Origin: Minisyncoccota bacterium
GTDB taxonomy: Bacteria; Patescibacteriota; Minisyncoccia; Phycocordibacterales; UBA9973
Length of the DNA: 64,000 bases
Direction of reading: 5' to 3'
NCBI GenBank assembly: GCA_041666045.1
Contig: JBAYHR010000003.1
Location: forward strand, 2,208 to 66,207
How positions within the stretch are numbered: position 1 is the stretch's first letter; each line of letters opens with the position of its first letter. Below the pieces are notes generated by a model, which saw only the letters and a list, made by a program, of their open reading frames with translations, searched no databases and had not been told where the DNA came from. The position numbers and the translations under genes were made by a program. This document shows, one piece after another, positions 1 to 64,000 of the stretch.

Positions 1-37
1 TTGGAATAAAAATATAAGTAAAGGAGAGAAAGAAGCT

Positions 38-571
38 ATGAAAAAGGCTTTTAGTGATAAGTTTGATGAAATTGAAAAAAATCCAAAATTAAAAAAAATT
101 GAGGATTTTGAATCAGCAAGTAAAGAAATTATTGCTTTAAGCGAAGAAATAAAGAAATTGAAAAATGAAATTAAAAAATTGCAAGATGATATAGAATTGA
201 TTGTAAAAAATTCAAATAGCAATGATTATCAGGAAACAATAAATATTACTGGACTTAAATTTAAAAAAATTGGAAATATAGAAGGAAAAATAGAGCGATT
301 AAGTGAAGAATTATGGATTGCAATGATGCAAGGTGAAAGAATAAATAAAATAGAATTGAAAACTATAAAGTCCAAATTAGAACAAGAAATAGTAAACTTG
401 GAAAAGGAAATACAAAAATTGGAAAAAGGTGAGATAAATTCTAATTTTGATAAAGAATTTCAAGAAATAAGAAATTTAAAGCAGACAAAGATAAATGAGA
501 AGGAAAAGAAAGAAAAAAAACTAAAAAAAATAGAAGATTATTTAATTATAGGTAGAGAAAAACAAAATTAG
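38..571 (+). CDS. hypothetical coiled-coil protein, K/E-rich
   Basis: 177-aa ORF with SD-like aaggagag upstream. Heptad-like K/E/I/L repeats and no recognisable catalytic motif. Confidence 0.45.
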   Translation: MKKAFSDKFDEIEKNPKLKKIEDFESASKEIIALSEEIKKLKNEIKKLQDDIELIVKNSNSNDYQETINITGLKFKKIGNIEGKIERLSEELWIAMMQGERINKIELKTIKSKLEQEIVNLEKEIQKLEKGEINSNFDKEFQEIRNLKQTKINEKEKKEKKLKKIEDYLIIGREKQN

Positions 572-619
572 ATTTTAAATTTCTAAGTAAGAAATTAACG
601 TTTCTAACGTCTATATATT

Positions 620-1123
620 GTGGAAACTGTAAACACAAATGAGTCTTTTATAAAAGCATATGATGAGTTTTCTGATGCGATATTTAGGCATTGTTTCTTT
701 AAGCTAAGCAATAGGGAACAGGCTAAAGATGCCATGCAAGATATTTTTATGAAGACTTGGGAATATGTATCTAAAAAAGGAGAGATTCGGAATATAAAGG
801 CTTTTCTTTATCATGTAGCAAACAATTTGATTATAGATCAATATAGAAAAAGAAAATATGATTCTTCAATAGAAGAAATGAAAGAGACTGGTTTTGAAAT
901 TGTTTCTAATGATCATAAAAACATTTTTAATTTTTCAGAAGTTAGAAATATTTTAGAAATAATTGAAAAATTAGAACCGATTTATAAAGATGTTTTGATT
1001 TTCAGATATGTTGACGATCTATCACCAAAAGAAATCGCAGAGATTTTAAATGAATCAGAAAATGTGATATCAGTAAGATTAAATAGGGGAATAAAGAAAG
1101 TGCAAGAATTTTTTAATAAATAA
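620..1123 (+). CDS. RNA polymerase sigma factor, ECF (sigma-70 regions 2 and 4)
   Basis: Region 2-like FxxxYxxxxxxxxxxL...LIIDQYRKRK and region 4 HTH SPKEIAEILNESENVISVRLNRGIKKV. Size of 167 aa is typical for ECF sigma factors. GTG start. Confidence 0.8.
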   Translation: METVNTNESFIKAYDEFSDAIFRHCFFKLSNREQAKDAMQDIFMKTWEYVSKKGEIRNIKAFLYHVANNLIIDQYRKRKYDSSIEEMKETGFEIVSNDHKNIFNFSEVRNILEIIEKLEPIYKDVLIFRYVDDLSPKEIAEILNESENVISVRLNRGIKKVQEFFNK

Positions 1124-1127
1124 AATT

Positions 1128-2021
1128 ATGGATAAAATTTTAGAAAAATTAAATACAGTAAATACAGAAGCAAAGAAAATATTTTTAACTAAAGAAGAGA
1201 AATCTTCTGTTAGAAATATTTTAATTTCATATTCGCAAAAATCTCCATTCATAAATGAAAAAGAAGTAAAAGAAATAAGACAATTTAGCGTATTATCAAG
1301 TTATTCATTTTTAAGAAATAGAAGATTGGCAATTTCAGTATTTGTAATCATATTGCTTGTATTAGGTGGTGGTACATCTTATGCGGCAGAAGGATCTTTG
1401 CCAGGAGATATGCTTTATTCAATAAAAGTAAATGTTAATGAAAAAATTGTTGGTTTAAAAGCTTTTACCCCAGAAGCTAAAGCTAAATTTAATACAAAGA
1501 TTATTAAAAAAAGGTTAGAAGAGGCTGATAAATTAGCTTTTAATGGTAAATTAAATGAAGTTAATAAAGAAAAAATTACAAAAGGTTTAGAAAAAGCATC
1601 TAAAGAATTAGATGAAGATTTGTCAAAATTGATTGATAAAAAAGATTTTAAAAATATTTCTGATGTAAATTCTGTTTTAAAAATATCTCTTGATGGGCAT
1701 AAAAAGTCTTTAGAAGAAAAGACAAAACAACACCCTATTTCTAAAGATAATATTGATTTTATATTAAAAAAAATAGATGAAAAATCGGATGAAAATAAAG
1801 AAGTAAAAGAAGACGTTGATTCATTTGAAGAAGAGGATGGATTTTTAAATGAGATAAATTATAAAGATGATCAAAATGAAATAAAAGATTTAGAAAAAAG
1901 CAATCTAGAAATAGAAAAAGAAATTTTAAATATTACAAAGGTTAAAGATAGAAAGTTTATTAAAGAAAAAGTAATAAAAATAAACAAAGAGGATATCAAA
2001 AAACAATTTGAAAATAATTAG
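1128..2021 (+). CDS. putative membrane-anchored anti-sigma factor / DUF5667-like protein
   Basis: Starts 4 nt after the ECF sigma gene. Has a short N-terminal cytoplasmic part, a single TM segment (ISVFVIILLVLGGG) and a K/E-rich extracytoplasmic part. Function inferred from position only. Confidence 0.45.
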   Translation: MDKILEKLNTVNTEAKKIFLTKEEKSSVRNILISYSQKSPFINEKEVKEIRQFSVLSSYSFLRNRRLAISVFVIILLVLGGGTSYAAEGSLPGDMLYSIKVNVNEKIVGLKAFTPEAKAKFNTKIIKKRLEEADKLAFNGKLNEVNKEKITKGLEKASKELDEDLSKLIDKKDFKNISDVNSVLKISLDGHKKSLEEKTKQHPISKDNIDFILKKIDEKSDENKEVKEDVDSFEEEDGFLNEINYKDDQNEIKDLEKSNLEIEKEILNITKVKDRKFIKEKVIKINKEDIKKQFENN

Positions 2022-2048
2022 TTTATAAAAAACAAAAGAGTAATTTAT

Positions 2049-2726
2049 TTAATGCGCTACTGCAAAAGCAATAATTTTCTTTGCTCCAGCTTGTTTTAGA
2101 ATTTTTTTTGCTTCATTTAATGTTGCGCCAGTTGTAGACACATCATCTATTAGTATTATGTTTTTATTTTTTATTTTTTCAGGATTTTTAATAGAAAAAG
2201 AATCAGTAAGATTTTTTAATCTTTCATTGCGATTTTTAATACTAGCTTGGTGTTTTGTATCTTTTTGTTTTATTAAAACATTAGTTTCTAATTTTAAATT
2301 TTTATCTAATTTAATTAATTCATTGCAAATCACTTCAGCTTGATTAAATCCGCGTTCACGTTTTCTTTTTGGCGCTAGTGGGATAGGTATTAATATTGGA
2401 TCTTTAAAATTTTCAAATGTCATTAAATCTGAAAGTTCTTCAATAATTCTATCGTACATAATTGTTGCAAAAATAGTTCCAAGTCTTTTTTTACCTTTAT
2501 ATTTTAAAAACCATATGGATTTTTTTACTAATGGATCATGATAATCAAAAATCGGATATATCCATTTATAATCTATGTATTCTGCTGATGAACAATTAGA
2601 AAGACACTCTAGGCATAAATCCATTCCACTTTTCCCACAAGAAATACAATATACAGGAAAAATTATATCTAATATTGTGTTTAAAAAATTCATTATATAT
2701 GTTATACTTAATATGTATTTTATCAT
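2049..2726 (-). CDS. comFC: ComF family protein (ComFC-like phosphoribosyltransferase-fold competence protein)
   Basis: N-terminal CxxC...CxxC zinc finger (CISCGKS...CLECLSNC). C-terminal PRTase-type motif IILIDDVSTTGATL. Divergent from pilM. Confidence 0.8.
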   Translation of the reverse strand: MIKYILSITYIMNFLNTILDIIFPVYCISCGKSGMDLCLECLSNCSSAEYIDYKWIYPIFDYHDPLVKKSIWFLKYKGKKRLGTIFATIMYDRIIEELSDLMTFENFKDPILIPIPLAPKRKRERGFNQAEVICNELIKLDKNLKLETNVLIKQKDTKHQASIKNRNERLKNLTDSFSIKNPEKIKNKNIILIDDVSTTGATLNEAKKILKQAGAKKIIAFAVAH

Positions 2727-2735
2727 AAATTAAAC

Positions 2736-3863
2736 ATGGACAATCCGTTTAAAAAAATTTTTTCAAGTTCCAATTTGTTTGGAGATGGTTCGGGTGGTAG
2801 TGCTGTAGGAATAGACATCGGTTCTTCTGCTATCAAGATAGTTGAAATAAAAACAAAAGGGGGGAAAGCCATACTTGAAACTTATGGAATTGTATCACTT
2901 GGTTCTTATGCTGATCTTGATAATGGCCGTGTTACCAATCTTACATCTGATAAAGTTATAGAAGCTCTTAAGGAAGTTCTTAAACAATCAGGTGTGACTA
3001 CAACATCTGTTGCTCTTTCAATACCAGTTAAATCAAGTTTAATTTTTACCATTGAATTACCATCTCAAATTAAAGAAAGTGAAATAGCATCAATTATTCC
3101 AACAGAAGCCAGAAAATATATTCCAGTACCAATTACAGAAGTTTCACTTGATTATTTCGTTCTTCCCAAAAAGGAGGCTTCGTTTGAAGAAGCAAATAAT
3201 CCAGACATAAAAGTTACAGACCAAAATAAAACTGAAGTATTGGTTGTTGCCATACAAAATGAAGCTGTTTCAAAATACAGATCACTTGTTTCTGAGTGTT
3301 CTTTAGTGGCAGGATTTTTTGAAATTGAAATTTTCTCTTCTATTCGCGCAAATTTTGAACATGAACTCTCACCAGTTCTTTTAATGGATTTTGGCGCATC
3401 TTCCACGAAGCTTTCTATTGTTGAATTTGGCACTGTAAAAAGTTTTCATATTATCAATCGTGGTGGAGCAGATATAACTGATTCTATTTCTAAATCTTTA
3501 AGTATTCCTTTTTCCAAAGCTGAAGAAATGAAAAGAGAATTTGGACTTTTTGGTGATCCAGCGGAGAAAAGTTTGTCTGATATAATTAAAGTTCATACAG
3601 ACTATATCTTTTCAGAAACTAAAAATGTATTATTAGGGTATGAGAAGAAGTATGGCCGTGCTATTAGCAAGGTAATATTTTCTGGCGGGGGATCTCTCTT
3701 GAAAGGATTGAAAGAAGTAGCTGTTGATAATTTTAAAGCAGAGATAGAAGTTGGGCATCCTTTTTCTAAAGTTGGCGCGCCGGCATTTTTAGAGAAAGTT
3801 CTTTTAGCTACAGGTCCTGAATTTGCAATTGCCATAGGTTTAGCTTTGCGAAAATTACAATAA
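2736..3863 (+). CDS. pilM: type IV pilus assembly protein PilM (actin-like ATPase fold)
   Basis: N-terminal GIDIGSSAIKIVEIK motif and actin/FtsA-like fold signatures. First gene of the pilMNO-pilB cluster. Confidence 0.85.
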   Translation: MDNPFKKIFSSSNLFGDGSGGSAVGIDIGSSAIKIVEIKTKGGKAILETYGIVSLGSYADLDNGRVTNLTSDKVIEALKEVLKQSGVTTTSVALSIPVKSSLIFTIELPSQIKESEIASIIPTEARKYIPVPITEVSLDYFVLPKKEASFEEANNPDIKVTDQNKTEVLVVAIQNEAVSKYRSLVSECSLVAGFFEIEIFSSIRANFEHELSPVLLMDFGASSTKLSIVEFGTVKSFHIINRGGADITDSISKSLSIPFSKAEEMKREFGLFGDPAEKSLSDIIKVHTDYIFSETKNVLLGYEKKYGRAISKVIFSGGGSLLKGLKEVAVDNFKAEIEVGHPFSKVGAPAFLEKVLLATGPEFAIAIGLALRKLQ

Positions 3864-3885
3864 AGTGAGATAATATAATGAAGGT

Positions 3886-4482
3886 ATGGAACAAAATTTT
3901 CAAACATCATTTATACCAAAGAAACCAATGATTGAAGAACGTGTGACTTCTGCGCGTCCAGTTGGGCTTTTGACCGTTGTTTCTATTTTTATTTTTTTCA
4001 CTGTTGTTATCGCTTCTGGAGGACTTTATTTTTACAAAGGAGTTTTAGAAAAAAATATTGTAAAAATGAATAGTGATTTAACTTTAGCTAAAAATCGTTT
4101 TGAACCTGCAAAAATAACTCAGCTTCAAGTTTTAGATAAGCGTTTAAGTGCAGCGGATTCAATACTTTCAAAACATATAGCAGTTTCTCCTATTTTTAAA
4201 GCGCTTCAAGATACCACAATGAAGAATGTTCGTTATACAAAATTTAGTTATGAGTTTAGCACAGACAAAGTTTCAAATGTGATAGTAAAAATGAGTGGTC
4301 AAGCTGTTGGATATCGCTCTATTGCGCTTCAGTCTGATATTTTTGCAAAAAATAAATATTTTATTGATCCAGTTTTTTCCAATCTTTCACTTGATGATAA
4401 AGGCAATGTTCTTTTTGATTTGGAGTTTTCGGTCGACCCAAGTTTTGTAGATTATAAACAAACGCTCTTGAGCGAAAATTAA
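3886..4482 (+). CDS. pilN: PilN-like pilus assembly protein
   Basis: Short cytoplasmic N-terminus, single TM (LLTVVSIFIFFTVVIASGGL) and a periplasmic coiled coil. Position immediately after pilM. Confidence 0.6.
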   Translation: MEQNFQTSFIPKKPMIEERVTSARPVGLLTVVSIFIFFTVVIASGGLYFYKGVLEKNIVKMNSDLTLAKNRFEPAKITQLQVLDKRLSAADSILSKHIAVSPIFKALQDTTMKNVRYTKFSYEFSTDKVSNVIVKMSGQAVGYRSIALQSDIFAKNKYFIDPVFSNLSLDDKGNVLFDLEFSVDPSFVDYKQTLLSEN

Positions 4483-4484
4483 TT

Positions 4485-5096
4485 ATGTTTAGATTCACAG
4501 TACCAGTCATTTTAATAGGAATTGCCATAGGAGGATTTTTTATGTTTACAAATCCGCTTTATAAAAATATTTCTGTGATTAATGCGCAGGTAACATCTTA
4601 TAATGAAGCGCTTACCAATTCTAAAACGCTTGAAGCAGAACGGGATAAATTAACTCAAAAATATAATGCATTTGATCCAGAAAATTTATCAAAACTTGAA
4701 AAACTTTTACCCGACAATGTTGATAATATTCGTTTAATTCTTGAAATAGAAAAAATAGCGTCGCCTTACGGAATGGTTTTAAAAGATGTTAAATATGACA
4801 CTATGTCTAAAGCGAAAATTGATGTAACTGGCGTTAATTTAAAAAATGCAGTTCAAAACAGTGCTACGGCTCAATCATTAAATAAAGATTATGGAACTTG
4901 GGATTTAGAATTTTCTACGCAAGGCACTTATAATAATTTTATTAATTTTATAAAAGACTTAGAAAGCAATCTTAGAATTGTTGATATATCTTCAATTCAG
5001 TTTGATTCAAATGTTAATATAGGAGCGAATGCGAATATTTCTTCTGGAGTATATAAATATGGATTTAAAATTAAAACTTATTGGTTAAAAAATTAA
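4485..5096 (+). CDS. pilO: PilO-like pilus assembly protein
   Basis: N-terminal TM followed by a coiled coil. Position between the pilN-like gene and pilB. Confidence 0.55.
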   Translation: MFRFTVPVILIGIAIGGFFMFTNPLYKNISVINAQVTSYNEALTNSKTLEAERDKLTQKYNAFDPENLSKLEKLLPDNVDNIRLILEIEKIASPYGMVLKDVKYDTMSKAKIDVTGVNLKNAVQNSATAQSLNKDYGTWDLEFSTQGTYNNFINFIKDLESNLRIVDISSIQFDSNVNIGANANISSGVYKYGFKIKTYWLKN

Positions 5097-5097
5097 A

Positions 5098-5532
5098 ATG
5101 GCTTCTATAATAAAAAACATAATAATTTTCATAGTAATTGCGGCAGCTCTAATTCTTGCTTATACTTTTTTCTTTAAAAAATCTCCAGATCAGGCTTCTT
5201 TAGTTTCAACTACTGGCGCAACTGTTTTGCCAACTGCTTCAACTGATCAAAATTCTGAAATAGGAAAAGATTTTCTTTCAGTCCTTTTAAATGTTAAAAA
5301 ACTAAGGTTAGACGATACTATTTTTTCAGATCCAGCATTCAATACCTTGCACGATTCAAGCATTTTACTTATTCCAGATGGGACTGAAGGGAGACCAAAT
5401 CCATTTGCCCCAATAGGATCTGATCTAATCGCTACACCTATAAATTCTTTAAGTACACAAACGCAATCTATAATAGAAAATTTAACAAATCCACAAGGTC
5501 AAACTCCACCTGCAACTGGAATAGTAAATTAA
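5098..5532 (+). CDS. small membrane protein of the pilus operon (PilP-like?)
   Basis: N-terminal TM (IIIFIVIAAALILAYTFFF) and a Pro/Thr-rich C-terminus. Role inferred from operon context only. Confidence 0.35.
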   Translation: MASIIKNIIIFIVIAAALILAYTFFFKKSPDQASLVSTTGATVLPTASTDQNSEIGKDFLSVLLNVKKLRLDDTIFSDPAFNTLHDSSILLIPDGTEGRPNPFAPIGSDLIATPINSLSTQTQSIIENLTNPQGQTPPATGIVN

Positions 5533-5539
5533 ATAAATT

Positions 5540-7288
5540 ATGAGTTTTTTAGAAGAATTAGCAAAAAAGGGGATAATAAACGAGACTCAAATAGGTGAAA
5601 TTAAAAATCGTGCAAAAGAAAAGCATGATGGTAATGTTTATGACGCATTGGCTGAATCTGGGATATCGGAAGATGTAATTTTAGAAATTAAAGGAGAATA
5701 TTTTCAAATACCAACAAAGAAAGTAAATGCAAAAGCTGTATCTTTTGATGTGTTAAAAAATATTCCAGAAGATTCAGCTATTTATTATAATTTTGTTCCA
5801 CTTGATTTAAAAGATGGAGTATTGGAAGTGGGAGTAATAAATCCTGAAAATATTCAAGCAATGGATGCTCTGCAATTTATTTCTGCAAAATTAGGCATTC
5901 CTTTTAAAATTTTCCTTATTTCTAAAAAAGATTATACAGATGTGATGGAAAATTATAAAGGTCTTTCAAGTCAAGTAAGTGAAGCTCTGGATGAATTAAA
6001 TGAAGATGTTGCAGATATAAAAGTTTCAGATGAAGCTCTTAAATTAAGCAAAGATATAAAAGATGTGAAACCTGGAGAAGAAGTAAAAATTATAGAAGAT
6101 GCGCCAGTTATAAAAATTGTTGCTGTTATACTTCGCAATGCCATAGAAGGGAATGCTTCCGACATACATATAGAATTTACAGGAGAGAAAGTAAAAGTTC
6201 GTTATCGTGTGGACGGTTCTTTGCATACCAGTATTGTTTTACCTCCAAATGTTTATAGCGGGGTAGTGGCGCGTATAAAAATTCTTGCAAAATTGCGTTT
6301 AGATGAAAAAAGAAAACCGCAAGACGGATCTTTTAGCGCAAATATTGATGGACGCAAGATAGATTTTCGTGTATCTACGATGCCAGCATATTATGGAGAG
6401 AAAGTTGTAATGCGTATTTTAGATTCTGAAAAAGGAGTAAAACCGTTAGATCAACTTGGTTTGTCAAAAAGAAATCTTGAAATGATTAGAGAATCTATTA
6501 AAAAACCTTATGGATTAATTTTAATTACAGGTCCTACTGGTTCTGGAAAATCTACAACTTTATATTCTATGATGAATGAATTAGATAAAGAAAAAAGCAA
6601 TATTGTGTCATTAGAAGATCCAGTGGAATATCATATGCCAGATATTAATCAATCACAAATGATGCCTGAAATTGGTTATACATTTGCATCAGGACTTCGT
6701 TCAATTCTTCGTCAAGATCCAGATGTAATAATGGTTGGAGAAATTCGTGATAAAGAAACAGCTCAACTTGCTATTCAAGCAGCGCTTACCGGACATCTTG
6801 TTCTTTCAACATTGCACACGAATAATGCTATCGGTGCAGTTCCTCGTCTTGTTGATATGGGAGTTGATCCATATTTAATTGCTCCAACTTTAATTCTTTC
6901 CGTTGCTCAAAGATTATCAAGAATGACTTGCGCTTCTTCTAAAAAACTTATACCAATGGATGAAAGTATAAAAATTCAAATTAAAGATCAAATGAAAGAT
7001 TTGCCAGACGAATTTAAGAAAGAAATTGAAATAAAAAGTGAAATGTATGAAACTGTGCCATCTCCAGAATGTCCTTCTGGCACTAGAGGACGTATTGCTG
7101 TTTATGAAATGTTTAAAATAGATAAAGAAATGCAGAATGTAATTTTGAAGAATCCTGTTGATTCTGAAATTTACAAAGCAGCTCGCAATAATGGCATGCT
7201 TCTAATGAGAGAAGATGCAATGTTGAAAGCTGTTGATGGTATTATTCCTTTTACAGAGGTTTATAATTTTGGCAATGAAAATGAATAA
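5540..7288 (+). CDS. pilB: type IV pilus assembly ATPase PilB (GspE family)
   Basis: Walker A GPTGSGKSTT, Asp box, His box (LSTLHTN) and a tetracysteine-like CxxC region. N-terminal GspII_E-like domain. Confidence 0.9.
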   Translation: MSFLEELAKKGIINETQIGEIKNRAKEKHDGNVYDALAESGISEDVILEIKGEYFQIPTKKVNAKAVSFDVLKNIPEDSAIYYNFVPLDLKDGVLEVGVINPENIQAMDALQFISAKLGIPFKIFLISKKDYTDVMENYKGLSSQVSEALDELNEDVADIKVSDEALKLSKDIKDVKPGEEVKIIEDAPVIKIVAVILRNAIEGNASDIHIEFTGEKVKVRYRVDGSLHTSIVLPPNVYSGVVARIKILAKLRLDEKRKPQDGSFSANIDGRKIDFRVSTMPAYYGEKVVMRILDSEKGVKPLDQLGLSKRNLEMIRESIKKPYGLILITGPTGSGKSTTLYSMMNELDKEKSNIVSLEDPVEYHMPDINQSQMMPEIGYTFASGLRSILRQDPDVIMVGEIRDKETAQLAIQAALTGHLVLSTLHTNNAIGAVPRLVDMGVDPYLIAPTLILSVAQRLSRMTCASSKKLIPMDESIKIQIKDQMKDLPDEFKKEIEIKSEMYETVPSPECPSGTRGRIAVYEMFKIDKEMQNVILKNPVDSEIYKAARNNGMLLMREDAMLKAVDGIIPFTEVYNFGNENE

Positions 7289-7327
7289 TTACCTTTTAAA
7301 ATAGTCCTTGCTGATACTTATGTAAGT

Positions 7328-7336
7328 TGATATAAT
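7328..7336 (+). promoter_or_regulatory. extended -10 element TGATATAAT
   Basis: Recurrent 9-mer upstream of the response-regulator/pilT/pilC block. The same 9-mer occurs at 10158, 11339 and 17403. Confidence 0.45.
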
Positions 7337-7406
7337 TTAAGTTGAAGTTGTTAACAAAATATTTAGTTAAAAGTCGTTTTTTATTATAAAATTAAAATAT
7401 AAATAT

Positions 7407-7790
7407 ATGGAAGAAAAAAATAGAAAAATTTTAATAGTTGATGATGATAGTTTTCTTTTGGATATGTATGCGCTTAAATTCAGTCAGAATAATTTTGAAG
7501 TTCATACGGCTCCAAGTGGTAAAAATGCATTAGAACAATTACAAAGTGGTATTAGCCCAGATGTTATTTTATTAGATATAATTATGCCAGAGATGGATGG
7601 TTTTGAAATGCTTAAGAATATTAATGATAAAAAATTATCACCAAATTCTGTGAAGATAATCCTTTCAAACAAGGGTCAGCAATCTGATATTGATCAAGGA
7701 GTTAGTTTAGGAGTATCAGGATATATAGTGAAAGCAAATTCTACGCCAGCAGAAGTTATAGACCAAGTGATGGGAATTTTAAAAAAATAA
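7407..7790 (+). CDS. single-domain response regulator (CheY/PilH-like receiver)
   Basis: ILIVDDDSFLLDMY ... DVILLDIIMPEMDGFEML ... K near the C-terminus. No output domain. Confidence 0.8.
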   Translation: MEEKNRKILIVDDDSFLLDMYALKFSQNNFEVHTAPSGKNALEQLQSGISPDVILLDIIMPEMDGFEMLKNINDKKLSPNSVKIILSNKGQQSDIDQGVSLGVSGYIVKANSTPAEVIDQVMGILKK

Positions 7791-7817
7791 ATTTATTTTT
7801 AAAAATAAAAAATAATA

Positions 7818-8879
7818 ATGATGGATTATAAAAAAGAGCTTGAAGAACTTATATTAACTGTTATCCATGAAAATGGATCTGATTTGCATTTAGGTGCTTT
7901 GCGTGTGCCTGCTATTCGTGTTTCTGGTGAACTGATTTTTCTTGTTAAGCATCCTGTTTTTACAAAAGAAGATATGGTTGGTGTTTTAGGTGAGGTGTTA
8001 GATAAAAATAAAATAAATATATTTATGAAAAATCAGGAAATTGATTTTTCATATGATTTTCGTGGTGAGGCGCGACTTCGTGGTAATGCTTTTTTCCAAA
8101 AAGGATTAATTAGTATAGCTTTCCGATTGGTTCCAAAAGTAAAACCTTTGTCAGAATTGCATTTACCAGAAATTATTTCTGATTTAGCTAGAAAGAAACA
8201 AGGTTTTTTCTTAGTAGTTGGACCTGTTGGTTCTGGAAAATCTACTACATTATCTTCTATGATTAATTTAATTAATAATGAACAAGCTCGGCATATTATT
8301 ACTATTGAAGATCCGATTGAACATGTATACGTGCCTAAAAAATCTATAATTGATCAACGTGAAGTAAATATTGATACAAGTGATTTTCATACAGCACTCA
8401 AATCTGTTTTTCGTGAAGATGTGAATGTGATAATGATAGGAGAGATGCGCACACCTGAAACAATTTCAACAGCTGTAACTGCGGCAGAAACTGGGCACCT
8501 TGTCCTTTCTACATTACATACTAATAATGCTTCTCAAACGATAGATAGAATTATAGATTCTTTTCCGGGTAGTCAACAAGATCAAATCAGAGTTCAGCTT
8601 GCATCAAGTTTGCTTGGAATATTTTCTCAAAGACTTATACCAAGAATAGCTGGTGGTCTTGTTCCTGCTTATGAACTTCTTTTAAATAATAATGCTGTTT
8701 CTAATTTAATTCGTGAAAAACGTACACATGAAATAGACGTAGTTATAGAAACTGGTTTAGAGTCAGGAATGGTAGATTTAAATCGTTCGCTTTTGGAGCT
8801 TGTTAGAGCTGGTGAAATTTCAATAGAGAGTGCTTATCAATATTCGCTTAATCCAAAAGGACTTGAGCGTTTAATGTAA
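7818..8879 (+). CDS. pilT: twitching motility / pilus retraction ATPase PilT
   Basis: Walker A GPVGSGKSTT, LSTLHTN His box, and a length (353 aa) typical of PilT. Confidence 0.9.
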   Translation: MMDYKKELEELILTVIHENGSDLHLGALRVPAIRVSGELIFLVKHPVFTKEDMVGVLGEVLDKNKINIFMKNQEIDFSYDFRGEARLRGNAFFQKGLISIAFRLVPKVKPLSELHLPEIISDLARKKQGFFLVVGPVGSGKSTTLSSMINLINNEQARHIITIEDPIEHVYVPKKSIIDQREVNIDTSDFHTALKSVFREDVNVIMIGEMRTPETISTAVTAAETGHLVLSTLHTNNASQTIDRIIDSFPGSQQDQIRVQLASSLLGIFSQRLIPRIAGGLVPAYELLLNNNAVSNLIREKRTHEIDVVIETGLESGMVDLNRSLLELVRAGEISIESAYQYSLNPKGLERLM

Positions 8880-8883
8880 AAAG

Positions 8884-8903
8884 ACCACAGGTCTGACCTG
8901 TGG
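8884..8903 (+). other. GC-rich perfect hairpin in the pilT-pilC intercistronic spacer
   Basis: CCACAGGTC T GACCTGTGG: 9-bp perfect stem in an AT-rich context. Confidence 0.6.
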
Positions 8904-8920
8904 AACAAAATAAAAAAATT

Positions 8921-10126
8921 ATGTTATTCAAATATAAAGCTGTAGATGATAAAGGAATAAATAAAGAAGGAGAAATTGATGCTCCTACAAAAGATATGGC
9001 GGTGAGTGGTCTTCAACGTAGGGGACTTATTATTATTTCTATTAAAGATATAAGTGAAAAGAAATCAGTTTTTAAGATTTCTTTTTTTGCAAAAGTTCCA
9101 ATGAAGGATGTGGTTATTTTATCACGTCAGATTTCAACTTTGTTTGAAGCTCAAGTTTCCGCTTTGAAAGCTTTTTCTATGTTAGCGGCTAATGTTGAAA
9201 ATAAACTTTTAGGAAGCAAGCTTACTCAAATTGGTGATGATCTACAAGCTGGCGTGTCTATTTCTGGCGCGCTTTCAAAACATCCCGATGTCTTTTCAGA
9301 TTTTTATGTAAATATGGTTAAGGCTGGAGAAGAAACTGGTAAATTAAATCAAACTTTTGCTCATTTGGCAGATTATTTAGATCGTCAATATGCTCTTACT
9401 TCTAAAACAAGGAATGCTCTTATTTATCCCGCATTTGTTGTTTTTACATTTTTTGTTGTTATGAGTCTTATGTTTGTTGTGGTTATTCCAAAACTTTCTG
9501 CTATTATTCTTGACTCTGGAGAGGCGGTGCCATTTTTTACACAAATAATTATTTGGTTGTCTGATTTTTTTGTTAATTATGGTTTTATTGTTGTAATTTT
9601 CTTTGCGCTTTTGGGAGTATGGCTATGGAGACTCTCATCAACTGAAAAAGGAAAAATATATTTGGATAAAATGCGTTTAACTACTCCTGTTATAGGAACT
9701 CTTTATAAAAAACTCTACCTTTCCAGAATGGCAGATAATATGGATACGATGCTTACTTCAGGAATTCCAATAGTTCGTGCAATAGATATTACTTCTGAAG
9801 TTGTTGGCAGTAGGACATATAAAAGAATTTTAAAAGAGACAGCAGATGGTGTAAAATCAGGTCTTGCTTTTTCTGCAACACTTGAAAAATATTCAGAAAT
9901 GCCACCGATTATGGTGCAAATGGTAAAAGTTGGAGAGGAAACAGGCGCATTAGGTTCTATTTTAAAAACTTTGGCAGATTTTTATAAAAGAGAGACAGAT
10001 GATGCAGTTGATACTCTAGTTGGTCTTATTGAGCCAGTTATGATTGTTGTGCTTGGTTTGGGAGTAGGAATTCTTTTAGTTTCTGTACTAATGCCAATTT
10101 ACAATATGGCTGGAAGTATCAGCTAA
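8921..10126 (+). CDS. pilC: type IV pilus inner-membrane platform protein PilC (GspF family)
   Basis: Two GspF repeats, FKYKA N-terminal motif and polytopic TM segments. The ORF track gives a GTG at 8900 inside a GC hairpin, but the ATG at 8921 is the likelier start. Confidence 0.85.
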   Translation: MLFKYKAVDDKGINKEGEIDAPTKDMAVSGLQRRGLIIISIKDISEKKSVFKISFFAKVPMKDVVILSRQISTLFEAQVSALKAFSMLAANVENKLLGSKLTQIGDDLQAGVSISGALSKHPDVFSDFYVNMVKAGEETGKLNQTFAHLADYLDRQYALTSKTRNALIYPAFVVFTFFVVMSLMFVVVIPKLSAIILDSGEAVPFFTQIIIWLSDFFVNYGFIVVIFFALLGVWLWRLSSTEKGKIYLDKMRLTTPVIGTLYKKLYLSRMADNMDTMLTSGIPIVRAIDITSEVVGSRTYKRILKETADGVKSGLAFSATLEKYSEMPPIMVQMVKVGEETGALGSILKTLADFYKRETDDAVDTLVGLIEPVMIVVLGLGVGILLVSVLMPIYNMAGSIS

Positions 10127-10157
10127 TAAGTGATGGTGGATTTCTTTTTTGTGTTTA

Positions 10158-10166
10158 TGATATAAT
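10158..10166 (+). promoter_or_regulatory. extended -10 element TGATATAAT upstream of pilin gene 1
   Basis: Exact 9-mer about 75 nt upstream of the pilin ATG. Confidence 0.5.
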
Positions 10167-10242
10167 GTTTACATTAAAATAAAGTCGAAATCAGCTTAGG
10201 CTGAATTATTATAAGTTTTAATTATTAGTAAAAATATAAATT

Positions 10243-10713
10243 ATGAAGAATTTTAAGAAAGGTTTCACATTAATTGAATTGTTGGTGGTAGTTGCTATCA
10301 TCGGTATTCTAGCATCAGTTGTTTTAGCATCATTAAACTCAGCTCGTTCAAAAGGAGCTGATGCAGCAGTAAAAGCAAATATGGGAGGCATGAGGGCACA
10401 AGCTGAGCTTTATTATGACGATAATTCTAGTCGTTATAATGTTGATGGGACAACAGCTCTAGCGTCAACAGGTGCAACTGGGGCTGTTTGTGGCGTTACT
10501 ACTGGTATGTATAGTGATCCTAATATAACTCAAGCTATAGCACAAATAGCAACACAAATGGCAGGTACCTCTACAATGACTTGTACTACAGATGCTACTG
10601 GTCAATTATGGGCAGTATCTGTAACCGTACTTAAAGGTGCAGCAACTTCTTGGTGTGTAGACAATTCAGGTTGGTCAAAAGCTGGAACAGCAGCTGCTGG
10701 TGTTTGTGCTTAA
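10243..10713 (+). CDS. type IV major pilin (prepilin with class III signal peptide)
   Basis: MKNFKKG|FTLIELLVVVAIIGILASV prepilin peptidase site with Glu+5. Cys pairs in the C-terminal half. Own promoter and terminator. Confidence 0.85.
   Translation: MKNFKKGFTLIELLVVVAIIGILASVVLASLNSARSKGADAAVKANMGGMRAQAELYYDDNSSRYNVDGTTALASTGATGAVCGVTTGMYSDPNITQAIAQIATQMAGTSTMTCTTDATGQLWAVSVTVLKGAATSWCVDNSGWSKAGTAAAGVCA
10261..10323 (+). repeat. 63-nt segment shared (1 mismatch) between the two pilin genes, copy 1
   Basis: GGTTTCACATTAATTGAATTGTTGGTGGTAGTTGCTATCATCGGTATTCTAGCATCAGTTGTT. The second copy is at 10830-10892. Confidence 0.9.
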
Positions 10714-10735
10714 TAGTTAAAATTTAAATTTTAAA

Positions 10736-10766
10736 CAAAAACCACTTGAAAGTGGTTTTTGTTTTT
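10736..10766 (+). terminator. rho-independent terminator after pilin gene 1
   Basis: AAAAACCACTTGAAAGTGGTTTTTGTTTTT: GC stem followed by a T-run. Confidence 0.8.
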
Positions 10767-10808
10767 AGTATGTTATAATTAATTTAATTATTAAATAATA
10801 AGTTTATT

Positions 10809-11264
10809 ATGAAATTAAACAAAAATAGAGGTTTTACATTAATTGAATTGTTGGTGGTAGTTGCTATCATCGGTATTCTAGCATCAGTTGTTATGGCGTC
10901 ACTTAGTACCGCTAATAAAAAAAGTAAAGATGCTTCTGTTAAAGAAAGTATGAAGTCTATGATGTTGCAAGCAGAAATTCTTCGTGGGAGTGGTTCTACT
11001 TATCCAGTTGATATGTGTGTTTCATCTTTGGATTTTGAAAGACTTATAAAATCTATTAATAAACAGGTTCCAAGCGCTAATGCTGTGATTTGTAATTCTA
11101 GTACAACAGCTTGGGCAGCTGATGTTAAATTAAATGATGGAACTGTTTTTTGTGTAGACAGTGTTAGTTTTGTTGGTATTACACAACTTAGAAAAGGTTC
11201 AGCTATAGCTTGTAATCAGTCACAAGGGCAATATCCGCCAATACAACTACCTAACGAGATTTAA
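10809..11264 (+). CDS. type IV major pilin paralog
   Basis: MKLNKNRG|FTLIELLVVVAIIGILASV. The N-terminal coding segment is nucleotide-identical to the upstream pilin and the C-terminus is unrelated. Own promoter and terminator. Confidence 0.85.
   Translation: MKLNKNRGFTLIELLVVVAIIGILASVVMASLSTANKKSKDASVKESMKSMMLQAEILRGSGSTYPVDMCVSSLDFERLIKSINKQVPSANAVICNSSTTAWAADVKLNDGTVFCVDSVSFVGITQLRKGSAIACNQSQGQYPPIQLPNEI
10830..10892 (+). repeat. 63-nt segment shared between the two pilin genes, copy 2
   Basis: Identical to 10261-10323 except for one C/T difference. Confidence 0.9.
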
Positions 11265-11296
11265 TTAAGTTTATTTTGTTGTTTAAAATTTTTAGT

Positions 11297-11330
11297 AAAA
11301 ACCACTCTAATTAGAGTGGTTTTTGTTTTG
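11297..11330 (+). terminator. rho-independent terminator after pilin gene 2
   Basis: AAAAACCACTCTAATTAGAGTGGTTTTTGTTTTG. The stem is near-identical to the pilin-1 terminator. Confidence 0.8.
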
Positions 11331-11338
11331 CTTTCTTG

Positions 11339-11347
11339 TGATATAAT
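11339..11347 (+). promoter_or_regulatory. extended -10 element TGATATAAT upstream of pilD
   Basis: Exact 9-mer 29 nt upstream of the pilD ATG, immediately after the pilin-2 terminator. Confidence 0.5.
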
Positions 11348-11375
11348 TAGATAGCTTATTAATTAACCAATTTTT

Positions 11376-12167
11376 ATGACATCAATTTTTGCAATTATTT
11401 TTTTTGTGTTTGGTATTGTTATAGGTAGTTTTTTGAATGTTGTTATTTTTAGATATAATGTTCAAAGATCTTTTGGTGGCAGAAGCGGATGTATGACTTG
11501 TCAGAATAAACTTCACTGGTATGAACTTATTCCTTTATTTAGTTTTATTGCAATAAAAGGAAGATGTTTAAATTGTAAAACAAAAATATCAGTTCAATAT
11601 CCTTTAGTGGAATTGATAACAGGTATAATTTTTATGGGATTGTTTCTAAAATTCCAAGATATTTTTTATATGAATACTCTTGTATTTGCTGTAACTATGG
11701 CATTTTATGCCACAATGTTTTCTTTACTTATTGTTATAGCAGTATATGATTTGAGACATAAAATTATTCCAGATACGCTTGTTTTGGTTTTAGGAATTCT
11801 TGCTTTTTTAGGAATGTTTTTATTTTCTAGTTTTGGTTTTAATCCACATATTCCTTCTGTCTTAGAATTTTTAACGGGAATAATAGTAGCTCTCCCTTTT
11901 GCAATTATTTGGCTTGTATCAAAAGGAACTTGGATGGGGCTTGGAGACGCAAAACTAATGCTTGGGCTTGGTTGGCTTCTTGGACTTTCTCGTGTGCTTT
12001 CTGGTATGGTGGTTGCATTTTGGTCAGGTGCGATAATAGGACTTTTTCTTCTTGTTTTTTCAAAAAAGCACGGGATGAAAAGTGAAATTCCTTTTGCTCC
12101 ATTTTTGGTTTTAGGCGCAATTATAGCTTTTCTTTTTGAATTACATCTTTTCCCAGTTGGTTTTTAG
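11376..12167 (+). CDS. pilD: prepilin peptidase PilD (A24 family)
   Basis: N-terminal CxxC...CxxC zinc motif (CMTCQNK...CLNCKTK), polytopic membrane domain, and conserved Asp-containing motifs (AVYDLRHKIIPD, GLGDAKLM). Confidence 0.85.
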   Translation: MTSIFAIIFFVFGIVIGSFLNVVIFRYNVQRSFGGRSGCMTCQNKLHWYELIPLFSFIAIKGRCLNCKTKISVQYPLVELITGIIFMGLFLKFQDIFYMNTLVFAVTMAFYATMFSLLIVIAVYDLRHKIIPDTLVLVLGILAFLGMFLFSSFGFNPHIPSVLEFLTGIIVALPFAIIWLVSKGTWMGLGDAKLMLGLGWLLGLSRVLSGMVVAFWSGAIIGLFLLVFSKKHGMKSEIPFAPFLVLGAIIAFLFELHLFPVGF

Positions 12168-12168
12168 T

Positions 12169-12203
12169 ACATAACACATAACACATAACACATAACACGT
12201 AAC
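12169..12203 (+). repeat. heptanucleotide tandem repeat (ACATAAC)x5 abutting the minor-pilin start codon
   Basis: ACATAAC repeated four times exactly, plus ACGTAAC. The tract fills the whole pilD-to-minor-pilin intergenic space and ends at the ATG at 12204. Confidence 0.9.
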
Positions 12204-12911
12204 ATGAGATACAAAATAAAAAATTTAATAAATGCTATGCGCTGTGTGTTACGTGTTGCGCGCAATAAGGGTATGACTTATGTTGAGCTAATTGTTGTTT
12301 TGAGTATTTTTGCTATTATGTCTTCCATTGTTCTTTTTAATTATGGCAAGTTTCAAGCAAAAGTTGATATAAATAATTTAGCGAATGATATTGCTTTGAA
12401 AATAGTTCAAGCTCAAAAAGACGCTATGTCTGGAAAATTACCAACGCAAACTCCTTTTGTTTCTCCTTGGAAACCATCTTATGGAGTTTATTTTGATCCA
12501 ACAGTTCATTATAAATTTATTTATTTTACTGATTTATATAATTCTAAATATTATAATAGTTCTTCTTGTACTCCGCCTATTACCATAGAAAGTGGAGATT
12601 GTTTAGACGAAATAAACATAACAAAAGGGAATTATATATCTGAATTGAAAGTTTATCGCAATGATAATACGACAGAGATTTTAGCAACTAATTTATCTAT
12701 AACTTTTACAAGACCAAATTCTGGAGCATTTTTTGAATCTAATGGTTTACCGCTAGAAGATGTTTCTTATATTCAAATAACTATTACTTCTCCGCAATCT
12801 GTAAGCGCTAGAATTAAATTATATTCTTCAGGTAGAGTTGAAATATTACCAGGTCTAACACAGTCGTCCCTAAATGAAAGTGTTCCTATTGATAATACGC
12901 AAGTAAGTTAA
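12204..12911 (+). CDS. minor pilin / pseudopilin-like protein
   Basis: Prepilin-type leader ending KG|MTYVELIVVLSIFAIM with Glu+5. The start may be an internal Met. Confidence 0.7.
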   Translation: MRYKIKNLINAMRCVLRVARNKGMTYVELIVVLSIFAIMSSIVLFNYGKFQAKVDINNLANDIALKIVQAQKDAMSGKLPTQTPFVSPWKPSYGVYFDPTVHYKFIYFTDLYNSKYYNSSSCTPPITIESGDCLDEINITKGNYISELKVYRNDNTTEILATNLSITFTRPNSGAFFESNGLPLEDVSYIQITITSPQSVSARIKLYSSGRVEILPGLTQSSLNESVPIDNTQVS

Positions 12912-12912
12912 T

Positions 12913-13503
12913 ATGAAAAATAAATTTTTAAAAACAAAAAAAGGATTTACTATAATTGAAACAATGATAGCTGTTTCTCTTTTTTTAGTGATTGTTATGA
13001 TAGGTATGGGAGCGCTTTTAAACGCAAATTTAGTTCATAGAAAATCTCAAGATATGCGTTCCATAATTGATAATTTGAGTTTTATTATGGAAGAGATGTC
13101 TAGAAATTTAAGAACTGGATACAATTATCATTGTATTGATGATGGTTTTGTTACCAAAGTAGATTTAAATAGTTGCACTTCAGACGGAAAAGGAATATCT
13201 TTTAAATCCAGCTCGGGTGCTCAATGGGTTTATGCAATATTTCAAGATGGAAATATTAGTAGTATTAAAAAATCTGTTGATGGTGGAGCAACTTTTACAA
13301 CACTTACTTCTTCTGAAGTGATGATAGACACAAGTTCCAGTTTTTATGTGACTGGAGCAGAGCTTGGTGATGGCAAGCAACCGTTTGTTTTAATAAGATT
13401 GGTTGGGAAAATAACTTATAAAAATATTGATACGCCTTTTTCTTTACAAACATCAGTATCACAAAGATTAATAGATACAGGAGTTTCCTCAAATCCAAAT
13501 TAA
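12913..13503 (+). CDS. minor pilin / pseudopilin-like protein
   Basis: KKG|FTIIETMIAVSLFLVIVMIG prepilin motif. Confidence 0.75.
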   Translation: MKNKFLKTKKGFTIIETMIAVSLFLVIVMIGMGALLNANLVHRKSQDMRSIIDNLSFIMEEMSRNLRTGYNYHCIDDGFVTKVDLNSCTSDGKGISFKSSSGAQWVYAIFQDGNISSIKKSVDGGATFTTLTSSEVMIDTSSSFYVTGAELGDGKQPFVLIRLVGKITYKNIDTPFSLQTSVSQRLIDTGVSSNPN

Positions 13504-13543
13504 GATCAAATAATAATTCCACCAGTTAATTAATTATAAAAAT

Positions 13544-14062
13544 ATGATTAAATTATTAACACAAAAAAATAAAGGATTTACTTTAGTTGAAACATTGGTT
13601 GCTATCTCTATTTTTACTGTGTCAGTTTTAGCCTTAATGGTTATTTTAGGTCAAGGAATTTCTGATACAGGTTATGCAAAAAAGAAAATGACTGCCACTT
13701 ATTTGGCGCAAGAAGGTATTGAATATATGAGAAATATGCGAGATACATTTTCTATTTCTGGTTTGGGTTGGGATGAGTTTAAAAATAAATTAACACTTGC
13801 TTCATGTGATATTGGATGTTATTTTGACGCTGAAGTTCCCGATGAAGTTATTTCTTGTGAAAATGGTTCTTGTCATCATTTATTATATGATTCAGGAAAG
13901 TATAATTATTATTTTGGTGTTGATTCTGGATTTGTGCGTTCGGTAAGAGTTGATGGTGTCAATGAAGATGAAATAAAAATAACCTCCACTGTTTCTTGGG
14001 GTCAAGAATCTGGCGCATATTCCATTGTTTTTTCAGAAAGTTTATTTAATTGGATACAATAA
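13544..14062 (+). CDS. minor pilin / pseudopilin-like protein (PilV/GspJ-like)
   Basis: NKG|FTLVETLVAISIFTV prepilin motif. Confidence 0.75.
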   Translation: MIKLLTQKNKGFTLVETLVAISIFTVSVLALMVILGQGISDTGYAKKKMTATYLAQEGIEYMRNMRDTFSISGLGWDEFKNKLTLASCDIGCYFDAEVPDEVISCENGSCHHLLYDSGKYNYYFGVDSGFVRSVRVDGVNEDEIKITSTVSWGQESGAYSIVFSESLFNWIQ

Positions 14063-14520
14063 TGAAAATAAAAAAAATACAAAAAAATAAAGCTTTCGTA
14101 ATACTTTTCGCTGTTATGCTTTCAAGTATTATTTTAGCGATAACATTGGGAGTTTCAAATATTTCACTTAAAGAAATTAATTTCAGTACGTCAGCTAAAA
14201 ATGCCAATGATGCTTTTTTTGCAGCTGATACGGGTATTGAATGCGCGCTTTTTTATGATAAAACAGGTCCTAATAATGCTTTTACAAGTGGATTAGAAAT
14301 ACCAATGAATTGTGCTGGATCAAATATAACTTTAACTCCTAATAATACACCTCCTACTTTTTGGAGTTTTGATATTGTTGGATTAGGAAGTAATGGCAAA
14401 TCTTGCGCAAAAGTAACAGTGGATAAAGATACTATTCCAAATACTACGATTATTTCAAAAGGTTACAATAATTGTATTTTAAATAATAAAGTTGAGCGTG
14501 AACTTGAAGTAACTTATTAA
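14050..14520 (+). CDS. PilX-like pilus-associated protein
   Basis: N-terminal hydrophobic segment without a canonical Glu+5. Last gene of the minor-pilin block. Confidence 0.4.
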   Translation: MDTIMKIKKIQKNKAFVILFAVMLSSIILAITLGVSNISLKEINFSTSAKNANDAFFAADTGIECALFYDKTGPNNAFTSGLEIPMNCAGSNITLTPNNTPPTFWSFDIVGLGSNGKSCAKVTVDKDTIPNTTIISKGYNNCILNNKVERELEVTY

Positions 14521-16671
<2,151 letters not shown>

Positions 16672-16717
16672 TAGCTTGCGTCCATCTATCTGAGAGCTTA
16701 TAATTAAAATCCACTTG

Positions 16718-16784
16718 TCCCGTTAGAAAATCATCGGGGTAGTGGTTTGTCGGTAAAGATTATAAATTAAATTTTCTAATGGGA
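16718..16784 (+). repeat. intergenic copy of the CCCGTTAGAAA inverted-repeat element, with the right arm ending in the ATG of the downstream gene
   Basis: Left arm TCCCGTTAGAAAATC. Right arm ATTTTCTAATGGGA, one mismatch. Separated by about 38 nt. Confidence 0.7.
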
Positions 16785-17311
16785 TGAAAGATAAATTAAA
16801 AATTTTAACAGTTTTTGTTGGGTGTTTTTTGTTTAGATTGATACCCTTACGAGCACCTAACGTTGAACCTATTATGGCTTCAATAATGCCTTTAGGGCGT
16901 AAATATGGAGCTTTAATGGCATTTCTATTTGGCTTTCTAAGTATGTTTTTATATGATGCTGTGACGCATTTTGGATCTTGGACTTGGGAAGGAGCTATTA
17001 CTTATGGAGTTATAGGAGCTGTCTCCACTTTCTATTTTAATAAGTTTAAAGCATCTGCTTTTAACTTTGCAGTATTTGCATTTTTTGCAACAATTTCTTT
17101 TGATTTAATAACAGGAGTTTTATTTGCTCCGATGTTTGGGCAAACTATTTTAAACGCTTTAATTTTACAAATTCCTTTTACAGCGCTTCATTTGGCAGGG
17201 AATATAGGTTTTTCTTTAACTTTGAGTCCTTTGATAAACAAATGGCTTGTGTCAGAAAAATTTTTTGCACTTAAAAAATCAGCAGTAATTTCTGATTTAG
17301 TTAAAATATAG
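16784..17311 (+). CDS. polytopic membrane protein (possible ECF-transporter S-component-like)
   Basis: About five TM helices and no soluble domain. Family assignment is tentative. Confidence 0.45.
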   Translation: MKDKLKILTVFVGCFLFRLIPLRAPNVEPIMASIMPLGRKYGALMAFLFGFLSMFLYDAVTHFGSWTWEGAITYGVIGAVSTFYFNKFKASAFNFAVFAFFATISFDLITGVLFAPMFGQTILNALILQIPFTALHLAGNIGFSLTLSPLINKWLVSEKFFALKKSAVISDLVKI

Positions 17312-17318
17312 CTTGCGG
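17286..17318 (+). repeat. 33-bp direct repeat, copy 1 (3' end of the membrane-protein gene)
   Basis: TAATTTCTGATTTAGTTAAAATATAGCTTGCGG. Confidence 0.85.
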
Positions 17319-17383
17319 TATCTTGGTGTTAAGTACTCAAAGGCACCCCTTTTCATAAGGGCATTTAGTACATTTTGGTAAAT

Positions 17384-17411
17384 TTGCTTTTTTATATAGA
17401 TATGATATAAT
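17384..17411 (+). promoter_or_regulatory. sigma70-like promoter of the GC-rich cassette gene
   Basis: TTGCTT, 16-nt spacer, TGATATAAT. Confidence 0.55.
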
Positions 17412-17463
17412 GCGTTTAGCTAGAAAAGTTCTAGTTCTTTTAAATAATTTAAAAATAAATAAG

Positions 17464-18366
17464 ATGATGACGACAAAATTGATCACGTCGAAAGATCCGA
17501 AAGGATTGCATGCTGTAAGCTTATTTGAATCTGCTTACAACAAACTTGGTCTGACTGATGAACAGGCACAAATGCTTAATGAAAAAGGTGGTGAATTCAA
17601 AGAGAAAATACAAAAAATTATCCGCGAATTGACTGTTAAAAACCAGTATGCCAATGAAGTAATAAATTCAAACTACACCTATCCAAAGGAATACAAAGGT
17701 CCTAAATTAATCATTGAACAAGTAAAAACCATTGCTGAATTATTTGGACTTGATCCGAAAGAAGCACTGGAATTTATAAAAACTTTACCTGCAATACCTG
17801 ATGGCACAGAGGGATGGTTGGCTGTTCCAAAAGTATCAGCTGTAGCTAAGAAACATTTCCCTGCAATTACAGATCCAGCCATGCAGTATTGTGAAGCAGT
17901 AAAAATGGTACATGCAAAATTAGCTAAAAGCCGTAGATTTACAAACTATCGTGATGGAGAAATTGTTCCAAATAAACTTCGCCAAAGTGCTCGCACTTTG
18001 GATTTTTTAGAACAATTTATCGAAGCAAAACAACCGGGTGATATTATAATCATTGCCGTTCAATATGGAATGAGACATCGCGGTGAATCTGTTCGCAGGG
18101 CAAGAGAAATATTTTCCTTTAATGAATTTGGCTTAGGTGCATTTGCAATCGGTTGTATGGCTTTGGTTCATCCTGAACGTTATGTAAGATGGGAAGAATT
18201 AGACACAGACTGCGCTGGTGATGAATTTTCTCCGGGCGGTGATGGGGTCTTCTCGAAGGCTCCGGTCTTCTGCTTCGACGACGGCGAGCTGCGGTTTTTC
18301 ACGCACGATGTTTCGGTTGCTAGCGTCGGCTATGGTTCGGCTTCCGGTTTTGTTCCGCAGGGTTGA
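17464..18366 (+). CDS. hypothetical protein on a GC-rich cassette
   Basis: Own extended -10 promoter and own terminator. The last ~135 nt is about 60% GC, against a genome of about 30%. No recognisable domain. The ORF-track start at 17410 overlaps the -10 box, so the ATGATG at 17464 is preferred. Confidence 0.5.
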   Translation: MMTTKLITSKDPKGLHAVSLFESAYNKLGLTDEQAQMLNEKGGEFKEKIQKIIRELTVKNQYANEVINSNYTYPKEYKGPKLIIEQVKTIAELFGLDPKEALEFIKTLPAIPDGTEGWLAVPKVSAVAKKHFPAITDPAMQYCEAVKMVHAKLAKSRRFTNYRDGEIVPNKLRQSARTLDFLEQFIEAKQPGDIIIIAVQYGMRHRGESVRRAREIFSFNEFGLGAFAIGCMALVHPERYVRWEELDTDCAGDEFSPGGDGVFSKAPVFCFDDGELRFFTHDVSVASVGYGSASGFVPQG

Positions 18367-18435
18367 TTTTCTCATCTTGAATTCTTTAATCTTTTGAATT
18401 CTTTATTTTGATTCTTGAATTCGAAAATTTTTTTA

Positions 18436-18476
18436 AAGGGGTTATCCACAATTGGATAACCCTCTTTTTATTTTCA
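18436..18476 (+). terminator. terminator of the GC-rich cassette gene
   Basis: AGGGGTTATCCACAATTGGATAACCCCT followed by CTTTTTATTTT. Confidence 0.75.
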
Positions 18477-18518
18477 TATTTGGTTTTTGCAAGAACCGTT
18501 CTTGCGAGACTTCATCAA

Positions 18519-18551
18519 TAATTTCTGATTTAGTTAAAATATAGCTCGCGG
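18519..18551 (+). repeat. 33-bp direct repeat, copy 2 (abuts the 3' end of tRNA-Ser)
   Basis: TAATTTCTGATTTAGTTAAAATATAGCTCGCGG, 1 mismatch to copy 1. The last 3 nt overlap the tRNA discriminator and acceptor end. Confidence 0.85.
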
Positions 18552-18635
18552 AGGGTGGGAGATTCGAACTCCCGATGCCCTTACAGGCATACAGACTTTC
18601 CAGGTCTGCGCACTAGACCGCTATGCGAACCCTCC
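18549..18635 (-). tRNA. tRNA-Ser (anticodon GGA)
   Basis: Hand-folded as an 87-nt class II tRNA. It has a 7-bp acceptor stem GGAGGGT/ACCCTCC, anticodon loop CUGGAAA, a long variable arm, T-loop GTTCGAATC, discriminator G, and no encoded CCA. Confidence 0.8.
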
Positions 18636-18695
18636 ATATCCTTTAATCTACATTATTTTATAGAAAAAGAAAATGTGGTAATATATAAGTTATAT

Positions 18696-19148
18696 ATGAA
18701 AAAAATAATAACAAGATGTAGAGAAAAAACAACAGCTTATTTAAGTCACAGACCAAAGTTTTATGCGTTAATGGTTGGCATAGGTATCGTTTTATTTTGG
18801 AGAGGAGTATGGCATAGTACTGATTTTGTCCATACTTATTTTAATGTTTATCAAAACAATTTAACTGTTAGCGGATCTTTTTCACCTTGGTGGGACGGAC
18901 CTCTTTCTTTAGTAGTTGGTATTATTATTTTATATTTTACTGGTGCTTTTATTTCTAGTTTTATAGGAAATGAATTAATTCTTTTGGGTCTTCGTGGAGA
19001 AAAGAAACTTAGTCAAAAGACGGAAGGTGAAGTTAGGACTGAAATAGATTCTATTTTAGATATTAAGAATAATCTTAGCGATATAAATGAAAAGATTAGA
19101 GAACTAGAAGAGAAGTTAAAAAACAAAGAAGTTAATAAAAAGAGTTAG
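18696..19148 (+). CDS. membrane protein with C-terminal coiled coil
   Basis: The ORF-track N-terminus (18555-18695) overlaps the tRNA and is discarded. The Met at 18696 is followed by two TM helices and a K/E coiled coil. Confidence 0.5.
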   Translation: MKKIITRCREKTTAYLSHRPKFYALMVGIGIVLFWRGVWHSTDFVHTYFNVYQNNLTVSGSFSPWWDGPLSLVVGIIILYFTGAFISSFIGNELILLGLRGEKKLSQKTEGEVRTEIDSILDIKNNLSDINEKIRELEEKLKNKEVNKKS

Positions 19149-19149
19149 G

Positions 19150-20331
19150 TTGTTGAAAATGAAATTTAATCTTAAAAAATTATTAAAAAGATATAAATCT
19201 GGCAACAAAGTTTTATTAGTTAAAAGTGGTGAAGAATATTTCTCTGTTTTAAAAAAAATAATAATAGAAGCTAAAAATGAAATTCATTTTCAAACGTATA
19301 TTTTAAGTGATGATTCTACCGGCAGGATGATAGTAGATGAATTAATCGATGCAAAGAAAAGAGGTGTAGAAGTTTATCTATTGATTGATTCTTATGGTTC
19401 TCGTAATTTATCTAAAAATTTTACAAAACAAATAATTGATTCCGGAATTCACTTTAGATATTTTGCCCCAGTTATAACCTCTAAAGGTTTTTGTTTAGGC
19501 AGAAGACTTCATCAGAAAATTGTTGTTATTGATTCTAAAATTGCTTTAATAGGTGGAATAAATATAGCAGATAGATATATGGGGACAGAGGATAAAAAAC
19601 CTTGGCTTGATTTTGCTTTGCTTATTAAAGGGAAGATATGCGAGGATGTTTCAAATATTTGCGATAGTTTTTGGGAGAGAAAATTCCTAAATAAAAAAAG
19701 AAAAAATAACATTAAGCAATTAACTGATAAAGTTTATCCATTATTAAGAATTAGACAAAATGATTGGATGAGAGAAAAGAATCAAATTTCTAGAAGTTAT
19801 AAAAATGCATTTAAGAATGCAGAAAAATATATAACTATTGTTGGCGCGTATTTTTTACCTAGCAGGAAGTTAAGATATTTAATTAAAAAAGCAGTAGATA
19901 GGGGAGTAAAAGTAAAAATTATTTTATCAAAAAAATCTGATGAGAGGGTTTTTCAATTAGCAATGGATTATTTATACAGATGGATGCATAGAAACAATAT
20001 TGAAATTTATGAATATCATCCTAGTGTGGTTCACGGTAAAGCTACAGTTGTAGATGATACTTGGCTTACAATAGGATCACACGATTTAAATTTTTTAAGT
20101 ACATATGGTCTTATTGAAATGAATATTGATGTTTTAGATGTTTCTTTGGCTGAAGAATTTAATTCTTATTTAGAAAATATAATACAAAAAGATTGTATAA
20201 AAATAACAACAGAACATTTAGAAAAAAAATGGATATTTGAAAAATTTTTAAGTTGGTTTACTTATGTTTTAGTTAGAATTTCAGAATTGTTTTTGATTTT
20301 TTTAAGTAGAAATGATAAAAATAATGAGTAA
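19150..20331 (+). CDS. cls: cardiolipin synthase / phospholipase D family protein
   Basis: Two HKD motifs: HQKIVVIDSKIALIGGINIADRY and VHGKATVVDDTWLTIGSHDLN. The likely ATG start is at 19159. Confidence 0.8.
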   Translation: MLKMKFNLKKLLKRYKSGNKVLLVKSGEEYFSVLKKIIIEAKNEIHFQTYILSDDSTGRMIVDELIDAKKRGVEVYLLIDSYGSRNLSKNFTKQIIDSGIHFRYFAPVITSKGFCLGRRLHQKIVVIDSKIALIGGINIADRYMGTEDKKPWLDFALLIKGKICEDVSNICDSFWERKFLNKKRKNNIKQLTDKVYPLLRIRQNDWMREKNQISRSYKNAFKNAEKYITIVGAYFLPSRKLRYLIKKAVDRGVKVKIILSKKSDERVFQLAMDYLYRWMHRNNIEIYEYHPSVVHGKATVVDDTWLTIGSHDLNFLSTYGLIEMNIDVLDVSLAEEFNSYLENIIQKDCIKITTEHLEKKWIFEKFLSWFTYVLVRISELFLIFLSRNDKNNE

Positions 20332-20381
20332 TTTTTGTTATATATGGGACAAAAATAAAAAAATAAGGTAATATTAAATTT

Positions 20382-21302
20382 ATGATATTTTCAGCGTTAT
20401 TAATAATATTAGGGTTAGTACTTTTTGAAACCATTTCATCAGTAGACAATGCGATAATTAATGCAGAAGTGCTCTCTACGATGAGTAAAAGAGCTAGAAG
20501 GTGGTTTCTTACTTGGGGGATGTTTATCGCTGTTTTTGTTGTTCGTGGTCTTTTGCCATTCGTAATAATTTGGGCTTTTAATACGTCTCTTAGTGCTGGA
20601 CAAGTTTTTTCTGCTGCATGGTCTAGCGATCCATTGGTTCAAGAATCAATTCATAAATCTGCTCCTATTTTGCTTGTGGCTGGCGGAGTATTTTTGTTGT
20701 TTTTATTTTTACATTGGCTTTTTCTTGAAGATAAAATGATTGGTTTACCAAAAGCTGAAAAATTCTTTATGGCGAAAGGAGTTTGGTTTTATGCAGTTGT
20801 TTCTATATTGCTTGCTATTATTGCGTGGTTTGCTTTAAAACAAAGTAATTTAATGGGATTTGGGGCAGTGGTGGGTTCTTCTTTATTTTTTATCACTCAT
20901 GGATTCAAACAGAACGCAGAAGAACAAGAAAAGAAATTGCTTGGTAGCGCTCAATCTGATTTAAGCAAGCTTTTCTTTTTGGAAATTATTGATACTACAT
21001 TTTCTATAGACGGAGTTCTTGGAGCTTTCGCTTTCACTCTTTCAGTGCCCTTGATACTTATCGGTAATGGAATTGGCGCATTTGTTGTGAGAGAGCTTAC
21101 ACTACGAAATATTGAGAGAATTAAAAAATATGTTTATTTGAAAAATGGAGCGATGTATTCTATATTAGTTCTTGGTATTATTATGATATTGCACAGTTTT
21201 GGTTTTAAGATTCCAGAATACGTTTCACCAGTTTCAACATTCATAATAATTGGTTACTTTTTCTGGAAATCAAAAATACATATAAGATTAAATAAAATTT
21301 GA
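20382..21302 (+). CDS. TerC/DUF475-family integral membrane protein
   Basis: N-terminal SVDNAIINA motif and about seven TM helices. Confidence 0.5.
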   Translation: MIFSALLIILGLVLFETISSVDNAIINAEVLSTMSKRARRWFLTWGMFIAVFVVRGLLPFVIIWAFNTSLSAGQVFSAAWSSDPLVQESIHKSAPILLVAGGVFLLFLFLHWLFLEDKMIGLPKAEKFFMAKGVWFYAVVSILLAIIAWFALKQSNLMGFGAVVGSSLFFITHGFKQNAEEQEKKLLGSAQSDLSKLFFLEIIDTTFSIDGVLGAFAFTLSVPLILIGNGIGAFVVRELTLRNIERIKKYVYLKNGAMYSILVLGIIMILHSFGFKIPEYVSPVSTFIIIGYFFWKSKIHIRLNKI

Positions 21303-21367
21303 TTTTTATAAGTTTTTAGTGTAATATTTTACTGAGATATTGTAATTTATTAATTAATTAAAAAAAT

Positions 21368-21784
21368 ATGGAGAATATGGAATCACAAAAGAATTTTTTA
21401 GAAATTGCGAGAGCTAATTTTCAAAAATGGAATGAAGCTTTGAAAACAAAAGACGCAAGTAAGGTTGCCGAGTTGTATTCAAAAGACTCCTCTTTTTTGC
21501 CAACTCTAAACGGGGAATTTAAGGCAGGACAAGAAGAAGCTGAAGGATACTTTGAGCATTTTCTACTTAAGAATCCTTCTGGAAAAGTTGTTGAAGAAAA
21601 AGTACAACCACTTGGTGATTCTTACGTTCATTCTGGTTTGTATGATTTTGAAGTTGGGCCAGCTGATAAACGTGAAATCGTTGAAGCTCGTTTTACTTAT
21701 GTTTGGCAGGATATAAACAAAAATGGGCAGTGGAAAATTATCCACCATCATTCATCAGTAAAACCAGTAATTCATCAAAATTAA
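21368..21784 (+). CDS. NTF2-like / SnoaL-like domain protein
   Basis: About 138 aa with an NTF2-like pattern (DASKVAELYSKDSSFLP...G...VHSGLYDFE...WKIIHHHSS). Confidence 0.45.
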   Translation: MENMESQKNFLEIARANFQKWNEALKTKDASKVAELYSKDSSFLPTLNGEFKAGQEEAEGYFEHFLLKNPSGKVVEEKVQPLGDSYVHSGLYDFEVGPADKREIVEARFTYVWQDINKNGQWKIIHHHSSVKPVIHQN

Positions 21785-21796
21785 ATAATTTTTTTT

Positions 21797-21832
21797 AAAA
21801 ACCTTCTTAAATTAAAGAAGGTTTTTTATTTT
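21797..21832 (+). terminator. rho-independent terminator
   Basis: AAAAACCTTCTTAAATTAAAGAAGGTTTTTTATTTT. Confidence 0.75.
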
Positions 21833-21833
21833 A

Positions 21834-23375
21834 ATGTATAATATAAATATGAAATTAACCAAAACCGATTATTTAATATATCGAGATTGCGCCAAAAATG
21901 CATGGCTGAAAGTGCATAAGCCAGATGTATATTTTTCAAAGCCATTATCAGCTTTTGATCAGACGATAATAGATACAGGTAATGAAGTTGATATTTTAGC
22001 TCGGGATTTGTTTCCTGGAGGTGTTTTGGTTGACGATCGTGATGATAGAGTTAAGACAATGAAATTAGTTAAAGATAAAACACCTGTCATATATCAGCCA
22101 GTTTTTGAAACAGATTTATATAAAATGGTTTGTGATATTTTAGTCTGGAATAATGATTCTAAAGTTTATGATTTATATGAAGTAAAAGCATCAAATAGTG
22201 GAGACCCCAAAGGAAAGGGTACTTCCTACGGGGCAGGAAATAAAAAAGCAAAAGATGAACTTTATGCATATGACATAGCATTTCAATATTTAGTTATGGA
22301 AGAATTAGGGATTCCTTTAGGTAAATTATTTCTCGTGAGATTCAATAATCAATATGTGAGGGGAGTAGAATTAGATTTGAATCAGCTTTTTATAAAAGAA
22401 GATTTTACGGAAAATATTAAAGGAGTTATCGATACAGTTGCTGGAGAAATGAAAATCACACAAGAATTTCTTTCTCAAGAAGAAGAACCATTTGGTGATT
22501 GTAAATGTATTGCCCGTGGAAGAAGTTCTCACTGCACTACTTTTGCTCATTCAAATCCTCATGTGCCAGAATATAGTGTGCATGATATTTCTAGAATTGG
22601 TATGTCTAAAAAGAAATTGGCAGATTTAGTAGATAGTAATATTTTTCATATTCATGAAGTACCAGATGATTTTCCTTTGAGTGAGAAACAGAGAAATCAA
22701 GTTGATGCTACGAAGTTTGATAAAATATTTGTAAATAAAAAAGAAATAAGTGATTTTCTTGAAAAAATTTCTTTTCCAATTTCATTTTTAGATTATGAAA
22801 CTTTTGCGGCTGGTGTTCCTAGGTTTGTTGGATTTAGCCCTTTTAATCAAATAACATTTCAATTTTCATTACATATTTCTGAAGATAAAAATACAGAACC
22901 AAAACATAAAGAATTTATTTTTACAGAAAACAAAAATCCAGACGAAGAATTCATTTTAGCTTTGAAAGAAAAATTACCCAATAAGGGTTCTATTATTGTT
23001 TGGAATAAAAGTTTTGAAATTGGAAGAAATAAAGATTTAGCAAATAGAAATCCAGAACATAAAGCATTTTTAGAAGAACTTAATTCTAGGGTTATTGACC
23101 TTATGGATGTTTTTTCAGATCAACATTATATTCATCCAAAATTTAAAGGGAAAACCTCTATAAAATATATTTTGCCTGTGCTTGCGCCAGAATTATCTTA
23201 TAAAGCGCTTGATATACAAGAGGGGGCAACTGCTTCAGATACATGGAATAAGATTGTACGCGGTGATTATTCTAAAGAAGAAGCACTTAAACAAATAGAA
23301 TATTTAAAAACATATTGCAAACTTGATACTTATGCAATGTATGCAATTTGGAAACATTTAATTGAAATAGATTAA
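21834..23375 (+). CDS. DUF2779-like protein (PD-(D/E)xK nuclease superfamily, Cys cluster)
   Basis: N-terminus LTKTDYLIYRDCAKNAWL resembles DUF2779 / RecB-like nucleases. Cys cluster CKC...HC. Family assignment is made from memory. Confidence 0.45.
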   Translation: MYNINMKLTKTDYLIYRDCAKNAWLKVHKPDVYFSKPLSAFDQTIIDTGNEVDILARDLFPGGVLVDDRDDRVKTMKLVKDKTPVIYQPVFETDLYKMVCDILVWNNDSKVYDLYEVKASNSGDPKGKGTSYGAGNKKAKDELYAYDIAFQYLVMEELGIPLGKLFLVRFNNQYVRGVELDLNQLFIKEDFTENIKGVIDTVAGEMKITQEFLSQEEEPFGDCKCIARGRSSHCTTFAHSNPHVPEYSVHDISRIGMSKKKLADLVDSNIFHIHEVPDDFPLSEKQRNQVDATKFDKIFVNKKEISDFLEKISFPISFLDYETFAAGVPRFVGFSPFNQITFQFSLHISEDKNTEPKHKEFIFTENKNPDEEFILALKEKLPNKGSIIVWNKSFEIGRNKDLANRNPEHKAFLEELNSRVIDLMDVFSDQHYIHPKFKGKTSIKYILPVLAPELSYKALDIQEGATASDTWNKIVRGDYSKEEALKQIEYLKTYCKLDTYAMYAIWKHLIEID

Positions 23376-23472
23376 AATCTAGGGCCGTTGTCTAGCCAAC
23401 CTAGGTAAAATGCTAATATTAAAAATATTGCGATTAATATAATTAAAAATATGTAAGGTTTTTTCATATTAT

Positions 23473-24621
23473 TTATCGAATTTGTGCACCAAAAGTTTTT
23501 TGAGTTGCTTCTTCTATTTTTTTATGAAGTTCGTCGATTTCAGAGGAAACTAAAGTTTTATCTAAAGATCGATAAGTAATTCTGAAAGCATAACTTATTT
23601 TTTCTACTCCAAATTTTTCAGTGTTTTCATATTTATCTAAAAGTTTTACTTCCTCCACTAAATCAGGAGCATTTTCTCTAACTAAATCAAAATAATCATT
23701 TGGAACAAAAGTATTTGGAACAATAAAAGAGATATCACGCACGATAGGTGGATATTTACTAACTTCTTCGAATTTATTTCCAAGTTTTAATTGTTTGATT
23801 ACACGTTCATCTTCAGACCAGAGTAAACGAATATCTGGTAAATCCATACTGATGATAGCTAGACGTTCAAGTCCAAAACCGAAAGCCCAATTGCTCCATT
23901 CATTTGGATCAAGTCCAAGATTTTTTATAATTGTATCTGTCATAATTCCACAACCGAGAACTTCAATCCATCTTCCAGCAATTTCAACTTCCATTTCAAG
24001 TGATGGGTCAGTATATGGGAAAGTGTCTTTATTGAATCTATATTTTATTTCAGGCCCAAAGACAGCTTTGGCAATATCAGCTAAAACATTTTGTAAATCT
24101 TCTATGCCTATAACTCTTTTGCTTTTTGGAATTAAGAAACCGCCATCCATTTGATGGAAAACATTCATATGATTGCGATCAATTTCATCTTTTCTATATA
24201 CTTTACCAAAAGAGAAAAAGCCGACTGCTTCACCACGCGATATTTTTTCTTTTACTTCTGGCTGTGATAAATAGTAATACCACATTATAGTTGTGTGTGG
24301 GCGTAAAATATTTGTATCATCAATAAAATAAGTATCAGAGTGTGAACGAGCAGGATGATTAGGAGCGAAATTATAAAGATCGAAAGTTACACTTGTAGGT
24401 ACTATTTCTGGACTTTTAATAATATCAAAATTTTTGAAATCAGGTTGAGCTAAAATTCTTTCTACTATTTCATTAATAGGGGAAGATGGAGTACGGGACA
24501 AGTCTGGCATAGACATATATCGTTTCATTTGGAGAGATTCAGTATCGTTCCTGGCTTCTAATTTTTGAAGTAATTCTTTTTCTTCTGGCAATTTAATATC
24601 GTATTCTTTGTTAGTAATCAT
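23473..24621 (-). CDS. pheS: phenylalanine--tRNA ligase, PheS-type catalytic core fused to a C-terminal FDX-ACB anticodon-binding domain (monomeric/mitochondrial-type architecture)
   Basis: Class II motifs (FPYTDPSLEMEV, FGFGLERLAI). The C-terminal ~95 aa carry YPPIVRDISFIVP ... ISYAFRITYRS, typical of the PheT B8 / FARS2 C-terminal domain. Confidence 0.85.
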   Translation of the reverse strand: MITNKEYDIKLPEEKELLQKLEARNDTESLQMKRYMSMPDLSRTPSSPINEIVERILAQPDFKNFDIIKSPEIVPTSVTFDLYNFAPNHPARSHSDTYFIDDTNILRPHTTIMWYYYLSQPEVKEKISRGEAVGFFSFGKVYRKDEIDRNHMNVFHQMDGGFLIPKSKRVIGIEDLQNVLADIAKAVFGPEIKYRFNKDTFPYTDPSLEMEVEIAGRWIEVLGCGIMTDTIIKNLGLDPNEWSNWAFGFGLERLAIISMDLPDIRLLWSEDERVIKQLKLGNKFEEVSKYPPIVRDISFIVPNTFVPNDYFDLVRENAPDLVEEVKLLDKYENTEKFGVEKISYAFRITYRSLDKTLVSSEIDELHKKIEEATQKTFGAQIR

Positions 24622-24706
24622 TCTCTAAATATAATGAAAAATAGCTTAAAAGTAAAGGGGAAAAGACTAGTATTTAATACGAATTTTTGTTATTATATAA
24701 AAATAA

Positions 24707-26779
24707 ATGGCTAAAGAAAAAGAAGACAAAAAGGTACATCATTATAACGCAGAAGACATTTCAGTTCTTGAAGGTCTTGAACCAGTACGACGTCGTCCTG
24801 GTATGTATATAGGAACCACTGGTCCTGAAGGATTACATCATTTGATATGGGAAATTTTTGATAACTCTCGCGATGAAGCGATGGGAGGTTTTTGTAATGA
24901 TATTGAAGTTGTTGTGCTTCCTGGAAATCGTATTCGTGTAGCAGACAACGGCCGTGGTATTCCGGTTGATATTCATAAAAAAACAAAAGTGTCAGCTCTT
25001 GAAACTGTTATGACGACTTTGCATGCTGGAGGAAAATTCGGAGGTGAAGGATATAAAGTTTCTGGAGGTTTGCACGGAGTGGGTGCATCTGTTGTGAATG
25101 CTCTTTCTATTTATACAAAAGCAGAAGTGCATCGTGATGGAGGGAAGTATATGCAAGAATATGTGCAAGGAAAGAAAAAAGCTGCAGTTAAAAAAATAGG
25201 TTCATCAAAACTTAATGGATCTATTATTACGTTTCAGCCTGACGTAGAAATTTTTAAAGATATTAAATTTGATTGGAATACTATTGTTAGTCATATTCGT
25301 CAGCAAGCATATTTAGTGAAAGGTTTGAAAATTTTAATAATTGATGCGCGAGAATGGGACAATACAAAAGGACTTGATGATTCTGATGTTTTTTATTTTC
25401 GAGATCTTGGATTGGAACTTCCATCCACTTCTTTTTATTTCGAAGGTGGTTTAACTTCTCTTATTAAGTATTACAACAAATTTCAAAAACCAATTCAAAG
25501 TAATATTTTTTATGTTGAAAAAGAACTCGATAGTGTTGGAGTTGAAATCGCTCTTCAATATGTTGACGATATAGTAGATCGTATCATTCCTTTCGCTAAC
25601 AATATTTACACAGCAGAAGGAGGTACACATGTGACTGGTTTTAAAACTGCGCTTACAAGAACTTTAAATACATATTGCAAGAAGAATGAAATGATGAAAG
25701 AGTCTGAAGGTGGCTTCACCGGAGACGACGTTCTTGAAGGATTAACCGTTGTTATTTCTGTAAAACTTCGTGAAATTCAATTCGAAGGTCAGACTAAAGC
25801 AAAACTCGGAAGTATGGAAGCTCAAGGAGCGGTAGGAACTGTGTTTAGTGAAGCATTTGCTGCATTCTTAGAGGAAAACCCAGATGAGGCAAAAGTTATC
25901 ATTAATAAGTCAATTTTGGCCTTAAAGGCTCGTAAAGCTGCTAAAGCTGCGAAAGATTCAGTATTAAGAAAGGGTGCATTAGAAGGAATGACTCTTCCTG
26001 GAAAGTTGGCAGATTGTCAAAGTAAGAGTGCAGAAGAATCAGAATTGTTCTTGGTGGAGGGAGATTCCGCAGGAGGTTCAGCTAAACAAGGACGTGATAG
26101 ACGTATTCAAGCTATCCTTCCTCTTCGTGGAAAAATTTTGAATGTTGAACGTGCTCGTATTGATAAAATGCTTGCTTCAAAAGAAATAAGATCACTCGTG
26201 ATAGCTATGGGTACTTCAATAGGAGATACTTTTGATCTTGAAAAGATGCGTTATCATAAAATAATTATTGCGACAGATGCCGATGTTGACGGAGCGCACA
26301 TTCGTACACTTCTTCTTACTTTGTTTTATAGATATTTTAGACAAATTGTTGAAGCGGGATATATTTATATTGCTCAACCTCCACTTTATAAAATAAAGAA
26401 AGGTAAAGAAGTAAACTATGCTTATTCAGATGAAGAGAAAATAAAAATTATTGGAAAAGGTGTAGATGTGAGTGAGATAGAAAATTTGGAAGATCAAGTT
26501 GGTGGGGAAGAAGCCGAAGGTCCTGAGCTTGTCGAAGGAAAGGAGAGTAAAACTAAATCAACCAAAGTACATATTCAAAGATATAAAGGTCTCGGAGAAA
26601 TGAATCCAGAAGAACTTTGGGAGACAACAATGGATCCAGAACATCGTATCATTAAAAAAGTTGATATATCAGATGCAGAAGAAGCAAATAAAGTTTTTGA
26701 TATTCTCATGGGCTCCGAAGTTCCTCCACGTAAATCTTTTATTCAATCAAATGCAAAATTAGCAGATATTGATATTTAA
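24707..26779 (+). CDS. gyrB: DNA gyrase subunit B (type IIA topoisomerase B subunit)
   Basis: GHKL ATPase motifs (ILVEGLHH-like, GLHGVGASVVNALS), TOPRIM (LVEGDSAGGSAKQGRDR, PLRGKILNVE) and the C-terminal tail. GyrB versus ParE cannot be resolved here. Confidence 0.85.
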   Translation: MAKEKEDKKVHHYNAEDISVLEGLEPVRRRPGMYIGTTGPEGLHHLIWEIFDNSRDEAMGGFCNDIEVVVLPGNRIRVADNGRGIPVDIHKKTKVSALETVMTTLHAGGKFGGEGYKVSGGLHGVGASVVNALSIYTKAEVHRDGGKYMQEYVQGKKKAAVKKIGSSKLNGSIITFQPDVEIFKDIKFDWNTIVSHIRQQAYLVKGLKILIIDAREWDNTKGLDDSDVFYFRDLGLELPSTSFYFEGGLTSLIKYYNKFQKPIQSNIFYVEKELDSVGVEIALQYVDDIVDRIIPFANNIYTAEGGTHVTGFKTALTRTLNTYCKKNEMMKESEGGFTGDDVLEGLTVVISVKLREIQFEGQTKAKLGSMEAQGAVGTVFSEAFAAFLEENPDEAKVIINKSILALKARKAAKAAKDSVLRKGALEGMTLPGKLADCQSKSAEESELFLVEGDSAGGSAKQGRDRRIQAILPLRGKILNVERARIDKMLASKEIRSLVIAMGTSIGDTFDLEKMRYHKIIIATDADVDGAHIRTLLLTLFYRYFRQIVEAGYIYIAQPPLYKIKKGKEVNYAYSDEEKIKIIGKGVDVSEIENLEDQVGGEEAEGPELVEGKESKTKSTKVHIQRYKGLGEMNPEELWETTMDPEHRIIKKVDISDAEEANKVFDILMGSEVPPRKSFIQSNAKLADIDI

Positions 26780-26783
26780 ATTA

Positions 26784-26816
26784 AAAAATCCGCATTGTAT
26801 TTGCGGATTTTTTTTA
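26784..26816 (+). terminator. rho-independent terminator after gyrB
   Basis: AAAAATCCGCATTGTATTTGCGGATTTTTTTT. Confidence 0.8.
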
Positions 26817-26957
26817 GGTTACCAGTTTTCAATGTCATCTGTAAATTCATTGTATTCCTTTTCATGTAAAGGTATCATTACTGGTCTTGTACTAAAGTTT
26901 GTAACTATTTTTTTGCAATATTCACAAAAAAAGATTCTATTGTACCAAGGAAATCTA

Positions 26958-26994
26958 TTATTTTTTATTTTCTACTAGGTCTTTAATTTTTGCG
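26958..26994 (+). repeat. 37-bp direct repeat, copy 1 (orphan duplicate of the thrS 3' end)
   Basis: TTATTTTTTATTTTCTACTAGGTCTTTAATTTTTGCG, reverse-complement coding AKIKDLVENKK*. Confidence 0.85.
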
Positions 26995-27006
26995 TTTGAT
27001 TTATGA

Positions 27007-27027
27007 GTTAACCTATGTTAACCTATA
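27007..27027 (+). promoter_or_regulatory. tandem GTTAACCTAT repeats (putative operator) immediately upstream of the HTH gene
   Basis: Two exact 10-mers separated by 1 nt, each containing the palindrome GTTAAC. They end 3 nt before the ATG at 27031. Confidence 0.45.
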
Positions 27028-27030
27028 TAT

Positions 27031-27315
27031 ATGCCTAAAAATAAAGATATTTTAGAAAAAAGAGATAAAAATTATTATTCTGCACCAGAGATAGCCAAAC
27101 TCCTTGGTGTTTCTAGGGTGGCAATTTTTAAGAAAATTAAATCTGGTCAAATACATGCAGAAAAAATTGGTAGAAACTACATTATTCCAAAAGAAGAATA
27201 TGCTGCTATTTTAGGTCTTGTTATACCAGAACGTAGAAAAAGGGATATAGAAAATGCGGTTGAAAGAGTTGTAAAAAAATATGGTCCTGCGCTTCGCAAG
27301 CTTGGGGAAGAATAA
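27031..27315 (+). CDS. excisionase-family HTH (HTH_17) DNA-binding protein; putative antitoxin/Xis of the islet
   Basis: SAPEIAKLLGVSRVAIFKKIKSGQIHAEKIGRNYIIPKEEY matches the excisionase-type HTH. Followed 3 nt later by a Doc toxin gene. Confidence 0.7.
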   Translation: MPKNKDILEKRDKNYYSAPEIAKLLGVSRVAIFKKIKSGQIHAEKIGRNYIIPKEEYAAILGLVIPERRKRDIENAVERVVKKYGPALRKLGEE

Positions 27316-27318
27316 TAT

Positions 27319-27762
27319 ATGGCACGTCAAGTAATAAAACGTATTAATTTGGCAGATGTGGAATATGTTGCTTTTAAGCTTGCTCAAAAATTTATGGAAT
27401 GGAATGAACCTATTCCAGATTTTAAAACACGTTTTCCTTATAAATTAGAAAGTTGTATTGAAACACCATTCCAGACTTTTGAAAGAAAAAGTTTATATAA
27501 AGGTTTAGTAGAAAAATCATCAATACTTTTTTATTTGATGGTAAAAAATCATCCATTTCAAAATGGGAATAAAAGGATTGCAATTACAACATTGATTTTC
27601 TTTTTAATACAAAATAGTAAGTGGCTTTCTGTATCGGATCAAAGTATTTATGAATTCGCGCGTGAAGTTGCAGAAAGTAAACCTGAAAATAGAGATGAAC
27701 AAATGCTTTCTATTCGTTCTTTTATTGAAAATAATATTGAAGATTATGATCCAAGTAAATAA
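27319..27762 (+). CDS. doc: Doc-family toxin (Fic/Doc fold)
   Basis: HPFQNGNKR matches the Doc-specific variant of the Fic motif, HxFx(D/N)GNKR. Confidence 0.75.
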   Translation: MARQVIKRINLADVEYVAFKLAQKFMEWNEPIPDFKTRFPYKLESCIETPFQTFERKSLYKGLVEKSSILFYLMVKNHPFQNGNKRIAITTLIFFLIQNSKWLSVSDQSIYEFAREVAESKPENRDEQMLSIRSFIENNIEDYDPSK

Positions 27763-27764
27763 TC

Positions 27765-28385
27765 TTAAAAAAGTTTAGTTTGTTCAACAGGAGAATTTTC
27801 TTTTTCTTTGTTTTCTATTTCTTTTAAAAATTTTGGGATTTTTGCGAAATCTTTTTGAAGAGTTTCGCGCATTCCGCCGTTATATAGCGCAGCGGCTGGA
27901 TGATAAAGTGGAAGAAAATATTTTGTTTCTATTTTGTTGAATTTTTTAATTAAAAGTTTTCCATGGATTGCGGAAATTTTTTCAAGAGGAAAAAAGTCAT
28001 TCATTGAGTGACGTCCGAGGAAAACTATTAACTTTGGCTTTATAAAATTAAGTTCTTCTAAAAGCCAATCTCGGCAGGCGTCTTTTTCTTCTGGAAGTGG
28101 ATCGCGATTGTTGGGCGGACGATATTTTACAATATTAGTTATATAAATTTCTTCACGTTTTAACTTTATGCTTTCTAACATTTCAGCTAGGAATTTTCCT
28201 GCAGCGCCAACGAAAGGCACTCCTTGTTCATCTTCACTTTTTCCTGGTGCTTCGCCAATAAAGACGATTTCTGATTCAGGATTTCCGTTTCCTGGGACAG
28301 GTTGAGTCGCTGTCTTTTTTAATTCACACTTGCATTCTAAAAACCACTTTTTGTGAATTTTCTTTAATTCTTCATTTTTATCCAT
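27765..28385 (-). CDS. uracil-DNA glycosylase, family 4
   Basis: Motif A GEAPG and motif B HPAAAL, with N-terminal Cys residues. Typical size of 206 aa. Confidence 0.8.
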   Translation of the reverse strand: MDKNEELKKIHKKWFLECKCELKKTATQPVPGNGNPESEIVFIGEAPGKSEDEQGVPFVGAAGKFLAEMLESIKLKREEIYITNIVKYRPPNNRDPLPEEKDACRDWLLEELNFIKPKLIVFLGRHSMNDFFPLEKISAIHGKLLIKKFNKIETKYFLPLYHPAAALYNGGMRETLQKDFAKIPKFLKEIENKEKENSPVEQTKLF

Positions 28386-28441
28386 AATTAGAATTATTTT
28401 TCTCCTTTTAGAATTATTTTCTTTTCAAATCCGCCTTTTTC

Positions 28442-28696
28442 TTATAGTTTTTTACTTTTAACTTCTTCCACATTAGCGAATTCCGACAATTTTTTAATCG
28501 CTTCGATAACTTCTAAAATATCTGCTAATTCTTCAACATTTTTTAATTCAAGAAATTCTTTTGTTTCTTCGTCAAGTTTTTTAAATAATTCTTCTTTATA
28601 TTCTTCTGGGTTTGCAATCCTCTTTTCATAAGAAATACCTCTAGAATCTAAATGTTCTGGTATTTTATCTCTTACCAATTTATTATAACTTTCCAT
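28442..28696 (-). CDS. MazG-like nucleotide pyrophosphohydrolase (all-alpha NTP-PPase)
   Basis: KLVRDKIPE N-terminus and acidic EExxE helices (EELADILEVIEAI). 84 aa. Confidence 0.5.
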   Translation of the reverse strand: MESYNKLVRDKIPEHLDSRGISYEKRIANPEEYKEELFKKLDEETKEFLELKNVEELADILEVIEAIKKLSEFANVEEVKSKKL

Positions 28697-28700
28697 AGTT

Positions 28701-28737
28701 TTATTTTTTATTTTCTACTAGGTCTTTAATTTTTGCG
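28701..28737 (+). repeat. 37-bp direct repeat, copy 2 (authentic 3' end of thrS)
   Basis: Identical 37-mer forming the last 11 codons plus stop of thrS. Confidence 0.85.
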
Positions 28738-30494
28738 AGGAAATCGGAAGATGTAATGTTTTCTAATTTTTCACCTTCACGTCCTTCTACTGTTAGAGTT
28801 TTTGTTTCTTTTTCTTTATCACCAATAACTACAAGATATGGAATCTTTTGCATTTTTGCGCCACGGATTTTTTTACCTAAAGATTCATTTGTATCATCAA
28901 GTTCTACTCGCACTCCATTTTCTTTAAGAGTTTTGAAAACTTCATTAGCAAAATCTAAATGTTTGTCTGTAGAAATTGGTAATATTTTCACTTGAACAGG
29001 GGAAAGCCACAAAGGAAATGCTCCTGCGAAGTGTTCTATAAGCACACCCATGAATCTTTCAAGTGAGCCTGAAATAGCACGATGGATTACCACAGGGCGT
29101 TCTTTTTCATTCTTTTCATTTGCAAAGGATAAATCAAAACGTTCTGGTAAGTTGAAATCACATTGTATTGTAGCAAGTTGCCATTCTCGGCCGATTGAAT
29201 CTTTAAACATAAAGTCTAATTTTGGGCCATAAAAAGCTGCTTCATCTTTCGCTTCACGATAAGGAAGTTTTTCACTTTCACAAACATCTCTCAATGCTTT
29301 TTCTGCTGTGTCCCAAACTTCATCAGATCCTAGATATTTTGTTTTATCATCTCCGCGTAAAGAAAGACGAACCCAGTAATTGTTCATCATTCCGATAACT
29401 CCGTAAAATTCTTTTATGATATTTATGATAGTTTTTATTTCATCACCAATTTGATCTTTTCTGCAGAAAAGATGTCCGTCGTCTTGAGTGATAGCTCGTA
29501 CGCGGGTGAGTCCACCTAATTGTCCAGATTTTTCATCTCTATAAACTGTAGCTGGTTCGAAATATCGGACAGGCATATCACGATAAGAATATTGATCATC
29601 AATAAAGATTTGCATATGGTGAGGGCAGTTCATTGGTTTTAAGAAAAACTTCTCTTCTTTTCCTTGAACACGGAAAAGTTCATCACCAAATTTTGCAGCA
29701 TGTCCTGAAGTTTCGTAAAGTTTTTCTTTTGCTATATGAGGAGTCCATACTCTGGAGTATCCTTTGTCTTTATGTAAATCCCAAAGAAAATCTTCAATAG
29801 CTTTTCGAATAATCATTCCTTTTGGTTTTATAAGTGGCAAACCAGCTCCAACTAAATCAGAAATAGTGAAAAGTCCTAATTCGCGTCCTAATTTTTTATG
29901 GTCTCTTTTTTTAGCTTCTTCTCTTTGATTTATAAAAGCCTCGAGTTCTTCTTTATTTTCAAATGCAAGTCCGTAAATACGAGTAAGCATTTTGTTTTTT
30001 TCATCTCCGCGCCAGTATGCTCCCGCCACGCGATCTAATTTGAAACAATCAGGTGAGATTTCTTTTGAAGGATTTTCCATATGTCCTCCACGGCAAAGAT
30101 CTGTAAATTTACCACAAGTATAAAGAGTTATTTTTTCATTTTTTAATCCATCTATCAATTCTGTTTTGTATTCATTACCAGAAAAATATTTTTTTGCTTC
30201 ATCAAAAGTTTTTTCTTCTACAGAAAATTCTTTCCAAGTTTTTAATATTTCTCGCATCTTCTTTTCTATCTTTGGAAGATCTTTATCAGAAATAGGGGAT
30301 TTGAAATCAAAGTCATAATAAAATCCGTCATCTATTGGTGGCCCTAAAGTCACTTTTGTTTCAGGATATATTTCCAAAACAGCTGCTGCTAAAAGGTGAG
30401 CTAAAGAATGTCTTAAATTGTGTAATTTATCGTTTGTTTCCATAAGTCTTATAATATCATATTTTTTTATTTTTTCTACTAATTTATTTTGCAT
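28701..30494 (-). CDS. thrS: threonine--tRNA ligase
   Basis: N2 editing domain (RHSLAHLL), class II core (RDHKKLGRELGLF, HRAISGSLERFMGVLIEH) and a C-terminal anticodon-binding domain. Confidence 0.9.
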   Translation of the reverse strand: MQNKLVEKIKKYDIIRLMETNDKLHNLRHSLAHLLAAAVLEIYPETKVTLGPPIDDGFYYDFDFKSPISDKDLPKIEKKMREILKTWKEFSVEEKTFDEAKKYFSGNEYKTELIDGLKNEKITLYTCGKFTDLCRGGHMENPSKEISPDCFKLDRVAGAYWRGDEKNKMLTRIYGLAFENKEELEAFINQREEAKKRDHKKLGRELGLFTISDLVGAGLPLIKPKGMIIRKAIEDFLWDLHKDKGYSRVWTPHIAKEKLYETSGHAAKFGDELFRVQGKEEKFFLKPMNCPHHMQIFIDDQYSYRDMPVRYFEPATVYRDEKSGQLGGLTRVRAITQDDGHLFCRKDQIGDEIKTIINIIKEFYGVIGMMNNYWVRLSLRGDDKTKYLGSDEVWDTAEKALRDVCESEKLPYREAKDEAAFYGPKLDFMFKDSIGREWQLATIQCDFNLPERFDLSFANEKNEKERPVVIHRAISGSLERFMGVLIEHFAGAFPLWLSPVQVKILPISTDKHLDFANEVFKTLKENGVRVELDDTNESLGKKIRGAKMQKIPYLVVIGDKEKETKTLTVEGREGEKLENITSSDFLAKIKDLVENKK

Positions 30495-30526
30495 TTTATA
30501 TTTAATATGTTAGTATAGATTACATT

Positions 30527-30754
30527 ATGGTAGTAAGAATGAGACATACAAAATCGCATACAGCCAACAGGCGTTCACATCATGCTCTAAAAAGCACGAG
30601 TTTTGCAAAGTGTGAGAATTGCAAGGAATTAAAGAGACGTCACACAGTTTGCCAATCTTGTGGATTTTACCGTGGTATGAAGGTTATTGATTTGATAAAA
30701 AAGACAGAAAAGAAGCAAAAGAAAGCAAAGGCTAAAAAAGTAGAAGCAAAATAA
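30527..30754 (+). CDS. rpmF: 50S ribosomal protein L32 with K-rich C-terminal tail
   Basis: N-terminal RRSHHAL motif and zinc ribbon CENC...CQSCG. Confidence 0.8.
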   Translation: MVVRMRHTKSHTANRRSHHALKSTSFAKCENCKELKRRHTVCQSCGFYRGMKVIDLIKKTEKKQKKAKAKKVEAK

Positions 30755-30768
30755 AAATAAGTTAATTT

Positions 30769-31689
30769 TTGTTTTTTAAAATTATGGCAAATAGGCACCT
30801 TTCCAGATCAATAGTGCTCCAGACGCTTTTTGAGTGGGATTTTAACGGCGCAAAAGAAACTAATATTAAAGAAATAGTAAATCGTGATCTAAACGAATTT
30901 GCTCCAGGATTAGAAGATGATGTATTCGTTTTTTCATTAGTTGAACAGATATTTAAAAAGAGAAAAGTTATTGATGAAATAATAGAAAAAGCTGCGCCAG
31001 ATTGGCCTATTGATAAAATTTCTGTCGTTGATAGAAATATTTTAAGAATCGGTTTAACTGAGCTTCTTTTTGGCGATAGAAACCAAGTTCCTCCCAAAGT
31101 TGCTATTAATGAAGCGATAGAATTGGCAAAAACTTTCGGTGGAGAAAATTCTAGTAAATTTGTGAATGGAGTGCTCGGCGCAGTTTACAAAGAAATAGGG
31201 GAACCAGGGAAAGATGAAATAAGTAAAAAGAAAAAGAAAGATGACGAGCCAGTAGATATTACGAAACTACCAGTAGAAAAATTAGGAGGGGCTTTGATTT
31301 ATGCAAAAAAAGATAACAATGTTTTGTTTGCATTAGTTCATGATGTTTTTGGTTATTGGACATTATCAAAAGGGCACATAGAAGAAGGTGAGAATGAAGA
31401 AGATGGTACAAAAAGAGAAATAAAAGAAGAGATCAATCTTGATATAGAAATAAAAGAAAAGCTCGGAGAGAATGAATATGTTGCTAGTCATCCAGAAAAA
31501 GGTAAGACTTTAAAGAAAGTAATATATTTCTTAGCAGAAAGTCCTTATCGAGAGCTTGTGCTTGAGAGTTCAGGTGGCCTTGATGGGGCAAGATGGTTCC
31601 AGCTTTCTGAAATTCCAGAGCTTCGTATTTATAACGACATTATTCCATTAATTGAAAAAGCAATTGATATTATTAGTAAAAAAAAGTAA
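30769..31689 (+). CDS. nusB: NusB antitermination factor fused to a C-terminal Nudix hydrolase domain
   Basis: NusB fold in residues 1-140 (RSIVLQTLFEWDF..., ILRIGLTELLF). Nudix box GHIEEGENEEDGTKREIKEEINL at residues 200-225. Confidence 0.75.
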   Translation: MFFKIMANRHLSRSIVLQTLFEWDFNGAKETNIKEIVNRDLNEFAPGLEDDVFVFSLVEQIFKKRKVIDEIIEKAAPDWPIDKISVVDRNILRIGLTELLFGDRNQVPPKVAINEAIELAKTFGGENSSKFVNGVLGAVYKEIGEPGKDEISKKKKKDDEPVDITKLPVEKLGGALIYAKKDNNVLFALVHDVFGYWTLSKGHIEEGENEEDGTKREIKEEINLDIEIKEKLGENEYVASHPEKGKTLKKVIYFLAESPYRELVLESSGGLDGARWFQLSEIPELRIYNDIIPLIEKAIDIISKKK

Positions 31690-31740
31690 CTAGGGCCCTA
31701 GGCTTTAGGCTTTAGCAAAAATGCTAGCGCCTAGTGCCTA

Positions 31741-32451
31741 ATGCCTATAATCAAAATGATTAACTTTTCAGATTTTGAGAAAAAAACTAAGGTAGTTTTT
31801 AAAGATAAAGGTTTACTCAAACAAGCTTTTATACATCGTTCTTATATTAATGAAAATCCAAATGTTGGGCTTTCGCACAATGAACGATTGGAATTTTTAG
31901 GCGATGCAGTGCTTGAGCTTATCGTTACAGATTTTCTTTATAAAAAATATCCTTCTTATACAGAAGGAGAATTGACTGCTATTCGTTCAGCTCTTGTGAA
32001 TGCGATAATTATTTCTGAAATTGCTTTAAAAATAGGAATGAACGATTTCTTGCTTTTATCAAAAGGTGAGACAAAAGATGTTGGTAAAGCGCGTCAATAT
32101 ATATTGGCTAATACTTATGAAGCATATGTTGGTGCAGTTTATTTAGATCAAGGGTATGATGTCGCAAATAGATTTATTTCAGAATCTCTTTTGCATCATA
32201 CAGATGAAATAGTTTCAAAGAAACTTTGGCGTGATGCAAAAAGTTTGGTTCAAGAAAAAGCTCAAGAATTCGTAGGGGTGACTCCTTCTTATAAAGTTAT
32301 AAGTGAATCAGGTCCTGATCATGACAAGCATTTTACTGTAGGTATTTTGTTCGGAGGAGAATTAATAACAGAAGGAAAAGGGAAATCTAAACAAGAAGCT
32401 GAGCAAAAAGCCGCCGAATCTGCATTAAAAATCAAAAATTGGTTGGATTGA
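31741..32451 (+). CDS. rnc: ribonuclease III
   Basis: Signature NERLEFLGDAVLEL and a C-terminal dsRBD. Confidence 0.9.
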   Translation: MPIIKMINFSDFEKKTKVVFKDKGLLKQAFIHRSYINENPNVGLSHNERLEFLGDAVLELIVTDFLYKKYPSYTEGELTAIRSALVNAIIISEIALKIGMNDFLLLSKGETKDVGKARQYILANTYEAYVGAVYLDQGYDVANRFISESLLHHTDEIVSKKLWRDAKSLVQEKAQEFVGVTPSYKVISESGPDHDKHFTVGILFGGELITEGKGKSKQEAEQKAAESALKIKNWLD

Positions 32452-32478
32452 ACCCGGAAGTAGATTTTGAGATAGATT

Positions 32479-34194
32479 ATGAAAAGTGAAACAAAAAAAT
32501 GTCAAAACTGTAAAAATGACTTCATAATAGAGCCTGAAGATTTTAATTTTTATGAAAAAATAAAAGTCCCTCCACCAACTTTTTGTCCACATTGTCGTTT
32601 TGTAAGAAGAATGGCTTATCGTAATGAAAGAACTTTATTTAAACGTTTTTGTGATTTATGTAAAAGAAATATTATATCAATATATCCCTCAAGTGTAGTT
32701 TTTCCAGTATATTGCAAAGAATGCTGGTATTTGGATAAGTGGGAAGCGACAGAATATGGTAGGGATTATGATTTTTCTAGGCCATTTTTTGAACAGTTAA
32801 AGGAATTATTTTTTTCTGTTCCTCATCTTGCAATTTGGCAGAGAAATGTAATAAATTCTGAATTTTCAAATATGATAGGTGAGTGCAAGAATGTTTATCT
32901 TTCTTCATCAGTTGTTCTTGGTAGTGAAAATGTTTTTTATTCAAAAATAGTTGATAAATCCAGTAATATTTTTGATAGTTATGGGATAAAAGATTCAGAT
33001 AAACTATATGAAAATCTTGAATGTGAAAAAAATTATAATTCACAACATTTAATTCTTTCTAATAATTGCTTAGATTCTTATTTTCTTATTGATTGTAGAA
33101 ATTGTAGTAATTGTATTTTATCCAATAATTTGCGTAATAAACAATATTTTATACGTAATAAAAAATATTCCAAGGAAGATTATTTTAAAGAGTTGGGAAA
33201 TTTAAATTTAGGAAGTAGAAAATCACGTGAAATTTTAATAAAAGAATTTGAAAAAATAAAAAAGAATGCTATCTATCGTTTTGCTAATATTAACAAATCA
33301 ATTAGTTCAACTGGAAACAATTTATTGAATGTTAAAAATTGTATAAATTGTTTTGATGTTTACAATACTGAAAATTCAAAAAATTGTTATCGTGTTATTT
33401 CCAATAAAGACAGTATGGATGTTGATTTTGGAGGAGTGGCAGAATTGCTTTATGAATATAGTACTGGTGCATTAAATGACTACAATGTTAGATTTTCATA
33501 TTCAGCTATGGAGTCAGTGCAAAATGCCGAATATACGGAATCTTGTATTTCTTCATCTAATATTTTTGGATGTAACAGTTTAAAGAAAAAGGAATATGTA
33601 ATTTTTAATAAAATTTATTCTAAAGAAGGATTTTACGAGCTTCGCGAGAAAATAATTGAGCATATGAATTCTATGCCATTTATTGGTAATAATGGCAGGG
33701 TATATAGATATGGAGAATTTTTTCCTGTAGAATTTTCTCATTTTTCATATAACGAAAGTTGTGCTCAAGATTTTTTTCCACTTACAAAAAATGAAATTCT
33801 AGAGAAGGGATATATTTGGCATGAGCCAGAAGAAAAAAATAATATCTACACTATTTCTGCTGAACTTATCCCGGACGATATAAAAGAAGTTGAAAATAAA
33901 ATTTTAAATGAGGCCTTACAATGTTTACATAACAGGGAATGCAATCATCAATGTACGAAAGCATTTCGTTTAACACAAGATGAGTTTTCTTTTTACAAAG
34001 AACACAATATTCCAATTCCAAATAAATGTTACAATTGTAGATATTATGGAAGATTTCAAAAGATTTTACCTCTCAAACTCTGGTATCGAAAGTGTATGAA
34101 AGAAGGATGTAATAATGAATTTGAAACAAGTTATGATCCAGAAAGACCTGAAATCGTGTATTGTGAGCGTTGTTATCAGCAAGAGGTATATTAG
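32479..34194 (+). CDS. cysteine-rich repeat protein: terminal double zinc-ribbon modules flanking ~12-residue Asn/Ser/Cys-rich repeats
   Basis: N- and C-terminal modules are related to each other. The N-terminal one reads CQNCKNDFIIEPEDFNFYEKIKVPPPTFCPHCR and the C-terminal one CNHQCTKAFRLTQDEFSFYKEHNIPIPNKCYNCR. The central region has a periodic pattern [S/C]xN[VIL][FY]xS... Confidence 0.6.
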   Translation: MKSETKKCQNCKNDFIIEPEDFNFYEKIKVPPPTFCPHCRFVRRMAYRNERTLFKRFCDLCKRNIISIYPSSVVFPVYCKECWYLDKWEATEYGRDYDFSRPFFEQLKELFFSVPHLAIWQRNVINSEFSNMIGECKNVYLSSSVVLGSENVFYSKIVDKSSNIFDSYGIKDSDKLYENLECEKNYNSQHLILSNNCLDSYFLIDCRNCSNCILSNNLRNKQYFIRNKKYSKEDYFKELGNLNLGSRKSREILIKEFEKIKKNAIYRFANINKSISSTGNNLLNVKNCINCFDVYNTENSKNCYRVISNKDSMDVDFGGVAELLYEYSTGALNDYNVRFSYSAMESVQNAEYTESCISSSNIFGCNSLKKKEYVIFNKIYSKEGFYELREKIIEHMNSMPFIGNNGRVYRYGEFFPVEFSHFSYNESCAQDFFPLTKNEILEKGYIWHEPEEKNNIYTISAELIPDDIKEVENKILNEALQCLHNRECNHQCTKAFRLTQDEFSFYKEHNIPIPNKCYNCRYYGRFQKILPLKLWYRKCMKEGCNNEFETSYDPERPEIVYCERCYQQEVY

Positions 34195-34210
34195 TGATAT
34201 AATCAAAGTT

Positions 34211-36310
34211 ATGCGACTTAAGAATCTAGAAATAAACGGTTTTAAATCTTTTTCTAAAAAAACAACTTTGGAGTTTTTGAGCCCGATAGTTTCAGTTGTT
34301 GGTCCAAATGGTTCTGGAAAATCAAATGTCGTAGAAGCTATTCGTTTTGTGCTTGGAGAACAATCAATGAAATCAATGCGTGGAAAGCTAGGGCTAGATT
34401 TGATATTCAAGGGATCTAAATTTTTACCAAAAGGCTCAAGAGCATCAGTTACAATTTATTTTAATAATTCTGATAAAGTTTTTAAACTTTCAAATGAAGT
34501 TGGTGAGAATGTTGATTTGAATTACGATACTGTTTCTATCTCCAGAGAAGTATATTCTGATGGTGTTAATAAATATATTTTAAACGGTAGTGAAGTAAGA
34601 TTGAAAGATATAAACAATCTTTTAGCTTCTGTTAATATTGGTTCTTCTGGTCACCATATCATTTCTCAGGGTGAAGCAGATAGAATTTTGAATGCGTCAG
34701 GAAAAGACAGAAGAGAAATGATAGAAGATGCCTTAGGTTTAAAAATTTATCAATATAAAATAAAAGAATCTGAAAGAAAACTTGAACGTACCAGTAATAA
34801 TATGAAAGAAGTTTCTTTGCTTCGCAGAGAAAACGCTCCACACCTTAATTTTTTAAGAAAACAAGTTGAAAAATTCGAAAAAGCAAAAGAGATGAAGATA
34901 GATCTTCTTTCTTTGTATAGAGAATATTTAAAGAGAGAAGAAATTTATCTTGATAGTGAAAAAAATGTAATAAATTCTGATAAAAAAGATTTAGAAGAAA
35001 AACTTTCAGTTATAGAGCATAGTTTTTTGGAATTAGGGAGTAAGCCAGAAGAAAAGGAAAACAATGCTTATGGAGAAATGCGAGAGGAAGAAAGAAAAAT
35101 ATCAGAGCTAAGAACTCTTAAAGATGAATTTTCTAGAAAATTAGGACGTACACAAGCAATGCTTGAATTAAAAGAAAATAGAGTAAAAATGGCAGGTAAA
35201 TGTCCAGTTTGCGGTAGTATTGTTGCGAAAAAAGAAGAAGATGAAAAAGAATTTGCTGAATTAAAAGATACAGAAAATAAAATCAAATCTGACATAGCTG
35301 ATCTTATAGAAAAAGAGAAAGAATCACAGGCAAAAATAGAGTCATTCAAGATTGTTATAGACGTGGATAAAGATAAAAAAAGATCAGGAGATGTAAAAAG
35401 GCTTGAGTTAACAATGGATAAAAATAAAATTTTATCAGAACTTAATTTGGTAAAGATTAAAGAAGATCAACTTTCTCATATAGAAAATGATTTTTTGAAT
35501 GAAATAAAAGAAGGTGGGGCATTAATAGGACAAGATATATTATCCTATAAAAATTTTCAAACTGAGATGGTTGATAGAAGCCTTCAAGAAGAAGTAAGAA
35601 GAAAAATTGAAAGAATAAAAATAAAATTAGAAGATGCTGGAATGGGTGGAGGAGTTGAAGTGATAAAAGAATTTGAAGAAGTAACAGAACGTGATAAGTT
35701 TTTGGAAAAAGAAATGGAAGATCTCTCAAAGAGCATAGAGTCATTACAGAAATTAATGGCAGATTTAAAAGAAAAGATAGATATAGAATTTAAAGAAGGT
35801 ATTAAAAAAATAAATGTTGAATTTCAAGAACTATTTTCTCTTATGTTCGGCGGGGGAACAGCAAATCTTTTAATTACAACTGAAGATAAAAGAAAGAAAG
35901 ATAAAGACGATGATTTTGCTGGAGACGTTGAGGAAAATGAAGAAGAAAAAATTGAACAGGGAATAGAAATAAATGTATCTTTACCTCATAAAAAAGTTAA
36001 AGAACTTCATGCTTTGTCAGGAGGGGAAAGATCTCTTACTTCTATCGCATTATTGTTTGCAATGTCACAGGTGAATCCTCCACCATTTTTAGTGCTTGAT
36101 GAAACTGATGCCGCTCTTGATGAAGCAAATTCTCGTAAATATGGAGATATGTTAGAGAAGCTTTCAAAGCATTCACAGCTTATAGTTGTGACTCATAATC
36201 GTGAGACAATGAGTCGCGCTGGGGTACTTTATGGAGTGACAATAGGCGCTGATGGGGCATCTAAGTTATTATCTGTCAAGTTTGAAGAGGCTACAGCTAT
36301 TGCAAAATAA
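34211..36310 (+). CDS. smc: SMC/Rad50-family ATPase, short form with central CxxC zinc-hook-like motif
   Basis: Walker A GPNGSGKSNVVEAIRFVLGE. C-terminal signature LSGGERSLTSIALLFA plus Walker B FLVLDETDAALD. Long coiled coil with central GKCPVCGS. The ORF-track start at 34115 is probably too far upstream. Confidence 0.8.
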   Translation: MRLKNLEINGFKSFSKKTTLEFLSPIVSVVGPNGSGKSNVVEAIRFVLGEQSMKSMRGKLGLDLIFKGSKFLPKGSRASVTIYFNNSDKVFKLSNEVGENVDLNYDTVSISREVYSDGVNKYILNGSEVRLKDINNLLASVNIGSSGHHIISQGEADRILNASGKDRREMIEDALGLKIYQYKIKESERKLERTSNNMKEVSLLRRENAPHLNFLRKQVEKFEKAKEMKIDLLSLYREYLKREEIYLDSEKNVINSDKKDLEEKLSVIEHSFLELGSKPEEKENNAYGEMREEERKISELRTLKDEFSRKLGRTQAMLELKENRVKMAGKCPVCGSIVAKKEEDEKEFAELKDTENKIKSDIADLIEKEKESQAKIESFKIVIDVDKDKKRSGDVKRLELTMDKNKILSELNLVKIKEDQLSHIENDFLNEIKEGGALIGQDILSYKNFQTEMVDRSLQEEVRRKIERIKIKLEDAGMGGGVEVIKEFEEVTERDKFLEKEMEDLSKSIESLQKLMADLKEKIDIEFKEGIKKINVEFQELFSLMFGGGTANLLITTEDKRKKDKDDDFAGDVEENEEEKIEQGIEINVSLPHKKVKELHALSGGERSLTSIALLFAMSQVNPPPFLVLDETDAALDEANSRKYGDMLEKLSKHSQLIVVTHNRETMSRAGVLYGVTIGADGASKLLSVKFEEATAIAK

Positions 36311-36324
36311 GGGTTTTATAACTA

Positions 36325-36352
36325 TTGACTTTATACTATATATGGTATATAA
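36325..36352 (+). promoter_or_regulatory. near-consensus sigma70 promoter
   Basis: TTGACT, 16-nt spacer, TATAAT. Lies about 50 nt upstream of the 58-aa ORF. Confidence 0.6.
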
Positions 36353-36401
36353 TACATAAGGAGTATAGTTTTAGTTAAAAATTTAATAAAAACCAATAAT
36401 T

Positions 36402-36578
36402 ATGGAAAATTCAAATTTCAATTTACCTGTTTCTATTCAAAATGGACAAGAAGAAGTAAAAACAATTTCTTTTGGTGGAAGAATTATTTTTGGGATGTCA
36501 ATGTTCTTTTGCTTGTTATTAGGAACACTTGCCTATCTTGACAGATGGGTACCATTCTTAAATCATTTATTGAAATAA
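36402..36578 (+). CDS. small (58 aa) membrane peptide
   Basis: Preceded by a near-consensus sigma70 promoter. Has one hydrophobic helix. Not on the ORF track because it is shorter than 60 aa. Confidence 0.3.
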   Translation: MENSNFNLPVSIQNGQEEVKTISFGGRIIFGMSMFFCLLLGTLAYLDRWVPFLNHLLK

Positions 36579-36629
36579 AAAATTTTAATTAAAAAAACGT
36601 TGAGTATTTACTTGGCGTTTTTTTATTTT

Positions 36630-38501
36630 TTAAAAATCTATTTTTTCTTCTTTGGCTTTTGTTACTGTTTCTGGCTTAAAAACTTTATTTAGATTTACTA
36701 TATTTTTCTTTATACTCATTGTTCCATTTTTATTTAATTTAATTTCAAGTAACATTCCTTCCATTGTATTTTCACTAAAATATTGATCAAAAATAAAATT
36801 ACCCAGAGAATAAGCTATAAAGCCATCTTTGTAAATTTCAGTATCTTGCATTACATGCGGGTGAGTGCCTATTATTATTTTTGCTCCATTGTCTATTGCT
36901 TTGTGCGCCAAGTATTCTTGTCTGTCATTGTGTTTTGTTTGATACTCTTCACCGAAGTGAAATGTCACTATTAAATGATCAACTTGTTTGGAAGCATTTT
37001 TTATAATTTCTTCAAAACGTGGATTGTTCGTCAAAAGAAGTCCTGATTTATTTTCACTTGCTTGCATGTTTGGTCCAACATCAGAGAATCCCAAGTATCC
37101 TATTTTTATTTCATACTTTTCTATGATTACTGGCTGTTCTGCTTCTAATGTATTTATTCCGCCTCCAGTATAAAGAATTTCATTTTCTTTTAATCTCAGT
37201 AATGTGTCTGTGTATGCATCACGACCCCAATCTCCGACATGATTGTTCGCTACTGAAACAATACTTAACCCTGCGCCTTTCAATGCAGGTATTACAGAAG
37301 GATCCATTCTGAATGAATATAAATTTTTTCTGTCACTGCCTTTGTTTGAGGCTGGTCCTTCTAAGTTTGCAAAAGTAACATCAGCATCTTTTAATATATC
37401 TAAGTTTTCAAATAAAGAAGAGTAGTCCCCATTAAAATTTTTGTTTACTGAATTTTTAACTCCACGGTCTAGCATTATATCTCCGCCAAAGACTAGGTTT
37501 ATAAAATTGGGATCTATGTCCTCTAATATTCCTCCTTTTTGTTTAACCCAAGCTAAGCTTGCGTCACTTTCCAATCCATAATATACATTTTTTGTTAAAT
37601 AATTATAAATACTATTTGTGTCTTTATATCTGTCAGCGCTTCTTAAGATCACTATACCTATATTTCTATTGTTTTTGTTTTCAAGAGGAATAGAAAATAT
37701 AGATAATGATGTTTGTTTTGATTCATCTATATATCCTCTTTTTCCGCCCATATAACCTTCAAATCTTAAGAACTGGCTATTGTTAAACCAAACATGTTTT
37801 TTATTATCAAAACTTCTTTTTGTTGTGATTGATAAAAGATCAGGTTTGTTTAATTTTAAGTATTTAGAAAATTTAAAAAGATCAGATACTGTTGATTGAT
37901 TATGTTCTGAGAGTCCGCTTGGATCTTTAAAAGAAGTTGAAAAAAGTCCTAAGTCTTTTGCTTTTTCATTCATTTTTTCTATAAAAATATCTCTTCCAGA
38001 ATATTCAGCTATTGCTTCAGCCGCGTCATTGCTTGATTCAAGTAAAAGAGGATATATCAAATCTCCAACTTTTATTTTTTCATTTACACGAAAGTTTCCA
38101 TTCTCTCCGTATGTAGAGAGAGATCTATTTGATATTTTAGTTATTTCTTCTTGATTTTGATTTTCTTCTGAAACTGTGGCTGTCATAAGTTTTGAGACTG
38201 AAGCAATAGGAAATCTTTTATTTGAATTTTTTTGTAAAATAATTTCTCCAGTATCTAAGTCGCCGATGAAATAAGCTTCGGCATTTACTTTTAATTGTTT
38301 TTTTGGATCTTTTATAAAATAAAATTCTTTTGGTGTATTGTCTTCCAGTATTTCATTTTTATTTTGAATTATGTTTATATTTTGGGATATTTTTTTATAA
38401 TTAATATTATTGGTAATTGTAAAAATAAAAAAAATACCAATTGAAATTGAAAAAATTGTCCAAAAAATATATTTTAATTTTGTTTTTAAATCTGGATTCA
38501 T
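36630..38501 (-). CDS. fusion: D-alanyl-D-alanine carboxypeptidase (peptidase S11) + CapA/PGA-family metallophosphatase
   Basis: N-terminal TM. SxxK active site in PIASVSKLMTA. C-terminal CapA motifs (ANLEGP, VANNHVGDWG). Confidence 0.7.
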   Translation of the reverse strand: MNPDLKTKLKYIFWTIFSISIGIFFIFTITNNINYKKISQNINIIQNKNEILEDNTPKEFYFIKDPKKQLKVNAEAYFIGDLDTGEIILQKNSNKRFPIASVSKLMTATVSEENQNQEEITKISNRSLSTYGENGNFRVNEKIKVGDLIYPLLLESSNDAAEAIAEYSGRDIFIEKMNEKAKDLGLFSTSFKDPSGLSEHNQSTVSDLFKFSKYLKLNKPDLLSITTKRSFDNKKHVWFNNSQFLRFEGYMGGKRGYIDESKQTSLSIFSIPLENKNNRNIGIVILRSADRYKDTNSIYNYLTKNVYYGLESDASLAWVKQKGGILEDIDPNFINLVFGGDIMLDRGVKNSVNKNFNGDYSSLFENLDILKDADVTFANLEGPASNKGSDRKNLYSFRMDPSVIPALKGAGLSIVSVANNHVGDWGRDAYTDTLLRLKENEILYTGGGINTLEAEQPVIIEKYEIKIGYLGFSDVGPNMQASENKSGLLLTNNPRFEEIIKNASKQVDHLIVTFHFGEEYQTKHNDRQEYLAHKAIDNGAKIIIGTHPHVMQDTEIYKDGFIAYSLGNFIFDQYFSENTMEGMLLEIKLNKNGTMSIKKNIVNLNKVFKPETVTKAKEEKIDF

Positions 38502-40444
38502 ACCAATGCGTAATCTATTGTTTTTCTTTCTAGGTCAACACTTTTTACTTTTATTTTTATACGTCCGCCTAGACGATATTTTTTGTGTTTCTTTTTACCA
38601 ACGAGTTCTATTTTCTTTTCATTAAAAATATAAAAATCATCTTTCAAATCTCGGACTTTTATCAAGCCTTCACATTTTGTTTCTATTTCTTCAACATAGA
38701 TACCCCATTCTGTGATACCACTGATTACTCCTTCAAAACTTTTACCAATACGAGAAGACATATATTCTACTTGTTTGTATTTTATAGAAGACCGTTCTGC
38801 GTCAGACGCGCGTTTTTCTTGTTCGGAAGATTTTCTAGAAATTTGTTCATACATACTCCATTTTTCATTTGTAATTTTTTTGCCAGAGAGAAAATCTGTT
38901 AAAAGTCTATGAACTATTATATCTGGGTATCTTCTGATTGGGGAAGTGAAATGAGTGTAATATTCAAAAGCTAATCCATAGTGACCAATATTTTTTGTAG
39001 AATAAATTGCTTTTGCCATAGAGCGGATAACTGCGCGATGAATTGTATCTTTTGCATTATCTTTGGTGTCTTCTAAGTCTTTTAATATTTTGTTTATTTC
39101 GCTTGAAGGTATAACTTTATTTTTTAAGGATACTTTGTGGCCCAAACTTCGTAAAAAGAATGCTAAATCTGCCATTTTTTCTTCACTTGGGATATCATGT
39201 ACACGATATACAAATACACCTTCTTTTTTAATGCCCTTGGATATTTTCTCTGCGACTTTTTTGTTTGCTAAAAGCATAAATTCTTCAATCAATCTATTTG
39301 AATCTCCACGTTCTTTTTTAATTACTTTTATCGGAACTCCTTTTTCATTTAAAACAAATTTTACTTCCACTTGATCAAGCGATATAGCGCCATTTTCAAA
39401 TCTTTCTTTTGTTAGTTTTTTTGCTAAATTATTCAAAATAAAAAGTTCTTTATGAAATTTTGAATTTGTGTTTTTTATTGTTTCACCAGCTTCTTCGTAA
39501 GTGAATCTTTTGTGTGAGTGGATAACAGTGCGACCAAACCATTCACTTTTTATTTTTGCATTTTTATCAATAGTAAAAACTGCACTCATTGTGAGTCTGT
39601 CTTTATTTGGAACTAGGGAACATAAATCATTTGAAAGAATTTCTGGAAGCATTGGTATTGTGCGGTCAACTAAATATACAGATGTTCCACGTTCTTTTGC
39701 TTCATTATCAAGATCACTTCCACTTTTTACATAATATGAAACGTCAGCAATATGTATTCCTATTTCGTATTCATCTTTCGATAATTCTTTAAATGATATA
39801 GCATCATCGAAATCTTTTGCATCAGAAGGGTCTATCGTGAAGGTGAGTGTCTTTTTAAAATCTCGTCTTCCAGCATAATCTTTTTCTTTAATACCTTCTT
39901 GTTTTATTTTTTGCGCTTCATTAATAGTTTTTTGATTTAAGTTTGAATCAAAACCTTTTTCCATAGCAATTGCATGCATTTCTGTATCATTGTCGCCGGG
40001 TTTACCTAAAATTTTTTCAACTTTTCCTTCAGGTGCTTTTTTGGAATCTTCCCAAGAAAATATTTTAACAAAAATCTTATCTCCAACTTTTGCCCCATTT
40101 AACATATTTTCAGGTATTAAAATATCCGTATACATTCTTGTATCATCTGGTTTGAGAAAAAATATTCCATTTTCTTCTTCTAAAACTCCAGCAAAACCAT
40201 TTTTTGCGCGCGAGATTATTTTTGATATTTCTCCAGTAATACGATCGTGCATTTTAGGATGAATTAATACTGCAACAGTATCTCCGTGTAATGCTGTATT
40301 TAAATGTTTAGAATCAATTTCTATGTCTTCGTCTTTTCCTTCTATTTTTACATAGCCAGTTCCTTTTGAAGAGATAGAAATGACACCTTCTAATTTATTA
40401 GTTATTTTGTGTGTTTTTTTGCTCATTAGTTTTAAATATAACAT
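38498..40444 (-). CDS. rnr: ribonuclease R (RNB family 3'-5' exoribonuclease)
   Basis: Cold-shock/OB N-terminus. RNB catalytic motifs (IDPSDAKDFDDAIS, RRYPDIIVHR). C-terminal S1 domain. Confidence 0.85.
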   Translation of the reverse strand: MLYLKLMSKKTHKITNKLEGVISISSKGTGYVKIEGKDEDIEIDSKHLNTALHGDTVAVLIHPKMHDRITGEISKIISRAKNGFAGVLEEENGIFFLKPDDTRMYTDILIPENMLNGAKVGDKIFVKIFSWEDSKKAPEGKVEKILGKPGDNDTEMHAIAMEKGFDSNLNQKTINEAQKIKQEGIKEKDYAGRRDFKKTLTFTIDPSDAKDFDDAISFKELSKDEYEIGIHIADVSYYVKSGSDLDNEAKERGTSVYLVDRTIPMLPEILSNDLCSLVPNKDRLTMSAVFTIDKNAKIKSEWFGRTVIHSHKRFTYEEAGETIKNTNSKFHKELFILNNLAKKLTKERFENGAISLDQVEVKFVLNEKGVPIKVIKKERGDSNRLIEEFMLLANKKVAEKISKGIKKEGVFVYRVHDIPSEEKMADLAFFLRSLGHKVSLKNKVIPSSEINKILKDLEDTKDNAKDTIHRAVIRSMAKAIYSTKNIGHYGLAFEYYTHFTSPIRRYPDIIVHRLLTDFLSGKKITNEKWSMYEQISRKSSEQEKRASDAERSSIKYKQVEYMSSRIGKSFEGVISGITEWGIYVEEIETKCEGLIKVRDLKDDFYIFNEKKIELVGKKKHKKYRLGGRIKIKVKSVDLERKTIDYALV

Positions 40445-40525
40445 ATAACTTGCCCCGTAGTGAATCGCTAGAGGCAGTTCTACTATGGGGTTTGCCTTTT
40501 TTATAAATTATGATAGACTGTTTTC

Positions 40526-40834
40526 ATGTTAAAAATAAGATTACAGAGAATAGGTAGAAAAAATGATCCAGCGTTTCGTGCTGTTTTGACTGATTCAAAA
40601 AATAGTACAAAAAGCGGAAGATTTTTAGAAATAGTTGGTACTTATAATCCAAAAGCTGGGGAGACAAATTTTAAAACTGATAGAATAAAATATTGGGTTT
40701 CAAAAGGCGCTCAACTTTCTGATACTATGCACAATTTCTTAGTGCATCAAAAAGTTATAGAAGGGAAGAAGAAAAATGTATTGCCTAAGAAAAAGCCAAC
40801 TTTGAAAAGAAAGGAATTGAAAGCTAAGAAATAA
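40526..40834 (+). CDS. rpsP: 30S ribosomal protein S16 with K-rich tail
   Basis: MLKIRLQRIGRKNDPAFRAV... canonical S16 N-terminus. Confidence 0.9.
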   Translation: MLKIRLQRIGRKNDPAFRAVLTDSKNSTKSGRFLEIVGTYNPKAGETNFKTDRIKYWVSKGAQLSDTMHNFLVHQKVIEGKKKNVLPKKKPTLKRKELKAKK

Positions 40835-40908
40835 AAAGATATAATATACTGTAAGCAGTTGCTTTGGTCGGAACACTGCAATGATTAAAAATATTTATTC
40901 TGAACATT

Positions 40909-41244
40909 ATGCAAGACGCTGATAAAGAATTTCTAGAATATGTAGTAAAAGCTCTTGTTGACAATCCGAACGATGTAAAACTCGATCGTACTGTTGATGA
41001 AATGGGAGTGCTAATCAGTCTTACTGTAAATCCTGCCGATATGGGTAAAATCATCGGAAGAATGGGAAATACTGCAAAGGCTATCAGAACACTTCTAAGA
41101 GTTATTGGAATGAAGAATAATGCTCGCGTTAATCTAAAGATTAACGAACCAGAAGGAAGCACAAGACCTGAAAGAACAGAAAGTTCTTCTATGAGTTCAA
41201 CAAAAACTGTTGACCAAGCTATGGAAGATTTAAAAGGAATATAG
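40909..41244 (+). CDS. KH-domain RNA-binding protein (YlqC/UPF0109 family)
   Basis: KIIGRMGNTAKAIRTLL GxxG-type KH motif. Conserved position after rpsP. Confidence 0.8.
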   Translation: MQDADKEFLEYVVKALVDNPNDVKLDRTVDEMGVLISLTVNPADMGKIIGRMGNTAKAIRTLLRVIGMKNNARVNLKINEPEGSTRPERTESSSMSSTKTVDQAMEDLKGI

Positions 41245-41262
41245 TTTTTTAAAAAAAGAGCG

Positions 41263-41335
41263 AATACAAAAGTTTTCTGGCAAGCAAAAAGAATCCAGTG
41301 CTTGCAGGCAAAAATTTTTGTATTCGCTCTTTTTG
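41263..41335 (+). terminator. long nested hairpin downstream of the KH-protein gene (terminator or structured RNA)
   Basis: Outer stem AGAGCGAATACAAAA / TTTTGTATTCGCTCT encloses a second imperfect stem (CTGGCAAGC...GCTTGCAGG), followed by TTTTTG. Confidence 0.5.
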
Positions 41336-41401
41336 TTTGACAAATTGTACAATAAAAATTAAGATAAAAGAAAAAAGTATGAACATTAAAAATTAAAAAA
41401 T

Positions 41402-42148
41402 ATGATATTAGATCTAATTTTAAAGGGTAATTTTTATGAATTAAAAATTCATAGAAAATTCTTTCAAAATGAATCAATTCCACTTGAACTTTTTCAAGAA
41501 GAAAATCAACTGACAAAAAAATATTCTTATTTGGGAATTTTTCAAATAAAAGGTAATACTTTTGGTTTTGATGGTTGTTTTGTAAAACAAAAAGGTTCTA
41601 ATGATGAATATGTAATTTACAAATTTGATTTTCCAAAATCAGAAGATGATTATTATTTGGGAATGAGAAAAATGATGCTTACTATGTATTTATCTACTTA
41701 CTATGTTGTAGAACAAATGCATTATGCAAAAGAATTTTTCAATGACACAATTTGGGACGACCAAGCATTTTCTTTTGTCATTTTTGATGGTAATAGTGGT
41801 TTTACTGGTGGTTATGCTATTGGTGGTCAAATTTATTCTTGGATTAAAAGAAAGTTGCTTGCTCTTAATGAAGAAGACTTAATAAATTTAAATAAATATG
41901 TTGAGTTTGAGGTAAATAGAATAAGTAATTATTTTTTTAAAAAAGATGCTAAGTATAGTCAAATAACCATTACTCAAAACTCCATATTTATTCAGGTAAA
42001 TATGCAAGGTAGGTGGATTTCATGGACTAATTCAAGAGATATTTTTAAAAAAGAAGAATTTAGTTCTCACAACATTGACTTTCATAGTGATCAAGAATTA
42101 TGTTTTGTTGCTATTGTTGCTATAAATACGTGGCTAAGAGAACATTAA
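41402..42148 (+). CDS. hypothetical protein (no recognisable domain)
   Basis: 248-aa ORF with its own terminator. Sits where rimM is expected. Confidence 0.5.
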   Translation: MILDLILKGNFYELKIHRKFFQNESIPLELFQEENQLTKKYSYLGIFQIKGNTFGFDGCFVKQKGSNDEYVIYKFDFPKSEDDYYLGMRKMMLTMYLSTYYVVEQMHYAKEFFNDTIWDDQAFSFVIFDGNSGFTGGYAIGGQIYSWIKRKLLALNEEDLINLNKYVEFEVNRISNYFFKKDAKYSQITITQNSIFIQVNMQGRWISWTNSRDIFKKEEFSSHNIDFHSDQELCFVAIVAINTWLREH

Positions 42149-42154
42149 TAAACT

Positions 42155-42183
42155 AAAGGGCTTCAAATGAAGCCCTTTTTTGT
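42155..42183 (+). terminator. rho-independent terminator
   Basis: AAAGGGCTTCAAATGAAGCCCTTTTTTG. Confidence 0.8.
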
Positions 42184-42252
42184 TTGACAAAATATGTGAT
42201 AAGTAGTAATCTAATTATAAATAGAGTTCTAAACAATTAAATATATAAAAAT

Positions 42253-42924
42253 ATGAAAACATTTGAATGGGTTGCTGTCATTGATAGCACTTCTAAATTC
42301 GGGAAGTTAATGAAAAGATTTTTCAAAAATAAAAATCTAAATGAAAAGATAAGATTATTTAATAAAGCAAAATTATTAAATATGTTTTTTGCCACAAAAC
42401 GTATTGCTATTTATTCAATTTGGGATAATTTTTATAATCTTAGTGGTCATACTTGTTATCGTAATGATGCTTTTTATATGGCATTTCATTGTGGTTTGCA
42501 TACACTTAATAAATATAGTTCTGGATTAATAAAGAATGGGATGTTGGGATACTTTGAAAAAGTAACTCATGATGGATTGCCACTTTTTCAACTTCTTCAG
42601 GATGAAGGATTTGTTGAAGCTGATGATCTTAAATCTGTATTAGAATCAAAAAATGGAAGATATTATTTTTTATCTCCAAAAGCTGTTTTCAAAATTGCTG
42701 AAGCTTGTAAGATGTCTAAAAAAGAAGTAGAGTGGATTGCTTTCAAGATTTGTTTTTCTTTGGTGAATTATGATTCATCACATCCATCTAGTGAGTTTGA
42801 TCTTGATTGTTCACCATCAAGAAATCATGAATTTGTGATGGAAATTGCAAACAAATATCTTTCTGTAAAGATGAAAACATTTTTAGTAGATTATCTTGAT
42901 ATAAAGATTCCAACAGAAGCATAA
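42253..42924 (+). CDS. hypothetical protein (no recognisable domain)
   Basis: 223-aa ORF with its own terminator. Between the KH gene and trmD. Confidence 0.5.
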   Translation: MKTFEWVAVIDSTSKFGKLMKRFFKNKNLNEKIRLFNKAKLLNMFFATKRIAIYSIWDNFYNLSGHTCYRNDAFYMAFHCGLHTLNKYSSGLIKNGMLGYFEKVTHDGLPLFQLLQDEGFVEADDLKSVLESKNGRYYFLSPKAVFKIAEACKMSKKEVEWIAFKICFSLVNYDSSHPSSEFDLDCSPSRNHEFVMEIANKYLSVKMKTFLVDYLDIKIPTEA

Positions 42925-42945
42925 ATGTTCAATAAGAAATTTTAC

Positions 42946-42978
42946 AAAAGTCCTCAAAATTGAGGACTTTTTATTTTT
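42946..42978 (+). terminator. rho-independent terminator
   Basis: AAAAGTCCTCAAAATTGAGGACTTTTTATTTTT. Confidence 0.8.
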
Positions 42979-43002
42979 AAATTTTTAGTCTATAGTGTTT
43001 TT

Positions 43003-43743
43003 ATGCGTTTTCATATAATTACAATTTTTCCGGAGATTTTTGACTCATATTTAACTGAGTCTATTATTGGGCGGGCTATAAAAAATAAGCATATTTCTGT
43101 TAAGTTTTATAATCCTAGAGATTATGTAAAATCTCAGAATAAGGCGAATTATAAGCCTGTAGATGATAGACCATATGGTGGAGGACCTGGAATGATAATG
43201 CGAGCTGAGCCAATTCTTAAAGCAGTAGAAAAAGCAATTTTGGTAGCTAGTAAAGTTTCCTCGGGTCCTCAGTTTGGAGCCAGACCAGCTCGGAAACTTT
43301 CTAGCCACCAAAATAAAATTTTAATTATTAATTTTGTACCAAGTGCAGAAAAATTTACTACAACTTTTGCAAAAAAAGTTTCAAAAAAATATACAGATAT
43401 TATTTTAATTTGTGGAAGGTATGAAGGTATTGATGCACGAGTAGATAAAATCCTTCGACAAGCTCAGGACAAGTTTTTAAAATTTAAAAAAATTTCAATA
43501 GGGGATTATGTATTAACTGGAGGAGAACTTCCAACGATGATTTTAGTAGATTGTATTTCTCGCCAGATTCCTGGGGTTTTAGGTAAGTATGAATCTCTGG
43601 AAGAAGAAAGAGTTTCTTCTAGTGAATTTTATACTCGCCCAGAAAAATTAGTTTATAAAGGAAAAAAATATAATGTGCCAAAAGTTTTACTTTCAGGGAA
43701 TCATCAATTGATTGAACAATGGAAAAAGTCTAGTAAAAAATAA
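43003..43743 (+). CDS. trmD: tRNA (guanine37-N1)-methyltransferase TrmD
   Basis: SPOUT knot motifs (RPYGGGPGMIMRAEPI, GRYEGIDARV, GDYVLTGGELP). Carries a ~19-aa in-frame insertion. Confidence 0.9.
   Translation: MRFHIITIFPEIFDSYLTESIIGRAIKNKHISVKFYNPRDYVKSQNKANYKPVDDRPYGGGPGMIMRAEPILKAVEKAILVASKVSSGPQFGARPARKLSSHQNKILIINFVPSAEKFTTTFAKKVSKKYTDIILICGRYEGIDARVDKILRQAQDKFLKFKKISIGDYVLTGGELPTMILVDCISRQIPGVLGKYESLEEERVSSSEFYTRPEKLVYKGKKYNVPKVLLSGNHQLIEQWKKSSKK
43247..43304 (+). repeat. in-frame palindromic element in trmD (arms CTAGTAAAGTTTCC/GGAAACTTTCTAG, GC-rich core)
   Basis: Core TCGGGTCCTCAGTTTGGAGCCAGACCAGCTC. Translated as SKVSSGPQFGARPARKLSS, inserted after the conserved GGGPGMIMRAEPI block. 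Confidence 0.75.
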
Positions 43744-43744
43744 A

Positions 43745-43777
43745 AAATCTTGAGGTTTATCTCAAGATTTTTTTAAG
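43745..43777. terminator. bidirectional terminator between trmD and the convergent ORF
   Basis: AAAATCTTGAGGTTTATCTCAAGATTTTTTT. Confidence 0.7.
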
Positions 43778-44093
43778 TTGTTGCGAATTTGTATTCTTTT
43801 TCTTTATCATAATAAAATACGTCATGCATTTTATTACTAATAATTTTTCTTATTTTTCTTTTTAATTTAAAAGAAAAAAATTGAATTTTAATATAAATTT
43901 CAATATCTCTACCTTTAATTTCTGATTTTCCTGATATTGCTTTTTTGTTTATGATAAAATTAAATTTTCCTAATTTATTTTCTTCTAAATTTAAAATTAA
44001 ATTTTTATGTTCCAATGCTGTTTCTTTTAAAAGCAAACCAAGTCTTTCAGAAATTTGTTTTTCTGAAAGAAAATGTGTGTATAATATTTTCAT
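43773..44093 (-). CDS. hypothetical protein
   Basis: 106-aa ORF convergent with trmD. No recognisable motif. Confidence 0.35.
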   Translation of the reverse strand: MKILYTHFLSEKQISERLGLLLKETALEHKNLILNLEENKLGKFNFIINKKAISGKSEIKGRDIEIYIKIQFFSFKLKRKIRKIISNKMHDVFYYDKEKEYKFATT

Positions 44094-44346
44094 ATTGTAA
44101 TGTTTTTTATGTTAAGGAATTAGTTTCTTAAAAGTATAGCACATTACTTACTAGTAATTTAATTAATATCCCCAACACATATTTGACTTTTTTAATTTAA
44201 TGATTATACTTACTTTGATTGATAGATTGAGTTTTGACTGCATTCTTTATATATTATAAGGTTTTTAACTTAATCATAATTCTAAATAAATTTTAAAGAA
44301 GCTTAAAAAGCGTTTTCCTTTTTGTTTTTTTTAGAGAAAACTATCT

Positions 44347-47300
44347 ATGCAAACACAAACCAAGCGTCCAAAGAAGTATTTTTCAAGGTATAAGAAGCCA
44401 TTAATAGAATTTCCTAATTTGATAGAAGCGCAAGTAAAATCTTTTAAATGGTTAGTAGAAACTGGCATAGGGGAAGTGTTTAAAGAATTTTCCCCAATCT
44501 CTGATTATTCCGGTAAAAAATTTCAACTTGATTTTACATCTTTCTCTCTTGGTGAACCTAAGTTTGATGAAGGTAATGCAAAAATAAACAAGCTCTCCTA
44601 CGAAGGTCTTTTAAAAGCTCGTGTGAAATTAACAAATAAAATTTTAGGAACTGTTAAAGAACAGGAGATTTTTATATCTGAGATGCCTTTGATGACATCA
44701 CACGGAACTTTTATAATAAATGGTGTTGAGCGTGTTATTGTCCCTCAGCTTGCCAGATCTTTCGGTGTATTTTTTACAGAATCTGAAAGTAAAGGTAAGA
44801 GATATTTTGGCGCAAAAGTTATTCCTGCTCGTGGAGTTTGGATTGAAATAGAATCTGAATCTGATGGAGGAATTTATATAAGAATAGATAAAAAGAGAAA
44901 GTTTCCAGCAACTGCATTACTTCGTGCGATGGGTTTTCACTCTGATGAAATGATATTAAAAGCATTTGGAAAAAATGCTACTTACGAAGAAGCTATGAAA
45001 GCTTGTTTAGCCAAAGATCCAGCTAAGACTGTGAACGATGCGTATATTGAAATATATAAACGTTTAAGAGACGGAGATATGGCGACAGCTGATAATGCTA
45101 AAGAATTTTTCGATGCATTATTTACTTCAGAAAGATATGACCTTTCTCCAGTTGGAAGATTTCGTTTTAATAAAAGATTTGAAAAGCCAATGGATGAGGT
45201 GGAATTATTAAGAAGAACTATTTCAAAAGAAGATTTAATTACTGTATTTAGTAATATTATAGATTTAAATAATGATCCACAAGCTAAAGCAGACGATATA
45301 GATCACTTGGGTCAAAGACGTGTGCGTTTCGTTGGAGAAATGCTTCAACAAAAAATTCGTACAGGTATGATGCAAATTAAGAGAAATATTCAAGACAGAA
45401 TGTCTACTATTGATGTTGATACTGCAATGCCTATACAAATAATAAATCAGCGTCCACTACAAGCTCGTATTAAAGAATTTTTCACAACAAACCAACTTTC
45501 ACAATTTATGGCACAGGAAAATGTGCTTTATGAGATGGAACATTTGCGTACTTTGTCAGCGCTTGGACCCGGAGGTCTCACACGTGAAAGAGCAGGACTA
45601 GAAGTTCGTGACGTGCATCCTTCTCACTATGGAAGAGTTTGTCCTATACACACACCAGAAGGTCCAAACATTGGACTTATTTTACATATTTCTACTTATG
45701 CAAAAATAAATGATTTTGGAATTATTGAAACTCCTTATATAAAAGTAAAAAATGGAAAGATTACAGGAGAAGTTGTTTATTTAAACGCTCTTGAAGAAGA
45801 AAAATACAATATTGCGCATGCTGGAATTCCTTACGATGAAGATGGAAAAATAACAGAAGATAAAGTTGAAGCTAGAGTAAAAACTGTACCAGGTATGATT
45901 TCAAAAAATGAAGTTGATTTTATTGATGTTGCTACAAATCAAGCTTTTTCTATTGCAACATCTTTAATTCCATTTCTAGAACACAATGATGCAAACCGTG
46001 CACTCATGGGATCAAACATGCAGAAGCAAGCAGTTCCATGTGTATTGCCTGAAGCGCCACTCGTTGCAACAGGTGTTGAAGAATTAGCATCACGTGATTC
46101 AGGTAGATTGGTAATAGCTATAGAAGAAGGAGTAGTTTCTTATTTAGATGCTAAAAAAATAATAGTAAAAGGAAAATCTGAAAAAACATATCCACTTGTT
46201 AATTTTTTAAGAAACAATAATTTCTCCGCATTTCATCAGAGACCAGCAGTAAACATAGGGGATAAGGTTAAAAAAGGTGATGTGTTAGCAGACACTTCAA
46301 GTACAGTAAGCGGACAGATTTCAATCGGACAAAATATTTTTGTTGCGTTTTTATCATGGAGTGGATCAAACTATGAAGACGCTATAATAGTTTCTGAAAG
46401 ATTAGTTAAAAATAGCAAATTTACTTCTATTTACGTAGAAGAATTTATTTGTACAGTTCGTGATACAAAACTTGGACCTGAAATAACAACTCGTGATATT
46501 CCAAACATTGGTGAACTTAAACTTAAAGATCTAGATGAAGATGGAATAGTTCGTGTTGGAGCAGAAGTTCGCGAGAATGATATTTTGGTTGGTAAAATTA
46601 CTCCAAAAGGTGAGAGTGAATTAACTCCTGAAGAAAGATTGCTTCGTTCCATCTTTGCTGAAAAAGCTCGTGATGTAAAAGATACATCATTGCGCATGGA
46701 ACATGGAAAACGTGGACGTATTATTGGTGTGAAAATTTTCTCACGTGATTTAGGACATTCTCTTGAAGCAGGAATTATTAAAAAAATAGTAATAGAAGTT
46801 GCTCAAATAAGAAATATTTCTGTTGGAGACAAGCTTTCTGGACGACACGGAAACAAAGGTGTTATATCAACAATTCTTCCAGAAGAAGATATGCCATATA
46901 TGGCAGATGGTACACCAGTAGATATTATTCTTTCACCACTCGGTGTTCCTTCTCGTATGAACTTGGGACAGATTTTAGAAATACACCTTGGTATGGCTGC
47001 AAATAGTTTAGGATATCAAGCTATCGTTCCTCCATTTTTAGGAGCAAAACATGAAGAAATAAGTGAAGAATTAAAGAAAGCAGGTCTTCCAGAAAATGGC
47101 AAGATGAAACTTTTTGACGGACGAACAGGAGAGAGTTTTAATCAAGATGTAGCTGTTGGTTATATGTATATGTTGAAACTTCACCACATGGTTGAAGATA
47201 AAATACATATGCGTTCAATAGGTCCTTACTCTTTGATTACTCAACAGCCACTTGGAGGAAAGGCTCAAGGTGGAGGACAAAGATTCGGAGAAATGGAAGT

Positions 47301-47520
47301 GTGGGCGCTTGAAGGTTATGGCGCATCTTATACGCTTCGTGAAATGTTAACTATTAAGTCTGATGATATTATGGGTCGATCTGCAACTTTTGATTCTATT
47401 ATAAAAAATGAAGTTATTAAATCACCAAATTCTCCAGCTTCATTTAATGTGATGTTAAATTATTTAAGAGGACTTGCGCTTGATGTAAGTTTGAATAAAT
47501 CTTCTTCAGATAAAGAGTAA
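44347..47520 (+). CDS. rpoB: DNA-directed RNA polymerase subunit beta
   Basis: Canonical RpoB blocks throughout, for example GPGGLTRERAGLEVRDVHPSHYGRVCPI. Confidence 0.95.
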   Translation: MQTQTKRPKKYFSRYKKPLIEFPNLIEAQVKSFKWLVETGIGEVFKEFSPISDYSGKKFQLDFTSFSLGEPKFDEGNAKINKLSYEGLLKARVKLTNKILGTVKEQEIFISEMPLMTSHGTFIINGVERVIVPQLARSFGVFFTESESKGKRYFGAKVIPARGVWIEIESESDGGIYIRIDKKRKFPATALLRAMGFHSDEMILKAFGKNATYEEAMKACLAKDPAKTVNDAYIEIYKRLRDGDMATADNAKEFFDALFTSERYDLSPVGRFRFNKRFEKPMDEVELLRRTISKEDLITVFSNIIDLNNDPQAKADDIDHLGQRRVRFVGEMLQQKIRTGMMQIKRNIQDRMSTIDVDTAMPIQIINQRPLQARIKEFFTTNQLSQFMAQENVLYEMEHLRTLSALGPGGLTRERAGLEVRDVHPSHYGRVCPIHTPEGPNIGLILHISTYAKINDFGIIETPYIKVKNGKITGEVVYLNALEEEKYNIAHAGIPYDEDGKITEDKVEARVKTVPGMISKNEVDFIDVATNQAFSIATSLIPFLEHNDANRALMGSNMQKQAVPCVLPEAPLVATGVEELASRDSGRLVIAIEEGVVSYLDAKKIIVKGKSEKTYPLVNFLRNNNFSAFHQRPAVNIGDKVKKGDVLADTSSTVSGQISIGQNIFVAFLSWSGSNYEDAIIVSERLVKNSKFTSIYVEEFICTVRDTKLGPEITTRDIPNIGELKLKDLDEDGIVRVGAEVRENDILVGKITPKGESELTPEERLLRSIFAEKARDVKDTSLRMEHGKRGRIIGVKIFSRDLGHSLEAGIIKKIVIEVAQIRNISVGDKLSGRHGNKGVISTILPEEDMPYMADGTPVDIILSPLGVPSRMNLGQILEIHLGMAANSLGYQAIVPPFLGAKHEEISEELKKAGLPENGKMKLFDGRTGESFNQDVAVGYMYMLKLHHMVEDKIHMRSIGPYSLITQQPLGGKAQGGGQRFGEMEVWALEGYGASYTLREMLTIKSDDIMGRSATFDSIIKNEVIKSPNSPASFNVMLNYLRGLALDVSLNKSSSDKE

Positions 47521-47552
47521 AAATATTAAGAATAAAAAATAAATTAAAATAT

Positions 47553-50500
47553 ATGAAAACTTTAAATACAACTGAATTTGATAACATTACATTAAGACTT
47601 GCTTCACCTGAGCAAATTAAAGAATGGTCTTATGGGGAAGTTACTAAGCCTGAAACGATAAATTATCGTACAGGCAGATCTGAACGTGGCGGTCTCTTTG
47701 ACGAAAAGATATTCGGTCCAGAAAAAGATTACGAATGTTATTGTGGAAAATATCGCAGGATTCGTTATAAAGATATTATTTGTGAAAAATGCGGAGTTGA
47801 GGTTACTCGTTCTGCTGTAAGACGTGAGAGAATGGGGCATATTGAACTTTCTACACCAGTTTCTCATATTTGGTTTTTGCGTGGGGTGCCATCTAGAATG
47901 AGTATTCTTCTTAATATTTCTGTTTCTGATCTTGAAAAGGTAATTTATTTTGCTGGATATATAATTACTGAAGTTTTTGAAAAAGAAAAAGAAATAATTA
48001 TTCAAAATTTGGATAAAGAATATAAAGTTAAATTAAAAAATTCTGCAGATGATGACACTCGTGAAAAATTAAAAACATTACTTTCTATTACGAAAAAAGA
48101 GATTGGGGAAATTTATGAAGGAAAAGTTTTAAATGAAATTTCATTTCACCATTATTCCTTAAAATATGGTACATGCTTTGAAGCAAATATTGGCGCTGAA
48201 GCTATTTATTCTATTTTTAAGAATTTAGATTTAAATAAACTTAAAATTCTTACCGAGACGATGATTGAAAAATCTAGTGTTGCAGAAAAAGAAAAATTAC
48301 AAAAAAGACTTTCTCTTATTAGGGCTATGACATATGCCGGTATTCGTCCAGAATGGATGTTTCTTACTATTATTCCAGTTATTCCACCAGTTCTTCGTCC
48401 AATGGTTGCGCTTGATGGAGGACGTCATGCTACAAGCGATTTAAATGATCTTTACAGACGCGTGATAAACAGAAATAATCGTTTGAAGAAATTGAAAGAA
48501 ATAAATGCTCCAGATGTAATTTTAAGAAATGAAAAAAGAATCATTCAAGAAGCAGTAGATGCTTTAATTGATAACTCTATAGCAAAACAAAATGATTCTG
48601 CTGCTATGAGTCAATCTCAAAAGCGTCCATTGAAATCATTGTCTGACAATTTGAAATCGAAGCAAGGTCTTTTCCGTCAAAACTTGCTTGGTAAGCGTGT
48701 AGATTATTCTGGACGTTCCGTTATTGTTGTTGGTCCTCAGCTTAAATTAAATCAGTGTGGTTTGCCAAAACATATGGCTCTTGAGCTTTTCAAACCTTTC
48801 GTAATTTCAAAAATCTTACAAGCAGAATTAGCATTCAATATTCGTGGAGCTAATAAATTAATAGAAGAGAGAACACCAGAAGTTTGGGCAATGCTTGAAG
48901 AAGTGATACAAGGTAAATATGTTCTTTTAAACCGCGCTCCAACTTTGCACCGTTTGGGTATTCAAGCTTTCAATCCTATTCTTATTGAGGGTAATGCTGT
49001 TCAAGTGCATCCCCTTGTTTGTCAGGCTTTTAATGCGGACTTCGATGGAGACCAGATGGCTGTTTATCTTCCTCTTTCAGAAGAAGCGCAAAATGAAGCA
49101 AAAGAATTAATGGCTGCAAATAAGAACTTACTTAAACCTCAAAATGGAGATCCAATAGTTCATCCAAGTAAGGATATGGTTTTAGGTTCTTATTGGATGA
49201 CAAAATCTGTTGATGGAGAACCTGGAGAAGGAAAGTATTTTTCAAGTCCAAATGTGGCTATTACTGCATATAAATTTGGGGTTGTTTCTCTTAGAGCAAA
49301 AATTAAAGTAATGGCTACTGATACTATTAAGTATAAAAAATTTAATGGTGAAATTTTTGAAACATCTGTTGGAAAACTTTTATTCAATAGTATTTTGCCA
49401 AAAGATTTTGCTTATGTTACAGAGGAAATGACTCAAAAGAGATTGTCTTCGCTTGTTGATGAACTTATTATGTTTTATGGTGTTGATAAGACTCCACCAA
49501 TATTGGATAAAATTAAAGAATTTGGTTTTAAATATTCAACAGTTTCTGGTACGACTTGGGGATTAGACAATGTTAAAGTTCCAGTAGAAAAACCAAAAAT
49601 AATAGCTGACAGTAAAAAACTTGAAGATGAAGTTATTTCTCAATGGAGCGATGGTCTTTTGTCTTTAGATGAAAGATATCAAAAGATTATTGAAATCTGG
49701 ACTCAAGCTAAAAAGAATTTAGAAAAAGTTTTACCGAATACTCTTGATAAAAATGGTTCAACTTATGATTTGTTTACTTCTGGAGCTCGTGGAACTATGA
49801 CAAGTTTAGTTCAGATGACAGGTATGAAAGGACTTATCCAAAACAATCAAGGAAAGACATTGGAATTTCCTATTATTCCTTGTTATCACGAAGGACTTTC
49901 TCCAATTCAATATTTCGTTACTACTCACGGTGCTCGTAAGGGTGCTTCAGACACAGCTTTAAATACCGCTAAAGCTGGATATCTAACTCGTAGATTAGTT
50001 GATGTTGCGCAAGATGTTGTAATAACAGAAGAAGATTGTGGTACAAAAGAAGGTAAAATAGTAAAACGAGAAAATATTTCTGGAATTGAAATTCCACTTT
50101 CAAAAAATATTCGTGGACGTGTTTTAGCAACTGATCTTAAAGATAAAAATGGAAATGTGGCTTATAAAAAAGGATTTTTAATTACTAAAGAAGAAGCATA
50201 TAATATTGAAGGAGCAGGATTTACTGAAGTATTCGTTCGTTCTCCTTTAACTTGTCGCACTACTCATGGTATTTGTCAGATGTGTTACGGATTGGATTTG
50301 GGAAGAAATCATTTAGTTGATTTGGGAGAAGCTGTAGGCATAATCGCAGCGCAAGCTATCGGTGAACCAGGCACACAGCTTACACTTCGTACATTTCATG
50401 CTGGAGGAGTCGCAGGTACTGACATCACTACAGGTCTTCCACGTATTGAAGAAATTTTTGAAAGAAGAATTCCAAAGAATCCGGCAGTTGTTTCTCAAAC

Positions 50501-51164
50501 AGATGGAGAAGTTATTGAAATTAAAGATAAAGATGGAAAAGAAAAAATCATAAAAGTTCTTTCAGATTCAAAAGTTGATGGAAAACCAAATGAAATAGAA
50601 TATGTTGCGCCATTCAGAAGAATACCTTTAATTAAAGTTGGCAGTAAAATTAAGAAAGGAGAACTTCTAACAGACGGATCTGCTGATATTGCCGAAATAT
50701 TCAAATATGGAAATAAAGAATTGGTGGAAGAATATATAATTAGAGAAATAAATAAAGTTTACGAATTACAAAGCGCGTCTATTGCAAGAAAGCATACAGA
50801 GATAATTGTCCGTCAAATGTTCTCACGCAGGAAAATAAAAGATACTGGTGAAACTAATTTCTCTATCGGTGATATTGTTGAAAATTCTGCGCTTATTGAA
50901 GAAAATGAAAGAGTTGCTAAAAATGATGGAAAACAAGCTAAAGCTGAAATAATAGCGCTTGGTATTACGGAAGTATCTCTACGCACTAAGAGTTGGTTGT
51001 CTGCCGCTTCATTCCAAAATACAAATAGAGTTCTTATTGAAAATGCCATTAAAGGCGGAGTAGATTATCTAAGAGGATTAAAAGAAAATGTTATTATTGG
51101 ACGCTTAATTCCAGCAGGAACTGGATTTAAGAAGAATGCAGTTTCATCTGCAAAAGAAGAATAA
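47553..51164 (+). CDS. rpoC: DNA-directed RNA polymerase subunit beta'
   Basis: Zn finger CxxC...CxxC. Catalytic NADFDGDQMAV. Trigger loop and bridge helix regions present. Confidence 0.95.
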   Translation: MKTLNTTEFDNITLRLASPEQIKEWSYGEVTKPETINYRTGRSERGGLFDEKIFGPEKDYECYCGKYRRIRYKDIICEKCGVEVTRSAVRRERMGHIELSTPVSHIWFLRGVPSRMSILLNISVSDLEKVIYFAGYIITEVFEKEKEIIIQNLDKEYKVKLKNSADDDTREKLKTLLSITKKEIGEIYEGKVLNEISFHHYSLKYGTCFEANIGAEAIYSIFKNLDLNKLKILTETMIEKSSVAEKEKLQKRLSLIRAMTYAGIRPEWMFLTIIPVIPPVLRPMVALDGGRHATSDLNDLYRRVINRNNRLKKLKEINAPDVILRNEKRIIQEAVDALIDNSIAKQNDSAAMSQSQKRPLKSLSDNLKSKQGLFRQNLLGKRVDYSGRSVIVVGPQLKLNQCGLPKHMALELFKPFVISKILQAELAFNIRGANKLIEERTPEVWAMLEEVIQGKYVLLNRAPTLHRLGIQAFNPILIEGNAVQVHPLVCQAFNADFDGDQMAVYLPLSEEAQNEAKELMAANKNLLKPQNGDPIVHPSKDMVLGSYWMTKSVDGEPGEGKYFSSPNVAITAYKFGVVSLRAKIKVMATDTIKYKKFNGEIFETSVGKLLFNSILPKDFAYVTEEMTQKRLSSLVDELIMFYGVDKTPPILDKIKEFGFKYSTVSGTTWGLDNVKVPVEKPKIIADSKKLEDEVISQWSDGLLSLDERYQKIIEIWTQAKKNLEKVLPNTLDKNGSTYDLFTSGARGTMTSLVQMTGMKGLIQNNQGKTLEFPIIPCYHEGLSPIQYFVTTHGARKGASDTALNTAKAGYLTRRLVDVAQDVVITEEDCGTKEGKIVKRENISGIEIPLSKNIRGRVLATDLKDKNGNVAYKKGFLITKEEAYNIEGAGFTEVFVRSPLTCRTTHGICQMCYGLDLGRNHLVDLGEAVGIIAAQAIGEPGTQLTLRTFHAGGVAGTDITTGLPRIEEIFERRIPKNPAVVSQTDGEVIEIKDKDGKEKIIKVLSDSKVDGKPNEIEYVAPFRRIPLIKVGSKIKKGELLTDGSADIAEIFKYGNKELVEEYIIREINKVYELQSASIARKHTEIIVRQMFSRRKIKDTGETNFSIGDIVENSALIEENERVAKNDGKQAKAEIIALGITEVSLRTKSWLSAASFQNTNRVLIENAIKGGVDYLRGLKENVIIGRLIPAGTGFKKNAVSSAKEE

Positions 51165-51177
51165 TTTTTAATTATTT

Positions 51178-52935
51178 ATGAACTCTCCAGTACAACAAAT
51201 TAAGGAGAGGCTTTCGATAGAAGATGTAGTCTCTTCATATATAAAATTAGATCGTGTTGGCTCAAATTTAAAAGCCAAATGTCCTTTTCACAATGAGAAA
51301 ACACCATCCTTTTTTATTTCTCCTGACCGGGGAGGCTATTATTGTTTTGGTTGCGGAGCAAAAGGAGATATTTTTACTTTTGTTGAAGAATTTGAAGGAC
51401 TTGATTTTAAAGGCACGCTTAAACTTTTAGCAGACAAAGCTGGAATTAAACTTGATGATTATAATTTTAAAGATGAAAGTGAAAAAGAAAAATTATACAG
51501 AGCGATGGAAGAAGCAACGAAGTTTTTTGAAAATAATTTAGTTGGGAATAAAGATGTATTAAATTATTTAAAATTACGTGGTTTAGAAGATAAAACGATA
51601 AAAAATTTCAGAATTGGTTTTGCAAATAATGATTGGCGTTTACTTTTTAATTATTTAAAATCAAAAAACTTTAGTGATAAAGAAATAGAACTTGCTGGGC
51701 TTGCTAAAAAACCTGATGACAAAAGCAAAGCCATGTATGATAGATTTAGGGGTAGAATAATGTTTCCAATTTCGGATTCAAGTGGGAGAGTGATAGCTTT
51801 TTCTGGAAGGATTTTTATTGACGACGGAAAGTCAGCAAAATATCTAAACAGTCCTGAAACTCCAATTTTTAGTAAGTCCGCAGTGTTATATGGTTTAGAT
51901 AAAGCAAAAGAATCAATTCGCAAGAATAATTTTTCTATTTTAGTTGAAGGACAATTTGATTTAATATTGTCTCATCAAGCAGGATTTAGGAATACAGTTG
52001 CCACTTCTGGCACAGCTCTTTCAGATTCTACTTTATCTAAAGAAAAAGTTGTTTCTAATTTAGGCTTGATTCGTCGTCTTTCAGGCAATATTGTACTCGC
52101 TTTTGATGCAGATAAAGCGGGATTTAGTGCGGTTAATCGTGCTAGTAAAATCGCTTTATCTTTTGGAATGGATGTGAAAGTGGCTTCTATGGATGATGGT
52201 GTTGATCCAGCTGATTTGATTTCTAAAGGTGGTAATGATAAATGGAAAGAAGCCATTAAAAATTCAAAACATATAATAGAATTTCTTTTAGATAAAGTTT
52301 TAAAAAATTACGGAAATGATATGCGTAAGGCCGGGAGAGAAATAAAAGAAAAAATATTACCTTATGTGAATGCTTTGGATAGTTCAATTGAAAAAATGCA
52401 TTTTATAAAAAAAATAAGTGATGCGTCTCAAATACCAGAACAAGCTTTAAAAGATGATTTGAAAAAAGTTGAAGAAGAATTAAAATATGAAATAAGAGAA
52501 ATAAAAGATATAAAAGAAGTTGAAAAAAATATTTTTAAAAAAGACAATATATTACACAGATTATTAGGAATAATACTTTGGCAAGAGACATTAGTAGAAA
52601 AAATAGTTGATTTTGAAAGTATTTTAAAAGAAATTGCAGATACTTTAAATAGTACATCAGAAAAAGTATTAGAAAAAACGAAAGATAATAGAGAAGACTT
52701 GATTTTTGAAGCAGAAGTTTTTTATGGCAAAGATGCTGATTTAAAAAAGGATGTTAGAGAATTACTTAATAATTTTAAAGAAGAATATTTAAAAGAAGAA
52801 TTATTTTGTAAAATGAAAGAATTGCATATATCTGAGATAGAGAAAGATAAGTTAAAATCAATTGAAATTTTAAAAGAAATAAATATTATAAATAATAAAA
52901 TACAAAATATTAAAAATGGTCGTTTAAATAAATAA
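51178..52935 (+). CDS. dnaG: DNA primase
   Basis: Zn ribbon CPFHNEKTPSF...CFGCGAKGD. TOPRIM (EGQFDLI, DADKAGF). Confidence 0.9.
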   Translation: MNSPVQQIKERLSIEDVVSSYIKLDRVGSNLKAKCPFHNEKTPSFFISPDRGGYYCFGCGAKGDIFTFVEEFEGLDFKGTLKLLADKAGIKLDDYNFKDESEKEKLYRAMEEATKFFENNLVGNKDVLNYLKLRGLEDKTIKNFRIGFANNDWRLLFNYLKSKNFSDKEIELAGLAKKPDDKSKAMYDRFRGRIMFPISDSSGRVIAFSGRIFIDDGKSAKYLNSPETPIFSKSAVLYGLDKAKESIRKNNFSILVEGQFDLILSHQAGFRNTVATSGTALSDSTLSKEKVVSNLGLIRRLSGNIVLAFDADKAGFSAVNRASKIALSFGMDVKVASMDDGVDPADLISKGGNDKWKEAIKNSKHIIEFLLDKVLKNYGNDMRKAGREIKEKILPYVNALDSSIEKMHFIKKISDASQIPEQALKDDLKKVEEELKYEIREIKDIKEVEKNIFKKDNILHRLLGIILWQETLVEKIVDFESILKEIADTLNSTSEKVLEKTKDNREDLIFEAEVFYGKDADLKKDVRELLNNFKEEYLKEELFCKMKELHISEIEKDKLKSIEILKEINIINNKIQNIKNGRLNK

Positions 52936-52948
52936 AATTAATTTATGA

Positions 52949-53069
52949 ATCCCGTTAGAAATCAAAAAGTTAAGTAATTTTTCACGGGATAAATAATTAT
53001 GGAGTATATAAAAGTCATTATTAATAAATTAACTACGGAGATCTAAAGATTTCCTATTTCTAACGGGAT
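52949..53069 (+). repeat. intergenic copy of the CCCGTTAGAAAT inverted-repeat element, with the right arm overlapping the rpoD start codon
   Basis: Perfect 14-bp arms ATCCCGTTAGAAAT / ATTTCTAACGGGAT, 93 nt apart. A partial extra right-arm copy (TCACGGGAT) lies inside. Confidence 0.75.
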
Positions 53070-54279
53070 GAAAAAAATAAAAGTAAAAAAAGTAAATAAG
53101 AAACCAAAAACAAAAGCTAAAAAAATTGTTAAAAAAGCTAAAAAAAGTATTAAGAAAGTAAAAAAAGTTTTATCAAAGAAAGATAATAATAAAAAATTAA
53201 CCGCAGCAGAAAAAAAAGTTAAAGAATTTACACATTTAGCAGATGAGCTTATAGAAAAGGGACGTAAAAGAGGATTTATCATCTATGATGAAATATTAAA
53301 AACTTTTCCTGATATTGAAAATAATATTTTATTTTTAGATGAACTTTATGAGAAATTTAGTGTTGTTGGTGTTGATGTTTTAGAAGGAGGTAATTTGCTT
53401 AATCTTGATAATGATATTAATGATAAGGATTTAAATAAATCAACTATTCATGATTCCATACAAATGTATCTTAAAGAAATCGGTCAATATCCGCTTATTC
53501 ATGCCAGTGACGAAAAAGATTTAGCAAAACGTATAGAAAATGGAGATGAAGAAGCAAAAAATTTACTTGCTCGCGCAAACTTACGTTTAGTTGTTTCAAT
53601 TGCAAAAAAATATGTTGGCAGAAGCGCCAATCTAAGTCTGCTTGATTTAATTCAAGAAGGGAATTTGGGTTTATTTAAGGCTGTTGAAAAGTTTGATTGG
53701 ACAAAAGGATATAAATTTTCCACTTATGCCACTTGGTGGATTCGTCAGTCTATAACTCGCGCATTAGCTGATCAATCTAGAACTATTCGTATTCCAGTGC
53801 ATATGGTTGAAACTATTTCAAAATATAAACAAGTGCACAGAAGACTTAGTCAGGATTTAGGCAGAGAGCCATTAGCAGAAGAAATTGCAACTGAAATGGG
53901 AATACCAGTTGAAAAAATTCATGTTATAGAAAATATAAGTCAGGAAACAATTTCACTTGAACAACCTATTGGAGATGATGACGATAAATCAACATTAGAG
54001 AATTTTATTCCAGATGATAAAATTTTGCGTCCAGATCAAGATTCTTCTCGCAGGATTCTTTCTGATCAAATTCGTGAAGTTTTAAATGAACTTAATCCAA
54101 AAGAAAGAAAAATTCTTGAAATGCGTTATGGCTTGATTGATGGTATACAGCATACATTAGAGAGAGTAGGGGAAGAATTTGGAGTTACTCGTGAGCGTAT
54201 TCGTCAGATTGAAGCAAAGGTGCACGAAAAACTTCGTCATCATGAAAAAATCGCTCGCTTAAAAAATTATTTTGATTAA
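53068..54279 (+). CDS. rpoD: RNA polymerase sigma factor RpoD-like (sigma-70 family, group 1/2) with K-rich N-terminus
   Basis: Region 2 ([24 protein letters not shown]). Region 3. Region 4 ([26 protein letters not shown]). Position after dnaG. Confidence 0.9.
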
Positions 54280-54363
54280 ATAAAAAGATTGTGAATTAGA
54301 CTACGAATTTGTTATAATTTACTTATAAATTTTTTATGTATGAACAAAATTTAACCACAAATC

Positions 54364-54382
54364 GAGAGAGAGAGAGAGAGAG
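54364..54382 (+). repeat. (GA)9 dinucleotide microsatellite upstream of the large surface-protein gene
   Basis: GAGAGAGAGAGAGAGAGAG lies 24 nt upstream of the TTG at 54406. Confidence 0.9.
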
Positions 54383-54405
54383 TAGCTTCAGCTCTAAAAA
54401 TATTT

Positions 54406-57400
54406 TTGGGTTGTTTTTTTATAATAATTTTTATTTTTGGATTGGTTGTTTTAACAAAAGTAAACGCTGATGCCGATCAAATATATTTGCATTATGCAGA
54501 TAATACAGCTGGAGCAAAAATTTTAGATATTTATCAAAAAAAAGCTAATGCTGGTACCAATTCTGATAAATGGTTCCGTTGGGAGTTTTTTCAATATACT
54601 AGTGACGCTTGGGATTTACAACAAAACTCGGTTGGTCATGTTTCTACCTTAGATCTACAAACAACTAGAGATGACTTTACTTATGTGAATGGTTCTGGCG
54701 ATGCAGGAACTTGGACTGATGTTACTGTTGGTAATATTGTGGCTAAACGAAGAATCTCTTCAACAAACTATGAACCATACAGTGCTTATGCCACCTATAC
54801 AGCTACTGATAACTATAATGATGTCTATTTAGGTGTTCATATGGTTGGTACTGTAGGTGGTGTGATAAGGGTAAAAATTAATGGTGTTGTTTCGACAAAT
54901 AATTTAGTTGGGTTAAATACCACTATGGGGTTAAATACAAATGGGGAATTCGACGAGGGACATTATTTAACAGACAATGTTAATCCTCGATGGATTCATA
55001 TTGCTACAAATATTAACACTGGTGATGTAATTACAATTGAAGTAAAAGGTAGTACTGACGCACACAATAGACATGACATCACTGGATTGAAATTATATAA
55101 GGATGCAAATCCAGGTGATGCCAATTGGGTCTATTTAAAATCTCATGATGTAATGGATAATCCAAGTGAACAATATGTGGCGATCAGTGGTAATATCCCC
55201 GGTCAAGCTGTTGGATATAAATTTGGAATTGCTCATGGACACGAATATAACGCGGCCATTACCATTAATTTAGATGGCACTGCTTATGTTTTAGATTCTG
55301 ATTTGTCATACAACCAAGTTATTATTGGAAATACTTTAGACATTACTGGCATTTCCACTTGTTATGGAGATACAAAAACTACTGATGATTTTGGTACTTT
55401 AACTCGAGCTATGGTATTTGAGGGGAATACTTTAATTGAATCGTGGGCATTAGCTTTTACTACCGATTTTCAAGTTGCAAATGTTTATACTACAATGTGG
55501 CCAGCCGATTATAGCACCGATAAATTATTTCGCTATGTAAAATTTAGTGATAATTTCGTTGTTGACCTTCCGAATGATGGGGTTGTTTTTCCAATGCAAG
55601 TTGGCCCAAGTGTTGCTAGTGGACGAATGGAATATTTTGGTGGAACAGCAAACTTAAAAGTTACCATACAAACTACCGCCCCATTGCAAGAAGAATGGAT
55701 TACAAATAATGGGCAAAAAAGTTATTTTCGTGGTTCTACAAATCACTATGTTGGTTCGTTCCATAATGGTGATTCTTTTAGCAGTACTGCTACTATCACT
55801 TTAAATTACGAAACTCCAACTGATGTAGATTGGTCTGGTAAAACTTTATATATTGCAAAAAATAAAACGATAAGTACGAATGATGATTTTGTTCCTTTTG
55901 ATGGTAAGGGTTTAGTAACAAAGTTTATGGCAGGTAGTAATCTAGGACTGACCTTTAATAATTTTGCACCAACAAAAACATATTTTACAAGTCAAGATGA
56001 TGACAGTATTGGAATTGAGGAACGAAGTTCTGACCACTCTCCAGCGAAAGAGGATTGGGCAGGAATTTCGGTGAGTGGTGTGGCTAGTGCTACTCATAAT
56101 ATATTTTCTTATGGTACAACAGGTTTAACTTTAATTGGTAATGCTAATGCATATAATAATAGTTTTAATCAAAACACCACAGGTATTAATGCCTCATCAG
56201 GTTCAACAGTAAGAAATAATGCGTTGGTAAATATTACAACTTATACAACTGGTGCAGGGGATTTTGATTACAATTATTTTTCAGGAAATACAGAAACTCA
56301 TGGTAAATCAGGTGATCCTTTATTTATTAATGCTACTAATGCGAATTTTTCACTACAATCAACCTCTCTTGCAATTAACTCAGGAACCAACGTTTCTCTC
56401 ACTAGTGATTATTTAGGAAACCCAATAGTAGGACTTCCAGATATAGGAGCATACGAATTCCAAGCTCCAACAGTACCAACTTCACTTTCTCAATACAAAT
56501 CAGATGGAACAACAGCAATAATTTCTGGAACTTTCACGAATGAAAATAGTGTTGTTTTGAAATTCAATATGTCTTCATCAGAATATAATTCATCTGATTC
56601 ACTAACTCCACAAGTCGAGATTCAAGAATTAGGTACTGCATTTACGAACATTGTTACTAACTCCGGAGATGCGGTTGCTTACTCAGGTTCGGGAGTAACA
56701 GGAACAGTTTTGGTTACTGGCTTAACGAGTGGCAAAACATATCATTGGCAAGCAAGAATAAGTAATTCGGCTGGACAAAGTTCCTGGGTTGCCATGGGAG
56801 GTAGTCCAGATTTTCAAGTTGATACAACAATTCCAGTAATTACCTTACTTGGGGAAAGTTCAATTACTTTAACAAATGAACAATCATACACAGATGCAGG
56901 AGCTACAGCGATAGACAACATTGATGGAGACATTACTTCTTCCATTATCACAGTTAATCCAGTAGACGTAACTGTACCAGGAACATATACTATAACTTAC
57001 AATGTTACAGATGCTACTTTAAACGTAGCCACAGAAGTAACAAGAACAGTACGAGTGGAAATTTCATCAAGTACTGGTAGTAGCGGTTATCTTTCAGGTT
57101 CCTATCTCCTAGGTTATTTACCAAAAGCAATATCAACTATAACTTCAAAAATAGAATCAACAACTTTAATAACAACTTCAACAATTTCTGAAATACAAAA
57201 AGTAACAAAAGATTTAAAGTTTGGAATGACAAACAAAGATGTAAAAACACTGCAACTATTTTTAATTAAGCAAAATAAAGGGTCAAACGCAAAAGCTTTA
57301 GCAAAATATAATGGAACTAATTATTTTGGAAAGTTAACAAGATCTGCTTTAGCAGAATGGCAGAAAGCAAATAAAGTAATTCCTTCATATGGATACTTTG

Positions 57401-57441
57401 GAAAAATAACCAGAGCGAAGATTAAATTGTTGAATTTGTAA
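54406..57441 (+). CDS. large secreted surface protein: signal peptide, parallel beta-helix repeats, Ig-like/FN3-like modules, C-terminal PG_binding_1 domain
   Basis: Hydrophobic N-terminus with VNA|DA. Beta-helix-type repeats (NIFSYGTTGLTLIGNANAYNNSF..., DIGAYEF). The Ig-like module resembles DUF5011 (PVITLLGESSITLTNEQSYTDAGATAIDNIDGDIT). C-terminal peptidoglycan-binding-like repeat (LQLFLIK...GKLTRSALAEWQKAN). TTG start. Confidence 0.7.
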   Translation: MGCFFIIIFIFGLVVLTKVNADADQIYLHYADNTAGAKILDIYQKKANAGTNSDKWFRWEFFQYTSDAWDLQQNSVGHVSTLDLQTTRDDFTYVNGSGDAGTWTDVTVGNIVAKRRISSTNYEPYSAYATYTATDNYNDVYLGVHMVGTVGGVIRVKINGVVSTNNLVGLNTTMGLNTNGEFDEGHYLTDNVNPRWIHIATNINTGDVITIEVKGSTDAHNRHDITGLKLYKDANPGDANWVYLKSHDVMDNPSEQYVAISGNIPGQAVGYKFGIAHGHEYNAAITINLDGTAYVLDSDLSYNQVIIGNTLDITGISTCYGDTKTTDDFGTLTRAMVFEGNTLIESWALAFTTDFQVANVYTTMWPADYSTDKLFRYVKFSDNFVVDLPNDGVVFPMQVGPSVASGRMEYFGGTANLKVTIQTTAPLQEEWITNNGQKSYFRGSTNHYVGSFHNGDSFSSTATITLNYETPTDVDWSGKTLYIAKNKTISTNDDFVPFDGKGLVTKFMAGSNLGLTFNNFAPTKTYFTSQDDDSIGIEERSSDHSPAKEDWAGISVSGVASATHNIFSYGTTGLTLIGNANAYNNSFNQNTTGINASSGSTVRNNALVNITTYTTGAGDFDYNYFSGNTETHGKSGDPLFINATNANFSLQSTSLAINSGTNVSLTSDYLGNPIVGLPDIGAYEFQAPTVPTSLSQYKSDGTTAIISGTFTNENSVVLKFNMSSSEYNSSDSLTPQVEIQELGTAFTNIVTNSGDAVAYSGSGVTGTVLVTGLTSGKTYHWQARISNSAGQSSWVAMGGSPDFQVDTTIPVITLLGESSITLTNEQSYTDAGATAIDNIDGDITSSIITVNPVDVTVPGTYTITYNVTDATLNVATEVTRTVRVEISSSTGSSGYLSGSYLLGYLPKAISTITSKIESTTLITTSTISEIQKVTKDLKFGMTNKDVKTLQLFLIKQNKGSNAKALAKYNGTNYFGKLTRSALAEWQKANKVIPSYGYFGKITRAKIKLLNL

Positions 57442-57456
57442 ATAAAAACATAAACT

Positions 57457-57492
57457 AAAAATCCTCCGACGTTACGTCGGAGGATTTTTAGT
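57457..57492. terminator. bidirectional terminator between the surface protein gene and the dsbA-like gene
   Basis: AAAAATCCTCCGACGTTACGTCGGAGGATTTTTAG: 11-bp GC stem with A/T runs on both sides. Confidence 0.85.
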
Positions 57493-57500
57493 TTTAATTA

Positions 57501-58187
57501 TTATAATATTTTATCAATTTTTTGAATTATGTTTTCAATTGGTTCTGCTCCGTCGATAGTATCAACAATTTTTCCATTTTTTAGGATGAAGCTTTTTGGA
57601 GTTCCATTTACACCAGCTTTATTTCCACTATCCATATCAGCTTGTACTTTTCCTTTTGTTTTTTCATTTGTAAGACAGTCATTAAATGAAATAAGATCAA
57701 GCCCAATATCTTTTGCAATTTTTGGAAGTTCTGTTACATCAAGTCTATTATTTGATGTTGTTCTTACATAAAGTTCATCAGTATATTTCCAAAAAGTATC
57801 ATTTCCACCTTGCTCTGATGCGCATTCCATTGCTACAGATTCATTGAAAGCTTTTGGATGAAGTTGCACAATTGGATAATGTCTATATACCCAAGCAACT
57901 TTTCCATCATATTTGGTAATAACTTGATACATTGTAGTGTGGAATATTTTACAGAAAGGACATTCGCTATCTGAATATTCAACTATCACAATTTTAGCAT
58001 CTGGATTTCCTAAAATATGATCATTTATTGAAACGGGTTCTATTTTTATATTTTTTATGTTAGCTTTATTATCTAGTGAGTTGGGGGCAACAGCAGTACT
58101 GCCTTTTAATAAAATAGCCCCAGCTATTATCAATCCAGCTATAATTATAGCCCCAGCTATTTGTTTTTGATTGTTATTTTTTTCCAT
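57501..58187 (-). CDS. DsbA-family thiol:disulfide oxidoreductase, membrane-anchored
   Basis: N-terminal TM. CPFC active site in SDSECPFCKIF. Thioredoxin fold. Confidence 0.75.
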   Translation of the reverse strand: MEKNNNQKQIAGAIIIAGLIIAGAILLKGSTAVAPNSLDNKANIKNIKIEPVSINDHILGNPDAKIVIVEYSDSECPFCKIFHTTMYQVITKYDGKVAWVYRHYPIVQLHPKAFNESVAMECASEQGGNDTFWKYTDELYVRTTSNNRLDVTELPKIAKDIGLDLISFNDCLTNEKTKGKVQADMDSGNKAGVNGTPKSFILKNGKIVDTIDGAEPIENIIQKIDKIL

Positions 58188-58257
58188 AAATTTTTAAATT
58201 TAATATTAATATTTTATTATAGCATATTTATTTTTTATGTTATACTTTTAATAAATT

Positions 58258-59553
58258 ATGAATATAATTTCAGGAATAGTATTTGTTTTAACCTTTTTAT
58301 CTGTATATGTGCAGGTTTTTTTTCTTATTACCTTTTTAGAAAGAAAAAAAAATATCCTTATTAGGACTGGTTCAATAGAGCTAGATGAATATCCTGGGGT
58401 TACAATAATTGTCCCTTGTTATAATGAAGAGAAAACAATAACTATTACAATTAATTCGTTGTTAAATTTAGATTATCCAAAAGACAAACTGCAATTATTT
58501 ATTGTTGATGATGGAAGTAAAGACAATACTTGGCAAGTGATTCAAGAATTTACAAAATATGAAAATATAAAAGTTTTTCATAAAAAAAATGGAGGAAAGT
58601 ACACTGCTCTTAATTTAGGACTTGAAAAAGTTGAAACTCCTTTTCTTGGTTGTCTTGATTCAGATTCTTTTGTTGATTCTCAAGCATTAAAAAGAATTAT
58701 GACTTATTTTTATGATAAAGACACAATGGCAGTAGCGCCCTCTATTATAGTGGATAAACCAAAGAATATTTTACAAGGAGCGCAAAAAGCAGAATATGAT
58801 ATGGCTGTTTATAATAAAAAAATGTTGGCTTTCTTGGGAGGGATACATGTTACTCCAGGACCTTTTTCAATTTTTAGAAAAAAAGTTTTTGAAGATTTAG
58901 GTCCTTATAGACATGCTCATAATACTGAAGATCAAGAAATAGCGCTTCGTATGCAAGAGCATCATTATAAAATTGAACATTGTCCTGATGCTTATGTTTA
59001 TACTATTGCTCCAAATACTGTTAAAAAATTATATCGTCAAAGATTAAGGTGGATTTATGGTTTTATAAGAAATGCGATAGATTATAGAAGACTTCTTTTT
59101 AGAAAAAAATATGGGACAATAGCTTTTTTTACATTACCTTCTGGAATAATATCAGTTTTATCTGTTATTTTTTTATTTATAATGTTGTCTTATAATTTGA
59201 TTAATTTTATTGTTCGTAAAGTAATACAAATTAATGTAGTTGGTATAAGTAATAGTTTTTCAGGTTCTAGTTTTGATCTATTTTTTTTTGATACAAAAAC
59301 AATAGTATTTATTTCAATTATTTTGTATACTTCAATTATAATATCTCTTCTTTTAGGAAGAAGTATATTAGAAGGGAAACCGCGTGTTTCTTTTGATATG
59401 TTTTATTTTATGATTATTTATAGTGTAATTGCGCCATTTTGGATTCTAAAGGCACTTTTTAATGCTGTAAGATCCAAAGAATCAAGCTGGACTCTTGAAA
59501 TAGATAAAAGAGATGCTAGAATGGTTAAACAAAAAAATGCAACAACAATTTGA
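58258..59553 (+). CDS. processive family-2 glycosyltransferase (PgaC/IcaA/BcsA-like)
   Basis: DXD-type motifs (IVPCYNEE, FIVDDGSKDNT, LDSDSF). QRLRW (QxxRW) motif. TM helices at the N- and C-termini. Confidence 0.8.
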   Translation: MNIISGIVFVLTFLSVYVQVFFLITFLERKKNILIRTGSIELDEYPGVTIIVPCYNEEKTITITINSLLNLDYPKDKLQLFIVDDGSKDNTWQVIQEFTKYENIKVFHKKNGGKYTALNLGLEKVETPFLGCLDSDSFVDSQALKRIMTYFYDKDTMAVAPSIIVDKPKNILQGAQKAEYDMAVYNKKMLAFLGGIHVTPGPFSIFRKKVFEDLGPYRHAHNTEDQEIALRMQEHHYKIEHCPDAYVYTIAPNTVKKLYRQRLRWIYGFIRNAIDYRRLLFRKKYGTIAFFTLPSGIISVLSVIFLFIMLSYNLINFIVRKVIQINVVGISNSFSGSSFDLFFFDTKTIVFISIILYTSIIISLLLGRSILEGKPRVSFDMFYFMIIYSVIAPFWILKALFNAVRSKESSWTLEIDKRDARMVKQKNATTI

Positions 59554-60226
59554 TTTTAAAAGATATATAATAGTTTTTTTTATAACTCTTGGCCTGTTTT
59601 TGACAGCTGTATATTTGAGTAATTATTTTAGTGATAAAAAATTAAATCAATTAAAATCCATTCAAGATAAAATTTCTATTGATATATTATCTTCAGAAAC
59701 TCAATTTTCTCTTCTTTCGGAGCTTTCATGTAAGAATGTTTCAGATTCTGTTTTATCAGGTGAGTTGAGTGAATTGGGACAGAAAATAGAATGGGGTCAG
59801 AATAATATTGGTACAACAGAAGAATTATTATATTTGAAAAAATATTATTCTCTGCTTCAAATAAAAGACTATATTTTAATGAAAAAAATTTCTAGTAGGT
59901 GCGGAAAGAAATCTGCATTTATTTTATATTTTTATACAACAGCGCAAAATTGCAGTGAATGTGAAAAAGAAAGTATTGTGCTTACAACACTTCGTGATAA
60001 ATATCCAGAATTACGGGTTTATTCTTTTGATTACAGCACTGATCTTTCTGCTCTAAAAGCTATGTTAGATATATATAAAATACAAGATACAAAACTTCCT
60101 GCTCTTGTGATTGACGATAATCTTTTAACTGGATTTCACTCAATGGATGAATTAGAGTCTATGGTTAAAGAATCTTTTAAACTTCAAGATATAAAAACAA
60201 TAGACGAGAAAAAGACTGTTAAATAA
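59513..60226 (+). CDS. membrane-anchored thioredoxin-like protein (CxxC)
   Basis: N-terminal TM. CSEC motif followed by a thioredoxin-like beta-alpha pattern (LPALVIDDNLLTGF). Overlaps the GT2 gene by 41 nt. Confidence 0.4.
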   Translation: MLEWLNKKMQQQFDFKRYIIVFFITLGLFLTAVYLSNYFSDKKLNQLKSIQDKISIDILSSETQFSLLSELSCKNVSDSVLSGELSELGQKIEWGQNNIGTTEELLYLKKYYSLLQIKDYILMKKISSRCGKKSAFILYFYTTAQNCSECEKESIVLTTLRDKYPELRVYSFDYSTDLSALKAMLDIYKIQDTKLPALVIDDNLLTGFHSMDELESMVKESFKLQDIKTIDEKKTVK

Positions 60227-60323
60227 GGATCTTTTTTCTATTGATTTTTAATAATATATAGTATATAATAGTTTTTGGTATTTTAAATTTGTTCTTTTAT
60301 ATAAACTTAAAAACTATTAAAAA

Positions 60324-60872
60324 ATGGGGAAAAATTCTATTGCTATCTCAGCTCAACTGAAACAGTACGGTTTTACTGGTAGTCATTTTAGTGATTTTAT
60401 TTCAAACAATAATGAAATTTTTGAAATAAGAAATTGTATATCTATGGAAATTCCTGATGGTGAATTTGGTGAAAAGGAATTTTTAGAAAGATTACAAAAT
60501 AAGGGTTTAAAGAAGTTTGTTTTTTGTGATGATTTTAAAAAATATTTGAAATCTTGCAAAACAAGGCTTTTATCAAGGAAAATTTTAATAACGTCCTGTT
60601 GTTTAAAGAAACAATTGGATGATAGTAAAATTTTACCAAAAGATAATCATTTTAATCATTCAGATATATTATGGATCATTAGTCATTTAATTACAGAGAC
60701 AGAAGAACTAAACATAAAAAATATGTATCCTAATATTTTTTATGTTAAACAAGGATTTAGTTTTTTTGTAATTATCGTTTATTTTACTAAAGAAAATAAT
60801 CTTTGTATAGGTAAATTTTCTTTAGGTGAACATAAGCCATATAAGAAAGATTCATATTTATTTCTAAACTGA
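60324..60872 (+). CDS. hypothetical protein
   Basis: 182-aa ORF followed by a strong terminator. No recognisable motif. Confidence 0.4.
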   Translation: MGKNSIAISAQLKQYGFTGSHFSDFISNNNEIFEIRNCISMEIPDGEFGEKEFLERLQNKGLKKFVFCDDFKKYLKSCKTRLLSRKILITSCCLKKQLDDSKILPKDNHFNHSDILWIISHLITETEELNIKNMYPNIFYVKQGFSFFVIIVYFTKENNLCIGKFSLGEHKPYKKDSYLFLN

Positions 60873-60888
60873 TTATATTTAATTTTTT

Positions 60889-60923
60889 AAAAACCTAGAA
60901 CTTGAAGTTCTAGGTTTTTTTCT
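60889..60923 (+). terminator. rho-independent terminator
   Basis: AAAAACCTAGAACTTGAAGTTCTAGGTTTTTTTC. Confidence 0.8.
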
Positions 60924-61060
60924 TGTAAATAAAGGATTATATATATAAATAAATAACTTATCCACAGTTATTTTGTTATATTATTAGTATAAGAGTAAAA
61001 TATAAGGTAGGTCTAATAATCTTAAAAATAATTTGTTTTAAAAATTAAGAATAATCTAGT

Positions 61061-62269
61061 ATGAAAAAATTTAAAAAATATTTAGTTTTTGCTTCTGTTT
61101 TTGCATTTATATTTAGTTTATCAGGTTCAGTTATACATGCTGCAGGTCCAGCAATAGTAGATCTTGGGTCAGCAGGTGATTTTGTTATTTTAGCAAAAAC
61201 AGGAATTTCAACAACTGGAACTACTTCAGTCGTTGGAGATATTGGAGTTAGTCCAGCCGAGGCAACTTATATCACTGGATTTGATTTAATTCTTCCTGCA
61301 ACGAGTGCATTTTCTACGTCTGCTTTAGTGACTGGAAAAGTATATGCCCCTAGTTATGCAGTTCCAACTCCAACTAAAATGACTACAGCTGTAAGTGATA
61401 TGGAAACTGCTTATACTGATGGTATGGGTAAAACAAATCCAACTGCAACTGAATTGGGTGCTGGAAATATTGGTGGAATGACACTTGCTCCAGGATTATA
61501 TAAATGGAGTACTGGTGTGACAATACCAACAGACGTTACTCTTTCAGGTGGATCTAATGATGTTTGGATTTTTCAAATAGCACAAAATCTTGATATTAGT
61601 TCAGGTAAAAAAATTATTCTTAGTGGAGGAAATGCTAGTAATGTTTTCTGGATTGTAGCTGGACAAACAACTATCGGTACAACTGCAGTATTTAATGGAA
61701 ATATATTAGATCAAACAGCAATTGTGTTAAATACTGGCGCAACATTAAACGGTAGAGCTTTAGCTCAGACGGCAGTTATATTAGATGCAAATACTGTTAC
61801 AGTTTCTTCTGGTGGGGTACAAGGATGTGCTAAAGATTTGCATATTTGTTCTGATGGAACTACAGTTTCACGTTCAGGATCTGATTGTGCTTTTGATGCT
61901 TGTCCTGTAGTTGAGACTTCAAATAATTCTTCTTCAAATAATAATTCAGAAAATTCTAATTCATCAGCAAATACAAATAATGCTAGTGCTTCTAATACTT
62001 TATCTAATCCATCTCTTTTTGGACAAACAATTAGTGCAATTGCCGGTAGTTTAAGAAAGGGTAGTATGGGAAATTTTGTAAAAACTTTACAACAATTTTT
62101 AATGTCACAAGATATACAGAATCAAGCTCTTAAAAGATATGGAGCTGATGGACAATTTGGTCCTGTTACTAAATCTGCTTTAGTAAAATGGCAATTAGCT
62201 CACAATTTAACTGGTGATGGAATTCTTGGTCCAAAAACAAAAGCTAAGATAAAAGATCTTGGTTTGTAA
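61061..62269 (+). CDS. secreted DUF3494 (ice-binding-like fold) protein with C-terminal PG_binding_1 domain
   Basis: Signal peptide. DUF3494 start LGSAGDFVILAKTGISTTG...VGDIGVSPA. C-terminal peptidoglycan-binding-like repeat (FVKTLQQFL...GQFGPVTKSALVKWQ). Confidence 0.7.
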   Translation: MKKFKKYLVFASVFAFIFSLSGSVIHAAGPAIVDLGSAGDFVILAKTGISTTGTTSVVGDIGVSPAEATYITGFDLILPATSAFSTSALVTGKVYAPSYAVPTPTKMTTAVSDMETAYTDGMGKTNPTATELGAGNIGGMTLAPGLYKWSTGVTIPTDVTLSGGSNDVWIFQIAQNLDISSGKKIILSGGNASNVFWIVAGQTTIGTTAVFNGNILDQTAIVLNTGATLNGRALAQTAVILDANTVTVSSGGVQGCAKDLHICSDGTTVSRSGSDCAFDACPVVETSNNSSSNNNSENSNSSANTNNASASNTLSNPSLFGQTISAIAGSLRKGSMGNFVKTLQQFLMSQDIQNQALKRYGADGQFGPVTKSALVKWQLAHNLTGDGILGPKTKAKIKDLGL

Positions 62270-62342
62270 ATTATTATTAGTTAATTATTAATTTAATCCC
62301 AGTAGTAGAGCAAAGCTCACTACGGGACAAGTAAAAAAATAT

Positions 62343-63965
62343 ATGAAAATATTTAAGTTTAATAAGATTTTAATTATTGTTTTAGTTTTTGGGTTTACCC
62401 TTGGTTTAGTTGGATTAGTGGCAGTTAAAGCTGCGACTACAATAGATCTAGGCACAGCAGGTGATTTCTCAGTTTTAGCTGGTTCAGGTATTACTGATAC
62501 TGCTCCTTCTAATATTATTAGTGGAGATGTTGGATTAAGTCCAACAACTGGTGCAGCTATTGGGATACCCTCAACAGAGGTAAACGGAGTTATATATTCT
62601 GTTGATGGAGCTGGTACAGGTGATATAATGGATGCTAGTCGTTTAACTACAGCTAAGGGTGATTTAGTTACTGCTTATAATGCTGCTGCTACTGCGGGTT
62701 CAGCTACTACTATTACTGCCAGTTCAACTGACTCTTTTGGTTCTGGCACCATAACTAATGGCAACTCTTTGACACCAGGTGTATATAATTCTGGTTCTAC
62801 AATTGGTATTACGGGAACATTAGTACTTGATGGTGGTGGTGATGCAAACGCAGTTTTTATCTTTCAGGCTGGATCTTCACTTACTACAGCAACAGATAGT
62901 GTTGTTAGTCTTATAAATGGTACTCAGGCTTGTAATGTTTTTTGGCAAGTTGGTAGTGATGCAACACTTGGAACAAATTCTGAATTTTATGGAACCATAA
63001 TGGCTATCTCTTCAATTACAGATGATGGTGATTCAACAATTGAGGGAAGATTATTAGCTGATGCTAATGATAATACCACTGGTGCAGTTACATTAAACAA
63101 TACAACAATTACTGAATCTGTATGTGCTGTTGTTCCTGCTTCAGGAAGAACTCGTTTTATTGCGCAACTTCCACCTCCACTTATCAATGTTACAAAAATA
63201 CCAAATCCATTAGCTTTACCTTTAGGACCAGGATCTGTTACTTATAATTACATAGCAACAAATATAGGTGAAATTGCAATGAGTGATGTATGGGTTAGAG
63301 ATGATAAGTGTAGCTCTGTACAATTTATTTCTGGTGATGATAATAATAATTCTTTGCTTGATATAAATGAAGGATGGAAATATAGCTGTACTAAAACAGT
63401 TTCTGAAACTGAAACAAATACAGTTACTGCTCATGGTGCAACAACTAATGGTGAAGTATGGGATACTGCAAATGCAACTGTTGTTGTTGGTATACCAGTA
63501 ATTCCACCATTAATTCATTTAGTAAAAAAACCAAACATATCTTTACTTCCAGCTGGTGGTGGAGCCGTTACATATAACTATACAGTAACTAATCCTGGTA
63601 CAGTTCCATTAAACAATGTTAGTATCACTGATAATAAATGTACTGGTTTACCAGGTCGTGTTTTATCACATCCAGGAGATTTAAATAAAAATAATCTACT
63701 TGAAAGTAATGAAACATGGAGTTTCACTTGCCAAACTAATATTATACAAACAACAACAAATATCGGTACAGCTGAAGGTCATGCTAATGGTTTAACCGCG
63801 ATAGATTTCTCACCTGCTACTGTTGTTGTGGCACCAGTAGTTCCAAAACTTCCTAAAACAGGCTTTGGTTCTGAGAATAATATTTCTTGGAATATTATAA
63901 TACCAGCAGGTATTATGGGAATTTTAATTTCTTTTTATCTTGCTCGAAAAAAACAAACAAATTAA
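62343..63965 (+). CDS. surface protein: signal peptide, DUF3494 domain, two DUF11-type repeats, LPKTG sortase anchor
   Basis: LGTAGDFSVLAGSGITDTA...GDVGLSPT. Two ~95-aa repeats (VTYNY[IT]ATN[IP]G...). C-terminal LPKTG, a hydrophobic segment and an ARKKQTN tail. Confidence 0.7.
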   Translation: MKIFKFNKILIIVLVFGFTLGLVGLVAVKAATTIDLGTAGDFSVLAGSGITDTAPSNIISGDVGLSPTTGAAIGIPSTEVNGVIYSVDGAGTGDIMDASRLTTAKGDLVTAYNAAATAGSATTITASSTDSFGSGTITNGNSLTPGVYNSGSTIGITGTLVLDGGGDANAVFIFQAGSSLTTATDSVVSLINGTQACNVFWQVGSDATLGTNSEFYGTIMAISSITDDGDSTIEGRLLADANDNTTGAVTLNNTTITESVCAVVPASGRTRFIAQLPPPLINVTKIPNPLALPLGPGSVTYNYIATNIGEIAMSDVWVRDDKCSSVQFISGDDNNNSLLDINEGWKYSCTKTVSETETNTVTAHGATTNGEVWDTANATVVVGIPVIPPLIHLVKKPNISLLPAGGGAVTYNYTVTNPGTVPLNNVSITDNKCTGLPGRVLSHPGDLNKNNLLESNETWSFTCQTNIIQTTTNIGTAEGHANGLTAIDFSPATVVVAPVVPKLPKTGFGSENNISWNIIIPAGIMGILISFYLARKKQTN

Positions 63966-64000
63966 TTTAGTTGTTTAAAATAACTAGTAAATAATAACCA

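Follow-up and report, generated by a model that had tools for sequence, protein, structure and literature searches.

The zinc-finger domains closest to the protein described here are zf_Tbcl and zf_Tbcl_2 of Pfam (PF13451 and PF23477; "probable treble-clef zinc finger"), for which no mention was found in the literature. Their layout, a CxxC followed by about 24 residues that include F.I...FY, a second CxxC and then a basic helix, recurs at both ends of a 571-aa protein encoded in the window, i.e., in the whole 64,000-nt stretch of DNA that was analysed. The resemblance is weak at the level of profile searches, with matches to the two families in 9 and 7 of 21 paralogues, respectively (best E 1e-5 and 9e-6), and none at E<=1 in the window protein itself. 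Unlike zf_Tbcl, the finger is here fused to a second ribbon, the pair is duplicated at both ends of the protein, and a core of ~400 residues is added.

Short-coil solenoids offer a second point of comparison. TmAFP, a secreted β-helical antifreeze protein of beetles, has 12-residue coils with a TCT face and a disulfide Cys pair in each coil. Like TmAFP, the window protein has a very short coil, of just 12 residues, in which Ser, Asn, Thr and Cys are abundant, but it has neither the TCT motif nor a Cys pair per coil, is predicted to be cytoplasmic, confines its conserved Cys residues to the last coils (197-215 and 356-374) and appears to pack two solenoid halves together; sequence and Foldseek similarity to TmAFP were both absent. 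Left-handed β-helix hexapeptide-repeat proteins are the top-ranked structural neighbours, although not significantly so, and the predicted model likewise places strands about every 6 residues; its coil, however, is 12 residues long and not 18 as in LpxA, LpxD and GlmU, the features of these acyltransferases are missing, and the Hexapep profile of Pfam matched neither the window protein nor 21 paralogues. Bactofilin and pentapeptide-repeat solenoids gave no Pfam match at E<=1 and no Foldseek match. The DnaJ and DnaJ_CXXCXGXG profiles matched neither the window protein nor 21 paralogues, and no CxxC precedes GxG in the window protein. HNH and other treble-clef endonucleases appeared as weak BFVD matches over ~65 residues with no HNH match in Pfam, and an invariant His is absent from both terminal modules (alignment A3).

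The paralogous families of haemoplasmas provide a comparison at the level of the genome, being multi-copy in reduced genomes and encoding products that are typically surface-exposed and fast-evolving. The present family resembles them in its tandem, co-oriented arrays of many paralogues, which take up a noticeable share of a very small genome, and differs from them in its predicted cytoplasmic location, its GrpE-like conservation within each paralogue type and its lack of recent duplicates. Its hosts, the Parcubacteria, rank with the most abundant bacteria of groundwater and sediments and also with the least understood, and about half of their genes have no assigned function. With thousands of clusters, multiple copies per genome, conservation like that of a housekeeping co-chaperone and no domain model, structure or published description found, the family is one of the larger blind spots in these genomes.

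A Cys-rich protein family and its domain architecture

The open reading frame that a first-pass annotation had placed between rnc and smc is real, with exactly the boundaries given below, and the gene is a member of a very large, previously undescribed and unannotated family of Cys-rich paralogues. At 50% identity the family falls into 5,505 clusters, and the species genomes of GTDB contain at least 583 of its loci. It is restricted to the Parcubacteria group and reaches at least 11 copies of ~1.7 kb each in one MAG. The annotation had called the protein unclassified, and it has stayed so: the window protein matched nothing in Pfam (E<=1), NCBIfam, PADLOC or PDB sequences, profile searches of PHROGs and PDB sequences returned nothing except a zinc finger, an exact-sequence look-up of the protein (P0001) found no record, and no relatives of the family were found in the IMG/VR viral contigs scanned. 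Single stray matches to PADLOC defence models occurred among 21 paralogues (E >= 0.0012). The window protein contains 29 Cys (5.1%) and 18.6% Asn plus Ser; Cys counts in the family range from 29 to 34, and these residues form four terminal sites plus conserved central clusters. No signal peptide, transmembrane segment or hydrophobic segment was found in the protein, and the family product is predicted to be cytoplasmic. The gene and its parts are as follows.

32479..34194, + strand: whole gene, 571 aa plus stop (from the open reading frame list and >5,400 homologous clusters)
32479..32763, + strand: N-terminal double zinc-finger module, aa 1-95, homologous to the C-terminal module; pLDDT ~92-96
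32764..32865, + strand: connector, aa 96-129, with conserved F103, F104, Q106 and P115 (alignments A1 and A3)
32866..33168, + strand: repeat half A, aa 130-230, about 8 coils of 12 residues
33169..33282, + strand: helical insert behind half A, aa 231-268, with model helices 232-242 and 247-262
33283..33618, + strand: repeat half B, aa 269-380, homologous to half A, with weaker periodicity
33619..33675, + strand: helix behind half B, aa 381-399, model helix 382-398; H395 is His in 74% of members
33676..33912, + strand: acidic conserved domain, aa 400-478, mean net charge -5.5 (A3 columns)
33913..34191, + strand: C-terminal double zinc-finger module, aa 479-571, homologous to the N-terminal module; ligands 79-100% conserved

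The relatedness of the two terminal modules, noticed in the first reading, was confirmed by pairwise BLASTP of residues 6-83 against 486-566 (26% identity, E=7e-10) and by hhalign of their family profiles (probability 99.2%, E=1.1e-19). The pattern then quoted is found at C8-R40, where C8xxC11...F15.I17..ED21..FY25...P31.P33..C36xxC39R40 is invariant across the family, and a variant of it, with a Cx3C first knuckle and DE in place of ED, lies at C488-R521. Each module is predicted to carry two Cys4-type zinc-finger sites of the treble-clef or zinc-ribbon kind. In the N-terminal module, site 1 (C8/C11/C36/C39) is conserved in 100% of members, while ligands C61, C79 and C82 of site 2 (C58/C61/C79/C82) are retained in just 53%; the C-terminal module contains site 3 (C488/C492/C517/C520, with additional C482 and H484) and site 4 (C539/C544/C562/C565). 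An Arg-rich helix follows C39, and conserved R40, R43, R44 and R48, together with R521 and R525, stand behind the zinc knuckles. The modules are mildly basic (net charge +2.4 and +2.9) in a protein that is about neutral as a whole. BFVD proteins annotated as "putative zinc-ribbon domain" superpose on the terminal-module part of the protein in Foldseek. The C-terminal module gave a weak, non-significant match to a LIM-like profile (E=0.11). Metal binding by the Cys4 sites is inferred from ligand conservation and from similarity of fold class.

The core between the modules is internally duplicated, in that two homologous repeat halves of ~100 residues (~130-230 and ~269-380; hhalign probability 99.9%, E=1.4e-36) are each followed by helices. 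A helix at 103-111 in the AlphaFold model occupies the connector. Half A ends in a Cys cluster (C197/C206/C209/C212), with position 215 being Cys in 75% of members and Ser here; half B has conserved C356 and C365, with position 374 being Cys in 74% of members and Val here. The charged motifs KN, EN..Y, KD..D, E..YE and LR.K recur in both halves. As a counterpoint to a reading of the core as a scaffold, these motifs could equally mark catalytic or ion-binding sites. The acidic domain contains the near-invariant Y411-G412-E413-F414-F415-P416 ("YGEFFP") and Y424-N425-E426, and it matched no known family in the window protein or in 21 paralogues.

The periodicity of the core had been described as about 20 units of ~12 residues. 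The unit length stood, and the count and the organisation did not: the repeat is real in half A, with a modest signal, and weaker in half B, and with about 8 units per half and helices between the halves there are ~16 units. Autocorrelation in half A peaks at lag 12 for hydrophobic (0.31) and small (0.35) residues, against values of up to 0.25 at arbitrary lags in a control region. Among the top-L covariation pairs, 20 fall at lag 12, compared with 3-8 at neighbouring lags and 3 only at lag 18. These figures come from a gap-filtered run, which was preferred to an unfiltered one in which artefacts of gaps and indels prevailed. Ladders of covarying residues run through half A (N138-N151-N163 and N187-D199-N211), and K286-E298-K310 covary in half B, so that a 12-residue coil is supported by covariation in half A and less clearly in half B. 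Pairs linking the halves (S161/S162-V294 and V158/D159-N336/S342) indicate, independently of AlphaFold, that the two halves pack side by side, and residues 256-264 of the helical insert covary with half B residues 295, 321-323 and 337.

The suggestion of a β-solenoid agrees with structure prediction, as an alignment of 149 sequences yielded an AlphaFold model with pLDDT 88.4, pTM 0.88 and short strands about every 6 residues; the 32 close homologues alone gave pLDDT 57 and a disordered core. Searches of this model against PDB and BFVD with Foldseek matched nothing beyond the zinc-finger ends, and the top PDB matches, all β-helical (LpxA, LpxD, GlmU and pectate lyase), were non-significant (E >= 0.6, TM <= 0.1). 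As far as computation goes, the description of a novel metal-binding solenoid holds, given the lack of a known-family match, the invariant Cys4 ligand sets and the 12-residue coils supported by covariation.

Insertion at the rnc-smc junction

The flanking genes were correctly named in the first reading, the upstream gene encoding RNase III and the downstream gene a protein with genuine SMC heads. The features surrounding the insert are the following.

31741..32451, + strand: rnc (RNase III), upstream flank; Pfam Ribonucleas_3_3, Ribonuclease_3 and dsrm
32452..32478, + strand: 27-nt spacer from the rnc stop to the gene start, part of the 1,759-nt insertion by comparison with the empty site in L086
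34195..34210, + strand: 16-nt spacer from the gene to the smc start (TGATATAATCAAAGTT), compared with L085
34211..36310, + strand: smc, short (699 aa), downstream flank; SMC_N, PDB Smc heads E=6e-79
36590..36625, + strand: terminator-like site behind smc, the sole one on this strand (consensus scan only)

The true start of smc is the ATG at 34211 (MRLKNLEINGFKSF) and not the overlapping ATG at 34115, because the orthologues in two relatives (loci L085 and L086) begin at the same codon. It had also been noted that the gene splits a conserved adjacency, and this is the case: rnc and smc abut in 45 of 48 informative loci of close relatives, and in L086 just 1 nt separates the stop codon of rnc from the ATG of smc. 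The same count answers in the negative the question of whether relatives keep the gene at this position, since those 45 close relatives lack the insert. The copy in the window is a recent insertion particular to its lineage, 1,759 nt long and lying precisely between the stop codon of rnc and the start of smc. Other relatives carry genes for MazF-type toxins or NYN proteins at the junction, which marks it as an insertion hot spot. No transposase or repeat flanking the insert was found. A position gained by recent local insertion says little about the role of the gene, and a tempting case of guilt by association is thereby corrected.

At L085, a copy of another paralogue lineage (49% identity) occupies the same site between flanks that are ~90% identical. 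The 16-nt 3' spacer is present there near-verbatim and is absent behind other family genes. This shared, site-specific spacer and the closer relatives that each copy has elsewhere suggest that one cassette may have replaced another at the rnc-smc site. High identity to L085 at the ends of the gene seemed to mark recombination breakpoints, but it was rejected as proof of them, as the unrelated paralogue L024 shows the same pattern. Also rejected was the idea that the spacers are cassette ends like attC, as they are 16-27 nt long and are absent behind 173 other family genes. Co-transcription of nusB, rnc, the gene and smc is implied by the sole terminator-like site on the + strand lying after smc, and the number of promoter-like sites in a consensus scan equals shuffle expectation; transcription reading through the nusB-rnc-smc operon probably accounts for expression of the gene.

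Paralogue arrays and their usual neighbours

Elsewhere, family genes are organised in arrays, with 199 copies in 80 loci and up to 8 in a row; in all 86 consecutive pairs both genes point in the same direction, and the spacer between them has a median of ~10 nt. Most copies (96%) have their nearer counterpart in another genome, no recent duplicates were found, and no pair from the same locus exceeds 67% identity. Paralogue types are 54-77% identical where GrpE is 65-83% identical, and the composition of the arrays varies among related genomes. The array members thus belong to paralogue types that separated long ago, and conservation within each type is about that of GrpE. Very fast evolution, read from median same-position identities of 34-45% in the grpE arrays, was considered and rejected, the matrix reflecting distinct paralogue types and their gain and loss.

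The usual neighbourhood differs from that in the window. Among the 80 loci, which were selected by similarity to the query and are phylogenetically non-independent, 31 (39%) lie near grpE, dnaK, dnaJ or an orphan VirD4/TraG-like ATPase gene, a strong enrichment of the arrays beside these genes. The VirD4-like ATPase gene is the commonest immediate neighbour (16 times), and grpE adjoins family genes 10 times. Genes rnc, smc, nusB and thrS were found within 6 kb of none of the 80 loci in GTDB genomes and none of the 3 loci of the closest homologues. In CPR genomes, VirD4-like genes commonly occur as orphans, and most of them are not near a T4SS (10.1101/2025.01.22.634366). The ATPase has one generic zinc ribbon in common with the family (hhalign probability 31%), and deeper homology between the two was not found; nor was a J-domain or a DnaK-binding motif found, and the CIRCE heat-shock operator gave no match at up to 4 mismatches. 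A CutA1 gene adjoins the array at L081, the one locus with that neighbour annotated, and its ~101-aa cluster adjoins family genes 6 times.

Candidate roles

The best explanation of these observations as a whole, offered tentatively and drawn from gene neighbourhood, is that of a zinc-stabilised cytoplasmic binding scaffold linked to protein handling. Zinc ions would lock both end modules, and the doubled solenoid would present a rigid surface bearing the charged motifs repeated in both halves, the protein itself being a non-enzymatic binding scaffold or adaptor. The differentiated paralogues would function as a group. Their field would most likely be protein handling, where they would serve the Hsp70 system and/or the VirD4-like ATPase as clients, adaptors or co-factors, and not RNA processing or chromosome condensation. 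It is doubtful, although conceivable, that the paralogues make up, or work for, a cytoplasmic machine that is specific to the lineage and coupled to Hsp70 and the orphan VirD4-like ATPase, with the zinc-capped double solenoid of 12-residue coils as a new fold and the genes exchanged as whole cassettes between operon positions. If true, this would define a new cellular system characteristic of a large uncultured clade, and Parcubacteria would spend a measurable share of their ~1-Mb genomes on a previously undescribed fold. Annotators gain a handle on a new domain family built of recognisable parts, structural biologists a confident predicted model of an unusual short-coil double solenoid, and experimentalists hypotheses on zinc content and on partners among DnaK, GrpE, the VirD4-like ATPase and sister paralogues.

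Other roles can be weighed against this scaffold. The neighbours in the window had suggested nucleic-acid association, and a factor acting with RNase III and SMC, in which the zinc ribbons and their Arg-rich helices bind RNA or DNA and the solenoid is a spacer, would fit the tight packing of the nusB-rnc-gene-smc operon, which has no internal terminator, as well as the conserved Arg residues behind the zinc knuckles; tandem zinc ribbons bind nucleic acids in other proteins. This role was not borne out and is quite unlikely, as none of the 83 family loci has rnc, smc or nusB in its vicinity, the junction is an insertion hot spot that is without the insert in most relatives and takes MazF and NYN genes too, and the only mildly basic modules belong to a protein that is neutral to acidic. 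Homologous modules at both ends of a solenoid core, and stable sets of differentiated paralogues in operons, with many copies in one MAG, would suit a self-assembling structural protein, either cytoskeleton-like or a hetero-oligomeric lattice, in which solenoids stack, zinc modules join head to tail and several paralogues co-assemble. Such a protein is unlikely, given the absence of similarity to bactofilin or other polymer-forming families and given covariation that places the halves side by side with helices on top, which describes a compact body and not an open-ended rod. A component of a conflict system, whether an effector or substrate of the VirD4-like coupling ATPase or a toxin or defence accessory gene spreading as a cassette, would account for the frequency of that ATPase as immediate neighbour, the hot spot held in common with MazF-type toxins, the different lineage at the same site in L085 and the variable composition of arrays among related genomes. 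It is rather improbable in view of the GrpE-like conservation of each paralogue type without recent duplicates, the lack of a PADLOC match, an IMG/VR copy or a secretion signal, the distance of most CPR VirD4-like genes from T4SS loci (10.1101/2025.01.22.634366), and an insert that has no flanking transposase or repeat and whose spacers are site-specific.

An enzyme with a β-helix body, acyltransferase-like or ion-dependent and with duplicated active-site motifs, is very unlikely. The β-helical enzymes at the head of the Foldseek matches, the conservation of KD..D, E..YE and R.K in both halves and the invariance of YGEFFP and YNE point towards it; the non-significance of those matches, a coil of 12 residues where hexapeptide acyltransferases have 18, the absence of Hexapep or any other enzyme-family match in 21 paralogues, and the rarity with which an enzyme in a ~1 Mb genome needs at least 8 paralogues point away. 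Highly improbable, too, is a metal or redox function, be it zinc storage or buffering or an Hsp33-like redox-switched holdase, to which the 29-34 Cys per protein in terminal sites and central clusters, the location of family genes in the Hsp70 operon and the CutA1 neighbour with its recurring cluster would lend themselves. No similarity to Hsp33 or metallothioneins was found, the Cys residues are arranged as CxxC pairs of the structural ribbon type, 47% of members can dispense with site 2, and the extensive conserved surface outside the Cys residues speaks for a role in specific binding.

A large protein family with zinc-finger ends and a duplicated core

The gene lies exactly where the first-pass annotation placed it, and that annotation's description of the reading frame, its modules, its repeat and its locus was correct overall.

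32479..34194 (+): family gene, 571-aa ORF with an ATG start

The encoded protein contains 29 Cys (5.1%), 10.2% Asn and 8.4% Ser, and GC content is ~0.23-0.29 along the gene, within an AT-rich window. Neither Pfam and NCBIfam (E≤1) nor PDB sequences yielded a match. The best match of the family profile to the PDB, a LIM-like one at the last zinc finger, was non-significant (E=0.11), while PADLOC and PHROGs gave nothing except unnamed families, which probably correspond to the zinc finger of the family. Confident homology to a characterised family was thus looked for and not found, bearing out the initial label of an unclassified protein, and no description of the family was found in the literature.

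This is a genuine, large and undescribed protein family. A word-indexed search returned >5,400 homologous clusters at 90% identity, the best 120 of which were all full length and 57-72% identical; the named members were all labelled "hypothetical protein" and came from Paceibacterota, Nomurabacteria and lineages like them. With a profile built from diverse paralogues, 120 further members were recovered (39-51% identity), belonging to Liptonbacteria, Staskawiczbacteria, Sungbacteria and other lineages. When 1.84 billion representatives were scanned exhaustively with HMMER, 5,505 clusters (50% identity) scored E≤1e-3, and 2,382 of these scored E≤1e-30. Nearly all of the best 150 HMMER clusters shared the same end-to-end architecture (544-612 aa), the few exceptions being shorter, apparently truncated entries. 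GTDB species-representative genomes contained at least 583 family loci, and the retained loci with a lineage name were Patescibacteria/Parcubacteria-type MAGs, save one labelled Burkholderiales that is probably a mis-binned contig. NCBI lineages of the named phyla confirmed the Parcubacteria group, the one lineage to which the family is restricted, and no member was found in IMG/VR viral contigs.

The N- and C-terminal modules are homologous to one another (residues 6-83 vs 486-566, BLASTP E=7e-10; family profiles of the two ends, hhalign probability 99.2%, E=1.1e-19), and each contains two Cys4-type sites:

Site 1, N-terminal module: C8/C11/C36/C39
Site 2, N-terminal module: C58/C61/C79/C82
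Site 3, C-terminal module: C488/C492/C517/C520, plus C482 and H484
Site 4, C-terminal module: C539/C544/C562/C565

Sites 1, 3 and 4 are essentially invariant across the family, and the site 2 ligands are retained in only 53% of members. The families zf_Tbcl and zf_Tbcl_2 are "probable treble-clef zinc finger" families; among 21 diverse paralogues scanned singly, nine matched zf_Tbcl_2 and seven zf_Tbcl, all weakly. In BFVD, structural neighbours were limited to phage proteins annotated as "putative zinc-ribbon domain". Zinc binding by the family is suggested by its conserved ligands and its fold class. The core is followed by an acidic stretch (aa 400-478; net charge -5.5 on average) with near-invariant YGEFFP and YNE motifs. 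The highest 19-residue hydropathy was 0.92, and the window protein, having no hydrophobic segment, is cytoplasmic.

The core consists of two homologous halves, A (about 130-242) and B (about 279-392; hhalign probability 99.9%, E=1.4e-36), with common motifs KN, EN..Y, KD..D, E..YE, F-S, C...C and LR.K.Y.I.NKQY[ST]KEEY. AlphaFold failed in the core with 32 close homologues (pLDDT 57), whereas 149 diverse members produced a confident model (pLDDT 88.4, pTM 0.88; ~70 in the most repetitive stretches), in which short strands or bridges recur about every 6 residues across both halves. Autocorrelation of half A peaked at lag 12 (hydrophobic 0.31, small-residue 0.35 occupancy), a modest signal, as a control region reached up to 0.25 at arbitrary lags. 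Mean-field covariation in 528 family sequences, after gappy columns had been excluded, gave a clear lag-12 peak among top-L pairs (20 pairs vs 3-8 at neighbouring lags). The resulting ladders (N138-N151-N163, K160-D172-K184, S162-D174, N187-D199-N211, D205-N217, L214-R226) are the pattern that marks 12-residue coils stacked in parallel. Regularity was lower in half B (K286-E298-K310, with lags 6 and 19-21 in addition), which covaried with helix 247-262. Residue pairs that couple strongly across the two halves (S161/S162-V294, S143-T297, V158/D159-N336/S342) indicate that A and B pack side by side. The proposed solenoid of 12-residue coils is therefore supported, most clearly in half A, but as about 8+8 coils rather than ~20 in a row. 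Foldseek detected no significant match in the PDB (best E=0.6-8, TM at most 0.1), its non-significant top matches being mostly beta-helix proteins, e.g., LpxA, LpxD, GlmU and pectate lyase. The predicted fold is unusual, built from the recognisable elements of zinc fingers and a beta-solenoid.

Family arrays and the chaperone/ATPase neighbourhood

A set of 80 loci contained 199 family genes, with at least two copies at 50 loci and 7-8 in a row at some (L028, L056, L059 and L070). Three loci of one MAG (JBAYFP01; L017, L064, L075) together carried at least 11 copies, or ~19 kb of coding sequence, a notable share of such a genome. Consecutive family genes were co-oriented in 86/86 pairs, with a median spacer of ~10 nt. 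The best identity within a locus was 43% at the median and 67% at most, and 96% of family genes were more similar to a copy from a different genome (median 57%); array neighbours are thus old paralogues. Array types following grpE (551-558, 567-571 and about 580 aa) were 54-77% identical between genomes in which GrpE itself was 65-83% identical, and the arrays differed by the presence or absence of whole types. The closeness of these identities to those of GrpE shows that each type is under purifying selection comparable to that on a housekeeping co-chaperone. Just downstream of one such array lies a giant-protein gene (L084:10065-13722; 3,452 aa, Calx-beta and fn3-like matches).

At 31/80 family loci, grpE, dnaK, dnaJ or a TraG/VirD4/HerA-like ATPase with a zf_Tbcl_2 finger was present, a strong enrichment because a 12-kb stretch covers ~1-2% of such a genome, with the loci being phylogenetically non-independent. 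Among the non-family genes directly next to family genes, the ATPase, found at 22/80 loci, ranked first (16 times) and grpE second (10 times), and a typical order was rpoA-rplQ-rplM-rpsI-grpE-[family x2-5]-PaaX-like(-)-dnaK-ATPase(-dnaJ). The ATPase is soluble-looking, with TrwB_AAD_bind, DUF87, TraG-D_C and zf_Tbcl_2 domains:

L003:11469-13526: ATPase
L081, 12432-13722 (end of locus): ATPase

This ATPase adjoins dnaK or dnaJ in many Parcubacteria and has no more than one generic ribbon in common with the family. It belongs to the "orphan T4CP" class reported for CPR genomes, where VirD4-like orphans are frequent (5,713 homologues, only 148 near virB4; 10.1101/2025.01.22.634366). A search for the CIRCE operator found none.

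The analysis shows the architecture of the family, its size and restriction, its organisation in arrays and the history of the insertion. As to mechanism, its members may serve as rigid scaffolds stabilised by zinc, which would bind partners through the duplicated, charged surfaces of the solenoid and through the end modules. Because of the recurrent gene context, these partners would most plausibly belong to the Hsp70/ATPase protein-handling neighbourhood, a weak functional step of low probability on its own. Other roles may apply. Nucleic-acid binding may be one of them; it was originally suggested by the neighbours of the window gene, and that hint from the neighbours proved wrong, as 0/80 family loci lie within 6 kb of rnc, smc, nusB or thrS. 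The family may represent a conflict or effector cassette; the arrays following grpE revealed no sign of arms-race hypervariability. The proteins may also self-assemble or be enzymes, and the predicted zinc sites may reflect a metal or redox role.

Insertion at the rnc/smc junction

The gene is flanked by the following features:

28442-28696 (-): 84-aa ORF between thrS and a UDG-family gene, without Pfam match
30769..31689 (+): NusB-NUDIX fusion, 306 aa, NusB domain and NUDIX hydrolase domain, upstream
31741..32451 (+): RNase III (rnc), upstream
34211-36310 (+): smc, SMC-type ATPase, 699 aa, downstream
36590-36625 (+): terminator-like site after smc
36630-38501 (-): Peptidase_S11 (D-Ala-D-Ala carboxypeptidase) and PGA_cap (CapA-like) fusion, 623 aa

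The NusB-NUDIX fusion is kept in all relatives examined, and the Peptidase_S11-PGA_cap fusion adjoins smc in relatives as well. The mechanically listed smc ORF (34115..) runs over the 3' end of the family gene; smc orthologues begin at ATG 34211 (MRLKNLEINGFKSF), which leaves true gaps of 27 nt upstream and 16 nt downstream of the family gene. Since the only terminator-like site on the + strand follows smc and promoter-like sites are in no excess over shuffled sequence, the family gene reads as a member of a nusB-rnc-gene-smc operon.

In 80 metagenomic loci selected by RNase III (77-97% identical), the block thrS(-)-nusB-rnc-smc-pbp(-)-rnr(-) is retained. As the first-pass annotation had supposed, the family gene splits a conserved adjacency: rnc and smc are directly adjacent in 45/48 informative loci of relatives, which accordingly have no insert there. 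One relative (L086, DNA ~86-89% identical) has 1 nt between the rnc stop and the smc ATG, compared with 27 + 1,716 + 16 = 1,759 nt in the window. The closest family homologues (68-69% identical) are located after grpE or beside ddl/alr. Other genes occupy this junction in relatives:

L135:5567-6052: NYN-domain gene
L164:904-1305: PemK/MazF-type toxin gene
L136:5700-6083: PemK/MazF-type toxin gene

The junction is therefore a hot spot for accessory genes, and the window family gene is a local insertion. An unassigned 212-aa ORF is also present at the L164 junction.

The nearest relative, L085 (flanks ~90% DNA identity, RNase III 97% protein identity), also has a family gene at this junction. 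That gene is only ~49% identical to the window copy, and other genomes hold copies more like it (64%). Both loci have, almost letter for letter, the same 16-nt 3' spacer, which is found after essentially none of the 173 other family genes. The most parsimonious account would be one ancestral insertion, after which the gene body was swapped for another paralogue lineage. Raised identity at the gene ends between the two copies was rejected as independent evidence of breakpoints, because unrelated paralogue pairs show the same pattern.

The heads of the window smc are genuinely of the SMC type (E=6e-79 to Bacillus/Geobacillus Smc vs 1e-10 to Rad50), and Pfam gave no SMC_hinge match in its 699 aa. 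A Rad50-zinc-hook-like motif, G-K-C-P-V-C-G, is located mid coiled coil at about 35201-35212, and G[RK]CP[LVT]CG occurs in 29/54 smc orthologues from relatives. The protein may be a hinge-less, hook-type SMC. Its coiled-coil region is hypervariable, with 34-52% DNA identity to L085 vs ~90% in the flanks:

34950-35550 (+): variable stretch of smc, from the comparison of the window with L085

What the first reader, a model, noticed from the sequence alone, without database searches (positions are those of the whole stretch)
41250..42980. Two unknown genes occupy the rimM slot of the conserved rpsP-KH-rimM-trmD operon
Seen in sequence:
- rpsP and the KH-protein gene are followed by a large nested hairpin.
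- Next come two ORFs (248 aa and 223 aa) with no recognisable domains, each ending in its own strong terminator.
- trmD follows, and no RimM-like sequence is present.

Inference: a two-gene module has replaced or displaced rimM inside a ribosome-biogenesis operon. It could be a lineage-specific ribosome maturation factor pair or an inserted accessory module.
Basis: partly seen in the sequence, partly recalled or inferred. Interest (0 to 1): 0.55.

Follow-up and report, generated by a model that had tools for sequence, protein, structure and literature searches.

The report
Two unrelated cargo genes, khpA–trmD gap
In this ultra-small (CPR/Paceibacterota) bacterium the two unknown genes between the KH-protein gene and trmD did not replace rimM, which the whole group lacks; they are two unrelated, separately transcribed accessory genes in an intergenic gap that holds different cargo in different relatives.

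Summary
The order is rpsP, a KhpA-like KH gene, a long nested hairpin, ORF-A (248 aa), a terminator, ORF-B (223 aa), a terminator, then trmD. Nothing RimM-like is present.

The interpretation mostly fails.
- The window is a Candidatus Paceibacterota (CPR) MAG. Published surveys report rimM as nearly absent across CPR.
- In 56 of 77 related species the KH gene abuts trmD (median gap 96 nt), so there is no rimM slot to fill.
- In 19 of 77 the gap holds unrelated cargo: NYN, PD-(D/E)XK, Cas2/PaaX-like, TSCPD, an Ig/peptidoglycan-binding protein and unknowns. The cargo always lies downstream of the KH terminator.
- ORF-A and ORF-B are unrelated and co-occur only in this genome. Each has its own promoter-like site and terminator.
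- ORF-A is a conserved Paceibacterota family (42 members, dN/dS about 0.2). It sits in this gap only in the closest relatives.
- ORF-B is a fast-evolving family (20 distant relatives) with an invariant His/Asn/Glu/Thr/His motif. Its two closest relatives occupy the same gap in a distant lineage.

Both proteins give confident structure models with no PDB match, so their functions remain unknown. This is an ordinary accessory-gene hotspot of modest interest.

The parts
40526..40834 (+). rpsP (ribosomal protein S16), conserved left flank
   Evidence: Pfam PF00886, E 2.7e-17. It is 77-98% identical in 80 related loci.
40909..41244 (+). KhpA-like KH-domain protein gene (111 aa, KH domain at residues 6-78 plus a C-terminal tail of about 30 aa). 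It forms the left border of the variable gap.
   Evidence: Pfam PF13083 KH_KhpA-B, E 1e-20. NCBIfam KH families, E 1e-18 to 1e-21.
41253..41334 (+). Long nested hairpin preceded by an A-run and followed by a T-run. It is the intrinsic (probably bidirectional) terminator of rpsP-KH, and it predates the inserted genes.
   Evidence: dG -40.1 kcal/mol, z -7.1. The same element lies in the cargo-free KH-trmD gap of 9 related species. Of 30 consensus pairs, 12 keep pairing through changes on both sides. No Rfam match.
41337..41365 (+). Promoter-like site of ORF-A: TTGACA, 17 nt, TAAGAT, starting directly after the terminator T-run.
   Evidence: 10 of 12 consensus matches. The same TTTTTGTTTGACAAAT junction precedes ORF-A in L009 and L003.
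41402..42148 (+). ORF-A, 248 aa: a soluble alpha/beta protein of a conserved, Paceibacterota-restricted family of unknown function.
   Evidence: 42 homologues at 48-100% identity, all about 244 aa. dN/dS is 0.17-0.23. The AlphaFold2 model has pLDDT 92.7 and pTM 0.91. There is no Foldseek match in PDB or BFVD, no PDB sequence match and no TM segment.
42155..42178 (+). Intrinsic terminator of ORF-A (10-bp stem, 5 GC pairs, T-run).
42184..42212 (+). Promoter-like site of ORF-B: TTGACA, 17 nt, TAATCT (weak -10). It lies within a 38-nt direct repeat of the ORF-A promoter region (41330-41367 vs 42177-42214, 74% identity, first 15 nt identical).
   Evidence: The -10 falls below the scan threshold, so it was read directly from the sequence.
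42253..42924 (+). ORF-B, 223 aa: a soluble, mostly alpha-helical protein of a sparse, fast-evolving family. Invariant residues are H66, N71, N95, Y100, E102, T105, H106 and L115; D72 is nearly invariant.
   Evidence: The word-indexed search found only the query itself. The exhaustive HMMER scan found 20 relatives at 29-46% identity (alignment). The AlphaFold2 model has pLDDT 86.8 and pTM 0.85. There is no Foldseek PDB match and no PDB sequence match.
42946..42971 (+). Intrinsic terminator of ORF-B (11-bp stem, T-run).
43003..43743 (+). trmD (tRNA m1G37 methyltransferase), right border of the variable gap.
   Evidence: Pfam PF01746, E 4.3e-35. It is 61-80% identical in 80 related loci.

Best explanation
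**What it is.** The stretch between the KhpA-like gene and trmD is an insertion-tolerant gap in a Paceibacterota (CPR) genome. rimM was lost from this lineage long ago.

**Why the gap tolerates insertions.** In this lineage rpsP-KH ends in a strong intrinsic terminator, and the gap upstream of trmD carries extended -10-like (TGnTAnnAT) sequences. DNA placed between the terminator and trmD should therefore leave both neighbours' expression intact. Different species carry different cargo there.

**What is in it here.** This genome holds two independent cargo genes. Each is a monocistronic unit with a TTGACA-type promoter directly after the preceding terminator and its own terminator.
- ORF-A entered the gap in the common ancestor of this genome and its closest relatives. 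Elsewhere in the family it lies at other loci.
- ORF-B was added later, in this genome only. It most likely arrived by recombination from an unsampled relative that carried it in the same gap.

**What the proteins do (inferred, low confidence).**
- ORF-A is a conserved cytosolic alpha/beta protein. Its invariant or nearly invariant C59, H223, D226, D230, Q231 and C234 suggest an enzyme or a ligand or metal site. Loose neighbourhood links point to phospholipid-remodelling genes.
- ORF-B is a helical protein whose invariant His/Asn/Glu/Thr/His cluster suggests a metal or catalytic site.

**Shown:** the anatomy, the family distributions, the variable gap and the absence of RimM features.
**Inferred:** the order of insertion, the recombination mechanism and the biochemical roles.
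For: **Source and rimM**
- The window is a Candidatus Paceibacterota MAG (source names).
- rimM is reported missing from most CPR genomes (PMC6744442) and nearly absent in CPR (PMC12641178).

**The gap in relatives**
- In 77 related species the median KH-to-trmD gap is 96 nt. It is 150 nt or less in 56 and over 350 nt in 19.
- The cargo in those 19 is diverse: Big_12 plus PG_binding, PaaX/Cas2-like, NYN, TSCPD, PDDEXK_3 and unknowns. Only three families recur, each in two loci, and none is RimM, ORF-A or ORF-B.
- In all 19, a hairpin plus T-run follows the KH stop before the cargo. In at least 12 of them a TTGAC motif comes next.

**ORF-A distribution**
- It lies in the gap only at 71% identity or more (L003, L007-L009).
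- At 48-65% identity it lies elsewhere.
- None of the 77 species representatives has it within 5 kb of trmD.

**ORF-B distribution**
- It is absent from L003, where the gap from ORF-A to trmD is 64 nt.
- It is absent from L009, where the sequence shows an unrelated 49-aa ORF in its place.

**Independence of the two genes**
- A terminator and a promoter-like site lie between them.
- The profiles are unrelated.

**Hairpin**
- The nested hairpin occurs in cargo-free gaps of 9 species and therefore predates the insertions.

**Both are real genes**
- ORF-A has dN/dS of 0.17-0.23.
- ORF-B has an invariant motif across 21 sequences.
Against: - The two closest relatives of ORF-B (36-38% identity) sit in exactly the same rpsP-KH-[x]-trmD position in a clearly more distant lineage (rpoB 72%, RNase R 48% identity). 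Random cargo would not be expected to do this. It points either to old vertical residence with many losses or to a functional or positional tie to this operon.
- No integrase, transposase, terminal inverted repeats or target-site duplication was found, so the insertion mechanism is not demonstrated.
- Only this 64-kb window was searched for rimM, not the whole genome.
- No function is demonstrated for either protein.
Confidence: 0.75

Rival explanations
1. One or both genes are lineage-specific ribosome or tRNA maturation factors tied to the rpsP-khpA-trmD cluster. They would be non-homologous stand-ins for the lost RimM.
For: - The position lies inside a ribosome-biogenesis cluster.
- ORF-B-family genes occupy the same gap in three distinct genome contexts spanning deep divergence: the window, L093 and L094.
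- One ORF-A homologue lies directly downstream of an RRM RNA-binding protein gene (L010).
- CPR bacteria must assemble 30S subunits without RimM or RimP (PMC6744442, PMC12641178).
Against: - 56 of 77 related species have nothing in the gap, and none of the 77 has ORF-A or ORF-B there. A needed replacement would not be this rare.
- Each gene has its own promoter-like site and terminator, and a strong terminator separates them from rpsP-KH.
- Of the 9 ORF-A homologues whose contexts were examined, 7 lie at unrelated loci.
- Other cargo in the same gap consists of nucleases, Cas2-like proteins and similar.
- There is no RimM, PRC-barrel or other RNA-binding domain signal.
Confidence: 0.07
2. ORF-A and ORF-B form one functional two-gene cassette (for example a toxin-immunity or defence pair) that was inserted as a unit.
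For: - They are adjacent, on the same strand and of similar size.
- Their upstream regions share a 38-nt similar promoter segment.
- Other cargo in the same gap includes families typical of defence or toxin-antitoxin loci: NYN, PD-(D/E)XK and Cas2-like.
Against: - They co-occur only in this genome. Relatives with ORF-A lack ORF-B, and relatives with ORF-B-like genes lack ORF-A.
- A terminator lies between them.
- There is no PADLOC hit.
- There is no hit in phage or plasmid collections or viral contigs.
- The 42 ORF-A homologues are single genes in varied contexts.
Confidence: 0.04
3. ORF-B is an ancient resident of the KH-trmD gap, inherited vertically from the common ancestor of this lineage and the L093/L094 lineage. 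It would have evolved fast and been lost repeatedly, rather than being a recent arrival.
For: - It occupies the same position in divergent lineages.
- Its divergence (36-38% identity) is not far below that of RNase R between the same genomes (48%).
Against: - It would require independent losses in essentially all 77 sampled species. These include the near-identical relative L009 (KH 98-100%, trmD 90-97% identical), which carries a different 49-aa ORF instead.
- More distant family members lie at unrelated loci, and one cluster includes a protein labelled Nanoarchaeota. This pattern suggests mobility.
Confidence: 0.14

Closest known systems
Canonical bacterial trmD operon: rpsP-(ylqC/khpA)-rimM-trmD-rplS (E. 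coli, B. subtilis; from general knowledge)
   Same: The order rpsP, KH-protein gene, trmD is kept on one strand.
   Different: - rimM is absent, as across CPR (PMC6744442, PMC12641178).
- rplS does not follow trmD. A convergent 106-aa ORF and then rpoB follow instead.
- A strong terminator after the KH gene splits the cluster into separate transcription units.
Accessory-gene integration hotspots between conserved core genes, such as the variable islets and defence-island hotspots described in enterobacterial and Pseudomonas pan-genomes (from general knowledge)
   Same: - The flanks are conserved (KH and trmD).
- The content is empty in most relatives and diverse and unrelated in others, including nuclease and Cas2-like genes.
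- Each cargo gene brings or uses its own promoter and terminator.
   Different: - The cargo is very small, one or two genes of 0.4-2.4 kb.
- No integrase, transposase or att-like repeats were found.
- There is no match to known defence systems.
- The host is a CPR bacterium, and I know of no report of such a hotspot at this junction (no literature search was made for it).
RimM (Pfam RimM N-terminal domain plus PRC-barrel C-terminal domain)
   Same: Only the genomic position relative to the KH gene and trmD.
   Different: - There is no sequence or profile similarity.
- ORF-A is predicted as mixed alpha/beta with long helices, and ORF-B as almost all-alpha. Neither is predicted as the two beta-barrel domains of RimM.
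- There is no Foldseek PDB match.

Membership tests
RimM | RimM N-terminal domain detectable by profile (Pfam PF01782) | tested here: not met
   - hmmscan at E up to 1 on ORF-A and ORF-B found none.
- None was found in the 42 ORF-A-family members or the 21 ORF-B-family members.
RimM | C-terminal PRC-barrel domain | tested here: not met
   - There is no PRC-barrel hit.
- The family profiles find nothing relevant among all PDB chain sequences at E up to 10.
RimM | Two beta-barrel domain fold | tested here: not met
   - ORF-A (pLDDT 92.7) is mixed alpha/beta with helices of 20-28 residues. ORF-B (pLDDT 86.8) is helical.
- Foldseek against PDB gives a best E of 0.03 for ORF-A and 0.32 for ORF-B, with TM 0.3 or less.
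RimM | Conserved presence between the KH gene and trmD across the lineage | tested here: not met
   - 56 of 77 related species have a gap of 150 nt or less.
- None of the 77 carries ORF-A or ORF-B there.
Co-functional two-gene module | The two genes co-occur in other genomes | tested here: not met
   - ORF-A occurs without ORF-B in L003, L009, L001, L005, L010 and L107-L109.
- ORF-B-like genes occur without ORF-A in L093, L094 and L096.
Co-functional two-gene module | Co-transcription as one unit | tested here: not met
   By sequence signals only, a terminator at 42155-42178 and a TTGACA promoter-like site lie between the genes. No expression data were available.
Accessory-gene hotspot between core genes | Conserved flanking genes with variable, unrelated content across related genomes | tested here: met
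   - 19 of 77 loci carry inserts of 0.4-2.4 kb.
- The inserts include at least five different Pfam-assignable gene types plus unknowns.
Accessory-gene hotspot between core genes | Mobility signatures (integrase or transposase, att or terminal repeats, target-site duplication) | tested here: not met
   - The only notable repeat flanking the cargo is the 38-nt promoter-region direct repeat.
- No recombinase domain was found in the gap ORFs.
- A remnant duplicate of the trmD 5' end in L014, L047 and L066 hints at past recombination at this border.
Intrinsic (rho-independent) terminator (the nested hairpin) | Stable stem-loop immediately followed by a T-run at the end of a gene | tested here: met
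   - dG -40.1 kcal/mol, z -7.1, with the T-run at 41330-41334.
- The structure is kept by compensatory changes in relatives.
- Simple GC hairpins occupy the same place in other relatives.
Known anti-phage defence systems (PADLOC) | Match to a PADLOC protein model | tested here: not met
   No hit at E up to 1 for ORF-A, ORF-B or the 106-aa neighbour.
Phage- or plasmid-borne gene | Homologues in phage, plasmid or viral-contig collections | tested here: not met
   - PHROGs gave only noise.
- IMG/VR pattern scans found none.
- tblastn against phage and plasmid collections found no match.
- BFVD fold search for ORF-A found none.

The most novel reading that the evidence does not exclude
The ORF-B family (invariant H..N, then N....Y.E..TH; D72 nearly invariant) is positionally locked to the khpA-trmD junction across deeply diverged Paceibacterota because it acts on the same pathway. 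It would be a non-homologous 30S or tRNA maturation accessory used by some rimM-less CPR bacteria. ORF-A would be a second, new-fold lineage-specific factor recruited to the same locus.
Probability: 0.06. Interest if true: 0.6.

Novelty: new member of a known kind. Interest (0 to 1): 0.25.

Why it matters
**Main value: corrective.** The missing rimM is a known, phylum-wide CPR trait. It is not a local replacement event, and the two genes should not be annotated as ribosome-maturation candidates on position alone.

**Modest positive results**
- The junction between the khpA terminator and trmD behaves as a recurrent cargo site in Nomurabacteria-like Paceibacterota. It carries nuclease-type and Cas2-like genes among others. 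This gives a defined locus for studying gene flux in CPR genomes.
- There are two uncharacterised protein families with confident structure models and no PDB analogue by Foldseek. One of them (ORF-B) has a sharply defined invariant motif and a member labelled as DPANN archaeal. These are reasonable targets for structural genomics.

Tried and rejected
**Family and profile searches**
- Pfam, NCBIfam, PHROGs and PADLOC scans of ORF-A and ORF-B gave only noise.
- The ThiJ_like hit of ORF-A (E 0.002) recurs in only 2 of 42 family members, so I rejected it as chance.
- A profile-profile comparison of the two families shows they are unrelated.
- HMMs of both families found nothing among the 75 ORFs located in the gaps of related loci.

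**Structure searches**
- Foldseek against PDB for both models, and against BFVD for ORF-A, gave no match below E 0.01 and TM 0.3 or less.
- Family profiles against PDB sequences found nothing.

**Mobile-element origin**
- Viral-contig scans and phage and plasmid tblastn found no matches.
- A repeat search for transposon-like ends or target duplications around the cargo found none.
- A search for a duplicated trmD 5' end in the window found only the gene itself.

**Other**
- Rfam found no family for the hairpin. The only hit was a sub-threshold DapZ match on the ORF-A terminator.
- The hairpin arm occurs at only one locus in the window, so it is not a dispersed repeat.
- The search for related loci with the ORF-B alignments failed because no stretch was conserved enough. 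A hand-made degenerate DNA pattern replaced it.
- Neighbourhoods of distant ORF-B relatives (L096, L100, L101, L103) showed no consistent partner.
- rimM was looked for among 20 mid-size ORFs of the window and not found.
Full report
**1. What is in the sequence**

The region reads, all on the + strand:
- rpsP, 40526-40834 (Pfam Ribosomal_S16, E 2.7e-17).
- A KhpA-type KH-domain gene, 40909-41244 (PF13083, E 1e-20).
- A long nested hairpin, 41253-41334.
- ORF-A, 41402-42148 (248 aa).
- ORF-B, 42253-42924 (223 aa).
- trmD, 43003-43743 (PF01746, E 4e-35).

The hairpin folds at -40.1 kcal/mol, which is z = -7.1 against dinucleotide shuffles. It has an A-run before it and a T-run after it.

Each ORF is followed by a terminator-like hairpin plus T-run, at 42155-42178 and 42946-42971. 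The region holds 8 such sites against 1.2 expected.

Each ORF is preceded, directly after the upstream T-run, by TTTTTGTTTGACAAA. This gives a TTGACA -35 box, then 17 nt, then TAAGAT (ORF-A) or TAATCT (ORF-B). This 15-mer occurs exactly twice in the 64-kb window, at these two places.

At about 27% GC, an open frame of 223 codons has a chance probability of about 3e-9.

**2. Where the window comes from, and rimM**

Both ORFs exist in public data as hypothetical proteins of a Candidatus Paceibacterota MAG, locus tags WC264_03025 and WC264_03030. Paceibacterota belongs to the CPR/Patescibacteria.

Two published surveys bear on rimM:
- RimM is "missing in most CPR genomes" (PMC6744442).

Within the window, 20 further ORFs of RimM-like size give no RimM or PRC-barrel hit. 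The absence of rimM is thus a known phylum-level trait, not a local event.

**3. Synteny**

A scan of one genome per GTDB species with the window's TrmD returned 80 loci of Nomurabacteria/Paceibacterota. Of these, 77 contain both the KH gene and trmD.
- The KH-to-trmD distance has a median of 96 nt.
- It is 150 nt or less in 56 loci and over 350 nt in 19.
- In the short gaps there is just a terminator hairpin followed by extended -10-like (TGnTAnnAT) sequences upstream of trmD.

The ancestral arrangement of this lineage is therefore rpsP-KH | terminator | trmD, with no gene in between.

The 19 occupied gaps hold unrelated cargo:
- a 709-aa Big_12 plus peptidoglycan-binding protein (L017);
- PaaX/Cas2-like proteins (L036, L045);
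- NYN-domain proteins (L065, L083);
- a TSCPD protein (L072);
- a PDDEXK_3 nuclease (L079);
- several unknowns.

None of these is RimM. None matches HMMs of the ORF-A or ORF-B family.

In all 19 loci, a hairpin plus T-run follows the KH stop before the cargo. In at least 12 of them a TTGAC motif comes next. The space between the KH terminator and trmD therefore behaves as a recurrent cargo site. An insertion there should not interrupt either neighbouring transcription unit (inference).

**4. ORF-A**

*Family and selection.* There are 42 homologues at 48-100% identity. All are about 244 aa and all come from Paceibacterota/Patescibacteria assemblies. Mean column identity is 62%. Invariant residues include G55, W118, W147, W205, H223, D226, D230, Q231 and C234, and C59 is nearly invariant. 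dN/dS against the two closest relatives is 0.17-0.23, which indicates purifying selection.

*Genomic context.* The gene lies in the KH-trmD gap only in the closest relatives:
- 85% identity, L007-L009;
- 71% identity, L003-L004.

Homologues at 48-65% identity lie elsewhere:
- between an RRM-protein gene and the ATP synthase operon (L010);
- beside a methyltransferase gene (L001);
- among glycosyltransferase genes (L109);
- in three cases within 0.2-4 kb of a patatin, PLD-like and UvrA gene group, once also next to an acyltransferase gene (L005, L107, L108).

*Structure.* The AlphaFold2 model is confident (pLDDT 92.7, pTM 0.91) and mixed alpha/beta with long helices. Searches found no relatives:
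- Foldseek against PDB, best E 0.03 and TM 0.16;
- Foldseek against BFVD, none;
- family profile against PDB sequences, none.

*Other properties.* The protein is soluble and acidic. It is absent from phage, plasmid and viral collections.

*Conclusion.* ORF-A is a real, conserved, lineage-restricted gene of unknown function that moved into this gap in a small sub-clade.

**5. ORF-B**

*Family.* The word-indexed search found only the protein itself. An exhaustive HMMER scan of 1.8 billion representatives found 20 relatives at 29-46% identity. The alignment shows a sharp invariant signature: H66, N71, then N95, Y100, E102, T105, H106 and L115. D72 is nearly invariant. The consensus reads HxCYxND...NGxxGYFExxTHxG.

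*Structure.* The model (pLDDT 86.8, pTM 0.85) is mostly helical. It has no PDB match by fold or by sequence.

*Closest relatives.* The two closest (36-38% identity) lie in exactly the same place, rpsP-KH-[x]-trmD. They belong to a clearly more distant lineage: rpsP 61%, trmD 60-63%, RNase R 48% and rpoB 72% identical to the window. The 80 close relatives show rpoB at 71-94%, mostly 82% or more.

*More distant members.* These lie at unrelated loci: after a 658-aa ParB_N protein gene, or between rpsL and an M50 peptidase gene. One cluster contains a protein labelled Nanoarchaeota archaeon.

*Absence from near relatives.* ORF-B is missing from the window's nearest relatives. L003 has a 64-nt gap from ORF-A to trmD. 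In L009 the sequence shows an unrelated 49-aa ORF there.

**6. Are they a pair?**

No.
- The profiles are unrelated (hhalign probability 1.4%).
- The two genes never co-occur outside this genome.
- A terminator and a promoter-like site separate them.

**7. The hairpin**

The same nested hairpin lies in the cargo-free KH-trmD gap of 9 related species, once in inverted orientation (L076). Its outer stem sequence is AGAGCGAATACAAAA. Of 30 consensus pairs, 12 keep pairing through changes on both sides.

Other relatives have simple GC-rich hairpins at the same place. The hairpin has no Rfam match and occurs at only one locus in the window.

It is best read as one of several interchangeable rpsP-KH terminators that predate the insertions. 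An additional role cannot be excluded.

**8. Most likely history and mechanism**

*Shown:*
- rimM is absent from the lineage.
- The gap is empty in most relatives and holds diverse cargo in others.
- ORF-A and ORF-B are independent units.

*Inferred:*
- ORF-A was placed in the gap in the ancestor of the window, L009 and L003.
- ORF-B was added downstream of it in this genome only. It probably arrived by recombination through the conserved khpA and trmD flanks, from an unsampled donor that carried it in the same gap.
- The repeated terminator-promoter junction (15 identical nt, 38 nt at 74% identity) may have provided microhomology.
- A relic copy of the trmD 5' end next to a conserved 38-nt insert in L014, L047 and L066 shows that this border has recombined before.

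*Biochemical roles are guesses:*
- ORF-A may be a Cys/His/Asp-bearing enzyme or ligand-binding protein, possibly linked to phospholipid remodelling. The support is neighbourhood in 3 of 9 contexts, which is weak.
- ORF-B may be a helical protein with a His/Asn/Glu/His metal or catalytic site.

**9. Rivals**

- *RimM substitute or ribosome factor.* This is disfavoured by the rarity of the genes (0 of 77 relatives), by their own transcription signals and by the varied loci of ORF-A. It is kept alive only by the repeated positional association of ORF-B (probability about 0.06-0.07).
- *Single two-gene cassette.* This is essentially refuted by the lack of co-occurrence.
- *Ancient vertical residence of ORF-B with many losses.* This is possible but unparsimonious, given its absence from a near-identical relative.

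**10. Verdict**

The headline interpretation, that rimM was replaced by a two-gene module, is not supported.

This is an ordinary accessory-gene hotspot in a rimM-less lineage. It carries two uncharacterised protein families without detectable structural relatives. Interest is low to moderate.

Noticed in passing
window 41253-41334; L013 4891-4980, L023 4896-4986, L031 916-1005, L034 4874-4963, L058 4900-4989, L061 4902-4988, L071 4900-4989, L076 1051-1140 (inverted), L091 2942-3032: The nested hairpin after the KH gene is a conserved element of about 80 nt shared by 9 other species. It shows compensatory changes in both the outer and inner stems, and one species (L076) carries it flipped. The CTGG before the inner stem could also pair with the CCAG in the loop, giving a possible pseudoknot or alternative fold. 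It has no Rfam family.
   Followed up: partly
L003 5793-5896; KH-trmD gaps of L024, L031, L034, L075, L090, L021, L042, L069: Runs of 7-nt tandem repeats flank the KH terminator in several relatives: (GGTTATA)n, and CTATAAG/CTATAAC-type or TAGGCxC-type units. In some loci they form inverted arrays on both sides of the hairpin. The window has none, and their function is unknown.
   Followed up: no
L014 4940-5000; L066 4938-5000; L047: A relic copy of the trmD 5' end (ATGCRTTTTCATATAATTACC) is followed by a conserved 38-nt GC-rich insert and then the real trmD start, which uses different codons. It looks like a scar of recombination or integration at the trmD border, or a short upstream ORF that mimics the TrmD N-terminus.
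   Followed up: partly
window 43243-43320 and 43453-43482 (TrmD residues about 87-106 and 151-160): TrmD carries two in-frame, locally GC-rich inserts (ASKVSSGPQFGARPARKLSS and RQAQDKFLKF). They are present in some relatives and absent in others.
   Followed up: partly
window 43773-44093 (-): A 106-aa ORF convergent with trmD shares a bidirectional terminator with it (43742-43773). A similar small minus-strand ORF recurs after trmD in L003 (116 aa), L014, L018 and L093. It has no family hit.
   Followed up: partly
L013-L092, trmD to rpoB junction: The junction downstream of trmD is also variable. The distance to rpoB ranges from about 0.1 kb to 3.9 kb among relatives, so trmD is flanked by two variable junctions.
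   Followed up: no
P0047 cluster (member P0069 = MAG45144.1): One ORF-B-family cluster includes a protein labelled Nanoarchaeota archaeon (marine MAG). This suggests the family is shared between CPR bacteria and DPANN archaea, provided the binning is right.
   Followed up: no
L005 833-5859, L107 4948-8735, L108 1-3876: ORF-A homologues lie near a patatin, PLD-like (PLDc_2) and UvrA gene group in three rearranged contexts. A VIT1 gene is also present in two of them, and a PlsC-type acyltransferase gene in one. This may hint at a link to lipid remodelling, or it may just be residual synteny.
   Followed up: partly
L009 1116-1265: In the closest relative, a 49-aa ORF (MKEKIIEILKSNSDSLVIEQ...) with its own terminator occupies the place held by ORF-B in the window (read directly from the sequence).
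   Followed up: no
window 40824-41516 (-): A 230-aa TTG-initiated antisense ORF overlaps the KH gene, the hairpin and the start of ORF-A. It is almost certainly spurious, given the conserved genes on the + strand.
   Followed up: no
window 40909-41244: The KhpA-like protein has a C-terminal tail of about 30 residues, low in complexity (NEPEGSTRPERTESSSMSSTKTVDQAMEDLKGI), beyond the KH domain at residues 6-78.
   Followed up: no

Follow-up and report, generated by a model that had tools for sequence, protein, structure and literature searches.

The stretch of DNA that was analysed (64 kb, hereafter the window; GC content about 31%) carries a trmD gene whose reading frame runs through a palindromic insert, and two further in-frame palindromic inserts lie in ligA (Table 1). 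In protein comparison, the TrmD of the window was 100% identical to a TrmD deposited at NCBI under 'Candidatus Paceibacterota bacterium' (PF01746), and TrmD structures in the PDB matched it with E = 6e-40.

Table 1. Coordinates of the trmD gene, the parts of its hairpin insert and the two ligA hairpins in the window.
Feature	Position	Strand	Description and basis
trmD, tRNA (guanine37-N1)-methyltransferase	43003..43743	+	246 aa; ORF unbroken across the insert
Complete hairpin element, 78 nt	43237..43314	+	Sense; in frame, about residues 79-104; folds and covariance-model match
Left outer arm ATTTTGGTAGCTAGT	43237..43251	+	Copy-specific; pairs with 43301-43314; fold
Left inner stem AAAGTTTCC	43252..43260	+	Variant of the family-wide AAATTTTCT; 12-copy alignment, flank consensus
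GC-rich core, 61% GC	43261..43291	+	Invariant alignment columns; regex match 43264-43286
Right inner stem GGAAACTTT	43292..43300	+	Arm pairing, fold
Right outer arm CTAGCCACCAAAAT	43301..43314	+	Complement of left outer arm; fold
ligA hairpin 1 (18-residue peptide)	14855..14908	+	In frame; arms ACCCCGTTAGAAAT/ATTTCTAACGGGGT; fold z = -6.8
ligA hairpin 2 ('family 2', 21-residue peptide)	15277..15360	-	In frame; inner stem AAAATTTTCTTC/GAAGAAAATTT; fold z = -5.9

The initial annotation had described near-perfectly complementary arms with a perfect 9-bp stem, and both were found where it had placed them. The left arm CTAGTAAAGTTTCC (43247-43260) and the right arm GGAAACTTTCTAG (43292-43304) include the perfectly paired AAAGTTTCC/GGAAACTTT and enclose the core TCGGGTCCTCAGTTTGGAGCCAGACCAGCTC, which has the 31 nt reported and a GC content of 19/31 instead of about 58%. 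The position of the hairpin was correct and its size was underestimated (43247-43304), since pairing runs outward to ATTTTGGT/ACCAAAAT and gives the longer stem-loop of Table 1. The arms, which had been called AT-rich, in fact consist of two layers: a conserved inner stem, of the kind AAATTTTC/GAAAATTT, and outer arms that are specific to each copy. Within the core, the family signature GGTCCTC(A/G)G (43264-43272) is followed by a short variable apex and by CCAGACC (43280-43286). The insert is translated in frame as SKVSSGPQFGARPARKLSS (TrmD residues 83-101), as had been proposed; it does not directly follow the GGGPGM block (residues 59-64) and starts 19 residues later.

The trmD hairpin folded with -31.2 kcal/mol (z = -6.0), and none of 200 shuffled sequences was as stable. 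The number of 9-mer arms was unremarkable by itself (4 matches versus 1.7 expected). When perfect arms of at least 9 bp were combined with a core GC content of 45% or more, only five hairpins were left in the window: the one in trmD, the two ligA inserts, an intergenic terminator-like hairpin and one within the ORF at 28701-30494. The common architecture proposed for the trmD and ligA inserts holds for their folding (z of -6 to -7 for all three); their cores are three different ones and not copies of one sequence. A comparison with Rfam 15 gave no family match to the trmD hairpin (best E 0.13 over 43150-43400, far under the gathering score), and tRNA-Ser was the only match at gathering score in the whole window.

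Alignment of TrmD orthologues showed that the insert is missing from many close relatives. Lengths among the closest 120 homologues (66-90% identity) vary between 213 and 263 aa, and it is at the insert site that they differ. We fetched 80 trmD loci of Nomurabacteria/Paceibacterota by protein similarity, and 61 sources, the window included, were parsed. A short native linker (...AISKIKNKKKILIINF / ...KAISKIKNKKKILIINF) occupies the site in 38 of the 61 loci. Inserts of at least 12 extra codons were found in 15, and the DNA of every insert can form a hairpin; no insert made of non-palindromic DNA was seen among the parsed loci. These results bear out the description of the segment as an in-frame palindromic GC-rich insertion. 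The window-type inserts have TTTTCTTCGGGTCCTCGG...GCCAGACCAYTCRGAAAA in common. Quite different hairpins were inserted at the same codon position in other loci (L044/L060, L029, L013/L015, L054, L036, L035 and L007), so the TrmD linker is a hotspot. Among the TrmD proteins there were also decaying family copies (KFSSVARSLAPLSHSFRK, KFSSGLPAMQRQPFRK and stubs with KFS(S) only), as expected for non-functional DNA. In a neighbour-joining tree of TrmD, a short protein, built to compare an ancient single insertion with recurrent insertion, the insert types were intermixed.

The TrmD structures of the PDB align to the window protein as two blocks, with a break at query residues 84-130. In an AlphaFold2 model built with 80 homologues (mean pLDDT 73.7), a helix (residues 68-87) and a strand (106-111) are separated by a coil with pLDDT below 50 (86-102), and the insert falls in this disordered coil. 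The insert stands in place of a short lysine-rich linker, and the peptide is predicted to be an unstructured, tolerated loop. The strand and loop after the insert (ILIINFVPSAEKF, equivalent to VIYLSPQG of E. coli) would form the entry to the AdoMet-binding trefoil knot, as in TrmD structures, and the insert would then lie just outside the catalytic core. The peptide sits in a loop whose length varies in TrmD generally, and this much is what would be seen if it were an ordinary loop of the lineage, kept for its amino-acid sequence and palindromic by coincidence.

The nucleotide sequence of the insert points elsewhere. Its inner module has the form TTTTCTYR-GGTCCTCGG-variable apex-CCAGACCAYTCRGAAAA, made up of the inner stem TTTTCT/AGAAAA, the helix GGTC/GACC, internal loops and the variable apex, and it occurs in three sense frames and in antisense. 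Even at the trmD site, four loci (L001, L002, L003 and L024) read it as FSSGPR..ARPFRK, and three others (L073, L077 and L079) read it one base out of phase as FSRVLGKNPQTTRK. The same module is present at one smc site (L010, L026 and L072). In an alignment of 12 copies, GGTCCTC.G and CCAGACC were invariant, and for 13 of 23 pairs RNAalifold found both partners changed. The covariance model derived from these 12 copies matched the trmD element at 43242-43314 (63.4 bits, E = 6e-12). This element is itself among the training sequences, and the independent support is therefore the near-identical inner module at other loci; the model also recovered untrained copies in L008, L045 and L022. The same nucleotides, read in three frames and in antisense, are present between genes and within genes of at least 34 unrelated host clusters. 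The core did not vary, third codon positions included, across trmD orthologues with only 61-80% protein identity. A fold z-score of -6 is likewise against selection for amino acids. We rejected the protein-loop explanation on the ground that the module is read in different frames at trmD and elsewhere, and we consider it extremely improbable.

The core is more constant than simple decay after insertion would predict, and either selection on it or repeated re-copying may be the cause. Copies in metagenomes were fished by the exact core pattern, and the invariance of their cores is by construction; it is unbiased only in the trmD and smc loci that were retrieved by protein. In these unbiased copies GGUC/GACC, GG/CC and two asymmetric internal loops are invariant in any frame. 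Such conservation may be read as a functional cis-acting mRNA structure that the host keeps for protein binding, processing, stabilisation or ribosome pausing, with the internal loops as a recognition surface. The persistence of stem complementarity over long divergence would fit this as well.

The exact-pattern scan of metagenome contigs gave at least 120 stretches, and at least 147 family copies were found across all sequence examined. Among the matches listed, 102 copies lie in sense within ORFs of at least 80 aa (phases 0, 2 and 1: 34, 50 and 18), 22 lie in antisense within such ORFs and 23 lie in short ORFs or in none. The intragenic share among these matches is about 84% (124 of 147 in uninterrupted ORFs of at least 80 aa). 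Hosts named by NCBIfam are PcrA/UvrD, TrmD, NifS/IscS, SMC, RecJ, RsmA, UvrC, PheT, MnmA, PolA, IleS, LigA, GatA, DusB, UvrA, ArgS, an RluF-like synthase and YifB; among the matches listed, the hosts are rich in replication and repair functions. The genic copies are always open and in frame, and ribosomes therefore probably read through them, as judged from the integrity of the ORFs. The family is sparse in the genome of the window, with one good and one weak covariance-model match in 64 kb. Away from the trmD site, the same model found four smc copies in about 1.3 Mb of trmD-centred loci. A scan of viral contigs with the core pattern gave 0 matches, and hence no sign of a phage origin.

The excess of sense over antisense copies (102 to 22 among the matches listed) could also be taken as favouring an RNA function. 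None of the sense frames of the conserved module contains a stop codon, and TGA is present in two of its antisense frames (TTTGAATGG and CCTGAGAA). A requirement to stay open therefore predicts roughly the observed excess, since three frames are open in sense and one or two in antisense. With two of the three antisense frames carrying TGA in the conserved module, the sense bias was rejected as a sign of function.

Full hairpins are about 75-105 nt long, and their outer arms of 10-25 bp differ in every copy yet remain complementary. Stem statistics were taken from the covariance-model alignment; minimum-free-energy counts overestimated pairing in AT-rich flanks, and greedy extension stalled at the first internal loop. 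In 113 distinct copies, 94.9% of the cells were paired, versus 68% in shuffles and 36-60% with slid partners, and all four Watson-Crick pair types occurred at each outer-stem position. The non-Watson-Crick cells (G:T 25, A:C 41, other 43) were not enriched in wobble pairs, which argues for strand-symmetric upkeep at the DNA level and against an RNA fold as the selected trait. Within one host gene, copies with recognisably homologous arms showed 135 compensated differences versus 57 one-sided ones. In RecJ of L098 and L195, for example, about a quarter of the arm positions differ, with matching changes opposite.

The core also changes its orientation. MnmA of L120 carries it in antisense and MnmA of L187 in sense, with the outer arms GCAAAAAATGA.../...TCATTTTTTGC in common, and KsgA of L199 and L169 likewise have opposite cores between common arms. 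Homologous arms around opposite cores indicate that the core was inverted between its own inverted arms and was not inserted twice. One and the same site may hold the family in sense, the family in antisense, other cores or nothing in different genomes, as was found in KsgA, UvrC, MnmA, IscS, PcrA, RecJ and LigA. An RNA motif would not tolerate an antisense core at the same site within the same arms. Many close relatives lack copies altogether or carry unrelated hairpins at the same sites instead. Together with the missing Rfam match, these results make a functional mRNA structure an unlikely explanation.

The ligA inserts connect different cores to each other. Against the trmD-family model, ligA insert 2 gave a weak match on the minus strand (23.3 bits, E 0.07). 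The trmD-type family occupies LigA site 2 in the relatives L081, L142 and L189. P0121, whose LigA is 89% identical to that of the window, reads AKFSRVLGMGPDQLEN with a trmD-type core at this site, and P0121 and P0123 carry the core AKFSRVLG..PDQLEN there. A core similar to that of ligA insert 2 (FSPLRPS..WDPR) lies in UvrC of L137 with the same inner stem AATTTTTC. The AAATTTTC/GAAAATTT inner stem is common to ligA insert 2 of the window, the L137 UvrC insert and the P0121/P0123 cassettes. Hairpin 1 of ligA is a third, separate hairpin family; its insert type was also found in LigA of P0162 and P0186 and is missing from most relatives, and its arm motif recurs in L049, L128, L144 and L189. The shared sites and the shared inner stem thus tie the three inserts of the window into one superfamily of cassettes with different cores.

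Comparison with native sequence gave some indication of how copies may arise. The left arm in TrmD, SMC and MnmA has its homologue in the native sequence of orthologues without an insert (SVA(K/R), KEFSG and GHYAKNE, respectively), and the right arm is an inverted copy of the left. In these three the native target already has AAATTTTCT, and the net gain of 36-69 nt is smaller than the hairpin. This suggests, from the sequences compared, that a template switch into another copy may have come first, with the flank then copied by snap-back. In RecJ, the hairpin is net gain over its entire 90 nt, and both arms are unlike the sequence without the insert. A general snap-back model, with a native left arm and an inverted right one, fits TrmD, SMC and MnmA and fails for RecJ, and stays hypothetical. 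Between inserted and uninserted orthologues, a few native codons were replaced and no obvious direct duplication was seen, at a divergence too high for base-level certainty.

These features raise the alternative that the core is a DNA recognition site on extruded or single-stranded hairpins, for a recombinase, a nuclease, a replication or segregation protein or as a DNA-uptake signal. Copies would then spread by that machinery or by transposase-free template switching at the AAATTTTC stem with snap-back. Symmetric, DNA-like pairing statistics, the flips of the core between inverted arms and the use of the same inner stem and the same sites by different cores are in line with this idea. So are the native-like left arms with their inverted right copies at TrmD, SMC and MnmA, and the hosts rich in replication and repair, as for intragenic REPs (PMC3733652). 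The RecJ hairpin does not follow this pattern, and the copy density is low in most of the sampled genomes; we regard such a recognition site as rather unlikely. In a broader version, the hairpins would be more than junk and would form a new kind of self-templating cassette system of the CPR, with a small set of conserved GC-rich cores that a dedicated protein recognises or that have a structural activity as single-stranded DNA or RNA. Template switching between AAATTTTC/GAAAATTT stems, with no transposase, would copy the cores, which would gain arms by snap-back on the flank, flip in place and be kept by selection or re-copying. We consider this version doubtful, with a somewhat better chance than the recognition site; if it is true, the cassette hotspots in replication, repair and translation genes would form a genome-wide layer of structured elements.

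The explanation that we favour, and hold to be probable, places the trmD insert in a dispersed family of non-autonomous palindromic elements of the ultra-small Paceibacterota (CPR). These would be selfish and a functional analogue of the Rickettsia palindromic elements (RPEs), and the trmD copy would be translated and tolerated in a surface loop. The mobility of the family is suggested by its distribution only. Copies would arise through insertion or copying at permissive sites, and the survivors would be those that keep the frame, bring no stop codons and fall in a tolerant surface loop. Such a survival filter could account for the sense excess of at least 3:1, given the TGA in two antisense frames. 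After insertion, the arms would evolve together by intrastrand template switching or by arm-to-arm conversion on the extruded hairpin, and through this concerted evolution they would drift in sequence while staying Watson-Crick complementary. Template switching on quasi-palindromes and arm-to-arm conversion have been proposed for the concerted evolution of arms elsewhere (PMC6649704). The core may be flipped by recombination or template switching between the inverted arms, and the peptide would have no required function. In conclusion, the hairpin first noticed in trmD is real and its interpretation as an insertion is supported; taken singly, it is most likely ordinary, tolerated selfish DNA.

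In-frame palindromic repeats have a precedent in the RPEs (Ogata et al. 2000, 2002). As described in PMC10969869 and PMC3733652, RPEs and the present elements are both short palindromic repeats of AT-rich reduced-genome bacteria, have no coding capacity of their own and are dispersed. Both often lie in frame in unrelated housekeeping genes and are translated as extra surface peptides compatible with function. A stable hairpin, dispersed copies and a kept frame were all found here, with the TrmD insert in a low-pLDDT coil. The phyla are different, and the likeness is one of functional class, with no claim of membership in an RPE sequence family. The Paceibacterota elements are shorter (75-105 nt, versus about 100-150 bp for RPEs), and unlike RPEs they have a conserved inner module, copy-unique outer arms, core flips and several cores per site. 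Their arms also stay complementary, whereas RPEs are reported to lose repeat identity over time (PMC6649704).

Other repeat classes resemble the family in part. MITEs (Correia/NEMIS, ERIC, RUP and Nezha; PMC10969869) are likewise small, non-autonomous, hairpin-forming and dispersed, and are occasionally intragenic with in-frame fusions. They have conserved terminal inverted repeats, target-site duplications and a matching parent IS; in the Paceibacterota family, only the inner stem TTTTCT/AGAAAA is conserved. REP/RAYT repeats (Di Nocera et al. 2013, PMC3733652) are stem-loops of which some lie inside genes, notably those of replication and repair. REPs measure 20-40 bp, with GTAG or CGTC as a tag at one end; most of them lie outside genes, and G-T pairs are frequent in them (PMC3733652). 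The family consensus has no conserved tag of this kind, the elements have 75-105 nt, the copies are predominantly intragenic among the matches listed, and a G-T excess is absent. On the features compared, the family fits neither the MITE nor the REP definition. The coding palindromes of Nematomorpha mitochondria (Mikhailov et al. 2019, PMC6649704) are near-perfect inverted repeats in translated genes, whose arms are actively kept complementary, with template switching proposed as the homogeniser. No mobile core is common to them, and conserved segments of the proteins are encoded in their arms, whereas the Paceibacterota copies have a common GC-rich core and arms that encode dispensable loop residues. 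The AT-rich mitochondrial genomes of yeasts contain mobile GC clusters and 'byp' elements, invading GC-rich hairpin mini-elements that also occur in coding regions. These are organellar, and ribosomes bypass the byp elements instead of translating them; the Paceibacterota copies always keep the frame and have no stops, which argues for read-through, unlike the bypass of byp.

We found no description of palindromic, MITE or in-frame elements in CPR, Patescibacteria, Parcubacteria or Paceibacteria in the literature covered, and an earlier description may exist elsewhere. The superfamily is apparently undescribed in Paceibacterota, and its arm dynamics are unusual. It would be a large and independent second case, after Rickettsia, of selfish palindromes inside essential protein-coding genes, and would lie in the Candidate Phyla Radiation, a group with genomes regarded as highly streamlined. 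Such elements would account for part of the unusual length variation and of the 'CPR-specific insertions' in conserved proteins, and would bear on annotation, phylogenomic alignments, structure prediction and the quality control of MAGs. They would also provide a natural experiment of hundreds of independent loop insertions in well-known enzymes. With a conserved core, concerted copy-unique arms, in-place inversion and competing cores, the family would be well suited to studying how bacterial palindromes are created and kept.

At the TrmD site, the linker between a helix and a strand at which relatives carry different inserts, the left-arm residues AILMASK are common to P0011 and P0025, two TrmD homologues that are neighbours in the tree, and the cores between the arms are different (SSGPRKGVSQTTQK versus ISTPSRKRATPQEG). 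Because the same left arm is combined with different cores, the comparison of these sequences suggests that the core was replaced while the arm was retained. An AT-rich insert encoding TNYELRIK (ATTACGAATTACGAATTAAGAATT) was also observed at the site occupied by the focus element (the GC-core palindromic hairpin of the window trmD). This insert was found in the trmD genes of L028 and L048 and in proteins P0064, P0068, P0078, P0088 and P0105. It does not resemble a GC-core hairpin and appears instead to be a short repeat of ACGAATT, in tandem or palindromic arrangement.

Other inserts were detected in further host proteins of the focus family. The PcrA of locus L166 (5848-8121), which is identical to that of L107, contains the focus element and two copies of another GC-rich insert. 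The second insert encodes RGVSQADGPRGSAP(R/S)A(R/D)GDSDPAE, and its copies are located at two different positions. In the IscS gene of L154, a palindrome of 38 nt, almost perfect and without a recognisable core (AACAGGCAAGGCCTGTTAAAAAACAGGCCTTGCCTGTT, read as NNRQGLLKNRPCLL), is present at the site where other genomes have the focus family.

Two intergenic repeats of the window share the arm (CCCGTTAGAAAT / ATTTCTAACGGG, variant CCCGTTAGAAAA / TTTTCTAATGGG) of ligA insert 1, an in-frame hairpin of a separate family. The GC-rich ORF end listed with them had no Rfam match, and the intragenic inverted repeat may be a further hairpin or may have arisen by chance.

Repeat and GC-rich features of the window
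Feature	Position	Composition	Context
Intergenic inverted repeat, arm as in ligA insert 1	52951-53067	AT-rich interior, 93 nt	3' arm stops exactly at ATG (53068) of next ORF
Intergenic inverted repeat, arm as in ligA insert 1	16719-16783	AT-rich interior, 41 nt	3' arm stops exactly at ATG (16784) of next ORF
GC-rich stretch, 168 nt	18200-18367	up to 68% GC (genome 31%)	3' end of ORF 17410-18366; just upstream of tRNA-Ser(GGA)
tRNA-Ser(GGA)	18548-18635 (-)
9-bp perfect inverted repeat	28988-29066	61-nt spacer, 48% GC	inside ORF 28701-30494 (-)

The focus family was far denser in some genomes than in the window genome. Three copies were spread over adjacent genes within the 3.8 kb of L091, and a single IscS gene in L133 (4.7 kb) carried two. 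These copies indicate lineage-specific bursts of the focus family.

Follow-up and report, generated by a model that had tools for sequence, protein, structure and literature searches.

The close succession of dnaG and rpoD is interrupted in a Minisyncoccota bacterium by a 119-nt palindromic element, inserted, as comparison with related loci shows, in codon 2 of rpoD, immediately after ATGAA, with duplication of the target TGAA. The present rpoD ATG consists of the terminal A of this element and the duplicated TG, and the RpoD protein is unchanged; the old ATG persists at the left junction, where it now heads a 10-codon ORF. The inverted repeat that brackets the spacer very probably represents the 13-bp terminal repeats of this element, a non-autonomous, hairpin-forming sequence of the MITE-like type. 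The window, i.e. the whole stretch of 64,000 nucleotides analysed here, is AT-rich (about 27-34% G+C) and possesses the following features at the rpoD locus:

51178-52935, + strand: dnaG (primase), from the ORF list, with the Pfam domains Zn_ribbon_DnaG, DNAG_N and Toprim; stop TAA at 52933-52935
52945-52947, + strand: original rpoD ATG, stranded upstream of the insertion; relatives show the order dnaG stop, spacer, ATGAA(A/G)AA
52945-52977, + strand: short ORF MNPVRNQKVK (sequence and translation) from the old ATG, crossing the left arm and ending with the stop TAA at 52975-52977
52946-52949, no strand: left duplicate of the target TGAA, identical to the tetranucleotide at 53069-53072
52950-53068, + strand: 119-nt palindromic element, very probably MITE-like, of the T...A-ended lineage; absent from all related rpoD loci
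52950-52962, no strand: left 13-bp terminal inverted repeat TCCCGTTAGAAAT; pairing in the family drops sharply after position 13
52977-52989, no strand: degenerate inner copy of the right arm ATTTTTCACGGGA, which can pair with the left arm (predicted local hairpin of -11.4 kcal/mol)
53037-53054, + strand: sub-hairpin GGAGATC-TAAA-GATTTCC directly 5' of the right arm, kept in the closest copies with compensatory variants
53056-53068, no strand: right 13-bp terminal inverted repeat ATTTCTAACGGGA, its final A providing the first base of the present rpoD ATG
53069-53072, no strand: right duplicate of the target TGAA, the TG of which completes the regenerated ATG
53068-54279, + strand: rpoD, housekeeping sigma-70 of 403 aa, with Pfam Sigma70 r1.1-r4

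Empty sites and the rebuilt start codon of rpoD

The arm ATCCCGTTAGAAAT at 52949-52962 and its exact reverse complement ATTTCTAACGGGAT at 53056-53069 are separated by 93 nt, in agreement with the preliminary description of this DNA, which had also assigned the A of the rpoD start to the right arm and reported an internal partial copy. Both observations are borne out: the right arm ends with the A and T of the ATG (53068-53070), so that the T belongs to the arm as well, and the partial inner copy ATTTTTCACGGGAT is present at 52977-52990. The true repeat is 13 bp long (52950-52962 and 53056-53068), and the 14th pair comes from the duplicated target TGAA, the final A of its left copy facing the initial T of its right copy. 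With no more than two mismatches allowed, 8 occurrences of the 14-mer are present in the window compared to 0.67 expected (0 of 100 shuffles reach 8), and the matches resolve into three paired copies (14856-14905, 16718-16784 and 52950-53068); the repeat is therefore not a product of chance. A related motif had been suggested upstream of an ECF sigma start. The 9-mer TTTCTAACG is indeed found at 601-609, but it is the one match beyond five inside real copies, with 0.79 expected by chance, and this bare match was rejected as a relative of the family on account of its chance-level frequency.

A protein scan for rpoD with one genome per species yielded 80 loci (877 kb), the best of them titled Candidatus Nomurabacteria or Paceibacterota, and the arm motif is present upstream of rpoD in none of these 80 related loci. 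The 31 inspected Nomurabacteria/Paceibacterota loci possess the dnaG stop, a short spacer and ATGAA(A/G)AA encoding MKK..., with a dnaG-rpoD gap of, e.g., 10 nt in locus L062 and 3 nt in locus L071, compared to an apparent spacer of 132 nt in the window. The comparison of this spacer among related genomes, proposed in the preliminary description, reveals about 30 relatives with dnaG and rpoD almost abutting and without the repeat. In a 7-way alignment (the window and six relatives) a block of about 90-120 nt is unique to the window. The window junctions read ...TTTATGAA / TCCCG...119 nt...CGGGA / TGAAAAAAATAAAAG (slashes mark the junctions) or, in longer form, ...AATTAATTTATGAA / TCCCGTTAGAAAT...ATTTCTAACGGGA / TGAAAAAAATAAAAG. 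TGAA occurs twice at rpoD in the window and the relatives have a single ATGAA; deletion of 52950-53072 restores the dnaG-rpoD arrangement of the relatives exactly, and the resulting empty site reads ...AATTAATTTATGAAAAAAATAAAAG.... From the empty sites of the relatives and the junctions in the window it follows that an insertion after ATGAA, with duplication of TGAA, accounts for the entire spacer.

Because the element ends in A, its right junction with TGAA rebuilds an ATG in frame. The N-terminus of RpoD, MKKIKVKK, is unaltered by the insertion (relatives begin with MKK..., and locus L019 with MKKIKSKK), and the public gene call for rpoD uses the same start (53068). The context of the old ATG is intact, 9 nt past the dnaG stop, and the short ORF of 10 codons ends 90 nt before the rpoD AUG. 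The earlier suggestion that the start was created by the insertion of an element was right in substance, the arms being the ends of the element and the ATG its terminal base plus the duplicated target.

Further copies and features of the element family

Besides the rpoD element, two copies are present in the window:

14856-14905, + strand: 50-nt copy with C...G ends inside ligA, flanked by TTAA and TGAA
16718-16784, + strand: 67-nt copy with T...A ends between ligA and the next gene, flanked by CTTG and TGAA, the duplication not intact

The arm had been described as the same as in the first ligA insertion, which holds with one mismatch (ACCCCGTTAGAAAT at 14855 and 14893). Together with its 4-nt flank, the ligA copy comprises 54 nt, which provide 18 extra codons in frame and without a stop; its predicted hairpin has a dG of -34.2 (z -5.7), and in comparison with the E. 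coli LigA 2OWO each of the two palindromic segments of ligA is an insertion. In the copy at 16718-16784 the last A forms, with the following TG, the ATG (16784) of an ORF for an ECF-transporter S-component. The three copies in the window are co-oriented and lie on the gene-rich, G-skewed strand.

A scan of metagenome contigs with a two-arm pattern retrieved at least 120 contigs with 133 copies of 49-123 nt, and 3 further copies are present in two viral contigs. The family follows the pattern [C/T]CCCGTTAGAAA...TTTCTAACGGG[G/A] with 49-123 nt. Contigs with listed copies range from 30 to 58% G+C, derive from many projects and carry the copies next to different genes; tandem arrays of copies occur. 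The 4-nt flanks are perfectly duplicated in 83 of the 133 copies listed (38% lack a perfect duplication) vs 12% in a shuffled-partner control, most commonly as TAAA/TTTA (35), TGAA/TTCA (29) and TCAA/TTGA (8). Closely related copies have different but matching flanks (TGAA, TGGA, TGCG), and the tetranucleotide is therefore a copied target and not a sequence of the element. The terminal pair is C-G in 97 and T-A in 29 of the copies listed, Watson-Crick in 96%, and the ends read CCCC in 97 and TCCC in 29. Arm position 13 is complementary in 84% of 134 copies listed, with all four pair types, and position 14 in 16%. Directly 5' of the duplication, 93% of the C...G-ended copies listed have a purine, and 15 of 16 T...A-ended ones have A. 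Five start-associated copies listed, including 16718-16784, share the left flank ACTTG, which, like the 38% without a perfect duplication, counts against the MITE-like reading; ACTTG as part of a longer conserved element was rejected, since the upstream sequences are unrelated.

Within the 80 related loci the family is present in two copies (L062 and L071). Copies related to the rpoD element are found in L169, L102 and L062; the rpoD copy groups with those of L169 and L102, both located at the starts of unrelated genes. The L062 arms differ by a double compensatory change, from GTTAGA/TCTAAC to GTACGA/TCGTAC. Covariation of the arms, as in this double change and at position 13, fits selection on the folded structure as well as simple descent. 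In L062 and L071 the DsbA-like genes flanking the copies are orthologous (55% identity), and the element interiors belong to different subfamilies. The differing interiors disfavour a single old orthologous insertion; more likely, this start codon was hit more than once or the element there was replaced.

The family thus combines terminal repeats, a duplication of constant length, small size, absence of a transposase gene, dispersed copies and empty sites, the features by which MITEs are recognised. In about 1.7 Mb of loci, arm pairs 0.4-4 kb apart enclose ordinary genes and no transposase of a parent IS; those long-spaced pairs with equal flanks contain genes for ribosomal protein L31 and MurG-like, thioredoxin and glycosyltransferase-like proteins. 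Neither the arm sequence nor any MITE of CPR/Patescibacteria was found in the literature searched, and we therefore regard the family as new. It is apparently undescribed, of a known element type, with an unusual start/stop-codon habit.

About half of the copies listed sit exactly on start or stop codons. In about 48 of 134 copies listed, an ORF of 60 aa or more begins with an ATG or GTG at the junction; in 23 copies listed, the left duplicate starts with the stop codon of an ORF that has 80 codons or more; and 12 of 134 (about 9%) are inserted in frame within long ORFs. Where a stop codon is hit, the left duplicate preserves it, and where a start codon is hit, the terminal base and the duplicate together form a new ATG or GTG. 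T...A-ended copies are found at ATG starts in 28 of 29 cases listed, C...G-ended copies in 19 of 97 (Fisher p = 2e-14), and the terminal pair is a lineage trait: among the copies listed, related neighbours pair T...A with T...A in 5 of 5 and C...G with C...G in 47 of 47 cases. The start-associated copies are polar, as a repeat resembling the right arm lies inside, beside the start-distal arm, in 14-17 of about 50 such copies listed and in none in mirror form; one subfamily listed has a constant orientation relative to its GTAAA target.

The distribution shows that copies persist mainly where they are harmless, i.e. on stop codons, on start codons, in frame (ligA) and between genes. About 43% of the window genes begin with ATGAA or ATGGA. 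Most of the enrichment at gene boundaries can be explained by an insertion preference for purine-T[A/G]AA together with purifying selection on a genome dense in genes; these two do not obviously account for the coupling of orientation or for the match of the terminal base to the base 5' of the target. Coupling of orientation to an asymmetric target is unusual for a cut-and-paste element with symmetric ends.

Expression of rpoD and alternative explanations

Motifs resembling a Shine-Dalgarno sequence precede only 3 of the 53 window ORFs. The absence of such a motif upstream of the rpoD ATG, correctly reported before, is uninformative, as it is normal in a window where 50 of 53 genes lack one. 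Translation of rpoD probably proceeds by Shine-Dalgarno-independent initiation at the regenerated AUG, as for almost all genes of this genome, and with Shine-Dalgarno sequences so scarce in the genome, initiation is expected to require a start free of structure. The rpoD element is predicted to fold into one long hairpin (-27.8 kcal/mol, z -2.9), in which the A and U of the AUG are paired. Ribosomes starting from the old AUG would probably cross the left arm and melt the 14-bp stem that sequesters the new AUG, and the local hairpin of left and inner arm could likewise free the new AUG during transcription. Folding of 46 copies gives, at equilibrium, an unpaired probability of the start of 0.338 in natural and 0.324 in flipped orientation (p = 0.79). 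The idea of a decoy arm, in which the inner arm keeps the start accessible, is unsupported at equilibrium by this result, and because accessibility is equal in both orientations the translation part of the model is unsupported by computation. The hairpin may still have a secondary effect on rpoD translation.

A dedicated cis-regulatory RNA evolved to control rpoD, i.e. a thermometer, an attenuator or a protein-binding leader, had been put forward in general form by the preliminary description, and the stable fold with its paired start codon and the alternative left-arm/inner-arm hairpin, both predicted, would suit such a device. The arms also covary, yet they do so across a dispersed family, as a property of the element; the same arms are present within ligA and at more than 130 unrelated sites, the dnaG-rpoD junction is free of them in all 80 related loci, and no Rfam family matches 52700-53300 at E <= 1, which together make a conserved regulator of this kind most improbable. 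Scarcely better is the prospect that the element supplies a promoter and that the rpoD transcript is leaderless or has a short leader. The ATG abuts the element end, and beside the right arm the interior is rich in A and T and kept in part by related copies; against this, the + strand of 52950-53068 contains no sigma-70-like promoter, a weak test in that CPR promoters may differ, the bases -12 to -7 (ATTTCT) lack the key -10 positions, and a weak terminator-like hairpin at 53037-53054 is the sole feature that a promoter/terminator scan flags in the element. The leaderless-type start considered earlier thus finds no -10 box near the ATG on which to rely. Chance or faulty assembly can practically be dismissed, although a rough estimate allows about 0.2 perfect 14-bp repeats within 150 nt per AT-rich window, since the arms recur in the window far beyond expectation and are shared by 120 or more independent contigs that stem from many projects.

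An origin among single-strand hairpin elements such as REP/REPIN-RAYT or IS200/IS605 (PATE), with insertion 3' of a short target that does not vary, would fit the strongly hairpin-forming copies, their orientation tied to the asymmetric target R-T[A/G]AA, the co-orientation of the three window copies and the tandem arrays. It is nevertheless unlikely: the flanking tetranucleotide is truly duplicated relative to the single ATGAA of the relatives, flanks differ among close copies yet match on both sides, and the terminal repeats are perfect and symmetric instead of forming two different subterminal hairpins. Co-option of the insertion, by which hairpin and old-ATG ORF would couple rpoD translation to that of dnaG and from the old start, with ribosomes either opening the stem or terminating at or beside the new AUG and re-initiating, is a possibility to be taken seriously, if a doubtful one. 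In its favour, the old ATG is still present upstream in 31 of the 48 start-associated copies listed, whose polarity points in the same direction, and its frame is open to the right arm in 21 of 48 listed vs 8 of 48 flipped copies and 18% of shuffled interiors (p = 3e-5); some of these open frames stop at a TAA 7 nt ahead of the new ATG, some at a TGA overlapping ATGA, and others read through. Against it, the short ORF at rpoD stops well short of the AUG, and natural and flipped orientations are equally accessible at equilibrium. Rather more speculative is a role of the T...A lineages as start-codon specialists, which would insert in one orientation at A/TGNN (slash at the insertion point), rebuild the AUG and leave the gene to be expressed via the short ORF of the old AUG. 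Under such specialism this short ORF would open the hairpin or terminate at the new AUG.

Likeness to known systems and significance

As a MITE-like insertion, the rpoD element may be mobilised in trans by a DDE/DDD transposase, possibly of the IS1380/piggyBac kind. The ends of piggyBac are CCCTAGAAAGATA; those of the present family also begin with CCC (CCCCGTTAGAAAT), and a 4-bp T..A duplication and an asymmetric subterminal repeat are further likenesses. The resemblance to piggyBac comprises a dozen bases. The piggyBac superfamily has CCC ends and a TTAA duplication with TAAA and TCAA variants, and the IS1380 elements are its prokaryotic relatives (PMC10813416). In contrast, the duplication here is TAAA or TGAA and not TTAA, and the loci contain no DDD transposase; the likeness is only a lead because no transposase was found.

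Bacterial MITEs (Correia/NEMIS of Neisseria, MITEAba12) are likewise short, without an ORF of their own, and possess perfect terminal repeats and a duplication of fixed length; they too occur in many dispersed copies, present or absent among relatives, form hairpins in transcripts and can change or fuse gene starts. The present family differs in that no parent IS was found in the loci, about half of the listed copies lie on start or stop codons, the terminal base helps to rebuild the start, and the T...A lineages occur almost only at ATG starts. Rickettsia palindromic elements have about 100-150 bp and, to our knowledge, no recognisable duplications. Selfish palindromes in frame inside essential genes of a reduced genome are common to both (here ligA and the 12 metagenomic copies listed), whereas sequence and host phylum are different, the 13-bp repeats and the 4-nt duplication are clear in the present family, and in-frame copies are a minority of about 9% of those listed. 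That palindromic elements may be inserted in frame is known for Rickettsia (review PMC10969869).

REP/REPIN sequences (RAYT) resemble the family in being short, numerous palindromes that directly follow stop codons and at times form tandem or inverted pairs. REPINs carry a conserved GTAG-type head that is recognised by a Y1 enzyme, and we know of no target duplication in them, unlike here, where the duplication is real. The hallmark of IS200/IS605, insertion 3' of a fixed tetra- or pentanucleotide without duplication, is absent, as flanks vary yet match. Integron attC cores read 5'-RYYYAAC ... GTTRRRY-3', and attC was rejected because the order in the element is opposite, the 5' arm containing GTTAGAA and the 3' arm TTCTAAC; the attC, IS91 and IS200/IS605 models all fail on arm polarity or on the true duplication. 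The combination of a hairpin, matching short direct repeats at its base and a preceding ORF, translation of which would open or skip the structure, is also reminiscent of the coat-to-replicase coupling of MS2 and of the bypass elements of T4 gene 60 and mitochondria ('byps'), a mechanistic speculation on how the insert might be tolerated; the present locus bears no sign of coupling or bypass.

For annotation, the dnaG-rpoD spacer and the extra LigA residues are transposon insertions, not regulatory leaders or lineage-specific protein features. A streamlined genome of an uncultivated member of the Patescibacteria tolerates a selfish hairpin in the first codons of its sigma factor and in its DNA ligase, and the geometry of a 4-nt T[A/G]AA duplication and a terminal base that rebuilds ATG or GTG permits the occupancy of gene boundaries at almost no cost. 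If the start-codon specialism is true, a transposon lineage would reside on the translation starts of essential genes in CPR bacteria that lack Shine-Dalgarno sequences, and the element could act as a reversible dial on translation. If either start targeting or hairpin tuning is true, the family would provide a natural system for Shine-Dalgarno-independent translation and for transposon domestication in CPR bacteria.

Gene order around rpoD and additional hairpins

An rpoB-like gene (1057 aa), rpoC (1203 aa), dnaG and rpoD occupy positions 44347-54279 of the window, on one strand throughout, and the rpoC-dnaG-rpoD adjacency is borne out by the public gene annotation of the source contig (ena:ERZ27249449:k141_1592170). 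The dnaG-rpoD spacer of some relatives (L011, L017, L024) possesses other small GC-rich hairpins just upstream of rpoD (~5810-5880), unrelated in sequence to the MITE-like element family. Elsewhere in the window, a 24-nt inverted repeat (96% complementary, 34-nt loop) may represent either a terminator or a further palindromic element. In ligA, a second GC-rich palindromic segment is inserted in frame; it is different from the first ligA copy of the element, and the interiors of both have a CGCGAGGG/CCCTCGCG core in common. The window LigA is about 26 residues longer than that of E. coli at this second palindrome.

15270-15365, second ligA palindrome, arms GTCACCTGCAAAATTTTCTTC and GAAGAAAATTTCACAGATGAC
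41253-41334, inverted repeat, AAAAAGAGCGAATACAAAAGTTTT / AAAATTTTTGTATTCGCTCTTTTT

Flanks, arrays and lengths of element copies

Among the matches listed, five start-associated copies, i.e. those rebuilding the start codon of the downstream ORF, have the left flank ACTTG in common, all without flank duplication; further upstream their sequences are unrelated. Tandem arrays of the element also occur, adjacent copies having a common 4-nt spacer (e.g. ...CGGGG CTTG CCCCG...). In the metagenome copies listed, members of a GC-rich 95-nt subfamily all have the same orientation relative to their GTAAA flank, whose TAA often terminates the ORF lying upstream, and the length of element plus duplication is enriched in multiples of three (61:42:30). 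Two predicted viral contigs (L202-L204, IMG/VR) contain three copies of the family.

ACTTG-flanked start-associated copies: window 16713-16717 (flank); contigs L108, L114, L131, L134
Tandem arrays: L175:11-118; L183:1325-1474; L088:615-800; L171; L104
GC-rich 95-nt subfamily, core length 93: e.g. L082, L113, L163, L188, L198

Gene starts as insertion targets

Orthologous DsbA-like genes of two related genomes (55% identity) carry elements of different subfamilies at the same start codon, ATGGA (L062:7980-8098 and L071:6941-7059), suggesting that a single site was hit more than once or that one element replaced another there. In the window, the homologous DsbA-like gene (57501-58187, minus strand) lacks a copy of the element. 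All 53 window ORFs of at least 100 aa were surveyed for their starts: leaders are AT-rich, and an SD-like motif (GGAG/GAGG/AGGA) lies upstream of only three. ATGAA or ATGGA forms the start of 23 of these 53 genes, which therefore offer ready targets for the element family.
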